The notes: a model not told the origin generated them from the letters alone. DNA of 64,000 nucleotides from Bigelowiella natans CCMP2755 (GCA_000320545.1 ADNK01001328.1:1-64000); one strand, 5' to 3'. Positions 1 through 64,000 are shown, counted from the stretch's first letter. Numbers and translations are program-made.

Positions 1-530
1 TATGAAGTGGTGATGACGATGATGACGATGATGCTATTGGTAAAATACGACTTTAGCCTTCGTTTTTTTCATGGTATATGGGCCATCAATGATTCATCTG
101 GCATGGTGATGTACATGTCTTTAAGCTTCTTAGGATTGTACAACATTATATATTATAATTTATACTTACCACTGGTGCCATGTGGGTCGAAGTCTTATAC
201 TCTCTGCATGCGAAAATGTATATGTTAATGCTTGTTAGCAGAACGCCACACAGAGCAGCTGTGTGGGTGTGTTGAACGACGACAACCTTGAATGTTCTCC
301 CCATCATAGCGCACGGCAGTTACATTTCCCATGGCATTGATGGCCCCGCTTGGCACCTTAACATAGTTGATCGTATGACGATAATAATAGTAAATCATTT
401 AGAAGATTTCCGCTGGGAGGATAAGGGCATTGGGTGTTGGTGATACTCTCACAATGCAGATATGTTAGATGATTCCGGAACTAATTCATTCATTACCGCT
501 ATCAATTTCATCATCTACTTCATCTTCATT

Positions 531-568
<38 letters not shown>

Positions 569-742
569 TCTCATAGCAAAATGGGTAAATATTTCATTAT
601 GTGTTTAGCGGACCGCTTGGTAGTCGTCTACTTCGGAACAGCTGCATGCTCGCATCTGTATGTGTGGGAGGGGGAGAATTAGGGCTCACTATCATACGAT
701 CTTTTTAATTTTACCCTACTGTATTATTATTATTATTATTAT

Positions 743-780
<38 letters not shown>

Positions 781-1028
781 TTGCTGCAGAGATCGGGGCT
801 GTTGGAGGGGAAGATAGGGGGCATCACAACGAATAATTCGTGATATCCGGTATGTGTAGTGTGGTTGGTGTAACGCTCTTGCGTATGTTCATTGTAAATG
901 GTACATACCTCACGGATGTAGCAGAGAACAAAGGCAAAAAGTGCATAAACCACACAGACAGAAGTTGAAATAATTGCGACCCCTGCGAGCACAAGTGTTA
1001 AGTATTGATCAAAACATTTCGGGCGCAT
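1..1028 (-). CDS. 5' part of a spliced gene running off the left edge; N-terminal hydrophobic (signal/TM) segment; product unknown
   Basis: ATG at 1028 gives MRPKCFDQYLTLVLAGVAIISTSVCVVYALFAFVLCYIRE followed by a GTATGT donor (~908). Further candidate minus exons, e.g. VPSGAINAMGNVTAVRYDGENIQ (~288-356), and a GTAAGT donor near 169. No family recognised. Confidence 0.4.
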
Positions 1029-1046
1029 TTAGCCACCATACATAGT

Positions 1047-3408
1047 ATGGATGCTTTGTATATGTTGGTGGGTTTGCTGAGCCTCACCGCACTGAGAGAG
1101 AAGGCCTGTGGCGATCGTCCAAGAGTTACAAATCATATCTGGTTTGGCTCCTCCAGGGTGGGGCTGGCAGACGAGTTCAGTGGTACAGAAGTAAATCTTC
1201 TGATGGTCATGTCGCAAGGTCGTAATCATCTTTGTTTTGCGAGTTTTGTGTTTCTAATGTTCATGTCGCAAGGTGGCAATCTACTGTGTTTTGCGGGTTT
1301 TTGTGTTTTCCTAGACTCTACGAACAACATGGTACCTATTTGAAGCTACGGCAACGAGAAGAGGAGAGAAGAAAAAAGGAGCACAATGATGTTTCCTCAG
1401 CAGCGGAAAGTAGCAAAGCGACAATAAATTATGGAGTATTACAGGATGAAATCGAGGCGATTTCTTCCAGAAGCAGAGCAGCAGCATGAATGTATGTGAA
1501 TAAATGAGAATGACTTCGATGACAATGGTGTACCACGATGAGAGCACACACCGTCCACAATGCAACGGGAACAAGAGGGAACAAATGAAGATGATCACGG
1601 ATTCTAACTCCCACTCTCTTACTAAAACACTAAACACTACTCGGGACTTCGCCCTGCGCCTTGATGACGATCTTAAAAAGCTTGAGACTAATCTGCAGCG
1701 GCTGGAAGACATCGAAGAGGAAGAATCCAAGCGGCTTAAGATCCTCGAGGAAAAGATGGCGACTCTCATCGAAGAAAATCAGGTGAGCAAGCATTGACTG
1801 TTTTGAAAGAAGAGTAGTTTTTCTATGCTTATGGTTACAGCTTTCATCTAAAGTCTTCGGCCCCTCTCTCTTTCCGTCGCGCCTCCTTTGACTACACAAC
1901 GTTTGTTCGTTAGATGCTGGAACAGGAAGACCTGCGATTTCGAAGCATAGTGAACCATTTCAGAGAGGTAGCAGTCTCAAAGATCAAGAATCACCGAGAG
2001 ATTAATGGGTCATGCTTCGGACCAGATCTTGCTAACGTGAAGAAGGTGAAATGTCAGCACGTCTACTCGGAACAACTTACTGTGCAACCTGTGGCAGTGG
2101 TGGTGAATGTAGGAGAGGTCTTCCGAACTGAGATTCTTCCCAGTAAAAATGAACGAGTTTCCATTCTAAATTTCATTTTGAGGCAAATCTGGATTGACAT
2201 AGGCATCATTGACGCACAAATTACTTACTACTCTCCTGATTCCTGACAACATTCTTCGTATCTATGATGAACATGATGTCGTAGGTGGTTAAGTTACCAC
2301 ACATGTCTCGATGGAACGTCCATTTGCTCGTCGTTTGGTTGCAACAGGTGTTTGAAAGATCGTCAATGAGAAATAGAAGCCCTCGTTCTTTGAGGAAATA
2401 TAGAGTCTGAATTCTTCCTCCTCATCTAGCACTACCCATAACGTGTTATCACTATCCCAGATGGAAGAATACAGTACCGAACTTACCAGAAGAATTCTTG
2501 AGAGGTGTAGCTCAGTGATGCAAAATACAGCTTCTTTATGTCTTTCTTTCTTTCTTTCTTTCTTGTTGCTGTTGAAACAGAGGCTAAGCAGTCTGTTTCG
2601 TTATTATTGTTATTTTTATTATTATTATTATTACTACTACTACTATTGTTACTATCTTTGTTATTTGTGTGCTACTACTACTACAACTACTGCTACTACT
2701 TTCGCTACTGCTACAGTTCCATATCAGGACAAAAGCTACTTAGCATTGTATCGTGCGGTGATCAGAGTCATTGCATCAATAATCTCGTGGAAAATCTGAA
2801 ATGCACAAGGTAATGAGGTTTATAACTTCACTATGTGTTTACTCTTTCTGTTGCATGGTCGGCAAGTAAGTAAGTTAACATGAAATATATGCTCAAAGTA
2901 TTTAATAGCAGTGTGTAGGTTTTTCACAGAGCAAAGCCACAAATGCTGTCGATACTCAATACCTCCATTTGCCTCTTTCTTGGTCACATCAGAGAACAAG
3001 CAGTTTTTGTCAAAAAAAAGGTTTTGGAGTATCTCTGCGGAGATGATGTCAATCGTCCGCAAGCCACAAGACGACCTGAGTAAGTTTTGAAGTATATTTA
3101 TAAAAATTTGCACATACATAAACACACAGTTCCACATAAATCCTCATCCGGGTGTTATGGATTTATTCATATCATTAATTATTGTGTGTATGCTTGCCAT
3201 TAAGGGTATAATAATGCACATGACACATGCAAACATATCCACTGCTACCTCGCTTATTAGTCTGTCACTCTCCCACCACTCACTCGTCGAAACATACCCC
3301 AATACTGCTCATAAGCATTAAATACATACCACCAGGTTTTTTTATTACATTTCGCTACTTTTTAGGTTTTCTCATCGACGAAGTGTTTATCTTTTTATCA
3401 TCATCATT

Positions 3409-3440
<32 letters not shown>

Positions 3441-4377
3441 TATCATCATGGCCGTTATCCTCCTTCACTTCCTCCTTTTTCTTTTTTCAGGTGGTATATT
3501 GAGATCGACGAGGAATCCGTACTGAGCGTCGTTGGAAATGTGGCAGTTGATACGCTATCGTTCAACACAAGTAATCTAGATCAGGCAATCCAGCAGCAGC
3601 AGCAGCAGCAGCAACAACAACAACAAAAGCAGCAGCAACTCCGTAAAACAATGGCAACAACAGATGATAAGCAGCGAAATGAAGAACATCAAGCAGCTGC
3701 CAGCACCAGTATCGTCACACAAACGAGGATGAATGCGAAGGAAGAGTATGTCCGTAGCCGTCTTCCGAATGCGTATTGGCTGTACGCAATCGAAGTGATG
3801 ATGACGGTGATACCTCCTTCAAGCATCACAAACACCACAAATATCTGTGATAGCATTAAGAAGACTGATAGGGAGGGAAATAGAGTAGCAACAACAACAA
3901 CAACAATAATAACAACAACAACAACCACGAAGCTGAGAGTACAACTATCATCACAGCATCAGCAAAAAGAGGAGGAGGATGGTGAAAAGGTGGACAAAGA
4001 AGTGTGTAAAGAACCGTGCAGGTGTTATTAGAGATGTTTATTTTCCTATACCAACTATAACCCATTGGGTTTATAAACTAGTACATCGATAATGTGTTGA
4101 ATTAGATCATTATAGATGAGAAAGTATCATCGATGGTGACATGTCCAGCTCCTGTCATTGCTACTAATTCCATCAATTGTTTGCCCCCCTCCTTATTTTG
4201 GTTTTGATCAGCTATCACACACACACACATACACACACACACACACACACACAAACACTTACTTGATAGATGGGGGATATTAGTGGAGTCTAAGCTGCCA
4301 GTTGACCAATTCCCACCGATACGAGTCTTCCTGAAGGATCAAATACAGGTACTAGTGCGTGCCCTATAGTAGTAGTG

Positions 4378-4414
<37 letters not shown>

Positions 4415-5558
4415 TAGACAAGCTTGAATTTACTATTGGCATTCTTTGGTAGGCCTCCTACGCACGTTTTGTGTACATAGGGCCAATCGTTTTGGATTCT
4501 TCTCCCTACCCAGATCACAATGATGACAACGATGATGACGATGATGATGATGAAGATGATGATGGAGATGATGATGGAGAGATCAGAAAGGACACCAAAC
4601 AAATAGAGTATCATTCTGACGACGCAAGCATAAATGATGATGATGATGATAATGAGGAGCATAGTGCATTCCATTCGTCCTCCCAGAGGATCATCATTCG
4701 GAAGAATTTGATACTTTTGAATCATCATCATAATCTTCTGCGTCTCGTCACGGAGTGTAAGGAATTGGTACTTTGTTAGTAGCGATGAGCAACGATAGCA
4801 AATGATAAATAGATAGATAGGTGGATCAATTTCTGATAATGATGATGATGATGTGTGTGTGATGATAGATGTAATAGTAGCGTATACTTGTCCAGGTGTA
4901 TTTGGGAAATAACAATGTAGTAAGTTGCTTATTCTGATCCTGCCCCCCCTCCCTTCTTCTTCTTCTTCTTCTTCTTCTTCTTCTTCTTCTTCTTCTTCTC
5001 CAAAATGGTGTTTTTACAGCCACAGGTGGTTGCACAATCAAGCAGTGCTTCTCCCTCCTTCTCATCAACAAATAATCACGGCATTCGTGATCGTCATTGG
5101 TCTCCTCCTCTTCCACATCATCATCATCATCACCATCATCGTTTGGAGTACCTTGTGGTGCCTCTACGGAGTATTCCCTCCTCTTCATCCTCTTTTACTG
5201 ATGCAGAAGGAGGCGGAAATAGTGGAGAAATGATCAACGAGAAGTTAGCACCACGTGGGTATGGCATCGACTGGAAAAGGGCTAAAATTCCTTACGATGG
5301 CACTGGCGGGTAAGAAATGGTGGAAAGAATAATATATAGTGGAAAATATATTATTATCTCGGATAGAAACTGCATTAATAACAGATCACTCATAGAATAA
5401 ATTGTTTTAAAATGCACACTTGCTCTTCTATAAATCAAACATGTGAATGTACACGTGACACGTACACACATGTGGACATACAAACACATAATATTACAAA
5501 TTTGAAAATTATTATTACTCACACAAACGATTAGGCCCCCACATCGTCCTCATCGTCG

Positions 5559-5596
<38 letters not shown>

Positions 5597-6037
5597 TTGC
5601 CCTTAAATCATCATCTTTCAATCAGAGATCCTGCCGATTTGAAGCTGCTGCGTGAGTCACCTTCACAGTATATTCTCTTACGAAATGGAAAGTCGTATCT
5701 CTGTGCTGGTGTACCTGGACATATACGTGGAGGCTCGTACATCCCGTTGAAGAAGAAGAAGGAAAACTACTGCAGGGGAGAAACGTTCCAGCAGTACTAC
5801 TTCAGAAAGGTAAATCATATTTAGTGGCGACGAGGAGGAATATAATACTATGGGAGAGAAACTGCACCTTATTATTCTTCTTCTTCTTCTTCTTCTTCTT
5901 CTCATTATTCTTCTTGAATTGCCTCCTCCGTATCATCATCATTAGTATAAATTGCGGATCCAACATGATGAGCCACTTGTAGAAGTTTATCCGCTTTTTA
6001 AGCCAAAAAGGTGGAGAAGAGGATAGGCGTAGCAGCG

Positions 6038-6077
<40 letters not shown>

Positions 6078-6572
6078 AAGAAGAAGAAGAAGAAGAAACT
6101 TAGGTTGAGCAACGTACGTCTTCTCATCATACAAGCAAACACACACACACATACACACACATCACTAACTTAGGTCGGCGCTACGTCCCTATGTATCTGC
6201 TGAAGGCTATGTCAATCAATTCGTTCCTGTGCAGCAGCTACGAGTGTATCACACTGATTTTAGGAGGGTTGGAAGGCTTGTTTCCATATTGTATCGATTA
6301 GACAACTTGATGGTCGCACATAATCTTGCCATGCAGATAGGGCTGCCAAGGACAAGCAACGTAATGTCTCGTCTTGTCTCAACCTTTCGTCATCATCATC
6401 AGCACCAGCAGCTGCATCAGCAGTGTCATTGTTGTTATTGTTGACATGTGTCGCTTTCTGACCGGCACCAATATCATGCAACACGCATATTTTTGTTGTA
6501 ACTCAGCTTGATCTAATCCGCCAGGCCCTCACCCACAAGTAGTATTATAGGATATTTTAGTAGTGGCGGTAC

Positions 6573-6607
<35 letters not shown>

Positions 6608-7083
6608 GTATGGTAATGTTGCCACGGGATAGAGATGATGCTTGGAATTATTACTTTGCTGTTTGTGGGAAGTTGAGTTATCAGCGGTAGGAACTACAAA
6701 GGAGAGAAACTAAGTGAGAAGGAAGAGAAATCCGTCAGGAAGAAGAAGAAGAAGAAGAAGAAGAAGAAGAAGAAGGAGGGGTATGGAAGGGTGTTGATAG
6801 GATATGGGCCTTAATCATATACTACTACCACTTGCACCCCTTCTCCTCCTCCTCCTCCTCCTACTGCTACTGCTACTACTACTACTACTGCTACTACACA
6901 CTTTAGGGCTGCTGATGAACAAGAGAACTATGAACGTCTAGAGCTATTAGGCGATGCTTTACTAAAGGTGACTATTGCTTATCGTCATTATTCTCATAAT
7001 CATCAATAATAAATAATAACAATCTTGCTTCTACGTCAGTTTAATATCTCTCTACGGCTGCTAGACACCAAGCTAGAGTCTTT

Positions 7084-7115
<32 letters not shown>

Positions 7116-7209
7116 TGTCGTCGCCCTCTCCCTCTGCTTGTATTTTCTCATCGTACTCTCACCACCATGATCAAATTCTCTCGTCATTCTCGTGTTCAGT
7201 ATCCCCATT

Positions 7210-7241
<32 letters not shown>

Positions 7242-7664
7242 TCTTATCATTGGAGGGTCTAAGAGCGAATTTGGAGTCAAACGAAGCTTTCTGCAACGTT
7301 GCGCTGCAATACAATTTGCACAAGTCAGAAGAGGAAGAGGAGGATGATAGATGATGATAACAAAAAAGGAAGAAGGGAGAGAGGGGGAGAGAGGGGGAGA
7401 AAGAAGAATTATTGTATAATCTCCAACACTCCTGTTTTGATGGGTTCTTTTAAAAGGTATTCATGAATGAATGTATATAGTCTGACAATATTTCTCACTA
7501 AAAAATAGTGTGATAGTACTTCAACGAAGTTTTCGCATGATCTCGATATATTCTTGTTTTCTTCCTTTCCACATTCTGCTGCATTGACTAGAAGAGTTCT
7601 ACATCTCCTTCTCCTCCTCTTCATCTTTGCTGCTTTACTGACTTCCTTGCTCTATGGGTTGCAT

Positions 7665-7701
<37 letters not shown>

Positions 7702-9602
7702 TTTACCACCTTTAGGTATGCCATATACAAGCCGTTTCAACCGCATTACTATTGCTTGCCGCATTTTATCCCACACGATTCTAGCAATGCTGCTGCTAAT
7801 CACAAGATGCCAGAGAAGCTTCCCCCTGATATTGTGGAGTCTATTACAGTTAATGAAGTTTATATATTGTCCTATGTGTGCTTTTGTGTGTGTGTCTCTC
7901 TCCCCCCCCCCTCTCTCGGTGTCTGTGCCTCTGTGTGCATGAGAAGGAAACGGAAAGAAAATAGAAGGGAGACATCAACCTTTCCGACATTTCGTACTCC
8001 CTAATATATACTAATATATACTGCGTCTTATTTGTCTAACACTTCTCTCTCTCCCTCTCTCCCTCCCTCCCATATTTCTGCTGCTGATGATCATGCATAC
8101 TGGTGTTGGTAGGGGGCATGCTTTATAGAAAAGGACTATTTCTACGCCTTATCATTTCTACGGTATCTGAATATGCCTATAGCCAGATGCTGCCTCACAT
8201 TCAACTGTGAGTCAATATACTCAGCAATTCTCTCAAAAGAAGGAGTAGCTACGAGTAATCAAGGTGAAAAATGGGAAAAGGATGGAGAAAGGAAGGTGGC
8301 ACATCCTTCTAGAAGCAGTGAATGGAAACTACAAGAAAGAGAACTGGGCTATGAATTTCTCAATCCAACGCTACTAGGTATTGCGCTGCGGCTGAGGGGG
8401 AAAGCAGTAAATGTTAAGATCAAAGAAGAGGAAGAAGATGATAGGGAGGAAGAGGAAAGTAACGAAGAAGAAAGCGAGGATGAAGAGATCTTGCAAGAGG
8501 TTACCATTCATTCATTCATTCATTCACATGCATTTTCCAAATTTATGCAGGTATACTACCAAACAAATATGATAAGATGATGAAGTACGACTTCCTTATT
8601 TACATATTATGTTTTTGTTGTCATAGTCCACTCTTCCTACACAATTCTTGCAATGGTTTCCACGTTGTTGTTGTTGTTGTGTTGATGATGATGATAATGA
8701 TGATGGTGTTATTATCGTCATCTTAGGACGACGGTAGCTCACCACTGCCATCTGCGGAAGACTTGTGGTTCCTCGGTGACACGGTTGTTTGATCATGCAT
8801 TACTGCTGCATGTATACCCCGCATGGAAGAAAAAGAGTTGTTGTTGTTGTTGTTGTTGTAGTTGCTAGTTGCTAGTTGCTAGTTACTAAGATGATTCGAT
8901 AAAACATATCTGGTTTGTCAAAATCAAAAAGGCACCGCGTTAGATGTAATCATTACAGATTCTTACAATCATTTCGCCTTCTCCTCATAGAATCTTTGTC
9001 TGCGTCTCCCCATACACTTCTTCTTTCCTCGTTTACCCCATCTATCTATCAAGATTGTCCGGTTGGCAATGTTAGCATACTTTCACCGTGCATACCCCTA
9101 TCTGGAAGAAAATCAGATAAATGAGAAGCTGAAGGACAATTTACATATATCAAGATTGATGGATTGGTTCTTTACCTCTAGTCTCACCTCACACTTCTTT
9201 TTCGAGGTGAACCACAAACAGCAGCAGCGACGTAGTAAACAGCAGCAGCAGCAACAACAACAACAACTGGGTCATCATTCTCGACGTTATCGTCATACGA
9301 AGCTTCTCCTAGAGCTTTGTAGAATATGGAAGAAGGGTAAGCAACAAGCAGAGGAAAAGTCAGTAAGGAGAAACAACGACAACGACATTTGCCAATACTA
9401 CTATATGAAATATATGGAAGAACAACTCGTAGGGACTAACTACTTTAAAGAGGCAACAAATATAATCAAAGGATGCTTCAAGAGCATCATTGCAGCCGTT
9501 TTCCTTGATAGCAATCGCAACTTTATAACAGCGTGCAGGGTATATGCCAAGCTCACTAAATCTTCTCATATTACCATAAATTCTTGTGAAAATGAAAATT
9601 AA
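1047..9602 (+). CDS. DCL: Dicer-like ribonuclease: N-terminal coiled-coil extension, platform, PAZ, connector helix, RNase IIIa, degenerate RNase IIIb; no recognisable helicase or dsRBD (core 3491-9602 secure; 5' part and start tentative)
   Basis: Spliced exons give platform motifs YWLYAIEV...CRWGILVESKLP...FPPIRVF and YLVVPL...IDW; PAZ ETFQQYYFRK|YKLRIQHDEPLVEV; connector LVSILYRLDNLMVAHNL; IIIa LIRQALTHK|...ENYERLELLGDALLK (6907-6967), LESNEAFCNVALQYNLHK and KLPPDIVESIT|GACF; IIIb LGYEFLNPTLL, AEDLWFLGDT|IVRLAMLAYFHRAYPYL and IKGCFKSIIAAVFLDS; stop at 9600-9602. Motif order is collinear with canonical Dicer. Confidence 0.92.
1196..1310. repeat. Imperfect tandem duplication (~55-bp unit x2) in an intron
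   Basis: tcatgtcgcaaggt...tgttttgcg..ttttgtgttt occurs twice (about 1207 and 1261). Confidence 0.7.
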
Positions 9603-9719
9603 TTTTTCGGATGACAAGATAGCATGTTTTGATCAGTTTTTGAAGAAAATCATCGAGAGGCGAGGGCTTAGTACATCGTCACTACTGTGAGCTGCACAAT
9701 CGTTTTTTGTCCCTTAAAA

Positions 9720-10260
9720 TCACGATGTGCATGTAATGATGACAAAATTGTCATGGCTGCTAATTGTGGTGGTATGCCATGCTAGCATGCTAGCATGTGC
9801 TGACATCCAATTGTCCCCGCACAAGTGCACAGCATTGGCCATGCTAGCATGATGTGCGAAGCGATGCTGTAGCGAGCTGCGAGTGAAAAAAATGGTGCCT
9901 CCAATCTAGCAATGCACACTAACTGCTAAATGCAGCTCTAGAGCTGGACATCTAGATTTGTCTGGACATCGATCTGCAACTGACCATTGGTCCTTCTTGC
10001 ATTCATGCATTCTAGCATTGCTAGATGCTGCGTGACCCAGCCGGTGCTAGCTAGCTAGCTAGAGTGCGACAGCAACTCGTTCTAGTCGTTGTATGCACAT
10101 GCTTTCACATCGCATGTCACGTTCTAGCGTTGTCTACAATTGTGATGTTTACTAGCTCTCTGTAGTGCACTCTAGCAATCTAGCAATGTATGTGTGCTTG
10201 ACCCTAACTAGCTAATTCTATATCGCCACATTGTATGCACATGCAGGTACACAAACTAGA
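9720..10260. other. Palindromic-word-rich non-coding tract at convergent junction 1 (Dicer / RhoGAP-Costars)
   Basis: About 19 CTAG by eye in ~540 bp (roughly 2 expected), plus many GCATGC/TGCA/AGCT; no credible ORF. Confidence 0.75.
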
Positions 10261-10533
10261 TCTGAACGCAACATTTCTTTAACATTAGGCATGGTATTGC
10301 AAAACCCATGCTTATCCGCCTTGATATAATTAGAAGGAAGTCGTCAGCGTCAACATATAATAAGCGCACTGCTGTTTTGCTAGTCTAGAGATGAGAAAGA
10401 GGCGATTGTATCGAGACCGGCTACAAACGGCAAACACGTTTAAAAATGAATGAGTAAGGCCTAGGTATCTTTGCCCGAAGAAGGCTGCTATGGCCAACTA
10501 CTCTGAAACAATAGATATCGGTTTTGCTACTAA

Positions 10534-11042
10534 TTACTGTTTTTTTTTACCGTCTGCACCCCAACCCCATCCTGCTGCCTTTTCCGTCAATGATATAATT
10601 ACGTTATCAGAGCTATTTATTGCGACATAATGACGATGCGGTGATGATGACGATGACGATAATGATGCCAGATTGATAATGATTGTCCATGGTGTTTTTC
10701 CCAAATAACACACAATCAAGAAGCAGCAACAACACAACACAGAGAGAGATTTACTCAGTTATTGCTTTCTTCCGTTTCCCATCTTAGGAGTGTGAAATAA
10801 TATCGACGCTGCTAAATATGTGTGATTCCATACGCTGGTTCTCTAATTTATTTACCTCCCTTGCCATAACATGTCACCTTCGAATGCAACGACTTTGTAC
10901 TTGCGAGCTCTCTGCAAAGATAACACCATAGCAAACTATAATGATGACGATGATTATGAGCAATGATTTTGTTATTGAATGATGATGATGATAATGAATA
11001 GGATATAGCAGCAAAGATAGACAGAACATACAGGTGACCACA

Positions 11043-11081
<39 letters not shown>

Positions 11082-12774
11082 CCACCTTGAGGATTCCAAC
11101 AAGAGTATCGCTTATGTCCTGATAAGCGACGAACAACGTGCCAAATCTGACAACACACGCACATGTAACGTCATCATACGCGTGCGAAAGAAATCACCAT
11201 TCTAGTCGTCATTCAATCAAAATGACACCGCAACAACAACAACGACAACAACAACAACGAAGGATCACGATGTATGGAGCCATTATGGCACCTTATCTCG
11301 TGTAAGCCGCCTTGAGAACTTGCTGCCTTTGCACCAATGCGTCTAATCACACCGAGAAGGACCTGGAGGTGTGGATGCATACATGATAATGATGATGATG
11401 ATGATAATGATGATAACGATGGATGTTGATTATAATTAATAGATGATAATATCCGTTTTTCCATACGTTCCTTTAGCTTACTACAAGCTTTATCATCATA
11501 ATAAAAATGGAAGTGGTAGGAGTAGTAGTACCCCAACTTGCTCCTTGACCCATTCAGTCGCCCTCTTTGCACGTGCCGCACTACGAATCAGATCAGCCAC
11601 CATCAAGAATGATGATATCCATGCATTTATCGTTGGGGTGTTTGTTTTAAAGAAGAAGAAGAAGAAGAAGAAGAAGAAGAAGAAGAGGCAATCAACCACT
11701 TATTCAATAAAACAAAACAATGTTGTCGATAAGGAGGAGGGGGGTAGGAGTAAAGGGAAGAAGCAATAAAGAAAAATATAAATGGAGAAAACTCATATAA
11801 CAAATAAATAAGTATTGATAGCAATAGAGAAGAATATATATGGAGAAAACTCATACAACAAATAAATAAGGATTGATAGTTCCTTCTCCTCCGTGCTTGT
11901 CTTCTTCATCATGTCCTTCTTTTGTTGACTCTTAACCCCCCCCCCCCCCCCACCCCCCCCCCCTCCTCACCTCTTGCTTCCTTCTGGTGCCTGTCCATAA
12001 CCTTATTAGTGAGTTAATCACCAATAATAGCAATAAGAGAACAACAGTGATGATGATGATCTTAGAGGAGGAGGTGGTGGAGGAGGAGGAGGGGGAAGAG
12101 TGCTGGAATTCTTTCAGAACGAAATAAGACATACATTGCCACACACACACACATACTCACGTATACAAAAAGGGGGGGAGGGGGGGGAGGGGAAAGATTC
12201 TGATCAATCTCACGTAGGAAGCAGCAGCACGCAGAGTCAAGCAATCAATGGTAGGATGATGCATTTTCACAAAGATCACATCCAAACAATTTATGGTAAG
12301 ACGCATTTCCACAGATATATCACATCCCCCTCTTCAATATCTGTCGCCTCCTTTCTCCTTCCATACCTTTAGCCCCTTTCTTGAGTCCCTTCGATGCCTG
12401 TTGGTAAGAGGGGGGGGGGGGGTAATGGTGTGCATATGTGAAATATGATGATGATGATGATAATGATGATGATGATTTTGTCTAATAAGATATTGAAAAG
12501 ACCAAAAGAATCAACGCACAAATATTTGCAACGACATTTCGTTATCGTCCGTGGTTTTGATCCATGATGTTGTGCCTCCACCATTATCATCATCATCATT
12601 ATTCTCGTGGCTGAATACATGCTAGTAGAAGTAGTAGTAGTACCGAAGCATCGTAGTGTTTCGAGAACACATTCCTTTTTGCTGAGGCGTTGGCGTCGGC
12701 CGCCTACACGTGTACAAAGTTGAGAGTCGATAATTGAATAACAACGAAGAGGAAGAAGAAGAAAGCCCATCAAA

Positions 12775-12814
<40 letters not shown>

Positions 12815-13979
12815 GATTAGTGATGACATCAATTGATTCAGTACACCTACCTTTGAGTCCCACATAGAAGCCATAGCACCGAACTTGCCGCCCTTTACCG
12901 CACACACACACACACACACACATACACACACTCTTATGAACACATTGATAAACACATATTATAGCGGTTTTCATCACCTTCTTGGCAAATGTATGCTGAT
13001 TGCTTGTTACTACATGCTGTACTACCATTTTCTTCCCAGATTTCTTGCCGCTCTTCTTTTTCTTTAGCCTGTCGCGCCTTTCTTTCTCTCTGTGCATATG
13101 TATGATTTATACGAATACCATATACTTTAATAATGCACGATGTGCTTATATCTATCATGCACGAGGAGATTCAAGTCTGATGCTGAATGATATTACTGTT
13201 GTTCTGCTTTCTTCACTTCTGCCGCCTAAAATCGGAGAAACACAGAGATGATGTACTACAGTACACATCGACAGCTACATGCACAGATATGAAGTATTAT
13301 CTTCACCTCTTCCGCTTTTCTCTTCTCTTCGGCTCGATTTCGTGCCTCCTGAGAAGATTGGTTGCAGAATAGCGATATGAATATGAGGATGATAATGTTA
13401 CAGGTGGTGAGATCATGTTGTCGTGTATCTATCACCTTCTCGGCCTTAAGACGTTTGGCTTCCTCCTCACGTCTCTTGATCTCATTCTCGAGACTATGTA
13501 CAGCAAAGATGTAGAATGACAGTTGGTGATGATGATGATGATTATGATGATGATGACACGATATCGATCAAATTCACAATACAACTACAGCTTACTACCG
13601 TATCTTCTCTTTCCTCTGCCTTTCTTGCTCCTCTAACACTGAGTAGTAGTAGTAGTGGTGGTGGTGGTAGTAGTAGTAGCAGTACATACTTAACAACTGT
13701 GCATCATCATCACCACCATCACCATCATTATCATACTACTAGTAGTACATTTCTGTTGTTTTCTCCGTTGTTCTGCTTCGAATCGCCTCTGCCGTTCCTT
13801 CTCTTCAGCTTCTCGCTCTGCTTCCGCCCGAGCCTTTGGTAACACACCGTCGTTAGCATAGCTATGTTGTTACGATCTATTGTTGTCTTTGTCTATGTAC
13901 GGGTCCCTTGTGAGACAGGGGAAAAGGTGCATTTTTTAAGGGAAAAATACATATGAAATCCCCAGCAAATGCTGCATGT

Positions 13980-14014
<35 letters not shown>

Positions 14015-15334
14015 TATGTCACCTTTCTCTCTGCAGCCTCTCGAGCCTCCTACTCACGAATAACATTTTTCCAACGATAGCAATAGTGAGGAGGAGGGAG
14101 AGGGGAGGAAGCCGCATAGAAGCCAATGGTGTGGTAATTGATGAAGGGTTACAATGCACGTTGTGGAATAGGTTTAATGTTGGTCTGAAACTGCTTCACA
14201 ATATTTGATATCTTCTTTCCTTCATGCCCTACTATCGTCTTCATCCTCCCCCCCATTATTATTATTCTCTAGTTTGCAAACCTTCTCCTTCCTGAGCCTC
14301 TCTTTCTCTCGGCGTTCTTCCTCTTTTATCCGCTGCTCCTCGAGCTTCCTGCGTTGTTCTTCCTCACGTCGCTGTCGCTCAAGTTCCTTTGACACACAAA
14401 ATATTGATCGTGTTAGAATCGTCATGGAGCAGCTTTATCAATGAAAGGCATGGATGAATAGAAGTGCATGATTAATAATATAGCCGTGTCAAAGCAACAG
14501 CTGCTGCAAGGCTCACTACCACATGCATACAACGATAATGATGATTATGATGATGATGATGATGATGATGATGATTGTGAAGAGGACAGGAAAGCAGGCA
14601 TGCCCTAGGCAGTAAACATGTTGTTGTCATCACATTTTCTCTACAGCTCGTAAGGTCTTGTTGGCCAAGAATGATAACGATATCACCCTCCAAGATCGAT
14701 CGTTATATGATATCATAAATGTTGTTGCAGTAGCAGTAGCAGATAACAGACACCTTCTCCTTTCGAAGGCGTTCTTCCTCTTGCCTCTTCTGAGCCTCCA
14801 CACGCAACCGCTCTACCCGCTCCTCCTCCTGTCGCAGTCTCTCTTTTTCTTGCATTATTGCCTTTGAAGGAGGAGCAGAAACAACGATCAAGAGACATCA
14901 TCCATCCATCGAGAAACTATTCACTATGATATCACGAATGAACGAATAAGCTGGGACTACTCTGCCCCCCCCCCCCCTCTCTCTCTCTCTCCGTGTGTCT
15001 GTCTTTAGTAGAATATAAGTAGTATCAGAGAAAGAAGTGATTGCCTGGATCCTTTGGCGTTCTTTCTCCTCTTCCTCCTCGATTCTCTTCCTCTCCTCTG
15101 CTTCACGAACTCGACGCTCCTCCTCTTCTCTGGCTTTCCTCTCGGCCTCAAGCCTTTGTTGAAGCAAGTGCTGTTGCCTCTCCCTTTCGCGTCTTGTCTT
15201 TTCCTCCTCCTCCTCTCTTTTCTTGCGGGCTGCCTCTCTTTCAGCCTCCTCACGTAGTCGCCTTTCCCGGAGAACACGCTCTTGTTCCTGTGGAACGACG
15301 TGCAGAAGACAGAATTCATTATCGTTGTTGTTGT

Positions 15335-15366
<32 letters not shown>

Positions 15367-16082
15367 GGGGTGATGATGATTGATGAGGGATGATGCATAA
15401 GTGCACACACACAGACACACGTGTGCATACATAAAGATGAGAAAGAGATAGCGGTGGTATTTTAGCAGTGAGTGACCGAGAGAACTAAAGACTCTATACT
15501 ACTACTACTACAACTATTATTATTATTATTAGTAGTAGTAGTAGTAGTAAATGCTCGAAGGGGTTACCCCCACCCACCAATTTCTCCGCAGCAAGTCTAC
15601 GCTGCCTCTGCATCATCCTCTGCTGTTCCGCAATATCAAGCTGCCTTTGCTCAAGAGCCTTGAGCTCTTCTTCCACGCGCCTTTTCTCCTAATATTCATG
15701 GATGATGACGGTGATGTATGCAACGATGATGATGATCAGATACATCTTGATGGTAGTAACGGTGAAAGACAATAAGATGTATTATCATGTAGCTGCTACT
15801 GGCACCTGTAAGGCTCTTTCTGCTGCCTGTTCCTGCTGCATGCGCGTACGTTCGAGTTGTGCAAGGATCTTAAGCTGATCAGCATCCATATTCATCGGTA
15901 CTGCAGAGTATTCCTCCTCCTCCTCCTCATCTTCTTCAACTGCAGCTGACTCCACAAGTCTAACCCCACTGCCATCTGGATTCATTTATTCGTTCATTCA
16001 GCGAAGTGAGAAGAAGAAGATGATGATGAAGTAGAAGAGAAATGTAGCGGCATCATGTATTGCACAGAATGCGCGCGCGCGC

Positions 16083-16118
<36 letters not shown>

Positions 16119-16866
16119 TCGATCGTTTCTGTGTGTTCTTGTGATTCACATGATATCCTCTCACTTTTTTCTTCTTCCTCCTCCTCCCTTGGCTTAGAGC
16201 ACTTTTGAAAGAAAGCTTCCGGTACCCATCCAGTACTGCCAACAACAACCTCAGAAGCAGTGCTGCTGCTGCTACTACTGCCCATAACCAGCACTGTAGC
16301 GAATCCCCATCCATCGGCTATATCTTCAAGAGTCACAATGGTGTTCTCACAAACACTCATCTCACCGTCTTCGCTGCCCCGAAAATCTTCCTGATATTTG
16401 TCAAGAGTAGGGGAGGGTGGGCGGCGTGAATGAATATAGGAACTGCATTGGCTACTACTACATACACAGCATGCACGTATTACTATCGTTATTACCACAC
16501 ATTTGTAGTAATTGCCCTCCTCCTGTGTCGGAGCGGAAACAAGAGAAGAGGCCGTTGCTGGCTGCTTATTTTCTCTGCTGCTATCATCTTTTTTCTCTTC
16601 TTCATGCTCTATCATGTCAATATTAGTAGCCTTCTTTGTGGAAGGAGGAGGAGGAGGAGAGTTGATGTTTCGCAGCTTTGGCAGCTTCCCCCCCTCCTCC
16701 GTGACGTCAGAGGGGGGTGGGGATGCTGGTGATGATGAGGGGAACGATGGCGGGGTTTTGACAGTCTCACGCGCAATCTTGTAAGATATCTGATTCTTCG
16801 AGAAACTACGCAGTCCCATGGCGCTCGGAACTTTGCCGTCTAGGAATTATGTTTTGATGACAAAAA

Positions 16867-16902
<36 letters not shown>

Positions 16903-17150
16903 TGAATCTTAAAACAAGAACCAAGACTGATCTTCTTCCAAAATAGCATTAAATATTCAGCAGACCAATAGCCCCTCGCGTGTCCTCCTACTCTAACTAC
17001 TACTACTACTAACAACAACTACGAAGACGACGGGGACTGTGCCTCTGCCCTCGAAGAAGATATGCCGTATTAGTAGTAGTAGTAGACGCCAATGGGTTCT
17101 TATTATTCTCTCTGTCTTTTTTATTCCTACAAATCAGCAAATGAGAGATG

Positions 17151-17206
<56 letters not shown>

Positions 17207-17266
17207 ACTCCTCCTCCCCCCCCTCCTCTCTCTTCTTCTCTCTCTTCCATGTGCTTGTGTGTTTGT

Positions 17267-17314
<48 letters not shown>

Positions 17315-18427
17315 ATGCATCAATCATTTGCTGCTTCATAGGAATAAAAAAGACAGAGAGAATAATAAGAACCCATTGGCGTCCATAGGATCCGATGGTG
17401 CTGCGATCTTCTTCGAGGGCAGAGGCACAGTCCCCGTCGTCTTCGTAGTTGTCGTGGTGACCTTAACCGTGAGAGTAGGAGGACACGCGAGGGGAAAATG
17501 CTAAATGATGAGTGCGGAAGCTACAAACGAGGTCGCTTAGCATGTGTGTTTGTGTGTGTGTGTGCGCGCGCGCGCGCCAGTGTGATGTATACAGCCTTAC
17601 ATGATCTTGCTACTCACCAAGCAACATTTTTATTCACATGATAAGTTAAACTAGTACTTCTTTACTTCTATTGTTAATTTGGTGAGTGATCCCTATCTTT
17701 TTTTTCCTTCTTTTTCTTCTTCTTCTTCTTCTTCTTCTTCTTCTTCTTCTTCTCCTCCTCCTCTACATTGGGCATTCGCATATCCCTTCCCCCTTAGCCT
17801 TCCCCATAAATAAATTCGTGTTTCTTGTTGTCCGTACCTTCTGAGAGTGCTGCTGCTGCTGCTGTTTAGTCGATGCAGCTGCGGCTGCTGCCATTGATTT
17901 TTGCCAGATGGAACGACCTTTTCCCTGTTATTATCAATCGTTCATTGACACAATTATAGTTTTCAGGAAGCAGACAGTATGCGACAATAGAAATCACACG
18001 TACACTGCTGCTGCTGCTGCTACTGTTTATGTAGTAGATTATGAGCTTGTTGCAGCAGCTACCACTACTGCTAGTACTACTCTATGTGATGATGATGATG
18101 ATCACAATTGCACCTTCATGTTGGTTATCTTCTGCGGTTTTCCCGATGACTTTGCTGAGGAAGCCGTTGTACTCTTGAACCTAGGAAAGGAGGAGGGTTT
18201 GGCTTTCAAATTGCTGATCATGCCGCAACTTACTAATTAATTACGGTTTGTGAAGCTTCTGGGCTCGTCGGAAGGCACCATTTGCACTGTTTTTCTTTCT
18301 TGTTGGAGGGGGAACGATAGCACCGCCTCTCGCCTAAACACATGCATGTTAGTAAGATTTGCTGCTGCTGCTGCTGCTTCTTCGTGTGTGCATGTGTAAT
18401 GTAACGTTGGTCCAAGAGAACGAGAGG

Positions 18428-18464
<37 letters not shown>

Positions 18465-19319
18465 CGGTTATTACTGTTATTATTATTAATATTATTAATA
18501 TTATTATCATTGCAGCAGCAATTAAACGCAACAGTCTGTCCAATGGTAGCAAAGTCATTCATCTTATAGTTGTATTTGTGCTGTTATATTTTCACCGTGT
18601 GATGTTGCTGCTGGTGCTGCTGCATTTTCTTCTTGGTTGGCTTCCATGTGTTTGCCTTACCCCCCCCACCCTGTCAAGATAATGCAAAAGCACAGATACA
18701 TTCATTAAAATCTACTCGATTAAGAAACATGAAAATTTATTGAAAGATCTCGAGTTGATAATATCACTGTGCCAACCTCTTCACTACCTTGACGAATAGC
18801 TGCTCGTGCATGTTGAATATCATTAACACGATGTTAATGATCAATTTCGTGCCTTCTACTGTACCAACGTCCGGACCGCCTCCAGAATTTTTGCTATTAT
18901 CATCAAAGATACGCATGGAGATAATTACGTGGAGACGACGGTGAGTTTAGTAAGTTTGAGATGTGCTTGATGACTAACGTGAGTTTTCGATGAATAAAAC
19001 AAGAAAAAGGCGCTCATGATAATAATAGCTATTGGGTGATAATCACAATGAATAACTATAATCAAAACAATAATTAATGCAAAAAGCAGGAGGAGTGTCG
19101 TTTGTGATACTACTCGATTTCCGATCGAGTTGATTCTGATTCTTACTCGATTATTATTATCATCATTATTAGTATTATCATCATCCCTCCTACTCCATCA
19201 TCAAGTTATATATAGTACCGTGGTCTTAGGATCGAGGGGCCAAATACCACTGCGAGGTCACCGATGCTATGATAGGAAGTAAAGGAGAGGAGAAGATGAT
19301 GGTGAAGAAGAAGGTAACA

Positions 19320-19355
<36 letters not shown>

Positions 19356-20948
19356 TCGGTAGGAAGAAAGCCTATTTATCTAAGACAGGCGTTCATACTT
19401 GGACAAATGCTCTAATAAATCGAATTATAGTGCGTGTTTTGTTCCTTTCTTTCCATCGGTAGTAGCTATTCAGCTTGTGACGTCTATTACATCCGAGGAG
19501 AACTGCTCTAAATCTTCATGTTTTTGTTCTTCCATCGAATAACCACCTATCGTCGAGGCTCATGCACAGCTTGGCAATGGAGTGGAGATTCGCATATCTG
19601 TAGTAGTCACAACATATACACTGAATAATAGGTCATCACAACTTTCCTTGCCTGTCATGTCATAGATGGATTCTACGTTGGTTTTTCTTACACACATATG
19701 CATAAATATCCAGTTACAGCACCACCTTGGTTTCGGCAGCTCGGAGAGCGCTTTTGATAGACTGACAAAGAAGCGAATACTAAGATGCGCAAGTACGTTG
19801 TGCACATCCAATGTTGTGTGTCGGGGGGGGAGGGGGGGGTAAGAGAGAGATACGATAGAAGAGCAGCTGTGTTCGGAACTAGCGCAATCTTTCATAATAA
19901 TGATATTATCATATTCTTGGTGCTACTATGTTGATTTTACTAGTATGTACAACCGTTTTGCCTTGACAGAATCTGGAAGGCCACGGGCCTCCTCTGCAAT
20001 CTCAATGTACCGATCGTACTGAGAATGCTGAATAATAGGCTCTGGCATGTCTATAGAATGAAGTCAATGAAAATTGACATTAGGACACTGCTGCTGTCGC
20101 GCCGCCAAAACCATATCACCGACGAATAGCACCGATAAACCGATATTTTGTCCTTGTAACGACCGTACATATTTCTTATCGATTTTGCAGATCTACACAA
20201 TTTACCCTGAAAATAGCCCTTAAGGGCCGCAGCAACTGTGTATGGATCGGCCTGAGGCATCAATCTGGATATTATCATATAACACCACCAGTCCTCAAAC
20301 AAATTCATTTGTCACGTATATGTATATGAATTCGTAGCTGGTTGGAACTCAGCAGCTATAGAACGATTAGAATTTGCAGTTTCAGGATCTCACCACCCCA
20401 ACATACAGGCCATGAAGAAGAGCGAGGAATTGTCACGACCTATTAAGAACGGCTTTTTCGTCAGATTTGATCGCTTCGACAAGTTTCGAGTAAACGATCG
20501 CATCGTTGTTCTTTGAGTACTCAACCTAAAGTAGTTGTCACCTCAAAGTTGGGCATACGAGTCTTATGCATTAATCATTATCTTCATCGTTTTCTTATTT
20601 TACCGAGGACTCAATCGAAGTGAACAGTTCCTCTTCTTCAAGAAGATTTTCAGTGATGAAGTGGACAACCTAAACGATACGCCCACTCATCGCATCTCTT
20701 CAAAATGATCCATGTAGACTTTCCGTGATTTTTACCCTATGGATGCCTTGCAAATCCACCCGAAATGCTGAATGATCATTACCCCACTAACCATTGCAAA
20801 GAAAAGCAAGTTAAGGTCCCCATCGCTAACATTGTGTTCGTAGAGAAACCTGCTTCTTTCCAGCCTGCCACAGCGCCATAAGCGCCTGCCTCTCTGCGTC
20901 TCCCATTGTCTTCATGGAGGAAAACATAAAACCATGACTTGCCATCAT
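10534..20948 (-). CDS. Multi-exon RhoGAP(-like) - low-complexity - SH3 - ER/K coiled coil - STARS/ABRA-type C-terminus with Costars domain (possible further 5' exons to ~21250)
   Basis: RhoGAP exons VVHFITENLLEEEELFTSIESS, DPYTVAAALKGYFQ|DMPEPII, IGDLAVVFGPSILRP, IVLMIFNMHEQLF (18790-20790). SH3 YQEDFRGSEDGEMSV...GWGFA...TGWVPEAFFQ (16205-16400). ER/K-rich exons 13300-15900. C-terminus GYGQAPEGSK|SAARAKRATEWVKEQ...FGTLFVAYQDISDTLVGILK|RARKYKVVAFEGDMLWQG|SDNVIISL, stop at 10534. Each domain is clear; that they form one gene is inferred. Confidence 0.8.
11776..11880. repeat. Intronic tandem duplication (~57-bp period x2)
   Basis: atggagaaaactcata(ta/c)acaaataaataag(t)gattgatag-like unit repeated near 11782 and 11840. 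Confidence 0.7.
16972..17494. repeat. Long inverted repeat / fold-back inside the RhoGAP-Costars gene
   Basis: Perfect reverse-complement blocks: 16972-16994/17472-17494 (23 bp), 17015-17061/17406-17452 (47 bp), 17085-17129/17339-17383 (45 bp), 17135-17144/17324-17333 (10 bp), continued inward by (CA)n ~17155-17205 facing (TG)n ~17250-17313. Confidence 0.95.
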
Positions 20949-21642
20949 TTTCTGAATACAGGTTCAGACACAAGGGTAGCATAGAAGCATCGCTCAACAT
21001 AGTGCTCACATGAGTAGGCTTTCTTTCTGAGTATGCCGTTGTGTTGCCCAGATCTCTTTTCAGATCATCAGGTCCGGATCGTCCTATTCTTCTTGATTTA
21101 ATATTATTTTTCTCTCTTAATATTACTCCAGCAGATCCCAAGGATTACCTGATTGCAGGTCAATTTTACATTAATTATCAATAATCTAAGATCGCATGAA
21201 ATATTTCTCACTTCCCAAGCTCCGAAGTCCTAAGCATATTCTCATCCTCATTTTATTTTCATCGAGACACGATGTGGAATCTCGAGATTCTCTTGAGCTT
21301 CGTCTTCGTGGAAGTTGGGCTTTGAAGGATGGTAGCAGTCAAGCGACATCCACTTATTCCCCTGTCAATCGATACAGCCTAAAAAATTAGGTGAGACAAT
21401 GAAATAATTGTTACGACATCGAAAATTCTGTTTGATTTTCCCAGACGCCAGACCTGGTACAATAAGCCTAGTGTCATTGCACTTGGTGGATCAGATACCG
21501 ATGTAAATTGCTGAGCCCGATATGATCTACTCTGTTGATATGAAATGTCATGGCTTTTTGCGTTTTCACCCCGTTTTGCTAACGAGCTTTGAATCTGAAC
21601 GTTATTTCGAATCCAGAATCCTTGACACGTCGAAGCTCCTAG

Positions 21643-22497
21643 TCACCGAACAGAGAACAAGAGCATCTGAGAACAATAGCTCAAAGGATCCCACGGGTTC
21701 GGCATACACCGAATCTGACTACCGACTCTTGGACTACACAAATCCTTGTCGGGAAGATGGGTTGCTCGTCGTTTTCGATGGAGAAGCTCAAGAAAGACCT
21801 TGAGATCAGACAAGCGAAGCGCCAAAGGGGTACCCTCCCTGAAATCGGTTCCATCGTTTATTTCAAAACAAAGAGGCTTATAGGAAGAGTGGTGAGCGTA
21901 AATTATGGTAAGGTAGAGATTTTCTTACGACAGATTGGATCAGGAGAACTCCACAGAATAGAATATAAGAAGGAATGGAAAAGGATAACCGATGTTCCAG
22001 AATTAGCTAAGTTTTCTCCAAATTTTGCAGTTACGGCCCCTTATCGGGGCTCAATGGTGAATGGATACATAGTACACCATGAGGACTCAAAGCTAGTAGT
22101 ACGTTTCAAGCCAGACCCTGCTCATAGTGTCGATAAGACCAATTGGATGCTCGGCAGCACACACAAATATGACGCCGCAGCTCTGAGCATTGGGCACTCA
22201 GGGGAGGATCGACCAAGAAATAGAAATAAAATAGAAATTAAACAAGATGAAAGACAGATGAAATCTTGCGGCCATGCTTTCATCTATTGCAGCAGCTGCG
22301 GGAATGGAATCTGGAATGACCCCTGCACGTGTTATATTACGCGTAAGCGAAAAAGCTGGCACTGCCAGCAGTGTGGAACGAAATCACCCCGTAGAGACGA
22401 TATATGTTGTGGTTCGAGCCCCCTGTATAAACAAACACAAAGCAATGGATATCCCTCAGTATTGTTTCAACAGAACGGATGCAAAGAGCTTATTTAG
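21643..22497 (+). CDS. Hypothetical protein, large terminal exon: two putative SH3-fold/KOW/Tudor-like barrels plus Cys-rich Zn-binding C-terminus; small 5' exons probably lie in 21200-21640
   Basis: Open frame from a CTAG acceptor (21642) to the stop at 22497 with no microsatellites: PEIGSIVYFKTKRLIGRVVSV, VTAPYRGSMVNGYIVHHEDSKLVVRF, CxxC...CxC...WHCQQCG...CC. Confidence 0.6.
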   Translation, partial: SPNREQEHLRTIAQRIPRVRHTPNLTTDSWTTQILVGKMGCSSFSMEKLKKDLEIRQAKRQRGTLPEIGSIVYFKTKRLIGRVVSVNYGKVEIFLRQIGSGELHRIEYKKEWKRITDVPELAKFSPNFAVTAPYRGSMVNGYIVHHEDSKLVVRFKPDPAHSVDKTNWMLGSTHKYDAAALSIGHSGEDRPRNRNKIEIKQDERQMKSCGHAFIYCSSCGNGIWNDPCTCYITRKRKSWHCQQCGTKSPRRDDICCGSSPLYKQTQSNGYPSVLFQQNGCKELI

Positions 22498-22629
22498 CAT
22501 TCTGGAAAACCGTAATTTAAACAAGGAGTGCTATGCAATGCTAGAATGGTTCTCCCTACTTCCTACTATATATATATATATATTATGTGGTTCTCTCATT
22601 ATATGTTTGACATAGTGGATTAGTGGACA

Positions 22630-22990
22630 TGAACATCCATGTCTCCATCATGCCGCACACGTGTGCATGCATGGCACAGCGCATGCATATAACGCACATG
22701 CACGCACATGCAGCATCGATGGACATCACAAGATGGCGTTAATTGAAAATAGTCTCATGCGCGCGGTCGCTCGTACATGCGACACATGCCAATGACACAT
22801 GGTGGCTACGTACGCACCCGTACAGCGCATTATAGACATGTCGTAATACGAGATATATAATATATATCTTATTACTGCGGATACTTCTTATAGACATGTA
22901 ATACGATATATATAATATCTATATATCTTATTACTGTGTCTATTATGCGCATATATTTGCAAGCGCGTATCGGAATCTCGCTTTGAGGCA
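22630..22990. other. Palindromic-word-rich tract at convergent junction 2, with an adjacent ~55-bp tandem duplication (22831-22938)
   Basis: Dense CATG/GCATGC/CACGTG/GCGCGC/TACGTA; tatagacatgt...atatatcttattactg occurs twice. Confidence 0.65.
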
Positions 22991-23965
22991 TTCATGGCGC
23001 TAGCATGCAGCTCCAGGTACAAATTTCACTCTCACTAATCGAACAGGCGTCTAGTCGTCGATCAGACCTATCGATTCGCTTTTGCGCAAGCGCTGCAGCT
23101 GAAAAGTTCACTCGGTAAACAATCAGGTTTACCTTTTGCTGAAAAATTAGAGTAATCGAGCACATCGTAACAAAATTGAATTGCTGCAATGTAATAATGA
23201 ACTAGGATGATAACAGATACGAATAAGTTTAATAATTTTTATAACTCTTTCATGGTCAATTTCGCTGTACTTTTCCTGAATTGGGTCTTAGTTTCTTAAG
23301 TCCCCGGTTCAGATTGTGCATACGAAAAAATCGGCATTGTACCGATGTTCAGACCAATAATAATTTTCTGTTCTTGCGACCAATAAAACAGAAAGTCTAC
23401 ATGGTTATAGTTCAAGTATTTTTTAATATGTACATTCTTTGACTCATGAACAGAAACTATAGATATCATAAAATGTTAACGCTAATTCGACATAATTTCT
23501 ATATTGTGTTGACGTAATTTAGTTCTAAGATAGGAGCATAATTAGATTATTAAAATGCGTATCCCGAACTGAAATAATACCCATATTCTCTGCTATTATA
23601 TTCTCTGCTATTATGGTAAGAAACACTGAAAGGTTGATCCCAAAAGCTCATTATTGCCTTCATACCGCCTATCGGAAACCAAACCATTCCCAATGCTTCC
23701 CATGAACTTTCACAAGCTGTACCTTCGGTTACCCGCCCTTCATTTTAGGTCATAAGGAAGGTGGCTTGAAACCGGGGCAAACTACTTTCTTAGGTGAAAA
23801 TCTACCATTTCTATCACTTAAATTTGCTTGTATTTTATAACACGATTCACTCTTAAAAGTTAAATACATACATCTTTATACAAGAAATACGACTGTACTG
23901 ACTAAACTACTGACGACGGAAAGAATAATATTTCTAATCTTAAGGAATATGTTTTATCCCAGCGT

Positions 23966-24203
23966 CTAGCGACGGTGTACTTTCATGTGGCGAGTCATGT
24001 TGCTCTTCTGGGAGAATGGCCTTTTACAAACTTTGCAGGTGAATGGTTTTTCTCCAGTGTGACTTCGGATGTGAGCCGTTAAGTTTGACCTTTGGTCAAA
24101 TCTCTTCGGGCAAAACTCGCACCGAAACCTAGAAAAGATTCTTGTGAGATTATGTGAGACAGAATATTTTACATTTTCAGATTTTACATATAAGTCTTAT
24201 ACT

Positions 24204-24272
<69 letters not shown>

Positions 24273-25253
24273 CATAACAATACTTTCAGTATACCTTTTA
24301 AGGCGCTTTCCTCCCTTTGAGTTGACATAGTCCGCATCCGTGTCTAATTTTGCAGGAAGCAGTTGAGGCAGAGCGGCTGCCGTCACTTGGCCACTCACGT
24401 TGTTGATAATTGCACCGGACGATAGGAGCTTCACATTAGAGTTTCCAGTCACTGGGTCCCGATCAGTTGCCTGCGCAGGTCGAGCTCTTTTTGCAGGAGG
24501 AAATCGGAGAGATGAGGCTGCTGCTACAAAGCTTTGTCCCTTCGATGGGGCAGTCGCTGGTGAAGGTTGTGTTATCTTAGCTTTGTACAAACCAGCGCTA
24601 GGATTTTGAGAAGCAAGAAGGGGACAAGTCGTGATTGGGGTATGTACTTCAGTTTCTCTAATATTATCTAATGATTTTCTCTTCAAAGAAGAGCTGGTCT
24701 TTTCAATGCTAAGAATGGTCTCTACTTTCGGTTTCACTTCTTTTGTTTCTGGTGTAGGGAGAAGCGTCTGAGTTGCGGGAAGTAACGGTCCACGCACCAC
24801 TGGATTTACAAGAGCCTTGATCAAGCTGGTATCAGATTCTGAATTCGAGTTGCAAGAAGAAGCCATTGCAGCAGACAGTCCAACCTTTGAATCTCGGTAA
24901 ATGGAGTTTGGCCGAAGTAGGCATGAACGGCACGACCAACTGTGATCCACCTCACTGTGAATGTCAAAGCAAGCAAGACTGGAGCAGAAGGACTCGAGGC
25001 ATTGTATACACCTTACTAAACATTGGTCGGTAGTGTGGATAGGGCAGATGGGATACAAGTCACGCGAAATCTGCCTCACGGTCTCGTCTGAAACGAACGC
25101 TAGAGGATTAAACTTCGCATCTAATGAATCATCTGAGGGTTCAGACTCAGATTCTGGCTCAGAGAGAGAGGATATGAGCTTACATACTTCTTCGTTAGCA
25201 ATAGGCACAGGAGCTTTCATCCCAGGGAGTTTAGGTTGAGAAGATAACATCAT
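23966..25253 (-). CDS. C2H2 zinc-finger transcription factor (two Kruppel-type fingers) with N-terminal PHD/B-box-like Cys/His cluster; join(23966..24128,24295..25253)
   Basis: Exon 2 reads [53 protein letters not shown] with the TGEKP linker. Exon 1 contains CPIH...CIQC...CSSLAC..IH......WSCRSC. GT-AG intron is in phase. Confidence 0.93.
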
Positions 25254-26632
25254 TTTTTAGCTGTGTTCGTTTTGGAAGTTTCCAAGCTTTTAAATTCTTA
25301 AAAATGGCGGTGTATTTAAAAGCTCCTTAGATTTAAATGCCAAGGGATAGCAATATGTCCCACAGAGGAGGAGATAATAGGTAGAGCAGATAGGGTGAGG
25401 CTTGCAGATAGGGTTACGGGGATGGGTTCTGCTTACTTTGCTGAGATCCAGTCCAACAATTCAAGCTTGTTTTTCAATTAATATTGTAATTTCTTGTTGA
25501 CGTCAATAATAATCATAGGCAATTTTAGATTGTTACTCGAACGCGCGTCCAGATCCGTAAGCATCCAGCAAAAAAAGACTTAACACATACTCGCAACAAG
25601 TCCGAAGCTTGAAGAATTGGCTCTGACACAGGACGTTTGTTATGATAATGGAAGTTAAAACACTGAAATATGACAAATTACCCTCGATAAATTGAAATAA
25701 TATTCGAAATGCTGATAAGAGAGTGAAACAGTTTGGCTTCGTACACAAAAAAATAGAGTTAGATCCAAGAGAGTTTACGTATCTAATAAAAATTCAAAAT
25801 AAGTTTCACATTCCAAAACAACAAGAATTGTGAAAGCGCTCTAATATTTTCAACATAACATCCTAAATAAGGAAAAATCACTTTTAACCCAAACATACTC
25901 TATGTTTCTTGTCAAAATTAATTTGAGATAACGTCTGGAAAAAATATTTTTCATTCCTAGTTTTGCATGGGATTTTTTTTATGGAAGAGGCGTTAATTGT
26001 CCAAAAATGCACAACTTCCCAACTTGCAAGTAAGAGAAGAGATAGGAAAACCTCACGGTTACCTAAATAGATACCCGCGAGATTGACATTTAATTATTCG
26101 GCTCTTGTTCTATTTGTTCTTTCTTGAAGATTTCGCCTAAAGATCTTTGAATGAGCAAGTTGAGATGCAGCAAGATTGTCTTATCTCATCCCGGAAATAA
26201 ATTAAGGAATTTTTAGGTAGATGTTGGGGAGAGCTTTTCTCTCGTTAATATACTTGGTAATTATTTTGCTATATTTTCACTATAATTGATAACATTCAAA
26301 GCTAAACGACAACATAATGTTTGAAATTAATCATTATTAAAGTCTGATTTAAATTTAAAAAATGCTTATCCATGCTGATTTTTCATTGATTTTTGATCCG
26401 TTTCAAATTTTGGTATTTGCTTCATGAGATACAAATGCTGCGAACAATTTTTCCGTAATAATAATTATTATTATCATTATTATCATTATTATTATCACAT
26501 CAAAAAATATCGAATTTAGTCCCGTTTGCTCCAAATAAAGAATCCTCCAACCCTCTTTTTTAAAGAATACTGCGATATTTTAGTTTTCAGTATTTCAAAT
26601 AAAAAATGCTGCAATTATTATTATCTCGTTTT

Positions 26633-26711
26633 TAACCCTTGTAAACAAACTCCCAGAAAGTCAAATAACCCTTGTAAACAATGCAATGTAAACAAACTCC
26701 CAGAAAGTCAA
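26633..26711. repeat. Nested direct repeats containing three TGTAAACAA, upstream of the PhyH-HEAT gene
   Basis: TGTAAACAAACTCCCAGAAAGTCAA at 26640 and 26687; TAACCCTTGTAAACAA at 26633 and 26666. Confidence 0.8.
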
Positions 26712-26836
26712 CTCCGAATCCGAATCTCTGGAATTCTCTCCTGGAGATTTCCTAGAGTTTCGAAATTTCCGAGAGTCGAAAGAAATTGATCTCGATAACT
26801 CACCTCTTTTTCGATGTGTTGAGGCTCTGCTTGTGA

Positions 26837-27999
26837 ATGAATCCATTTTCCTCGTTGCAGCCCTGCGTGGCAGTGACAGCTGCTGCAGCCATGATGAAGT
26901 CCCTCATAACAATTCTGAACCGAAGTCGTGGTAAGAGGGATTGTGTTGAAGTAATGCCAGCAGTTCCAGGGGGGGGCGCATTACGAGCAGGCTGCGATCG
27001 TTGCATACACTCGAAGACGCGAAGAGGCAGGGTACATAGCAAAAGAATGTTTGGACCATTATCTCCTTTAATGAAACCGATGGATATTATCCATTTATAT
27101 TTTCCGTCTCGCCTAATAAAATAAGAATCGAATAGAGCGTCAATAGAAGGGCTAGCCAGTTGCGTCCACTGTTCATCCCCCAATAGTTTCTCATATTTTT
27201 GTATTGAGCGTCATCGGATTTCCACCCCCATCTTCATAATGATCAGCCTTGTCCTGAGCATGATCCAGAGGCCATGGCTAAGGTCCCGCCCGCTATGTAT
27301 CTTGAGAAAAGAAAGGATGAGGTTCAAGCACCAATGATGAAACACCGCCTTAGCGACGAACAAATGGTCCAATTCCTAATGCACGGTATATACAACTTCA
27401 TTCTCCCTCGTTTCCATCCTTGATTCTACAATCTTTCCATTGCTCTTCCACGACTTTTTTATAAGAAATAGGAATAAGCACCCTCATCCTTATTCTGCTC
27501 GTAGGGTTCCTTGTGCTTCCTCCGGACCCCTCTCTCCCTGCCTCGCATCACAGGCGTATTTTCGAACACTGTAAGCGGTTGGAACTCCATAAACGTTCTA
27601 ATAACCCCGGCAACAACATACTGGTTAGATGAAATCCTTGTCTTTTTGCCTACTTTTCCCTCCTCGTCACATGCATCATTCATCGAATCTGGAGTCTGCT
27701 ACCTTGTTGACCTACCACTATGCTACCACTGCTACTTCCTATTTGTGTGGACTGCTATTGAATGCAGGCCTTAGTCCCCGGAATTCGTGAGATAATGGAG
27801 AGTGTGACTGTGGACGGTGCCCTGAGTAGTGTATTGGGTGATGGATATCGTGTTCATGGCCATCGATACTGCCATTCTACCCAGCCTGTAATACTTACTG
27901 CTGCTACCTCAGTTATTATATATTATACGTCATCGTCACTATCGTTGCTACCATCATCATCATTATCACCACCATCATCATCATCATTATCATCACCCG

Positions 28000-28038
<39 letters not shown>

Positions 28039-29836
28039 AGAAGTGAAACAAAAAAAAAAGACACTAGCATTGATCAAAACTCCAATATTCGATGTGAAGC
28101 AACCAGTGCTATCTATCATCTCATCTTTCATACTTTGCTCTATGGAATCAACAAGGGATCAGGAGACCAAGTATGGCACAAGGATGCCTATGCTTCCGGG
28201 TAGAAGAGTTACAACTGACTGCTTATCTGTTATCTCCTTCCATCCCTCTCTCTCTCTCTTTTTCTTTCTGTATTTTGTACTATCACTGCACACATATCAA
28301 ATAAATATACTCCATCCCTTCATCGCTCGGGCACATCCTTTGTGTATGCAAAATATACTATAATAATATATAACTTTATTCTCTCCACAGCTATCAACGA
28401 AGGCAGCACAGGCCGCGATGGGCTATGATCATGTACGTGGTGATGATGATGATGATGATGATGATGATAATAGCTAGTCTTGTGAATATTGCACCTATTT
28501 GAACGTATTTTATTCTCCACCTCCACCCTTTTAGCTTTTTCTACTCGTTATTTATCCCAGCTTCCTCCTCCTTTCCTTTTTCGTCGTCTTTCGCCATCCA
28601 AATACCCCCCCCCCACCCTCCCCTCCCTCCCTCCTTGCCCTTAAAAAAGGTATTACCCTCAAGAAGTGACTCTCGATATGGGTCCTACTGGAGTTATCGC
28701 TGGCAGCCAGTATGACGACACACCTGCTGATAATGATGCCTAACAACCACCTTCGTATGAACCAAAAACCTTCATGATGGTGTTCTTTTGAAAGCTAATT
28801 TAGCTTACCAAGTATTAGTGGATGGTTAGTTCGTATCTTCTTGTTTGTGAATCCTCTGTGCTATTTTGTTCAATAGCTATCTCGGCGTTTCTTCGCACCG
28901 CGACTTAATAGCAGCTGCTCGCATGACCAAAGCTCATTGTTCAAAGCAAGGAGGGTTGTCATTAGAGAAGGGGGGGGGGAATAGACGAATCTATCTAAAT
29001 TGCTGTTTTTGCGGTAGTTGATGATGTTAAAATTGTTGTTGATCTTTTACAATCCTCCTGTGATCTCATAAAGAAGAAGAAGAAGAAGAAGAAGAAGAAG
29101 AATACATGTAGTCCTCTATGAAACCAACCAACCAACCATCTTGATAAAGAGCTGATAATGCATGACTATTGGCATTATCGTACAGTGAAGGGGGAGTAGG
29201 ACCCGCTCCAGGGCCTCCTGAAGCCTTTGGCGAAAAAATGAGAGTCTGTGTGAAAGCGGTGGGAGAGCATATGTATAAAAGTGTGTGCGTGTGTGTATGT
29301 GTGCGTATGAATCAAAATTATTAACAACATTGCTTCTTGTCCGCATCTACTCCATATACTCGCAATATAAAACATAATGCCTTTGGAAATATCATAATAA
29401 ACAAGTATAAGCATTGCGGAAGTCGTTGTTATAGCCCCTCCACCTCCTCCTACTCCTCCTCCTTGTGTCAGGGCTCATGTATCTTGATTCATTTTGATAT
29501 TTGGCATCGTGGAACACGAAATATATCCAAAGATAAGGTTTCACTACCACCACAACCACAATAGTATGATTAGTGCTTTCATTCAATACTTTGGTAGTAG
29601 TATCAGCACTACTAATAATGCTACTTCTACTTCTACTCTCGTAAAGCAGCTTGCCAACAAAATGGCATTGCAACTGACTCGATGTAGACTTATTACTAAC
29701 ACCAAAGTAGAAGTTGGAGTAGTAGTTGTACTAGTTACTCGTACTAATAGCAGTAATGGTCATCGTCAGCAAAATCTCACCAATCAGTTTATACCAGTAC
29801 CGAAGTACTTATAAAAGAGTAAACAAACACATTGCC

Positions 29837-29875
<39 letters not shown>

Positions 29876-30586
29876 CGATGAGGACTATCTATGCTTAGCT
29901 GCGGTACATGTTCAAGATGCAAGCTGTGAGAATGAACGAACCGCTACCGGACAATCCATCATGGTGATGTTCAGAGTGCCGAGAGGGGGAGGGGGGGGGA
30001 ATGAAGGGAGGAGGGAATGGAGGCAGGCAGGTGAGAAGAATCGACCACACAATACACACACACACACACACACACACATAACGCACACACATCACACTAA
30101 ATATTTCAGGAATAGCAACTCCTCGTCGCTATCGAAGCTCTGCGTCATTAAGCAGCAGCATCAGCTACAACAACCACAACAACAACAAAAGGCTTCTCTA
30201 CCACGTATTCCTAAGATGGATCCCGTGTGGGAAGCGATGTGGTCTTATCTCAACCAAAAGCAAAGCCAGAGTAGTGGCAGCATGGATGATGATGATGCAG
30301 AGACAATTGCTGGTGCTGCGAAGATGGGGGGTGAGAATGAGCAAGACTGCAAAGCCAATCGAGGGCCTTATGGCGATGCTCTAGATCATCGTCACTTTTG
30401 TCAACTCAAACGTGATTTGTATGAAAGCCTCTACGTTGATAGGTAGTAGGCACTAGATTGGTAGTTGAAGCCCATTATTTGGTGCAGAGTCGCAAGATAT
30501 TGCTGCTATACTAAATTACCATCCCCACGTTGCTGTTGGTTGTTGAAGTTTCTTCAAAAAACGGATCACTTTTCCTTCTCTCTTTC

Positions 30587-30638
<52 letters not shown>

Positions 30639-31650
30639 ACGAGGCATCCTTGCCGTGGAACACACGAATGTGTCGGTGTAGTTGCAAAAGGATCCCCGAA
30701 ATCACACACTACGGCACACCATCTTGAAGGAATAGTCTCCAAAGAGGTGATACATTTACTACTGCTACTACATATTTTAGAGTCCTCGTTTTTCCATAGA
30801 TAGAGCTGGGAGAAGAGGAGATACAGTAGTGTCAAGATCGTCAACATTAGGTGAACAGTTGATGCTGAATAACCTACTTCTTTTCTCTTTCTTAATCGAC
30901 GTCACACCTCGTAGATTCGTGCGATGAACGCTGCATATATCCTTGCAAGAAGCTACGGAAATCGAGGTGCTTCGACTCTGATGTCTGCTGCTCTCTCTCC
31001 TGATCAAGCCCACTGCAGGGCTGCAGGTGCAATATAATATAATAATATTATATATGTGTATAATAGCATGAATAATATTTTGTGATATCTCATTGAATCA
31101 ATACCGCCGTTCTATTCTTTTCATTTCTGTTAAATATGTGTATGTGTGTGTGGGTGTGGGTGTGTTCCTACGATGATTTTATTCGTTCATTTCCTAGCTG
31201 CTGCTTCTCGAAGGTCTGCTGTTGCTCTCGCGTCACTGCACAGTCAGCAAGATACCGTCTTGGAGCTCGGCCTCATTACACGACTAGCAAAGGCGATTTG
31301 TGGGGAGGGCCAGTCTCTAGGGATTTCAACACGGGCAAAAGATCATCATAATCAGCATCAAGAAGCATCATCAGCTCCTCCCTCTTCATCATCGCCCTGT
31401 GTTCAAACCACCTCAGTAGCTGGGGCACGTGAAACAGCGTGTTTCATTGCAGGTGAGTGGGCTTCGATCTATGCATCGCTGCTAAGATCATCATCATCAT
31501 CATCATTATCGGCAAGGAAGAGTACAAACGATGATCATCAAGGAAAGGAGAAGCCAACAGAGGGAGAGCAGGACGAGAAGAATCGTCGTCGTCTAGTAGA
31601 TGATGTAAGATTTAATAAACGTCAAATGAAACTTGTGTGTATGTGTGTAT

Positions 31651-31691
<41 letters not shown>

Positions 31692-32711
31692 ATGTACGCG
31701 TATCCTTTATTCATAAATACTGACAATTGAGCCTCGTTCCTGAGGATGGATGTGAGAGTTTCCTGTCTATCTCGAATATCTTACATATACTACATATTAT
31801 TCATAATATTATATATATTTGTCTGCGAGTGTGATTTCAATCTTAAATCGATGATATGTGTTAATGTAGATAATCGGTGCTCTGGCATCTGCATTGAGCA
31901 AGCGTGATGAGTGCAGCCTGGTTCGGATTGCAGCAGCAGAGGCCTTGGGATCCATTGGAAATATGCTGGCTATATCATTCTGCAGGTCCAGCTGTAGGAG
32001 CCATAAGGAAGAACAGAAGGAACATAAGGAGTGTGCGCTGCCAGACAACAACGATAGCTACTCATCCGACTTAGCTGCAAAACTAATTATCCGAAGAATA
32101 GAAAGATGTCTGGGTGACGTGATTCGTACAGAGATGGTGAACGAGTCACCTCCTCCCCCTCTTCCTCCTTCCTCTTCTTCTTCTTCCTCTTCATCATCTT
32201 CAGCAGGAGGAGGGACAATGTGCCCGCAGCTTCTTCAGTTTGCAGTAGGGTCTCTTGCGAGGTATTAATAATAATAAGATGCTATGAGTTGCTGGGTTTT
32301 CATTTACATGAATAAAAAGGGGAAAGAAGACAAGGAAAAGGAAAATTGAGATGTCCCGAGAAGTAGGAGGAAGAATAATATATGCAATCATCTTCTTCAC
32401 TCTTGTGATCTCTCCCCTTCCTCTCCCCCCCTGTGTACTGCGTCATGTTCTGTTTTATGTACAAGACATTCCCGGCTGTAAATCGTCAGCCCCCTCAATA
32501 GATGACACTACTAATACTTTGTTTGTTTATGCACAAGGCTCGGTAAGCAGGCTATCGGTTCCGTGGAGTTACTAGCTGCAGTTGCTGCGACATCGTCCGA
32601 TCGATACGCACGCAATACTGCTCTAGAAGCGCTCAAACGACTTGGAGAAACAGAGAGACTTGTACGATCATGCACATGCGATTATTATTACTATTCTATA
32701 ATCTCTCTCTC

Positions 32712-32776
<65 letters not shown>

Positions 32777-32800
32777 ATACAAACAAATTTATTCATCAAA

Positions 32801-32831
<31 letters not shown>

Positions 32832-32994
32832 GCTTCCCCAAGTTGTTTGTGTGTGTGTGTGTGTGTGGTGTATGGGAGCAGCAATCATGTTTGTAAAGCA
32901 AACCATCATGAAGAATTTCGTACTACTTGTGTAGGCATCTCAATTGATGTGGGAAAGATTTTGCCCTCTCACGGCAGTGGACAATGCTTATTGA
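26837..32994 (+). CDS. PhyH-family Fe(II)/2-oxoglutarate dioxygenase fused to C-terminal HEAT (PBS-lyase-like) repeats; start uncertain
   Basis: Spliced: LSDEQMVQFLMH|GFLVL...NPGNNIL|ALVPGIREIM...GALSSVLGDGYRVHGHRYCH|GSGDQVWHKD (HxD, ~28175)|RPRWAMIM|YYPQEVTLDMGPTGVIAGS|...IHFDIWHRGTRN (distal His, ~29505)|LRYMFKMQAVRMNEP. HEAT motifs VRIAAAEALGSIG and DRYARNTALEALKRLG; ends RFCPLTAVDNAY* at 32994. Confidence 0.88.
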
Positions 32995-33199
32995 ATACAG
33001 CAGTACGACGAGCAAAATAGATTATTGTAAGAGATAATAAAAGGCCATGAGTCCTATTATCGTATCTAGAATCATCGAGATGCTGCCGTCCTGTCCCGTT
33101 GATGTCACCAATATGTTTATGCTTATATGCTATATGCTATATATGATGATTGGATATGCAAGTCTCGAGCCAACACGTAATGATAGACATGTAATATGT

Positions 33200-33238
<39 letters not shown>

Positions 33239-33279
33239 TATTGCTGTGTCTATTATCGTACTCGGAGGCAAGCTACAGT

Positions 33280-33760
33280 GCCCATGCCCCGGCTAGCGTT
33301 CATAGCCCAGATTTATACAGCAGCTATCTAGCTATATTAACAAAGATAAGGCGTACGAATGGAGTGTAGAATGGAGCGTGCAATTCGTTGTGCAAGTGCA
33401 ATGCTACGTTAGTGGCATTGCTTTCAATGCCACGTTTTATCTACAAACGCAATGCAGTGCAAGTCTTGTTGGCTATTCGTGCGTGCGCATATATGGACCT
33501 CAGCCGTACTGCTAATGGGATGTTCGTACTAAAGCCGTCAGGTACAGACAACATTGCACTGCAGTAGAGAGCATACTACGCACGTAGAACTGCCATAACT
33601 CACGTAGCCTAGTACCTCATCTCACACCTGCTAATTCAATGCTAGCCCGATGACGCAGCGTCCCCGATGTGGACGAAGCAAGACTAATGGCCTTGTACAC
33701 GCTGTAGATTGTGTCTATTATAGCGCGCTGGCAGTTTATTATTAGATCGAGATGAAACGG
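33280..33760. other. Palindromic-word-rich tract at convergent junction 3 (PhyH-HEAT / THOC6)
   Basis: Many CTAG, TGCA, GTAC, ACGT, GCGC words; no ORF, no long microsatellite. Confidence 0.6.
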
Positions 33761-33960
33761 GGGAAGCTTTTAAGTTCACACTCAAACCATGCAAAGTGTC
33801 TAGAGTGTGATTATAGAGGACGCAAACTTTCTATCTCATACAATATCAGCAAATAATATGCTCTTGGATCGTGAATAAGTCCACTTGCGCGCTGCACGTA
33901 CATAGCTTAAGAATCTAATTGTTGTATTCAAAATGAAACTTTCCACGATAGATACATGGA

Positions 33961-35226
33961 TTAGAAAGTCCATGAATTTGACGCCACGCTCTTGGTAAGA
34001 TACAGATCGATCGAGTTCAAGCCAGTCGCTACAAATTGCTGCTTCGATGAGCTACTTGTCTTGTTCGCAGCAGCCAATGAGAATACTGACTTGGACTTGC
34101 AGCCAACTTTACCTATCATTTCCCCGGACATGCTCCAGTGGAACACAAAGCTTTCGTTCCCTGTCAAGAAATCATAAAAAAATAACAGCATAAAAAGGGG
34201 TGATTCCAATCAATTTTAAATGCACCCTACCCAGGCGTTCATGCCCCCCTCCCCTCATTCTCCGTCTGGTTTTTTTCTATTAACTATTTCCCCCTCCTCT
34301 CTCTTATTTACACCCCCTCCTCCCCCCCTTCACCACAACCAACCTGCAGAGACGACTGTGTCATTGTAGAACATAACGGCCTGTGGTGTGCCTGCTGTGG
34401 GCATGGTGCAAGTAACCCTCCTCGATCCTATATGCCATAGTGCGACGAAGGAGTCTCCGCCACCGCTCGCCATCCAGTTACCACTAAGATCACTTGCAAG
34501 GCATCCAATCCATGCCGCCCTTTTGGTATCTCCTCCTCCTCCTCCTCCTCCTCCCCCTCCTTTACTAGATACGCCGCTATGATTATTTTTTACCATCTCC
34601 TTCCCGGTAAGAGGGTTTAAAACGAAGGCCTCTTTATGGGTCCGCACGTCCCAACCTCTGACAGTGCCATCTTCAGAACCAGAGCATAGCAGCGATGATC
34701 CCGCTGATGCTGGGGCTGTTGTCACGCAATAAACAGTGTCTTCATGGCCTGATAGCGTGCAAACGCATTTCTGCGTAGATAGGTCCCACCCGTAGACATT
34801 ACCGTCTCCACTGGCTGCGTACATTGTTCCGTCTCTTGTACTTACAAGGCCATTCGTTTCTGCAACCGGACTAGTGAATTGTCGAGTGCCCTTTTTCTGC
34901 GGGTTCCTGAGAATGCATAAGGGCTTGTGGGGGGATGGTGATGACGACGAGTTCCCACCCTGAATGACTGCCTTCAGGTTCCAAAGGCGAATCTCCTCGT
35001 CTCCTCCAGTAGCCAAGAGCTCTGGCTTTCCCTTCTCATCAGGAAAGCTAATGGCATATATGGGTCCTCCTGGATGTGCCCCTTTAATTCTGTAGCCTGA
35101 CTGAGAGTTCGCGGCCTTTTGCGCCTTGTGAGTTGGCCAGACGGCAATGTCTCCTTCGGTGTTGCCACACACCAAAGCTCCAGAAGGGCCAAACGCTGAC
35201 GAAAGTACTCCTCCTGAGCCACTCAT
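33961..35226 (-). CDS. THOC6: WD40 protein, THO complex subunit 6-like; join(33961..34160,34344..35226)
   Basis: WD repeats plus THOC6-type PVAETNGL...YAASGDGNVYGWDL...GHEDTVYCV...SGSEDGTVRGWDVRT...WIGCLA...WMASGGG. Confidence 0.8.
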
Positions 35227-35679
35227 CGGTCAACTTCGAGCTTCACTGCCTACACAAATACGAGCTATGTATCTTTCCGTGAAAGGGAAGGGGGGACGCT
35301 GTTGTTGTTGTTGTTGTTGTTGTTGTGGTTGTTGTGGTTGTTGTTGTAGGTATACTTCGTCCTTCCGAATATTATGTGAAATTTTCTACCTCAAAATATC
35401 AGTCTTTTCCTACTCCAGGTTCGTACAGATTCACGAGCAGTTGATGATGAGTGGATAATCCGACCTCGAACCACCAGCGAAATATATCGGATAATGTGCG
35501 AAAACGGCGTGATAAAAGAAATGGAATACATTTTTGTAGAGGAAGTTTCCCGTAAAAAAAACATAGATGTTGTTATAAAGTAATATAACAAGAACAACAA
35601 CGGCCGAACGAGTAGTACAAGGAGGAGGAGGAGGACCTCATCATTATTTCTCACACCACGAGCAAGCAGCTGCGGTGAT

Positions 35680-36295
35680 ATGGCGGAGGAGGACCACAAT
35701 GGCAACGTCGTCTACCGATCTCACGAGTCCCAAAGCGTGGCGGACAGCAACCTCCTCGCTCTGGTTGGTACGAGTGACGATTTCTGAACACATCTTCCCT
35801 GAAACCTTCTTTCCTCTGTGGATACCTCCTCATAATTAGGATAGCGATGCATGGGACGATACGTCCTTGATCGAAGCCTGGGAATCGCAAGTTGAAGACT
35901 ATATAAAGGTTCGTTCTTGAGTTGCTAAATACCCCCCATCGGGAGCTCAATTTAATCAGACAATGTGCAAACTCACGATTTTTTCCCTTACTGTGTGCGG
36001 AAAGACACGAGGAGGGCGCCTGGAAACAGCGAGGGCAAATACAAAAAAGAAAAAGAAGCAGCAAAAAAAGAAGAAGAATGCACACGACAAGCAGAAAGCT
36101 AAAAGCCCATATCTTCCCGCCTCGTCAACAAAAGAGGGTAGGGGGGCCGTAATCGTGGAGCAGCAGAAAAAGAAGAAGCCGTATGAATATGAGGACAACA
36201 GCTCTCTCCACCCCAGGCCGAAAACCAAGTCCGGTGATGACCAAAGGGAAAGGGAAGGAGAGCCTCCTAATCGGTATGAGAGTGCACTTTGCGGC

Positions 36296-36328
<33 letters not shown>

Positions 36329-37656
36329 AATGATGTAGTGACCCCTACCTCCTTGGCAATATCGTTGTGATCATGGTGCTTATTCAAACAGCAAACTCAA
36401 CTTCCAGTCTGCAGCCGCAGCTCCAGCTGCTGCAGCTGCTGCTGCTGCATATGGATACTACCAAGAAGCTTCCTCGAAGAAGAATGCTAGGCAGGAGGCT
36501 CAAGCTGCTGCTACTGCCTCTGCCACGAACGAGTATATATGCATGGTCCGTACCTACCAACACATCTAAATTTAAGCTTCTATCCAGTGATAAATATGTA
36601 ACCCTTCTTCGTTGTTTCTACGTGATGTATTTCAACGACCGCAGATGGAGTTTATAGCGTCCTCGGCTACAGAGCTCAATGTTAGGAAAGGAACAAGGGT
36701 GTATATACGATCCTTGCAGAACGGTTGGGGCTATGCGTCTCTCTTGTCGTCCTCAGGTGAAACCGGTTGGGTCGATATGAGGTGCTTTCAACCTGCGACT
36801 TCTGCTGCCACGCTTGATGGTGGGACACAGTTTCCTCCGAATCATCATGAATTCATCAATCCCCCCGCAGTTGGATTCGATGGGATGAGGAGCAGAGATT
36901 CAAAGAGAGCGGCGGCAAGAGCACAACCACCACCATCATCACCACCACCACTATCCAGGTAGTTTCAAAACTCAGCGTCCAAAGCTGGTACTTTCTTTAC
37001 ATACGGCAGCAGCCGTAGCAGAATAAATACACGCACGCACACCACACACACACAAACACCCATAGAGAGAGGGGGGGGGGGAGAGAGAGAGAGAGAGAGA
37101 GGCGTACACACACATTTCGCCACGCACCACAGCCACCAAGTGCCCTCCGCCGGAATCGGATATAGAGGAGGAGGAAGAGCAGGGAAAAGTTGGGAGCGGA
37201 AAATAGCCGCATCATCATCATCGTCATATCCGGGCAGTTATTATCCTGGCAGCCCACCACCAACATCATCATCCTCGCAGCACCAAGCTTCCCGCCAGGG
37301 ATATCCCTATCCCGCACCTCCACCCCCACCCCCATCCCATCATCAACCTTATTATTCCTTTTATCCTGGTGGGCAACACTATGGATCGCACTATTATTCG
37401 GGTCACGAATCTCAGCCATCAATGCAGCAGTCGCCACCGCATGGCGCACAGCCTCCGATGACTGCGGGGCTGCAGGATGAGGCTCTCGCAAAGCTTCTCG
37501 TCGCATGGTAAGATGATAATTGTCACAGTGTTTATTGTCATCGAAAGAAATCTGAGGACATAGTCGAGCCTGAACCAATACATGCAACTTAGGTACTACA
37601 GTGGGTACCATACTGGCCGCTACAAAGCTATGAAAGAAATTTACGGCTGGCCGTGA
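35680..37656 (+). CDS. SMN: Survival motor neuron (SMN) homologue with a central SH3-like domain
   Basis: N-terminal Gemin2-binding motif DSDAWDDTSLIEAW (35840-), Lys-rich segment, Pro/Tyr-rich region and C-terminal YG box DEALAKLLVAW|YYSGYHTGRY; stop at 37654-37656. Confidence 0.9.
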
Positions 37657-37759
37657 TTTACATTGAATAAGGATCTATCCGTAGCTTTTAGGACTTAGAT
37701 AATCCTAGAATAATGAGGATACATATCTAGATATAAGAATGCATTTTCATCGATCTCCA

Positions 37760-38170
37760 TGTGCATATATATATAATGAGCTGTATGCTGTGGACACGTA
37801 GCTACGATGCGGTGCTTCAGACGATGGCACAACTAATTCTACGTATGTACACACGCATGTACTAGATGTAACTGCATATGCATGCATGCGCATCGTGTAC
37901 TATCCCTAGCGCGGCGAAAAAAATTTATAAATGCAATGGCCAGACCAAATAGCAGGTATGCAACAATATCTTAGTGGTCTTGATGAACTTAATATGTGCA
38001 CGTGCGGCTCTAGCTATACCGCGAGTGCGGGGCTTACTAATATGCAGCCTCACTAGACCTATTTAGCTATGCTAGTGGGAGTAACTTAACTCTATTTTTT
38101 CCCTGGAAAACTGACTCGCATGCACTCATTATATATTGCTATTTAGCTGAGGAAACTATGCTAGAAGTAT
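37760..38170. other. Palindromic-word-rich tract at convergent junction 4 (SMN / SDR)
   Basis: TGCATATGCATGCATGCGCA, TGTGCACGTGC, TACGTA and repeated CTAG/AGCT. Confidence 0.65.
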
Positions 38171-38199
38171 ATTCTTATGCCGCACTGTATCAACTTCAC

Positions 38200-40321
38200 T
38201 TAACTTTTGTTTTAATCCAACCATCCATGCCATGTCTTCCTCCAGCTGAAAAAATCAGTACAAAAATCAGGATGGATATGCCGAAATAAAGTGACTGAAT
38301 TTACTCCTTTAGAAACTAGGTGTGATGTCATATAAGTTCTGTAGAAGCACCTATTTCTGTGATGTAATCCGTAAGAGAGGTCGGCAAAATAGATAACAGG
38401 ACCAGACACCTTCAATCACATTCAACATCTAATATAACTCGCACAGAAAAGAGATCGGACAATAGATGTACATACATATTTTTGCTCAATTACCAATGCA
38501 CTTGGAGCGGCATCGTTTCCTCATGATGCACACCTGGTCCCTGCATTTATCAATTGTTGCAAGGCTTTATTTAGAGACACCACAGGCAACCGCTTTTCTA
38601 TTTTTACTTGTTCTTCTTCCCAACCATAAAATACAACATAGGCTTCAACCATCCTCCACCTATGCTAAGTCTTAATACTGACACGATGGACGTAAACTAC
38701 CGCCCTCCCCTCCCCCCCCCCCCCTCCCCTAATTATCTATACGCTACTATAATGTACATATGTATGTGCGTTATGATTTAGCTCGCATAACCGCGGACGC
38801 CATGCTGACGATTCTGTTGGCAACAACTTCAGCTTTCAACCCGGGAAATACCCACCGAACCGGCCACCAAAATGTCACCTTCATCGAATGCATTTATCTT
38901 TTAATATGTGTATGCTGAAGCTTAGAAGAACAAGTGCAAGATGATAAATGACCTACAAACGCAAATGGGCCTGTAATCGGAAACGTTTTAATTGTTTTTT
39001 TCCCTTACTAGTCACCCAATCACTCTATCTCTATCTATTCCCATTCTTTTACATTCCGAGCACTTTTTTTGTGAAATTTGAATCTAAGAAATGCTTTGGT
39101 TACCCCATTGAACATTCTTGTATTCACATGCCATGGCCTAGGAAGAATATATCATACGCTCAGACATATTACATATGTATATACTGTGGGATTCGTTGAA
39201 TAGTGTCATAGTGATTTGGTTTCGGATACTACATGAGTAATGAAATAGCCACTTTGGAGTTCGCTCGTCGGAGCTCTAAACATTATCCAAATGACAACAA
39301 TACGGAGAATGGTTCGACTAACGACGAATAGATTATATCGATGAAGCTACTACGGCAAGGATTAGTTTTCCTGAGAAAAACAGCTACGCTATACATCTAC
39401 TACCAAGCCTTAACGAATTGTTCGCATGAATCAGAGCTGCCTGTGGGACACAATATATCAATATATATATATATATATATATATATAATTCATACATATC
39501 GAACCAAGTGTTTCCCTCAATTCTCTCTCACTCATCAACCCTCTACTTCCTACCTTGGACGCGCAGTAAGCTGAAAGGCGGCATGCGTACGATCTACAGG
39601 GTAGTCTGCGTCAATCTATCTCATACTATGAGTGCAAATCATTCGACTCACATGACCACAGTCTCGCTTCCGCAATAGCACCAAAAAATACACAAAGGAG
39701 AGCTGTACAGTGTTACCTTCCCGCGGACGACGCTACGTTCACTATGCGACCCTGATCACGTTTGATCATATCTTTGAGGAAAACCTGACAAAATTTGAAA
39801 GTCATGGCAATCCGAATCAGATTTACATGACATAGCGTGATTGCTGCCTTTATCATGTAGAGCGGCCCAAGTGCGTTGATTCCCAATGTTTTCGCCAGGT
39901 CTTCATTGCTCCAGTCGATTAGATTCTTTCCCTCTCCAACAACTCCAGCATTATTGATGAGAACATCGATCCCTTGTGGAAACTCAGCTTTAACCTTGGC
40001 CGCCATTGAAGATACAGCCTTCACATCCGAGACGTCGCACAAGTAGGAAGACGCAACTCCGCCTTTCTTGGTGATTTCATTTGAGACGCGTTTGAGTCCC
40101 AGTGCTGATACGTCCAGCATGACAACGTGCGCTCCATGGTTTGCGAGCTTCTTTGCCACTACTTCTCCGATTCCTGAAGCAGAGCCCGTTATGATGACGA
40201 CTTTGCCCTTGAGTCTCTCTGGGTAAACCGTCCCGGACAGGAACTTGTCCGAAGTAATCACCACTAGCACGACGATTGCCACACAGCAGACGAGGAGGGG
40301 GAGAAGCAAAATGAAAGTCAT
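38200..40321 (-). CDS. Short-chain dehydrogenase/reductase with N-terminal membrane anchor (RDH10/17-beta-HSD11-like)
   Basis: Hydrophobic N-terminus, TGSASGIG Rossmann motif, DVLINNAGV, IVNVASSAG, and catalytic YCASK in an exon at ~39555-39595. Confidence 0.92.
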
Positions 40322-40626
40322 GACCACTGACCCGTCTATGCAAATTCCGATTTGAGTGGGGCAATCTTCAAATTATTTAAAGGAACGCCTTCAGTGGGTG
40401 GATGATGAGAGGGAGAGTGTGTGTCAACTTAGAACGTGGTTTTGATCAACTTATCCGAAGATCATGTTCTTTTCCAGAACAGTCATCAGTCAGGCAGCCA
40501 CGCAAACGACGGGCAGCATGAGGGTGGGGATGTGGGAGTACCAGCCTCCACGATTCACAAGGAAAAGGAAAAAGATGAAGGAGAATTTACCCAATTTCTT
40601 CTTGTCGTCACCCATTTTTAGGTAAA

Positions 40627-41900
40627 ATGGGATGCCGTTTTTATGGTAGAGAGAGACCCATCACACAACATCATCCATCAAGAAGAAGGAACGAAATGCC
40701 AAATTCATCACCATGCCGTCACTCACATCCTGATATTAAAAATCGGCTTGTATTTGTCGGAAGTATGTCTCATTTTTGTGTCGTTAGGTAGCAAAGCGCA
40801 TGTCGGTCGTTCACTGCCTCACATGCCCTCCTCCTGTGCTGCAGACCAAGAGTAATGCTGCTACGTCCCCTGGCCTTCGATACTGACTAGAGCTCGAAGC
40901 TATGTCCTCGGAGGAGTGGCTTAAGGTAGGGTTGACCGAAAGCGACAGTGATTCTCAAATTATATGTAGTCAAGAGAGACCAGACGAGGCTGCTGGGTCC
41001 ACCCCAACACCCCCTCCCTCGAATCTGAGGGTAATTCTGAGCAGTAGAAAGAACAAAAGATCCGGAAGCCTGAATCTTAAGCCAGATCATGAAGTGAATA
41101 TCGCTATCCTTGGTCCTTCGGGAGTTGGCAAGTCGGCCTTGCTAAATCGATGGATTGATGGCGATTTCAGCAAGAAGTGGGTGTCGACGAACGGCCTGCA
41201 AGGACGGGTTAAGATATTTTTCCTCAAGGTAATAACCAATTTCATAATGAACGGCTGTCAAAGAAGAAGCTATGACTAAGTTCAGCGCATTGTTCATCAT
41301 ACGCAAACATTGTTACAGGGTTTCATAGTAAAAGCGAATGTGCTGGATGCCAGTGGTCAAAAGAGGCACAGAGCAATCGTAGAGGAACAGCTTAGCAATC
41401 AGCACGGGTGTATTATATGTTTCTCAGCGGCGAAAGAGAGTAGCAACAGCTTAGAGGAAGCAAAGGAATGGGTCGATAAAGTTCGTACTTCGAATCCGTC
41501 TTGTAATTTGGTACTAGTAGTCCGAAACATCCCCATTTTTTACACGGTTTCGTCACGCACAGCAACAATGTATTTTATTGCACTCAGGCGCTCATCGAAT
41601 GTCAAACAGATAAATATCCAGCGAACTCTGAAATTACAGTTGAAGCCACAACATTTGCAGCAAAAAGGAAAATGGAATTCTATTCGACTAGTGCAGCAAA
41701 ATCAGGGTTACTTCTTAAGCACTATTAGAATTTTTAAGAGAACGTCCCCTCCTACTTTGAGGTCAACTCTGTGTATCTATGTATGATATACAGAGACGTG
41801 GTCGAAGAATCATTCACTAAATTTATAGAAAACATCTTGATCTCTAAACGAGGATCGAGCAACATCTTCACCATTGCTGGGGAGCGGAAGGTTCATACAT

Positions 41901-41935
<35 letters not shown>

Positions 41936-44162
41936 TTAAGTCGTCGTCGTCGTCACAACCGCCACTATTGTCAGTAACACCATCATAACCATTACCACCC
42001 CGAGCCTGATCATCCGACGTGTCAGAGAAACTGCAATTAAGCAGTATTCATGTAAAAGAAAATCAATTTGTTTTCGTAGCAGGATAGTATGGTTAAGACG
42101 AAGCAGAAACATGAGGGGGAGGGGGAGGGGGATGGATCGAATAGCAGGTTCTCACCAGGACAGGTACAAAGCTACCTATCTAGGAGAAGATCTTTCAAGC
42201 AGCACTACTGGCAGCAGGAAATACTGAACAATAATTGTTTTAAAGATAGTTGAATGTTTCCGCAAGAAGTATGGTGGCTGGGTGGACACAAAAGTGCTGG
42301 CAATCCGATCAGATGGTTCGTTAGATCTCGGAATTGGTGATAACGTGCATCCTTCAAGGTGCTACCTAATACTACTATCACTACTACTGATAATATTAGT
42401 AGTAGTAGTTGTAGTTGTAGTAGTAGTAGTAGTAGATGCATATTGGGTATTATTCTATAGTCATGTATTTTGTCATGGGTGAGGGTTGACGCGCTGGTAA
42501 TCCCAGCAATGGACGAGGGGGAGGAAAAGACACACATAGATGATTCCTTGTGCTCTCACAACAGCACTCTGTCTGTACCACGGATAAATCACACTTTCGA
42601 TGACGTTTTCCCAGCACCATTGAAATTCATCACCTATAAACGTTATGAACCTGTTGTAGCAACGTTGCACAGGCAGAAACAAAAAATGCAAAGACGATAA
42701 TGGGTTGTTTCGGTGGTGTTGTGACTCACTCACTCACTCACTGTGCATTAGTGTCCGGATAATAGACATGGATGAGCGGTCACGAAGAGACGTCTGGGAT
42801 GCAGGCACACCTGTTGAGGTATACTCCGATCGAGACCAGAAATGGATACCGACGGTCATCATAGGGACAGAGAAAACCGAGGTAATACGCACATACGCAC
42901 AGAGTGCGAAGCTTATTTCAGTTTGTTGAAAAAGAAGAATATTAAGAAGGAGAAGAAGAAGAAGAAGAAGAAGAAGAAGAAGAAGAAGAAGAAGAAGACA
43001 ACATTCATATTGAAAAGGTAGATTCTGACGACGATAATATCGTCCTCCTTGCCTCATTGGTTTCAGAATCTCAATTGGCTAATCACAGAGCTGAAGCCAG
43101 TTCTCCGTTATGACACGGAGATGGTAAGAGCTGCCGATACTGTTGGTTCCAAAATGAAAAGCTCAAACTTAATCAGCAGTAGCAGCAGCAGCAGAATCAG
43201 TGCCAGCAGAGGTATCTTACATGGTATAAAAGAAGAAACAGAAGAAGAAGAAGAGCAAGAGGAACAGGTGCTCGAGCCACAAGCACGTTCTTGTTCAATC
43301 GGAAAACAGGGCGCGACACCACGAAGGGAAAGCAAGACAACGATGGAGGAAGAGCACTCTATTGCGGCTCATAGAACTTCTAAACAACAGGTGAGAACGC
43401 GTGCAGGGGTACCAACAACATCCAACAGCCAAGGCAAACAGGTAGAAAAAATGTTGTTATATATGTGATTATATGTGTGTGCTTCAAGGGACTAACCACA
43501 GACATCATCCCTGTATCGTGAAGGAGTTAAAGACGGAGTTCGCCATCTCCGAGCAGGTTCTGTATCATTCCACCAGCGCTCAGACTTGGATCCATGCGAC
43601 AGTAGAATCCTGCAATAGAGATGGAACAGTCAATCTAGATATAAAGCCGAATGCTGCCGCTTCGAAAATAATGCGGTATCCAGACGAGGAGAAAATAGAT
43701 CTCGGCGAATTGCAAGCCTTGAAGGTTCAATTTTCAACAAAGTAAACCATATTTTTCTCAAATAACTCCACAATTTTTTGTTTAGAGAGATTTAGGTCGC
43801 TTAAACAAAGAGCTTTTAGAAACCCAATCGGAGCACAAAGCCTTGTTGATTCATGCGGAAGAAACTAAAAAGGATTTGACAAGGTAGTAAGCTTACAATC
43901 ATTATCTGAAGCATGGTAAAATTTTCCACATTCTGTTTTCAAAGTCGCATGAAAACCCTTGAAAACGAGCTGCGGTTGGCAAGGCAGAAGGTAAATCGAA
44001 ATATAATAATTGCTTTACAGGTGTTAAATTCTCATGCAAAAATGTTGTACCTATCACGCTTCCAACCACCGAGAACATAATGTACATATATTCGTATGCT
44101 ACGCACATAAACAGAATAGCCAGCTAAAGATACAGAACCGGAGGCTAAAGTTTCGATTATAG
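40627..44162 (+). CDS. Divergent Rab/Ras-like GTPase with putative N-terminal MGC acylation site, three C-terminal small beta-barrel repeats and a coiled coil
   Basis: G1 GPSGVGKS, G2 Thr (WVST), G3 DASGQ, G5 TSAA; G4 position reads LVLV|ALIE. Repeats such as FAISEQVLYHSTSAQTWIHATVESCNRDGTVNLDIK and WDAGTPVEVYSDRDQKWIPTVI; last exon NSQLKIQNRRLKFRL*. Confidence 0.78.
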
Positions 44163-44269
44163 CACAGTTAGTGAGGTGATATTGGAAGGCGAGCCATGAC
44201 CATATTCTCTTTGTGCAAGCGATGATTATGCCAAAAAATTACAGGTAATAAAGTTATTTGCCTCATGCG

Positions 44270-45070
44270 GGGCAATACATACAGCAGTAGCTGCATCGAC
44301 TACTTGATATGCGATGCATGGTGCATATAAGCCTGCATGCAAAACATTACGGAACGCATTGCTATGTATACATATATATGTACACATAAAATATTCAGGG
44401 CATCAACGCCACCCCCTGGCTAGCTGGGCATTGACCGCGCAGTCAATGCCCTGCGGGAAATGACTTCATTCAAGTACAAGTTCCCACCGTCTACGTTTGT
44501 GCGGTTGGATTGGTGCCTGTTGTCCTTCCCCGGGAAAAGTGTGAAGCCATGACGCGCTCACGCTTGCATGCAGGCGAAATGATGTGATGTGTCCAAATTC
44601 TGAGCTGCGTGATCTAGCTAGCTAGTGATGATGCGCTGATCACATGTGTGCAGATCTAGCGATGTCCCAACAGATGCCCCATCATAGCACATGAAATGAG
44701 AGACAAAGAGGAGCCACCCCTGCTAGCCTGGCTCATCTTTCGATTCTAGCTTTCTAGCTTTGCTTAGACAACCGTTGACGCGACAGCTTGAATTCGCAAA
44801 CTACCATTAGATCATAATGACTAGATGAAGCAATGTCTTGCACGCACATCACATGCGTTGCCTCTTGCACGCTAGCACGCGTCGTCTTCATCATTCACAT
44901 CAGGCAGCTCTCTAAAATGTAGCATCGCTCGCTTGGCTGCGCATCTCGCTCTGCAAGCACCCACACTAGCGCACCGTTTCATTCAAATTGTCCTCTTCAT
45001 CATGACACAAAGATAACCAACGAAACAACGTAACGATAAATGTGTGGACGCGCTCTCTAGCTAGCTAGGG
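44270..45070. other. Palindromic-word-rich tract at convergent junction 5 (GTPase / KDM4-like)
   Basis: CTAGCTAGCTAG (twice), GCATGC, CACATGTG, AGATCT, ACGCGT; non-coding. Confidence 0.7.
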
Positions 45071-45236
45071 TGATGTCAATTGGCGGGAAAATGTGTTAAT
45101 AAATGTTGCCGTTATAGACCTACGCTTTGTTGGCTGGATAAATTCGTTAACAAAACGTTTAATAAATTAAAACGTAAAGCGCTAAATTTTTCATTCTGAT
45201 GGTGTCGGGACACAATATTCGCATTAGGTATTGAAT

Positions 45237-46942
45237 TCAACGTGCCATTTCGTTCCGAATGTAGTCGCAAAGACGTACTCGAGGTCGGATGGGCAAAATT
45301 TCCATTAATTCTTCCTCATCCATACTCAATAGCTCTTCCAGCCTTATATTCTTGCGGATGATCTAATGCCACAACGCAGTAATAAGATTGGGAAGTTGAT
45401 GGCATCTTTAGTATTATTTCACCTTATCTGCGTAATGAAGAGCTATCCCGAGCTTATTGAAGAGCTGGTATATTGTATATTCTTGTTACAAAATTATGGT
45501 AATAAAGCAAACTACTAGTTCTTTATATGAACATAGATGTCATAACCAGCTTACTGGTGACCTTTCTGATCTCGTGCTTCATATTTACAGGGCGTTTACT
45601 TGGACGGGTATCTTGCTTTAGAGCTCGCTTCTTCCCTACACTACTAGAACCCTGACTGCTATCCGACGGCTGCACTTCGTACCTCGTTAGTGTCAAGTCT
45701 ATCACGTCGTAGTCATCGTCATCCTCAAACAAACCATCTTCATGTTCGTTTTCTCTTTCCTTCTTCGGTTCATTATTGTCCTCCTCAAAATCATCATCAT
45801 CATCGACAAATTTTAGCTCATCGGGAGATGTTGACGTGGACGCCTTTTCACTCGATGAATCATTCTCTCCAGATTCTTTCTCCTCCTTCTTGGCCTCATT
45901 TTGCATCTGCTCTTTCGCAACCTTTTTTGCCACCTACAACTCAAAAGTCAATCATTGCTATCCGTCCTTTTTTTCATAAGAAGTACTACTTTCATCTGCT
46001 TGGCGTTTGGCCTGTAGCCGCAAACGGTGCAACGTTTGTGGGTTCGATTGTTTCGAAACGTGCAAAGCGGGCAACTCCATGGAACCACACCCTTTCTTGC
46101 CTGGCAAATATGTCAAGAAGTCAGGGTATGTAATCTACTGTGCGCTGTCACTGCTGTTGAATGATTTACAATACCTTCATTGATTTTTTCCGATTGTCTT
46201 CTGCTTTTTGCGCTGTTTTCACATAAGGGTGATCCTCCGAGATAATCTGTTATATATAGGCATAAAGAAATAGTCAATAGGAAGATTTATGATCGATGTA
46301 GTTTTAATCTCACGAACCTTCCTTTTCGTCATCTTCTTCACGAAATCGATCATATCGATTCTAACACTATCGGTCACACAACGGCAAAACTTCGCTCCAC
46401 ATCCTTCAGGCACCCAACTGCAATATGATATAAGAATCGTTGTCAATAATGATTACTAACCAAATCCATATTTTGATTCATGCCTGAGAAGTGCAAAATT
46501 GACGGACTCGGCACAATTAAATCCATAGTTGAATCCTAAGTTGTTTGACACAAGCTTTTGAAAAAAAGAGTGACAATGCTGAATTTATTGCACACCTGCG
46601 TGAAAGGACTTGGGGAAAGTGATCATGAACTCGCCCTCATGTTGTACTGCTCGATAAACCTTATTTTATTATTGGGCTTAGTGAAATAGAAGCTCTTTAT
46701 AAGACAAGGGGGTTACAAATGCTTGTTGTTTCATACCGGTATCCCGGCACTTTCGAGGAGTTTAGGGCTCACTACACATTTCTTGTGTCTCAAAAATTCC
46801 GCACACTGTCTCGCCTGATGCGGATAAAGCCCTTTGAGGACTCGCTCCGTCTGCTCGAAGTGGCTCCCTGGGATCCCATACCTTATACCAAACACAGAAA
46901 GAAAATATTATGAGTTCACCCTGAATACAAAAGATGAACTAC

Positions 46943-46998
<56 letters not shown>

Positions 46999-48240
46999 GA
47001 GAGAGAATTACCATTGTTTCGGCTTCCCAAAATGAAGGTAATTTATGGAAAATAAATTCATGTCCTGAAACAGATTTCCATAAAATAAGTTAGTTGGGAG
47101 AACGACGACCTCATAACCATACTATTCACAAGAATTTGATTAAATACCTCTACATGCCAAGAAAATGTAGATTGCCACATACCGAAATATAGCATCGGTA
47201 GGGTGACCTGAGATGGAGAGACACCAATTATACATGATGGACAACTTGCACTGGGTTATGAAAAAATGTCGACTAGCACAGTACCCCGGGTAAATCGTTC
47301 CGGATGAGATTCAGGATAGTTCCAAGCTGAATATTTTTGAAATTGGGGATTAGAAGAGGGAAAGTGGGTATCTAAAAATGTTGCGAAGGCTTACGTCGTT
47401 GCAGTTCCATGATTCCTGGTCCTTGTCGAAAAGGCTCCTATTTTTTCCGGTACACACAGACCTCAGGAAGTAAATCAATTTAAGCGTTAAATTAGTACCC
47501 TGGGCTATCTGCGCCATAGAGCGGGGGACTGCGATGTGAAATATTACTCCAGTATGCCTGCATATCGTCGAATAGGTTATCATTGAGAATGAGTTGGAAA
47601 CGAAACCGAGACAATTAAGTTTGGACCCTTTCCAGTTGTTTGAAATCGCGGTCCTGGAAGTATTTTCGTTCTCTTCTTGAGCAAGAATTCAACCTCTTAT
47701 CGCATTCATTGGAGAATCCATGAACAGTCATGTAATCTGTCTCCATTATAGAGATTACCTGCAAAACCCAACGTATTCACAACATAGTTCCCACTTCGTG
47801 AAAATCTTAACTAACCTCATAGACACCACGACTCCCATTTACGTGTTGCCGGACGGGACTGTGAATAATTGCAGGATCTTCCAACTTTGTGCTACTTCGT
47901 GTCTAAGTTTTGCAATTACATTGCTGAAGTGTGGCACCATCGCAAACGAAGTTACGAATATTGTCGACCTACTACCTTATTCTCGTTGCGTGATTTCCCG
48001 ACGTATCCCAGCCTGTCAAAGTGATATCCAGCAGCTCGGGGAATGAATTCTTTCGGAGGAATGATTTTCACAAGGCCGAACTTCTTCCCTTCGTCCTCGA
48101 TGCTCTCCACATACTTACTGAAGTTCTGTAAACAAGCGTGTGACGAACTCGGAATATTATGTATTCACAAAATAGACCTTGAATTCCTCCCACGTAGGCC
48201 GAAATACCGGAATAGAGCACAAAGGATCTTCCTTGGTCAT
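45237..48240 (-). CDS. KDM4: JmjN/JmjC histone demethylase of the KDM4/JMJD2 (Rph1-like) group with C-terminal SAM-like domain; start may extend to ~48530
   Basis: JmjN IPVFRPTWEEFK|NFSKYVESIE...GLVKIIPPKEF. JmjC YWSNI...PPLYGAD, PMLYFGMWQSTFSWHVE|DMNLFSINYLHFGKPKQW, EFLRHK, GEFMITFPKSFHA|GFNYGFNCAESVNFA, CRC...VRIDM. Confidence 0.95.
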
Positions 48241-48624
48241 ATTTGATCGGATTCCCAGCGAGCTGTGGCGAGTTATCGAGCGAAATGTTTTGGAGTAATG
48301 GCGGGCTGTGTTGAAAGATGGTACGTTTGCTTAGAATGCAGATGTGCATGTAGTTTGTACTTAATTCAGATCAAATTGAGAGAAAAAAAATCAATACCCA
48401 CACGCAAAATCACGCGCACTTTTCGCATAATTCAAGCAGGAAGCATCTACATGTCAAATTACGGCCGCAGTCTCCGACCTCGGGTTTGGTGACTGATCTT
48501 GAGAATTTGATTTAATCTTATGAAGTCGCACATATGAAATGTCCTGTGTTTAATGTCAGACAGAGTAGTACAGAACAGAACCCCACCTACCTCGTGGAAA
48601 AGCACTGGACTGTGAGAATTGACA

Positions 48625-49068
48625 ATGTCCTTCTCGCGACGGGGGGTGGAAATCGAACCCATTGAGGTGATTTTCTTCGTTTGCGTGAATTCGCACAAAT
48701 TATATTTAACCTGGATTTAACAACGTTCAGGAGCCTACGTTTCAGAAGTACGAACGGGCGTTTACTACCGTTCTAAATCGGTTGAAAGCGAAGATAAGCT
48801 CTCTTCGCCGAGCGAGAGATAATGGTATGTGCATTTTCTTCACAGCTTCAGGAAGCTCATCGATTTCTCCGCCGATGTTGCAGACATACAGTATCGACTC
48901 CTTCAGGAAGGATTAGAAGATGTGAAGAATGCAAAGGAATATGTAAGCCTCGATTAGTATTTGCCCTTTGTTAATCATACCATAACTTCAATGCTACACA
49001 GCTAAATACATTGGATAGAGAGATGGCAAGCTGGCATTATCATCAAAAGGTCTATTTAGAGCACAACA

Positions 49069-49112
<44 letters not shown>

Positions 49113-49716
49113 ATACCCATCTGAGAAAAGTCTCCTCATTAGGCAAATTTAGAATCGAGGGCACGCATTAGATTACGATCTCTAAGGAAAAATCTATCTC
49201 AACACCAAGAAGTGTTGAAAAGCTACGCACGTAATTTAGACCCAGATTCCAGCGTTGTCGCGCCGGTGATAACTGAAGCATAGAAAAATTGGGAAATGTC
49301 TCATTTTGTTTTTAATGGACAGGAGGATCGAGATTCAAGACGACGTTTAAATGAGATGTCGGCTATCCAGATGGATAACAGATCAAGCATGGAACGAACC
49401 ATTCGAGAAATTGATGATATGCATTCAAAAGGAACTGAAACGATGGAGATTTTGGGTGGGAATACAGAAGCACTAGTGCGGGCAAAATCCAATGTACTTT
49501 TTTTTAATTATGAATGGTATGTCTTTGTTCATATTCCAATATTTATTTCAGATTGAATTTACGAGCAACATTAACAGCCAGGCAAGAAACGTAGTAAATC
49601 GACTCGCCTACCGTGTTTGGACAGACAAATGCTTGCAATATTCGATTATTGGCGTAGAAATCATAATCATAATTGTGATATTATGCTTTAAGTTCACGAA
49701 TGTTGAACGACACTGA
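48625..49716 (+). CDS. VTI1: VTI1-like Qb-SNARE (Habc domain, SNARE motif, C-terminal TM)
   Basis: MSFSRRGVEIEPIE|EPTFQKYERAF...; SNARE helix KGTETMEILGGNTEALVRAKSN|IEFTSNINSQARNVVNRLAYRVWTDK followed by TM CLQYSIIGVEIIIIIVILCFKF. Confidence 0.8.
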
Positions 49717-49839
49717 TAGATTCACACTGATAGCTTCAAGCCAGCAATTATTATAAGGATATATTTTACAATGTATTAATCCGTCAAGATTGCCTCAAAT
49801 TGTGACCACTTAGCTTATCCAGTTATATTACTGCACCAG

Positions 49840-50340
49840 GAATATTCATGTGCGGTGCATGCATGCAGCAAGCATCATTAGTTGAATAAAATCCCGAGCG
49901 AGCGAGCTACGTTTAGTGCGGATCACTAAATGAAGCAAGCAACAGTAATGTAATGATTTGCAAATGTTGTCTTCATGCACACACATGCATGCATTGCGTA
50001 GCGCTTGCTAGTATAACGTCTCGCATGGATGCGGCAGGTTTTTCAGCTGCCCACAGCATTGTTGTGCTGTTCATGTGTTGTAGCTAGTAGTGCCCTGGCG
50101 CTAGGCGGCTAATAACACAATATCAGTGATGCAGTGCGCATGTAGTCTGGCTACACGTCGTACGTACTGCTCCGTTGTTGTTGCATCATTCATTGTGCAT
50201 AATTCCTTGCTAGCTTGCTGCTAGCTCTAGAGTTGGCTAGCAGCTGCAATCCTCATGGCACTGAGTTGTAGCAATGCTAGTCATGCATTCACAAAATGGC
50301 AGATGATGCGCAGGCATCGTACTTTTAGGTCACGTCGATG
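49840..50340. other. Palindromic-word-rich tract at convergent junction 6 (SNARE / acidic protein)
   Basis: TGCATGCATGCA, AGCGCT, TAGCTAG, CGTACGTAC, GCTAGC repeated; non-coding. Confidence 0.7.
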
Positions 50341-50496
50341 AGACGACGATGCCGAAAAACATGGTGTGGATTTACCCAACAACCAAGCATCACAAAGTGT
50401 CATGGCCGTGCTATCTTCGCAGCCTGCGGGACTCAACTAGTCAAAGCCATGTGAGCAAGTGCAAAGCATGCCGGCCGGTGTCGGAAATCTATCCAT

Positions 50497-53400
50497 TTAA
50501 GCAGCCCCTGCGCTGCTTAAGTTTCCTGTTGACTTGCGTTTGTTTGTTTTTTGAGAAGCCAGGTATGGACTATTTTTTAGCTTGCCTCCCGCCCGTTTTG
50601 CCAATCCTGATTTTGAAAGCAAAGGAGGAAATTGTCGTCATTAGACTGGCTCTTGAATGTAGTGTTCACTACATCCTTCCGAACCTGAATTCCGGTCCCC
50701 AGCTGCTACAGTCGACTTTCTAATTTTATTTGCATTCCCCTTAGGTGTTTCAGTTTTCTTAGTGCTTGAGAACCTAAATTTCAAATATGAGCAAAAGGAA
50801 GCGAAACATGTGTGTTCGTCATACCTCTTTGTTTTCTTTTTTCGATCAATTGAAGGAAATGATGAACTTCGTGACGCTCTCGAATGAGACGCTATTGTTC
50901 TCATTGAACTTTTTTTCTCTTTCATACCATTTTTCTTCACATTTCTACTTTAAATAAAAGGAGGAACACTTAAAATAACCACACACGCTACATTATGTGG
51001 ATCGGTTTTCTGACTTTCTTTTCGGTATCTTCAGGCTTTTCCTCCGATGTTTGGCAGTTTTGGGGCTCTTCATATTCTCGCGACCTAAAAATTATACCCC
51101 AAACTTCTCAACATTTTGCATCCAAAATTTAAACTACATATCCGTGTTCTTACTTCTTCCAAGAAGCTCTGATATTTTCCTTTCCAGCACTTTCTTGGCC
51201 TCCCTTAACTGATATACTTCTGCTTCCGCCCTACTTCGGGCTTCCTTCTCGCGCTTCAGAGCGTTTTTCTCAATACATAGCTGCCTCTGCACTTCCAAAC
51301 GATTTTTCTTCTCATTCGCAACTTGTTGCATACAATCTTTTTTGATGTCTCTAGCTTCCCTCACCACGTTCTTGTACCTCTCCTGTTCGATAATTCGTTC
51401 ATTTGTAGTTAGAGCGATTGATGCTGGAAAACTCATTTATAGATGAGAAAACCTGCATATCTTTCACGCTTGAAGTCTGTGCCTGTGACCTTCTCTGTCG
51501 TGGACGCTTTCTGCCGAAAAATAAAGTATAATTTTTTCAACAATAAGAACATATTGTGATCAACAACTCCAAATCTCACTTAGGCACTGAAGATTTCTTG
51601 TAGGCTCTACTAAGATCGGCCTTCAATTCCTTTATCCTTTTTTCCTTTTAGTAAATCGGTTCGTGTTAGTCATGACCGAGAACAGGTTCTAAATTCTAAT
51701 TACTTCTTTTCGCTTCTGCTTTGGAGATCTCTTCTGATGTTTCGGAGGGAAATATGGGTTTTCTGCACGAACAGAATTCCTCCTTGACTTTCTCATGCTC
51801 CCTCGCCTTTTTGAAACTGAATTGAATAGCAAGACTATTTTTAGGCTTTAACTTTTACAAAAAAAGAAACTCATACCTTTGGTGTTTACTACGGTGTTTC
51901 GCTTGATCTTTCGTCTATCAGTCTGAGTCTTTATCCGTGCGATTTCTTTCTCTATCTTTCTTCTATACTCGCTAGGCTTTGGGCTATAAATTCCATTTTT
52001 AGACTTGGGCATTTGCTTTTTTTGCTCAGATTTTATAGAATTTTTAATGGCTCGCTCCAAACTCTCTTGTTTTGTTTTGGTTGGGGCAGAAAAATCTGTT
52101 GCTTCGTCTACAACAGGGCTGCAGTCGTACTCGTCATCATCCGCAGAATCGTCGTATGTATCACCCTTCACTTCTTCCTCTTCCCCAATATCCTGTTGAC
52201 CGGACTTTACCCGTGTCTTTTGATCTGTGACCTTGCCCTTTTCTGTATCAGCTTTAGCAGCCTTACTTTTTCCAAACACACTGTTATTACCATCGAAATC
52301 GTCGCTATTACTTATCTTCATCCCTTTTTGTTCTTTCTTCACGCCTGTGGAATCCCCGCCTTCATCAAAATTACTTGCTTGCGTAGTCACCTTTTGTTTT
52401 CCGCTCTCTTCCAATCTTGCAGCGTTATGACCCCCCTCTTCATCATCGTCACCGTAGTCATCGAAGTCATCATCGTCATCACCTTCAGCCTCGCCACTCT
52501 TCTTCTCTTCTGGCTTCTTCGTCTCTTCTTCCTTCTTTTTCTCCTCCTTCTCATCTTCGTCGCCATAGTCATCGAAGTCATCATCGTCATCACCTGCTAC
52601 ATGATTTTTCTTCTCTTCTTCTTTCTTCGCCCCTGCCTCCTCCTCCTCATCATCACCGTAATCATCGAGGTCGTCATCGTCATCACCTGCAGTATGATCA
52701 CTTTTCTTCTCTTCTTGCTTCTTCGTCTCTTCTTCTTTTTTCTTTTCCTCCTCCTCTTCGTCATCGCCGTAATCATCGAAGTCATCATTGCCATCTGCTA
52801 CAGCCTCTTCACTTTTCTTCTCTTCTTTCTTTTCCTCCCCCTCCTCTCCGTCAGCATCAAAAGCATCGAACTCACCATCGCCACCTGCAGCTTCATCACT
52901 CTTCTTCTCTTCTTGCTTCTTGGCTTCTTCTTCTTCTTTTTCCTTCTTCTTCTTCTCCTCCTCCTCTTCATCTTCGCCAAAAGCATCGAAGTCATCATCG
53001 TCGTTATCCACAGCTTCATCACTCTTCTTCTCTTCTTGCTTCTTGTTCTCTTCTTCTTTTTTCTTTTCCTCTCCCTCTCCATCTTCGCCAAAAGCATCGA
53101 AGTCATCATCGGCATCAGCTGCAGCTTCATCACTCTTCTTCTCTTCTACTTTCTTCTCCTCCTCCTCTTCATCTTCGCCAAAAGCATCGAAGTCATCATC
53201 GTCGTTATCCACAGCTTCATCACTCTTCTTCTCTTCTTGCTTCTTGTTCTCTTCTTCTTTTTTCTTTTCCTCTCCCTCTCCATCTTCGCCAAAAGCATCG
53301 AAGTCATCATCGGCATCAGCTGCAGCTTCATCACTCTTCTTCTCTTCTACTTTCTTCTCCTCCTCCTCTTCATCTTCGCCAAAAGCATCGAAGTCATCAT

Positions 53401-54199
53401 CGTCGTTATCCACAGCTTCATCACTCTTCTTCTCTTCTTGCTTCTTGTTCTCTTCTTCTTTTTTCTTTTCCTCTCCCTCTCCATCTTCGCCAAAAGCATC
53501 GAAGTCATCATCGGCATCAGCTGCAGCTTCATCACTCTTCTTCTCTTCTACTTTCTTCTCCTCCTCCTCTTCATCTTCGCCAAAAGCATCGAAGTCATCA
53601 TCGTCGTTATCCGCAGCTTCATCACTCTTCTTCTCTTCTTGCTTCTTAGACTCTTCCTTACCGTTCTCCATTTCTCCTTCATCGCCATCCTCATCGTTAA
53701 AGGCGTTGGTTTTACTGCCGATCTCTTCATTGGCTTTATTTTCTCTATCCTCCTTTTTCTCACCAGCTTCCTGGTCCAACGAGTCATCTATGTCCAACAT
53801 TTCCTTCAATTTCCGTCCAGGAGAAGACTTTGATTTAGGATCTTTCATAAACGTGGACAATCAAAAATTGTCATTGATTTGATCGTGTGATCTACTTGGC
53901 ATGTGAATATTGCGAGGTCGTAGACATATTAACTTAAAATGGTTAAACATACTTTCTTCATGTTCTTTCTCATCATCATCATCATTCTTTTCACTCTCCA
54001 AGGCTCTTTCTCCTTTCAGTTCCGTTCGATCATTCTCGTTTCCCTCTTCTCCAGCTCCCTGAACTGGATCACTTTCTCCATGCACCTCGTCCTTCAGCTT
54101 ATCTTTACCTAGGAAGATCCAGATTCAGACTTAGATGTAAATAGCACCCTCCACCCCCCTCACCTCTATTGTTCAATCACCAACAAACACATACTCTCT

Positions 54200-54289
<90 letters not shown>

Positions 54290-54653
54290 TACGCACAACC
54301 ACTTATGAATGATGCGTATCTATCTTTGTTAAATACATATATTTCTCAGATCTCACTTTCATCATCACCACTGCCCGCTTCATTCGCCGTCTCTGAGGGT
54401 TCTACTTTCTTTTCCATCGCGGCATTATTATCTAGACGAATAAAGATTGCACGAAGTAAGATTTATTTCAGAATCAAAAGACTTGGAAGAAACAAACAAA
54501 CTGGAGTCACGGCGATCACGAGGTTTTCTTTTCGGCCAATTTAGTTGCATATTTCTCAATGTAAGGGAACAGATGATTCAAACCTCCTCCAGAAATGTCG
54601 TCATCCTCAAGACCAAGATCTAAATCGTCATCAAGATCGAAATCGTCGTCCAT
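50497..54653 (-). CDS. Large acidic low-complexity protein with DDDF[DG]x[FY] repeats and a basic coiled-coil C-terminus; function unknown
   Basis: Starts MDDDFDLDDDLDLGLEDDD (54653); ~2-kb open exon 51877-53860; spliced coiled-coil exons 51140-51440; probable stop at 50497. Confidence 0.75.
52960..53650 (-). repeat. Coding tandem repeat, 201-bp (67-aa) unit, ~3.4 near-identical copies; degenerate sub-units continue down to ~52440
   Basis: tcttcgccaaaagcatcgaagtcatcatcgtcgttatcc recurs at 52971, 53172, 53373 and 53574; shadow ORFs 53146-53334 and 53347-53535 are identical with offset 201. Confidence 0.95.
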
Positions 54654-55619
54654 AGTTTATTTCTTGTAGCCGCGCACGATGTATCCCTGTCCGTCGCCGC
54701 AACTGCTAACACCAATTGTGCAGTGAAATAGAAGAGTATTATGCGTGCAAACTTGACGACGCAGACCCCTCGTATCACCTAGAAGAGGCGAACGTTTCGC
54801 CCTTCAGAGGTGTGCACAGCCGTCCAGAGTAGTGAGATTGTACGCTGCTCGAGTTTGTTGAGGCGTTTTATGACGGGAATTTTCAACATGACGACTAGGC
54901 TATCTCAAAGTCGTAGGCTATAGATAGCCACCATTTCAACAAGGTTATTCGCAACATCGGTTACATTTCGAAATATCGTGGTGTGGAGACAGGTCCAGGC
55001 TAAAACTTGTGTGACAATAATTACAATAATATTTTGTTTGATCATTGCGGTAAAACAGTAGACGGAAAACATCCATACTATCAATCAGTCCAGACAAGAA
55101 ATCCTCTTCGTAGAGAAACATCGATATCTTTTGCTACATATTCTTCCACAACAACTTACAACAACCACAACAGCAACAACAACAACAACAACTTACAATA
55201 CGGAAGCAGCTCCCGGAGTACTGATCACAAAGAGACCTCCACCCACCTCAACCAGGCCGCAGGGATAGGAAGGGCTTGAAACTTGGGTAGCCTCAGGGCT
55301 CTCTCGAGGTAATTTGGTATTGCAAGAAAACGAGAGATGACGGGAAAAGTCCTTACGCTGTTTGTCCACAGATCGATGAATTATGTAGTTGCCTCTCCTC
55401 TGTACTCACCTGCAAGATCGGTGGCAAGTCTGCCCTCTTCTGGAAAAGCCTCTTATCTTGTCCTTGACGACACCGTTCCAAATCCCAATTTTTTAGGGGT
55501 CAGCAGATAGTTATTAATATCTTTGCTGCTGTACCAACATTTGACCGTATGCTAATGCAAATGTAAGATCGGAGAACGATGACCGACGACACTTGTATCA
55601 TCATCTTTTTAGCAGACAG

Positions 55620-56204
55620 GATCCAAATATGCGTGGGGAAGCCTGGCACTATGTGTTGCAACATGTAGCCTGACTTCTATTCTACTAGGGTAACTATATA
55701 TGCAAACAGGGTGGTGGTGGTGGTGGTGGTGGTGGTGTCCTTATCCTTGACAAGCACGCACGTATACTTCATCATTGTCACTGGCATTCCACATTCAGTA
55801 GTTTGAACTTGTTGACTGCGAGGAAGCTTTGGGCGTTTAGTCTTTACTGTACGAATGTGATAAAGAAGTTATATCATAGAATTCTCTGTCTACGTAAAGT
55901 AAGGAGTGGCCATACTTTTTCAGATATGATGTCGGAATTATGTCGGGAGCACTTCCTCTTATGAAAGTGAGAATACTTTCCACCTCGATATTCCTTGTGT
56001 TCATCATCATCATCATCATCATCATCACTATTATCATCATTATCTCGTATTTAGGAAGCTTTGGATATGGACAACTTCCAAGTCGGCATCATTGCAGGAA
56101 GTTTGAATTTTATCGCTGGACTAGGAGCCCTCCCTTTCGGGTATTACGTCTATCTGCTATGTCATTAACCAGGCACATGCTGATGAGTAATTAAATACAT
56201 ATGC

Positions 56205-56258
<54 letters not shown>

Positions 56259-58430
56259 CATCGCCTGGTCATGTGTATAACTAAAATCACCATTTTATTA
56301 CTTGTTGTACTACTGTGATAATAAAAGGCAACTCGCCGACGTATTGGGTCGGAAGATTGCAATGGTTAGTGATATAAAAAGAAATACTGTTGTCATGCAT
56401 AATTGATAAAGTGACTACTCACTGCTGAACAATGACGACACTGTTTCTTCCTCTCTTCTCCTCCCTCTCCTCCTCCTCCTCCTCCTCCTCCTCCTCCTCC
56501 TCCTAGATTGTGGCCTGTATAGCATTCGCAATCGGCACCGGACTAATGGCAGCTAGTACAGGTGGGTGATTAAACTAGTGTTGGGCACATCGCGGATTTT
56601 AAGCATGAAACTCTTCTATTTAATAACGCCATGATTGAATCGTATTCTCCTTACTTTCCCTGTTCTTACTTGTCCCGTAAATGTTGTTCACTCTTGCTCT
56701 CTCCCAGATTTTTCTATGCTTCTCGTTGCACGGGGGATCATGGGTTCCGGCGTTGGTAGTGAAGAGAAATAAGACAGAAAGAAAGAAAGAAAGAGAAATA
56801 GAAAATGAAAGCTTACATGTCCGTCGTTCCTTCATTCGTTATGGGGTGTTGCCTAGTGATAGATGATACTCACTGTCAGGTGCAACCTTTGTTATTGCTC
56901 CAGTGTATCTGGCCGAGTTAGTACCAGCAGAAGTATTCAATACACAATTAATCAAAGGAAGAACCAGAAAAAAAATTAAGAGGAAGAAGAAGGATGCAGA
57001 TAGCAAAATACCGTGCGCCTCCCCCCCCCCCCCCCTCTCTCTCTCTCTCTATTCTCTTCCCTGAACGGTGCGTGTGACGTGTAGGTACGGGGCGCTCTTG
57101 TTTGCTGCTTCGATATTTGCATAAACGTGGGGATCTTGCTAGGGTTGATATTATTTCTACACAGCACTGACACGATCAAATTAATAATCTTGCCATGTAT
57201 TATTATTCTTGCACTGGATGACCAGTGTGTGTATGTATGTACCAGTGTGTGTATCATCAGTGTCTTATTGTTTGCTGATATCCTGCTGCCTTACTGTTCC
57301 ACAAGATTTGTCGGTGGGTACGTTATTGACACATATCTCGAGGCAAGCGGTAACGTTAAATGGAGGTAAATAATCAAGCAAAACCACAACAAGTGTTCCC
57401 CTCCCCGATCCTGTTCTTCATCTCCTCTCCCTTTCATCAACAGTTACCATCGCGTGCATGCTATCTTCCAAGATTTCGCTGCTATCTCGCACTTTCTTAC
57501 CCACCACCCCTTTGTATCTTCTCCACACTCATTTGAACAACGACGCTGCTTCCTGGTGAGAAGAAGCACAACGCACAGCATGGGGGAATGACTCGTCATC
57601 ATCACAATACCACTATCACCATTATGATCATGGTGATCATTTCTTAGGCTGATGATAGGGGTGGGAACGATCCCTCCTATTGCCATCGCTTTGGCGTCAA
57701 TTTTCCTCCCCGAGTCTCCACGTTGGCTTGTGCAGATGGGGAGGAGAGCAGAAGCAGAGGTATTTGCTACGACCCATTCAAGTATTATCATTACTGTTAC
57801 TTACTATTTGCTGCTGCTAATACCCGATCCCCTCCTTCCTTTATACATGGCATGGCATCTGTTTATTCTCTGCTTCTGTATTGCTCCCCATTAGATGGGG
57901 GATAAAATGTTGTATGACTGAAAGCTGTTGCTTCTGCTACTACCACTACAACAACAACTTATTGTATGAACAGGCTGCTCTCTCCCGCGTGGTGGTTGAT
58001 CAGCGGTTGGTTCAAGAGGAAATCGACGTCATGACGACCATGATGCACTCTGAGATGGTATAATGATTACTATTACTATCATTATCATTATTAGTAGCAG
58101 CAGCAGCAGTCTCCCCCATGGATGGATCAGCATCCATCCACACATCTCACAAATATTCTTAAAAATTAACAACAGGCTGCAAGTTTTAAGCAGCTGCTGT
58201 CACCTTCTACAAAGTCGATGCGTCGTGCACTTCACGTAACACTCGGTATTAGAAGATCACCGAGGGAGAGGGGAGGAGAGGGGGGAGGAGGAACTAGTAC
58301 CACTAGATTTCTAATTTATCCTGGTTGTGTTTGCTCGTGTGTTTGTGGGTTATCGCTGATGGTTTCAAGGATGGTTTCCTAGTAGAAGTAGAAGTAGTAG
58401 TAGTAGTAGTATATATAGGAGGAGGAGGAT

Positions 58431-58462
<32 letters not shown>

Positions 58463-60848
58463 GGCTAATATATATTACTTCTACTATTAAGGTCTTTCCA
58501 TCCTGCAGCAAGCAACAGGATCGGGTACAAGTAGTAGTATCTTGTTTACTCATTTCTCTGCCAATCGGGCTGCTAGGTGTTGTTCCTTACTGATATCCAT
58601 CACTATATGAACTATAGAGGCAGCGATTCTCTTCACTCCTCTCATTCTCAGTAATGCTGGTGTCAAATCCACACGTGCTCAGGTACTACAGTAGTATCAG
58701 TAGAACGAACAAATGAAGGCTGCTGCTTTGTTGTTTTCCCCTTTGGGAATCGATTTATTATTCCAATAATGTCATCCTGCTGCTGCTGTCATGGTGGTTG
58801 CGTTTGATAGGTGTTGTGATGATTATCATCTCATTGTGTATCTGTCTTTCGCCATCAAAACAGTTGATGTGGGCTCTTCCTGTTGGAGTGGCAAAGCTAT
58901 TGGGAGAACTTATTTCAGTCCCTATTCTTGATAAAGTAATATAATAATGATGATGATGATGATGATGACGATGATGGTGGTGATGGTGGTGGAAGTGACA
59001 TCCCCATCCTATAGAACAAATAGAGGGGGATTATTATCAGCCAGCAGACCCTCGTAGATAGCAGTAAGAAGAGTATTCGAAGTACTATTAGTGAAAGAGA
59101 AATAATACTAATCATGATGATGATGATGATGATGATGATGACGATGATGGTAACAATAACCACCATTGCTGGAAAAAAGGCTGGACGGCGTCCGCTACTG
59201 TTAGCGGGAAATCTGCTGCAAAGCATTTTCTTGGGGGCTCTAGGTTTTGCCATACAACAACTACAACAACAACAACAACAACAGATGAGATAACCAAAAT
59301 ATCGACGAAAGAGCACGACTTTTCCCATCATCATCATCGTCATCGTTATCATCGTCACCACCATTATTATCATAACAATACCACGTGTTCCGGTGTCCTC
59401 CTCCTCCTCCTCGTCGTTGTTGTCTGTTTTGTTTACAATATTTCTTATAGCCGTCGGGTTTGCCTACAAGTGGAATTGGCACATCTTGATTGCGCTCATA
59501 AGTGCATTTATGCTGTCGTTTGAGATAGGTAGATGACAAACAAAGGATAGAGCAGCAGCAGCAGCAGCAATAATCTAAATAATATGGTGGTGGTGAGTTT
59601 TGCTTCCTCTCAAGAGGTCACAAACTGTAGTCAGTCGCCGCTCTTTGTCATCATAATTTTAATAGATCGATGGCATTATCTTCATCATCATCATCATCAT
59701 CATCATTTTCTTTCCTCCTGAATTGTGTGGCCCCAAAGTTTTTCTCTGCTGCTACTCCTCCAACTTGTTGTCGTGAGTTCTCCTTTCTCTGCTACTGCTT
59801 GTCTCATGATCATCATCATCATCATCATCGCCATCATCATCATGATGCAGGGGCACCGATTGCGTGGTTGATGCCGTCGGAGCTCTACAACTCGGGTGAT
59901 AATAAGCAGTGATATCATGATAGTGATGATGATGAGGAGGAGGAGGAGGAGGACGACGATCATGATGGATGTGCATGCCTCTTCTTCCTTCTTCTTATTC
60001 TCCTTCTCTTGTTCCGTTTTATTGATGATGCAGGTTACCGTGGTCGTGCGCAGTCTGTTTCTGTAATCATCAATAGATGCACAAGCGGCATGGGTAGTAG
60101 TAGTAGTAGAAGTAGTAGTAGCAGCAGCAGCAGCAGCAGCCAGTAATATGCCCAATACCTACTATCTTCATCAATGAACAAAACAACGCAGTGCGAGTCT
60201 TAAAAGCAGTAACGATAGTAAGGGAATATTACAGGGAAGAAGAGATAGAAGAATAAATGCAGCACATCATCATCATCTTCTTCTTCTTCATCATCATCTG
60301 TATATCATCACTACCGTGGATTGACTGCCTCCTCCTCCTTCTCCTCCTCCTCATCCTCCTCCTTACGGTGCTCTAATTGTAATGACAAAAACAAACTTAA
60401 CATATGGGCTGCTGCTGCTGCTGCTGCTGCTACTACTACTACTTATTCCATATGTCAGTGGTTTTGACGTTTCCGATGTTGTTGGACTATTGCGGCTCTC
60501 CAGGTTCGTTATCCATCATTCGCTCGTAGACGCGCACACACGCACACACAGCTCACTTTCTTTCTCTCTACCACCAGGGCTGTTTTGCTACTTCGCGTTG
60601 ATCGCATTTGGGTCTACAATTTGGACGTATTTTGCGGTGCCTGAGACAGCCGGTCTATCCCTTGAGGAAATAACAACATTGTTGCGAGAAGAAAGCTTTG
60701 GTCATCTCAGCGAGGCCTCCCATATCCTCCCGTAATGATAATTCAACTTAGAAATAGTTAAACACATGCACCGACACCGTATATTTGGAGTCTTACTCCT
60801 CTTCCTCCTCCTCCTCCTCCTCCTCTTTCCCTCATTGAGTCATCATCC

Positions 60849-60881
<33 letters not shown>

Positions 60882-61603
60882 TAATGTAAGTATATCTTTT
60901 ATCTCGAAAGTTGGACAACCAATAAGGCGAAGAGACTTGGAGCTCGAAACAAAGATCAATGACTGTGTTTTTTCTCCTCTGTCGTGATCATCTATACCTT
61001 CTTTCTGTCCCCCTCCCTCCTCCTCCTCCCTCATCAGCTCTTCTCGGCCTAGGGGGCGATCATCATCTTTCTCCTCATCTTCAGGGACTCCAGTTCATAC
61101 AACCTCAAAGAGAATGATGATGATGAATAATGTGAGGAAGAACAGGAATATGAACAACAAGAACAACAACAAGAAAGCAACAACAACAACAGCAGCGAGC
61201 AGCAGCAGCAAGAAGAAGAATAAGGGCAGAGTCGCCTTTACTCATCAATCATCTTTCAGAATTGCAGCCATTACCACTGCTTCTTCTTCTACTACTACTA
61301 CTACTACCACTACTACCACTTCTGCTACGCACGAAGAAAAGGGGAATACAACAAGACCCCATTTAAACGATGATGGTGATTCCAAAGGTTATGCTACTCA
61401 CACAGAAGGTAGCTTGATAGTCATCGATGATGCCATGTGCAATATACTTCGCAGTATAGGGTTTGGTTCCTTCTTTGTCCAGCCAATCGCTGCTATCATC
61501 ATTTTTCCCACGACGACGGTATGATTTACTTCTTACCGCATTTTCCTCAGGGGTGAAGGCACACGACAATGAGGTGGAAAATGATGATGATAGAAAATTG
61601 TAA
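55620..61603 (+). CDS. MFS sugar porter (polyol/monosaccharide transporter-like); 5' end lies upstream (~54900-55620), unresolved
   Basis: SLTSILLG|YDVGIMSGA, LADVLGRK, APVYLAELVPAE|VRGAL, LPESPRWLV, GRRPLLL, PIAWLMPSELY, VPETAGLSLEEI; long low-complexity tail to a probable stop at 61601-61603. Confidence 0.92.
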
Positions 61604-61778
61604 GACCGATGATTGGTACAAAGTGTTAAAAATAAATATATCATAAAGATTGTATTATAGTTTATACATATAGTTTTTCGTCTATAAGTACGTAGTGCTC
61701 ATACCTTTTTTAATATATTAGTAATCCATATAGGTGTATAGATGATATGCACCGGGGTAAATAACCTTAAAATATAGC

Positions 61779-61822
<44 letters not shown>

Positions 61823-62029
61823 TGTCAACATACCATTCCTGTAATTTAATTTGAATCAGCGACGAGTGTTACTGATAGCAATCATGCAGTTTATTTTATT
61901 TTATGGCTTAAAAGCCCATAGCGCAGTATGAAACGTAAGCGTAGACACTGTTATTGTGTGACTAATTGCAATAAAGACCCCATCCAGCGTGGTGTGCATT
62001 AAGGGATGTTGCATTACATCACAAATGCG

Positions 62030-62790
62030 AATAATAAACATGCGCGAACGTTGTAACGATCGTGTACGCTATGTTGATGCATTTTCGGGCATAACAAATA
62101 CAGCAATTGTCATTCATTTATTGGAATATTCGCTGATTTAGCGCTCACATCAAGATGTGCTCATTTGCAACTTGCAAGCATGTGCTGTGTGCACACTTCT
62201 AATAAGCGCTATGCAGGTGCGTGCTAGCGTGGTGTTTCATTTCGTGATAAGTAACAAGCTCGTAAGCAGCACTCATGCATCATCTACCGCTTTAAAGCGT
62301 AGGGCGCAATAAAAGTAAATGACTAATGGCTACCGCCTACGACAATAATAAGCTGCATGTCCATATAGCATGCATACAGGATAGCTAGATGACAGAACTA
62401 TATGACATGCGTACGTAATACTCGGATGAGCTTGCAGTGGCACTACATCTAGATGTCATGAGACCCGCAGCGATTGATCGAGACTCACACGGCTATGCTT
62501 AGTAAACCAATTTGTCACAATGTGCGTTGCTGCGGAGTGCGTTTTCAGCAGTCATCGTGTGCATCGCTCGATGACTTAATGCGTTCCAAATTCAGTGCAA
62601 GCCGAGTTGGTCATCACATAGCGCTCATCCAAGAATGCTTCAACTTGACGATAAGAATCATGAAATATGTGTAGAACATACAAGGCTTGTGGTCGCCGTA
62701 ATCGATTGCGCGCGCATGCTGCACATTTGTACGCCTATCAGTTGAATTGGCATGGACATCGTATTACTGTATATCACTGAACTTGTACTG
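62030..62790. other. Palindromic-word-rich tract at convergent junction 7 (sugar porter / GDPD)
   Basis: TTGCAA, GTGCAC, AGCGCT, GCTAGC, GCATGC, CGTACGTA, TGCGCGCGCATGC; non-coding. Confidence 0.65.
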
Positions 62791-62860
62791 TAGACGAAGA
62801 CGGAAATACATATAATAAGCATCTTTATATCCTGCTGACTAAAAATACGAGACTGCTGCT

Positions 62861-63003
62861 TTAATTTGGGTGCAAATGGCGCCTCTCCCCCTTACTCTGC
62901 AGCTCCCCACGAAGAATTGGTGAAATACACCACCACGACAAGGCAACCACAGCAACCACCAAACTGGCGCCGATGATTGTCCAAGTATGATCCTTTGATT
63001 CAC

Positions 63004-63036
<33 letters not shown>

Positions 63037-63490
63037 CAATACAACCATCATTAGGAGAGCAGCATCAGTATTATACATACATATGTAAAAACACACACAG
63101 ATTATCCCTCTCCCTTTCCCAAAGTTCATGAATACCTTATGGCTGTACTTTTCTGGATTAGCGATTACGTCAGCCGCTAGCTGAGGCTTGTTAGTGATTA
63201 TTCCATCGACGCCATTTTGTATCACCCTTTCCATATTTAATTCATTCATTATAGAGGGTACCAATTCCTTCAAAAAATGGGAAGTCATATGCGAGTTAAA
63301 TCACTCTAGACACCTATACACACAAATACACATTCGCGCAGATAGCCGCACATTCATAGCATTTTCCATCAATACATTTATCTTCGAACAAAGGGTAATA
63401 CCGAAGCATGCTACTTGGTGAGTTGACTGTGAAAACCATCACCTATTAGGTTAGCATGTAATAGTCCTCTGAAACAAATATAATTGATAT

Positions 63491-63559
<69 letters not shown>

Positions 63560-64000
63560 GCACACGCATGTTTGAGAAGAGGGTTGATGACCTTAAAGCC
63601 CTCTTGGTGCATGGCAGCGACAAACGCTGTTGTTGCTGTGAAATGATGAGTGTTTACCGATTCTGAACCTGAAGAAGAAGAATGGATAGGAACAACAACA
63701 ACAAACAATAGAAATAATCACCTCACTAATACAGAGAGAGATAAATTAGCTGTGTGATACAAGTTGTCGATCTCTCTCGTGCACACATGGGTTATAGGCA
63801 GGTTAGTAGCCATATTCACCGATTTCCTTGTTATTCGGGACAACCCCCCATCTCATCTGTATGATGCGCGCACACACAAATTAATGCTTGTGTCATCCTT
63901 CGAGAATAAAATCCGATGTGTGTGTAATAGCGCCAAGCATGATAATAATGTCATAAATAAACACTAGATACAAGATCAATGAAGCAATCCTATACCGACA
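62861..64000 (-). CDS. 3' part of a glycerophosphodiester phosphodiesterase (GDPD) with C-terminal TM anchor
   Basis: FVAAMHQEGFK|VMVFTVNSPSSMLR|...MERVIQNGVDGIITNKPQLA; last exon DHTWTIIGASLVVAVVALSWWCISPILR...HPN*. Confidence 0.88.

Follow-up and report, generated by a model that had tools for sequence, protein, structure and literature searches.

In Dicer, each RNase III domain cuts one strand of the double-stranded substrate, and a Dicer-like gene of the rhizarian alga Bigelowiella natans CCMP2755 raises the question of what becomes of such an enzyme when only the first of its two domains appears to be active. The gene lies on the plus strand of ADNK01001328.1, within the stretch of 64,000 nucleotides analysed here (the window), and encodes RNase IIIa and RNase IIIb in tandem. 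The first-pass annotation, made from the sequence alone, read IIIa as intact and IIIb as catalytically erased, and proposed that the protein measures from an end held by a PAZ domain and nicks one strand.

The exon structure was taken from four public runs, which were compared over positions 3850-9750 and three of which (X1, X3 and X6) are transcript assemblies from three studies. The contigs of these assemblies contain nine GT..AG joints on the plus strand, and the exon chain derived from the joints extends from 4270-4348 to 9054-9602. The features of the gene are as follows:

3491-3806, 3957-4021, 4270-4348 and 4453-4767, plus strand: the first four upstream exons, from GT..AG joints (X1, X3, X6)
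5020-5309, 5626-5809, 5946-6010 and 6174-6360, plus strand: the next four upstream exons, from GT..AG joints (X1, X3, X6)
6507-6538, plus strand: exon with the lead of RNase IIIa (LDLIRQALTHK), a 32-letter side at joint 6360>6507, matching L009, the transcript of an orthologue
6907-6967, plus strand: exon with the intact RNase IIIa signature ERLELLGD (6932-6955), read directly; 17 bits with PF14622; motif identical in the orthologue
7040-7323, plus strand: exon with the middle of RNase IIIa and a serine-rich low-complexity insertion; joint 6967>7040 (X1, X3, X6); the exon chain is open in L009
7716-7848, plus strand: exon with the catalytic D..E of RNase IIIa (DIVES); three runs contain the joint 7848>8113, and the codons are kept in the orthologue
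8113-8499, plus strand: exon with the end of IIIa (GACFIEKD), a linker, the lead of IIIb (ELGYEFLNPTLL) and an acidic insertion; contiguous in X3 and X6 contigs and present in the transcript-derived protein P0005
8727-8783, plus strand: 57-nt exon with the degenerate IIIb signature EDLWFLGD; in X3 and X6 contigs and in P0005; the orthologue has the same W codon
9054-9602, plus strand: last exon, with the remainder of RNase IIIb and the stop codon TAA (9600-9602); supported by PF00636, by BLASTP against the IIIb domain of a paralogue and by an orthologue of 71% identity
9603-9736, plus strand: 3' untranslated region up to the poly(A) addition site, given by a run of 22 A that forms a loose end behind 9736 (X1)

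Splice sites and poly(A) tail place the gene on the plus strand. The splices 8499>8727 and 8783>9054, which had been predicted from the sequence, both occur in spliced contigs of independent studies and in P0005, a product of 392 amino acids that a cluster look-up assigned to the same gene and whose exon joins are identical to those of the contigs. In X3 and X6 the 57-nt exon corresponds to a 58-letter side between 8497/8499 and 9053/9054. Because no differing letters were found in the transcript contigs, the W, G and K codons that characterise RNase IIIb (see below) are the same in the RNA. The two RNase III domains are located in tandem on one polypeptide, their exons being joined in the transcripts, in P0005 and in L009. 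The sole raw-read RNA run, X22, contributed 16 reads, mostly partial, at the 3' end; by this run expression is at most low, and the strand is left undecided. A search of the 91.4-Mb assembly identified the gene as single copy. Minor forms also occur: in one X1 contig an intron of 82 nt (8293>8376) shifts the frame, a single loose end in X6 skips 6967>7256 in frame, and some contigs retain introns.

All motifs and coordinates given for the two domains in the first-pass annotation agreed with a direct reading of the window. RNase IIIa has kept all four metal-binding carboxylates, both in the window and in the orthologue (ERLELLGD and DIVES, the latter with D at 7828-7830 and E at 7837-7839). The signature of RNase IIIb reads EDLWFLGD (8757-8780), its W encoded by TGG at 8766-8768, and the C-terminal motif of this domain reads KGCFKS, with G encoded by GGA at 9471-9473 and K by AAG at 9480-9482. 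The signature D is the sole survivor of the four carboxylates of IIIb, the other three being lost to W, G and K. The glycine of FLGD is kept in IIIb, and this signature residue, which is used in dimer packing, is present in both RNase III domains. Lysine at the last carboxylate position, as in the variants E117K of E. coli and E110K of Aquifex RNase III, results in a protein that binds and does not cleave. A regular-expression scan of the 64-kb window in all six frames found no RNase III signature beyond these two; the alternative exon with an intact IIIb signature that had been considered earlier is thus not present in the window.

That the three substitutions affect catalytic positions could be examined by comparison with intact domains of the same genome. 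The search for other Dicers yielded a second Dicer-like gene on contig C1128, in which both RNase III domains are intact (WEQLEFLGD with SDSAEAL, and YEALEKLGD with ADMFEAF). BLASTP aligned the last exon with the intact IIIb domain of C1128 (E = 6e-6), placing G opposite the catalytic D and K opposite the catalytic E, and the IIIb signature is in register with that of the paralogue, W standing opposite E. Similarly, the exon with the IIIa signature matched both signatures of the paralogue (E = 2e-6 and 7e-5). The same residue mapping was obtained in a five-row alignment that included P0006, a distant canonical Dicer-like protein, and the assignment of the IIIb substitutions to catalytic positions was thereby upheld. 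The five-row alignment also displays an additional G-to-A change directly behind the K of IIIb.

Profile searches were carried out with the window's own exons one by one, and the joined product was studied through the public transcript-derived sequences P0005 and L009. Scored alone, single exons reached 16-17 bits with RNase III profiles, the Pfam cut-offs being 27 bits for PF00636 and 35 bits for PF14622. P0005 scored 49 bits with PF00636 (E = 1.1e-12), above the cut-off, and the alignment of IIIb to this family, which had been named as a check, covers profile positions 1-101 and is far beyond chance. When the last exon was searched with HMMER against 1.84 billion representatives, two relevant matches were obtained, namely P0001, an MMETSP transcript ORF of 99% identity, and P0002, a protein of 465 amino acids with 71% identity. 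The latter is encoded on L009, a transcript contig of 1,781 nt from a related organism, in which the frame is open from nucleotide 2 to 1750 (583 amino acids); this ORF scored 59.7 bits with PF00636 and 41.6 bits with PF14622, both above cut-off. Homology searches with P0005 and the orthologue ORF recovered solely P0002 and the distant P0006. The family is very narrow, with no members beyond this gene and a single orthologue in two large collections of proteins. Neither the last exon nor P0005 nor the PAZ-like exons had a relevant sequence match in the PDB, and the confidence of AlphaFold2 models was too low for use (pLDDT 33 for P0005 with 2 rows and 34 for the orthologue ORF with 5 rows).

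The L009 orthologue provides a view of how the two domains have evolved. It encodes a complete IIIa domain, with ERLELLGD, the same serine-rich insertion exon and DIVES, followed by a IIIb domain in which W, G and K recur. The G codon differs synonymously between the two species (GGA versus GGG), as does the codon of the retained D (GAC versus GAT), which indicates that the IIIb substitutions predate the split. Substitution rates between this gene and the orthologue were determined per exon by the method of Nei and Gojobori, and the counts were summed. Over all 362 aligned codons dN/dS was 0.20 at a dS of 0.80 (p below 1e-11). The most constrained region was the C-terminal part of IIIa, with a ratio of 0.056. 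IIIb as a whole gave 0.22, its core helices 0.12 (105 codons, Fisher p about 1e-12) and its internal insertion 0.33. Judged by these ratios, the dead IIIb domain is held by purifying selection, though less tightly than IIIa. IIIb bears the hallmarks of a pseudoenzyme in that the catalytic residues are lost, the fold profile and the signature glycine are retained, and purifying selection acts on the domain.

It might be argued that the locus is a decaying pseudogene, or that a wrong gene model hides an intact IIIb exon, and the weak RNase III matches of exons taken singly as well as the minor isoforms with retained introns or a frameshift would fit such a reading. However, spliced and polyadenylated transcripts from three studies use the predicted junctions, the frame is open in two species under the overall constraint given above, and there is neither a further signature motif in the window nor a second copy in the genome. 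Transcripts, orthologue, selection, motif scan and single copy together rule out a pseudogene, a wrong gene model and a hidden intact exon, and we give these readings next to no chance. The earlier proposal that IIIb is a maintained pseudo-catalytic domain is thus supported: the gene is open, expressed and spliced, W, G and K are shared with the orthologue at a dS of about 0.8, the IIIb core is under selection, and the IIIa carboxylates are conserved.

The remainder of the protein is less readily compared with known Dicers. The region 5626-6360 resembles a PAZ and connector region by eye alone. The upstream exons, searched separately, gave no PAZ match with Pfam exon by exon, in a genome-wide search with PF02170 or with phmmer against the PDB, and a comparison of the PAZ-like region with the C1128 paralogue was likewise without a match. 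With the PAZ-like exon, the ESM Atlas returned sub-threshold lectin-like matches alone, and a metagenome scan found no relatives. No helicase family was detected in the upstream ORFs and exons; the contig begins at window position 1, and for this reason the gene is not delimited on its 5' side. The protein stops about 40 residues past the IIIb motif, and P0005 has no match to the double-stranded RNA-binding domain profile dsrm.

One active-looking and one inactive RNase III domain are maintained within a single protein. We rate at about even the chances that IIIa and IIIb function as an enzyme-pseudoenzyme pair in one chain that nicks one strand. By such a mechanism, IIIb would still pair with IIIa and form the dsRNA-binding valley and would be unable to hydrolyse its strand; the cut would, per binding event, be confined to the strand presented to IIIa, which in canonical Dicers is the 3' arm. 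The expected products would be nicked duplexes or hairpins together with small RNAs from a single strand, and ordinary double-strand dicing would be supplied by the intact C1128 paralogue. This mechanism is a reasonable inference from mutants of human DICER1 and from the RNase III pairs of the trypanosome editosome. In human DICER1 IIIb mutants, the 3p arm alone is cut, through IIIa, and nicked precursors are left (PMC12700799). In the editosome an active RNase III is joined by a conserved partner that is dead, an arrangement proposed to cut the mRNA and to spare the guide RNA, and artificial heterodimers of E. coli RNase III nick one strand (PMC5648035). Weighing against a nickase are the looser constraint on IIIb relative to IIIa, the failure of the searches to detect PAZ, helicase or dsRBD, by which an end would be measured, the lack of a match in the genome for an Argonaute that would use the products, and the few reads of X22.

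Two other readings accept the loss of IIIb activity and assign a different role to IIIa. IIIa might pair between molecules, with a second copy of the protein or with another RNase III protein, and so introduce double-strand cuts, IIIb having a structural or RNA-binding role. RNase III domains work as dimers, those of bacterial RNase III and of budding-yeast Dcr1 arise by pairing between two copies, and the dimer-packing glycine is retained in both domains of the algal protein. To our knowledge, however, the two domains pair intramolecularly in all characterised two-domain enzymes (Dicer, Drosha), and the strongly conserved IIIb core is what one would expect of a pairing partner that has been retained; we consider intermolecular pairing rather unlikely. 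It also seems improbable that the protein lacks all RNA-cleaving activity and serves as a dsRNA-binding or regulatory paralogue, for example as a partner or competitor of the C1128 Dicer-like protein. Such a role would have precedent in the conserved, fully inactive Dicers of Paramecium (Dcr2 and Dcr3) and Tetrahymena (Dcr1) (PMC2647294), and would agree with the intact paralogue in the same genome and with a IIIb domain that, by its residues, looks clearly non-catalytic. However, neither species has lost any of the four IIIa carboxylates and the C-terminal part of IIIa is the region of strongest constraint, and dispensable catalysis is therefore hard to reconcile with this domain.

An enzyme-pseudoenzyme arrangement that would cut one strand can be compared with several known systems, and with regard to these the novelty claimed by the first-pass annotation was overrated, since natural Dicer-like proteins in which the first RNase III domain is intact and the second degenerate have been recorded before (PMC2647294, PMC4791657). 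In Paramecium tetraurelia Dcl1, the four catalytic residues are present in the first RNase III domain and missing from the second (Lepere et al. 2009, PMC2647294). Like the algal protein, Dcl1 is a Dicer-like protein with no recognisable helicase, with IIIa intact and IIIb degenerate, and it occurs beside a catalytically complete Dicer. In contrast to the ciliate, the alga is a rhizarian, and no orthology between the two proteins is detectable; given the different supergroup and this lack of detectable orthology, the loss of IIIb presumably occurred independently. Dcl1 offers no mechanism to borrow, as its function is unknown. Variant IIIb motifs have also been described for Phaeodactylum DCR1, Thalassiosira DCR, Trichoplax DCL2b, Naegleria DCR3 and Albugo DCL2 (Bollmann et al. 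2016, PMC4791657). These proteins, which come from protists and early animals and are recognisable as Dicer-like in other respects, share with the algal gene natural substitutions of ExxxD and/or DxxE in IIIb. They are, however, alignment observations alone and several have a variant IIIa as well, whereas in the algal gene IIIa is intact and the loss in IIIb is conserved and selected.

The hotspot mutations in the IIIb domain of human DICER1 (E1705, D1709, D1810 and E1813; PMC12700799) affect the same metal-binding positions of the same domain, and these mutants are the best model for the behaviour expected of the algal protein. They represent, however, a somatic disease state of a Dicer with helicase, PAZ and dsRBD that acts on pre-miRNAs together with Argonaute, while the algal state is germline and selected, and the algal protein is very divergent, with PAZ, helicase and dsRBD undetected. 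In the editosome, KREN1-3 and KREPB4/5 similarly place an active RNase III domain beside a conserved non-catalytic one (PMC5648035). There the two halves are two polypeptides of a large mitochondrial complex with no link to small RNAs, whereas the algal halves reside in one chain. The minimal Dicers of the Giardia type are likewise short, have two RNase III domains and lack both a C-terminal dsRBD and a helicase that can be recognised. For Giardia Dicer, however, a PAZ domain has been proven by structure, and both of its catalytic sites are active; in the algal protein PAZ was undetected by profile search and the IIIb site is lost. We know of no natural half-inactive Dicer that has been characterised biochemically, the available knowledge being derived from human tumour mutants and engineered bacterial heterodimers. 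Our literature search found nothing specific on a Dicer of Bigelowiella or any other chlorarachniophyte.

In addition to the two Dicer-like genes, the genome encodes a eukaryotic-type RdRP on C1073 (43 bits). A weak PF00636 match on C2141 was rejected, since it does not have the appearance of an RNase III. Profile searches of the genome exon by exon gave no match for Piwi, PAZ, ArgoL1 or ArgoMid, which suggests that Argonaute may be absent; as the profile search works exon by exon, this result is suggestive and short of proof. The earlier idea that an Argonaute completes the cut is weakened to the same extent. The RNA-silencing set of a chlorarachniophyte is hereby documented as two Dicer-like genes and one RdRP, with Argonaute undetected.

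What is new here is the evidence from expression, orthologue and selection for a half-inactive Dicer. The algal gene represents a clean natural case in which IIIa is intact and IIIb has lost three of its four carboxylates, and which is expressed, conserved and under selection beside an intact paralogue. It is doubtful, in our estimate, that it amounts to a natural Dicer nickase maintained by selection and yielding strand-selective small RNAs or nicked intermediates in an alga with an RdRP, an intact Dicer-like protein and no detected Argonaute. If this were true, it would define a route of small-RNA production or RNA processing that departs from the Dicer-Argonaute scheme. The gene could thus reveal whether evolution uses single-strand dicing deliberately, and why the dead half of an RNase III pair is kept.

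At window 3807-3956 of the Dicer-like gene, loose ends in two public transcript assemblies, X1 and X3, point to an in-frame intron of 150 nt. Its removal takes out a Thr-rich low-complexity stretch, which if unspliced would continue the open reading frame. The gene also has minor transcript forms, located in the following stretches:

8293-8376, + strand, 82-nt frameshifting intron within exon 8113-8499, in X1 only
6967-7256, + strand, in-frame skip of 7040-7255, from a loose end in the assembly X6
6331-6536, + strand, minor form
7405-7656, + strand, minor form
8754-9082, + strand, minor form

By the skip of 7040-7255, part of the RNase IIIa domain would be lost. Among the minor forms are several retained-intron contigs, at a depth comparable to that of the spliced contigs.

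Across 3400-9050, nearly all introns of the gene contain a microsatellite with a repeat unit of two or three nucleotides (CAT, CTT, TAC, GTA, CA or TA runs), and its exons encode homopolymer runs of Q, S, H, D/E and T. A Ser-rich run in exon 7040-7323 is the point at which the transcript assemblies of both species break. Near the C-terminus, the codon at window 9585-9587 specifies Cys (NSCENEN), as against Ser in the public transcript products P0001 and P0005, a difference that probably reflects strain or allele variation.

Elsewhere in the B. natans assembly, the following genes were identified:

C1128:61513-64941, second Dicer-like gene, ORFs 4-2367 and 2443-2904 (PF00636, 65 bits)
C1073:100226-103281, eukaryotic RdRP (43 bits)

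The second Dicer-like gene has almost no introns and resembles the window's gene at the motif level only; both of its RNase III domains keep a complete set of catalytic residues. Six-frame profile searches of the whole genome gave no match to Piwi, PAZ, ArgoL1 or ArgoMid, suggesting that Argonaute is either absent or else very divergent in this organism, the genome of which holds two Dicer-like genes alongside the eukaryotic RdRP.
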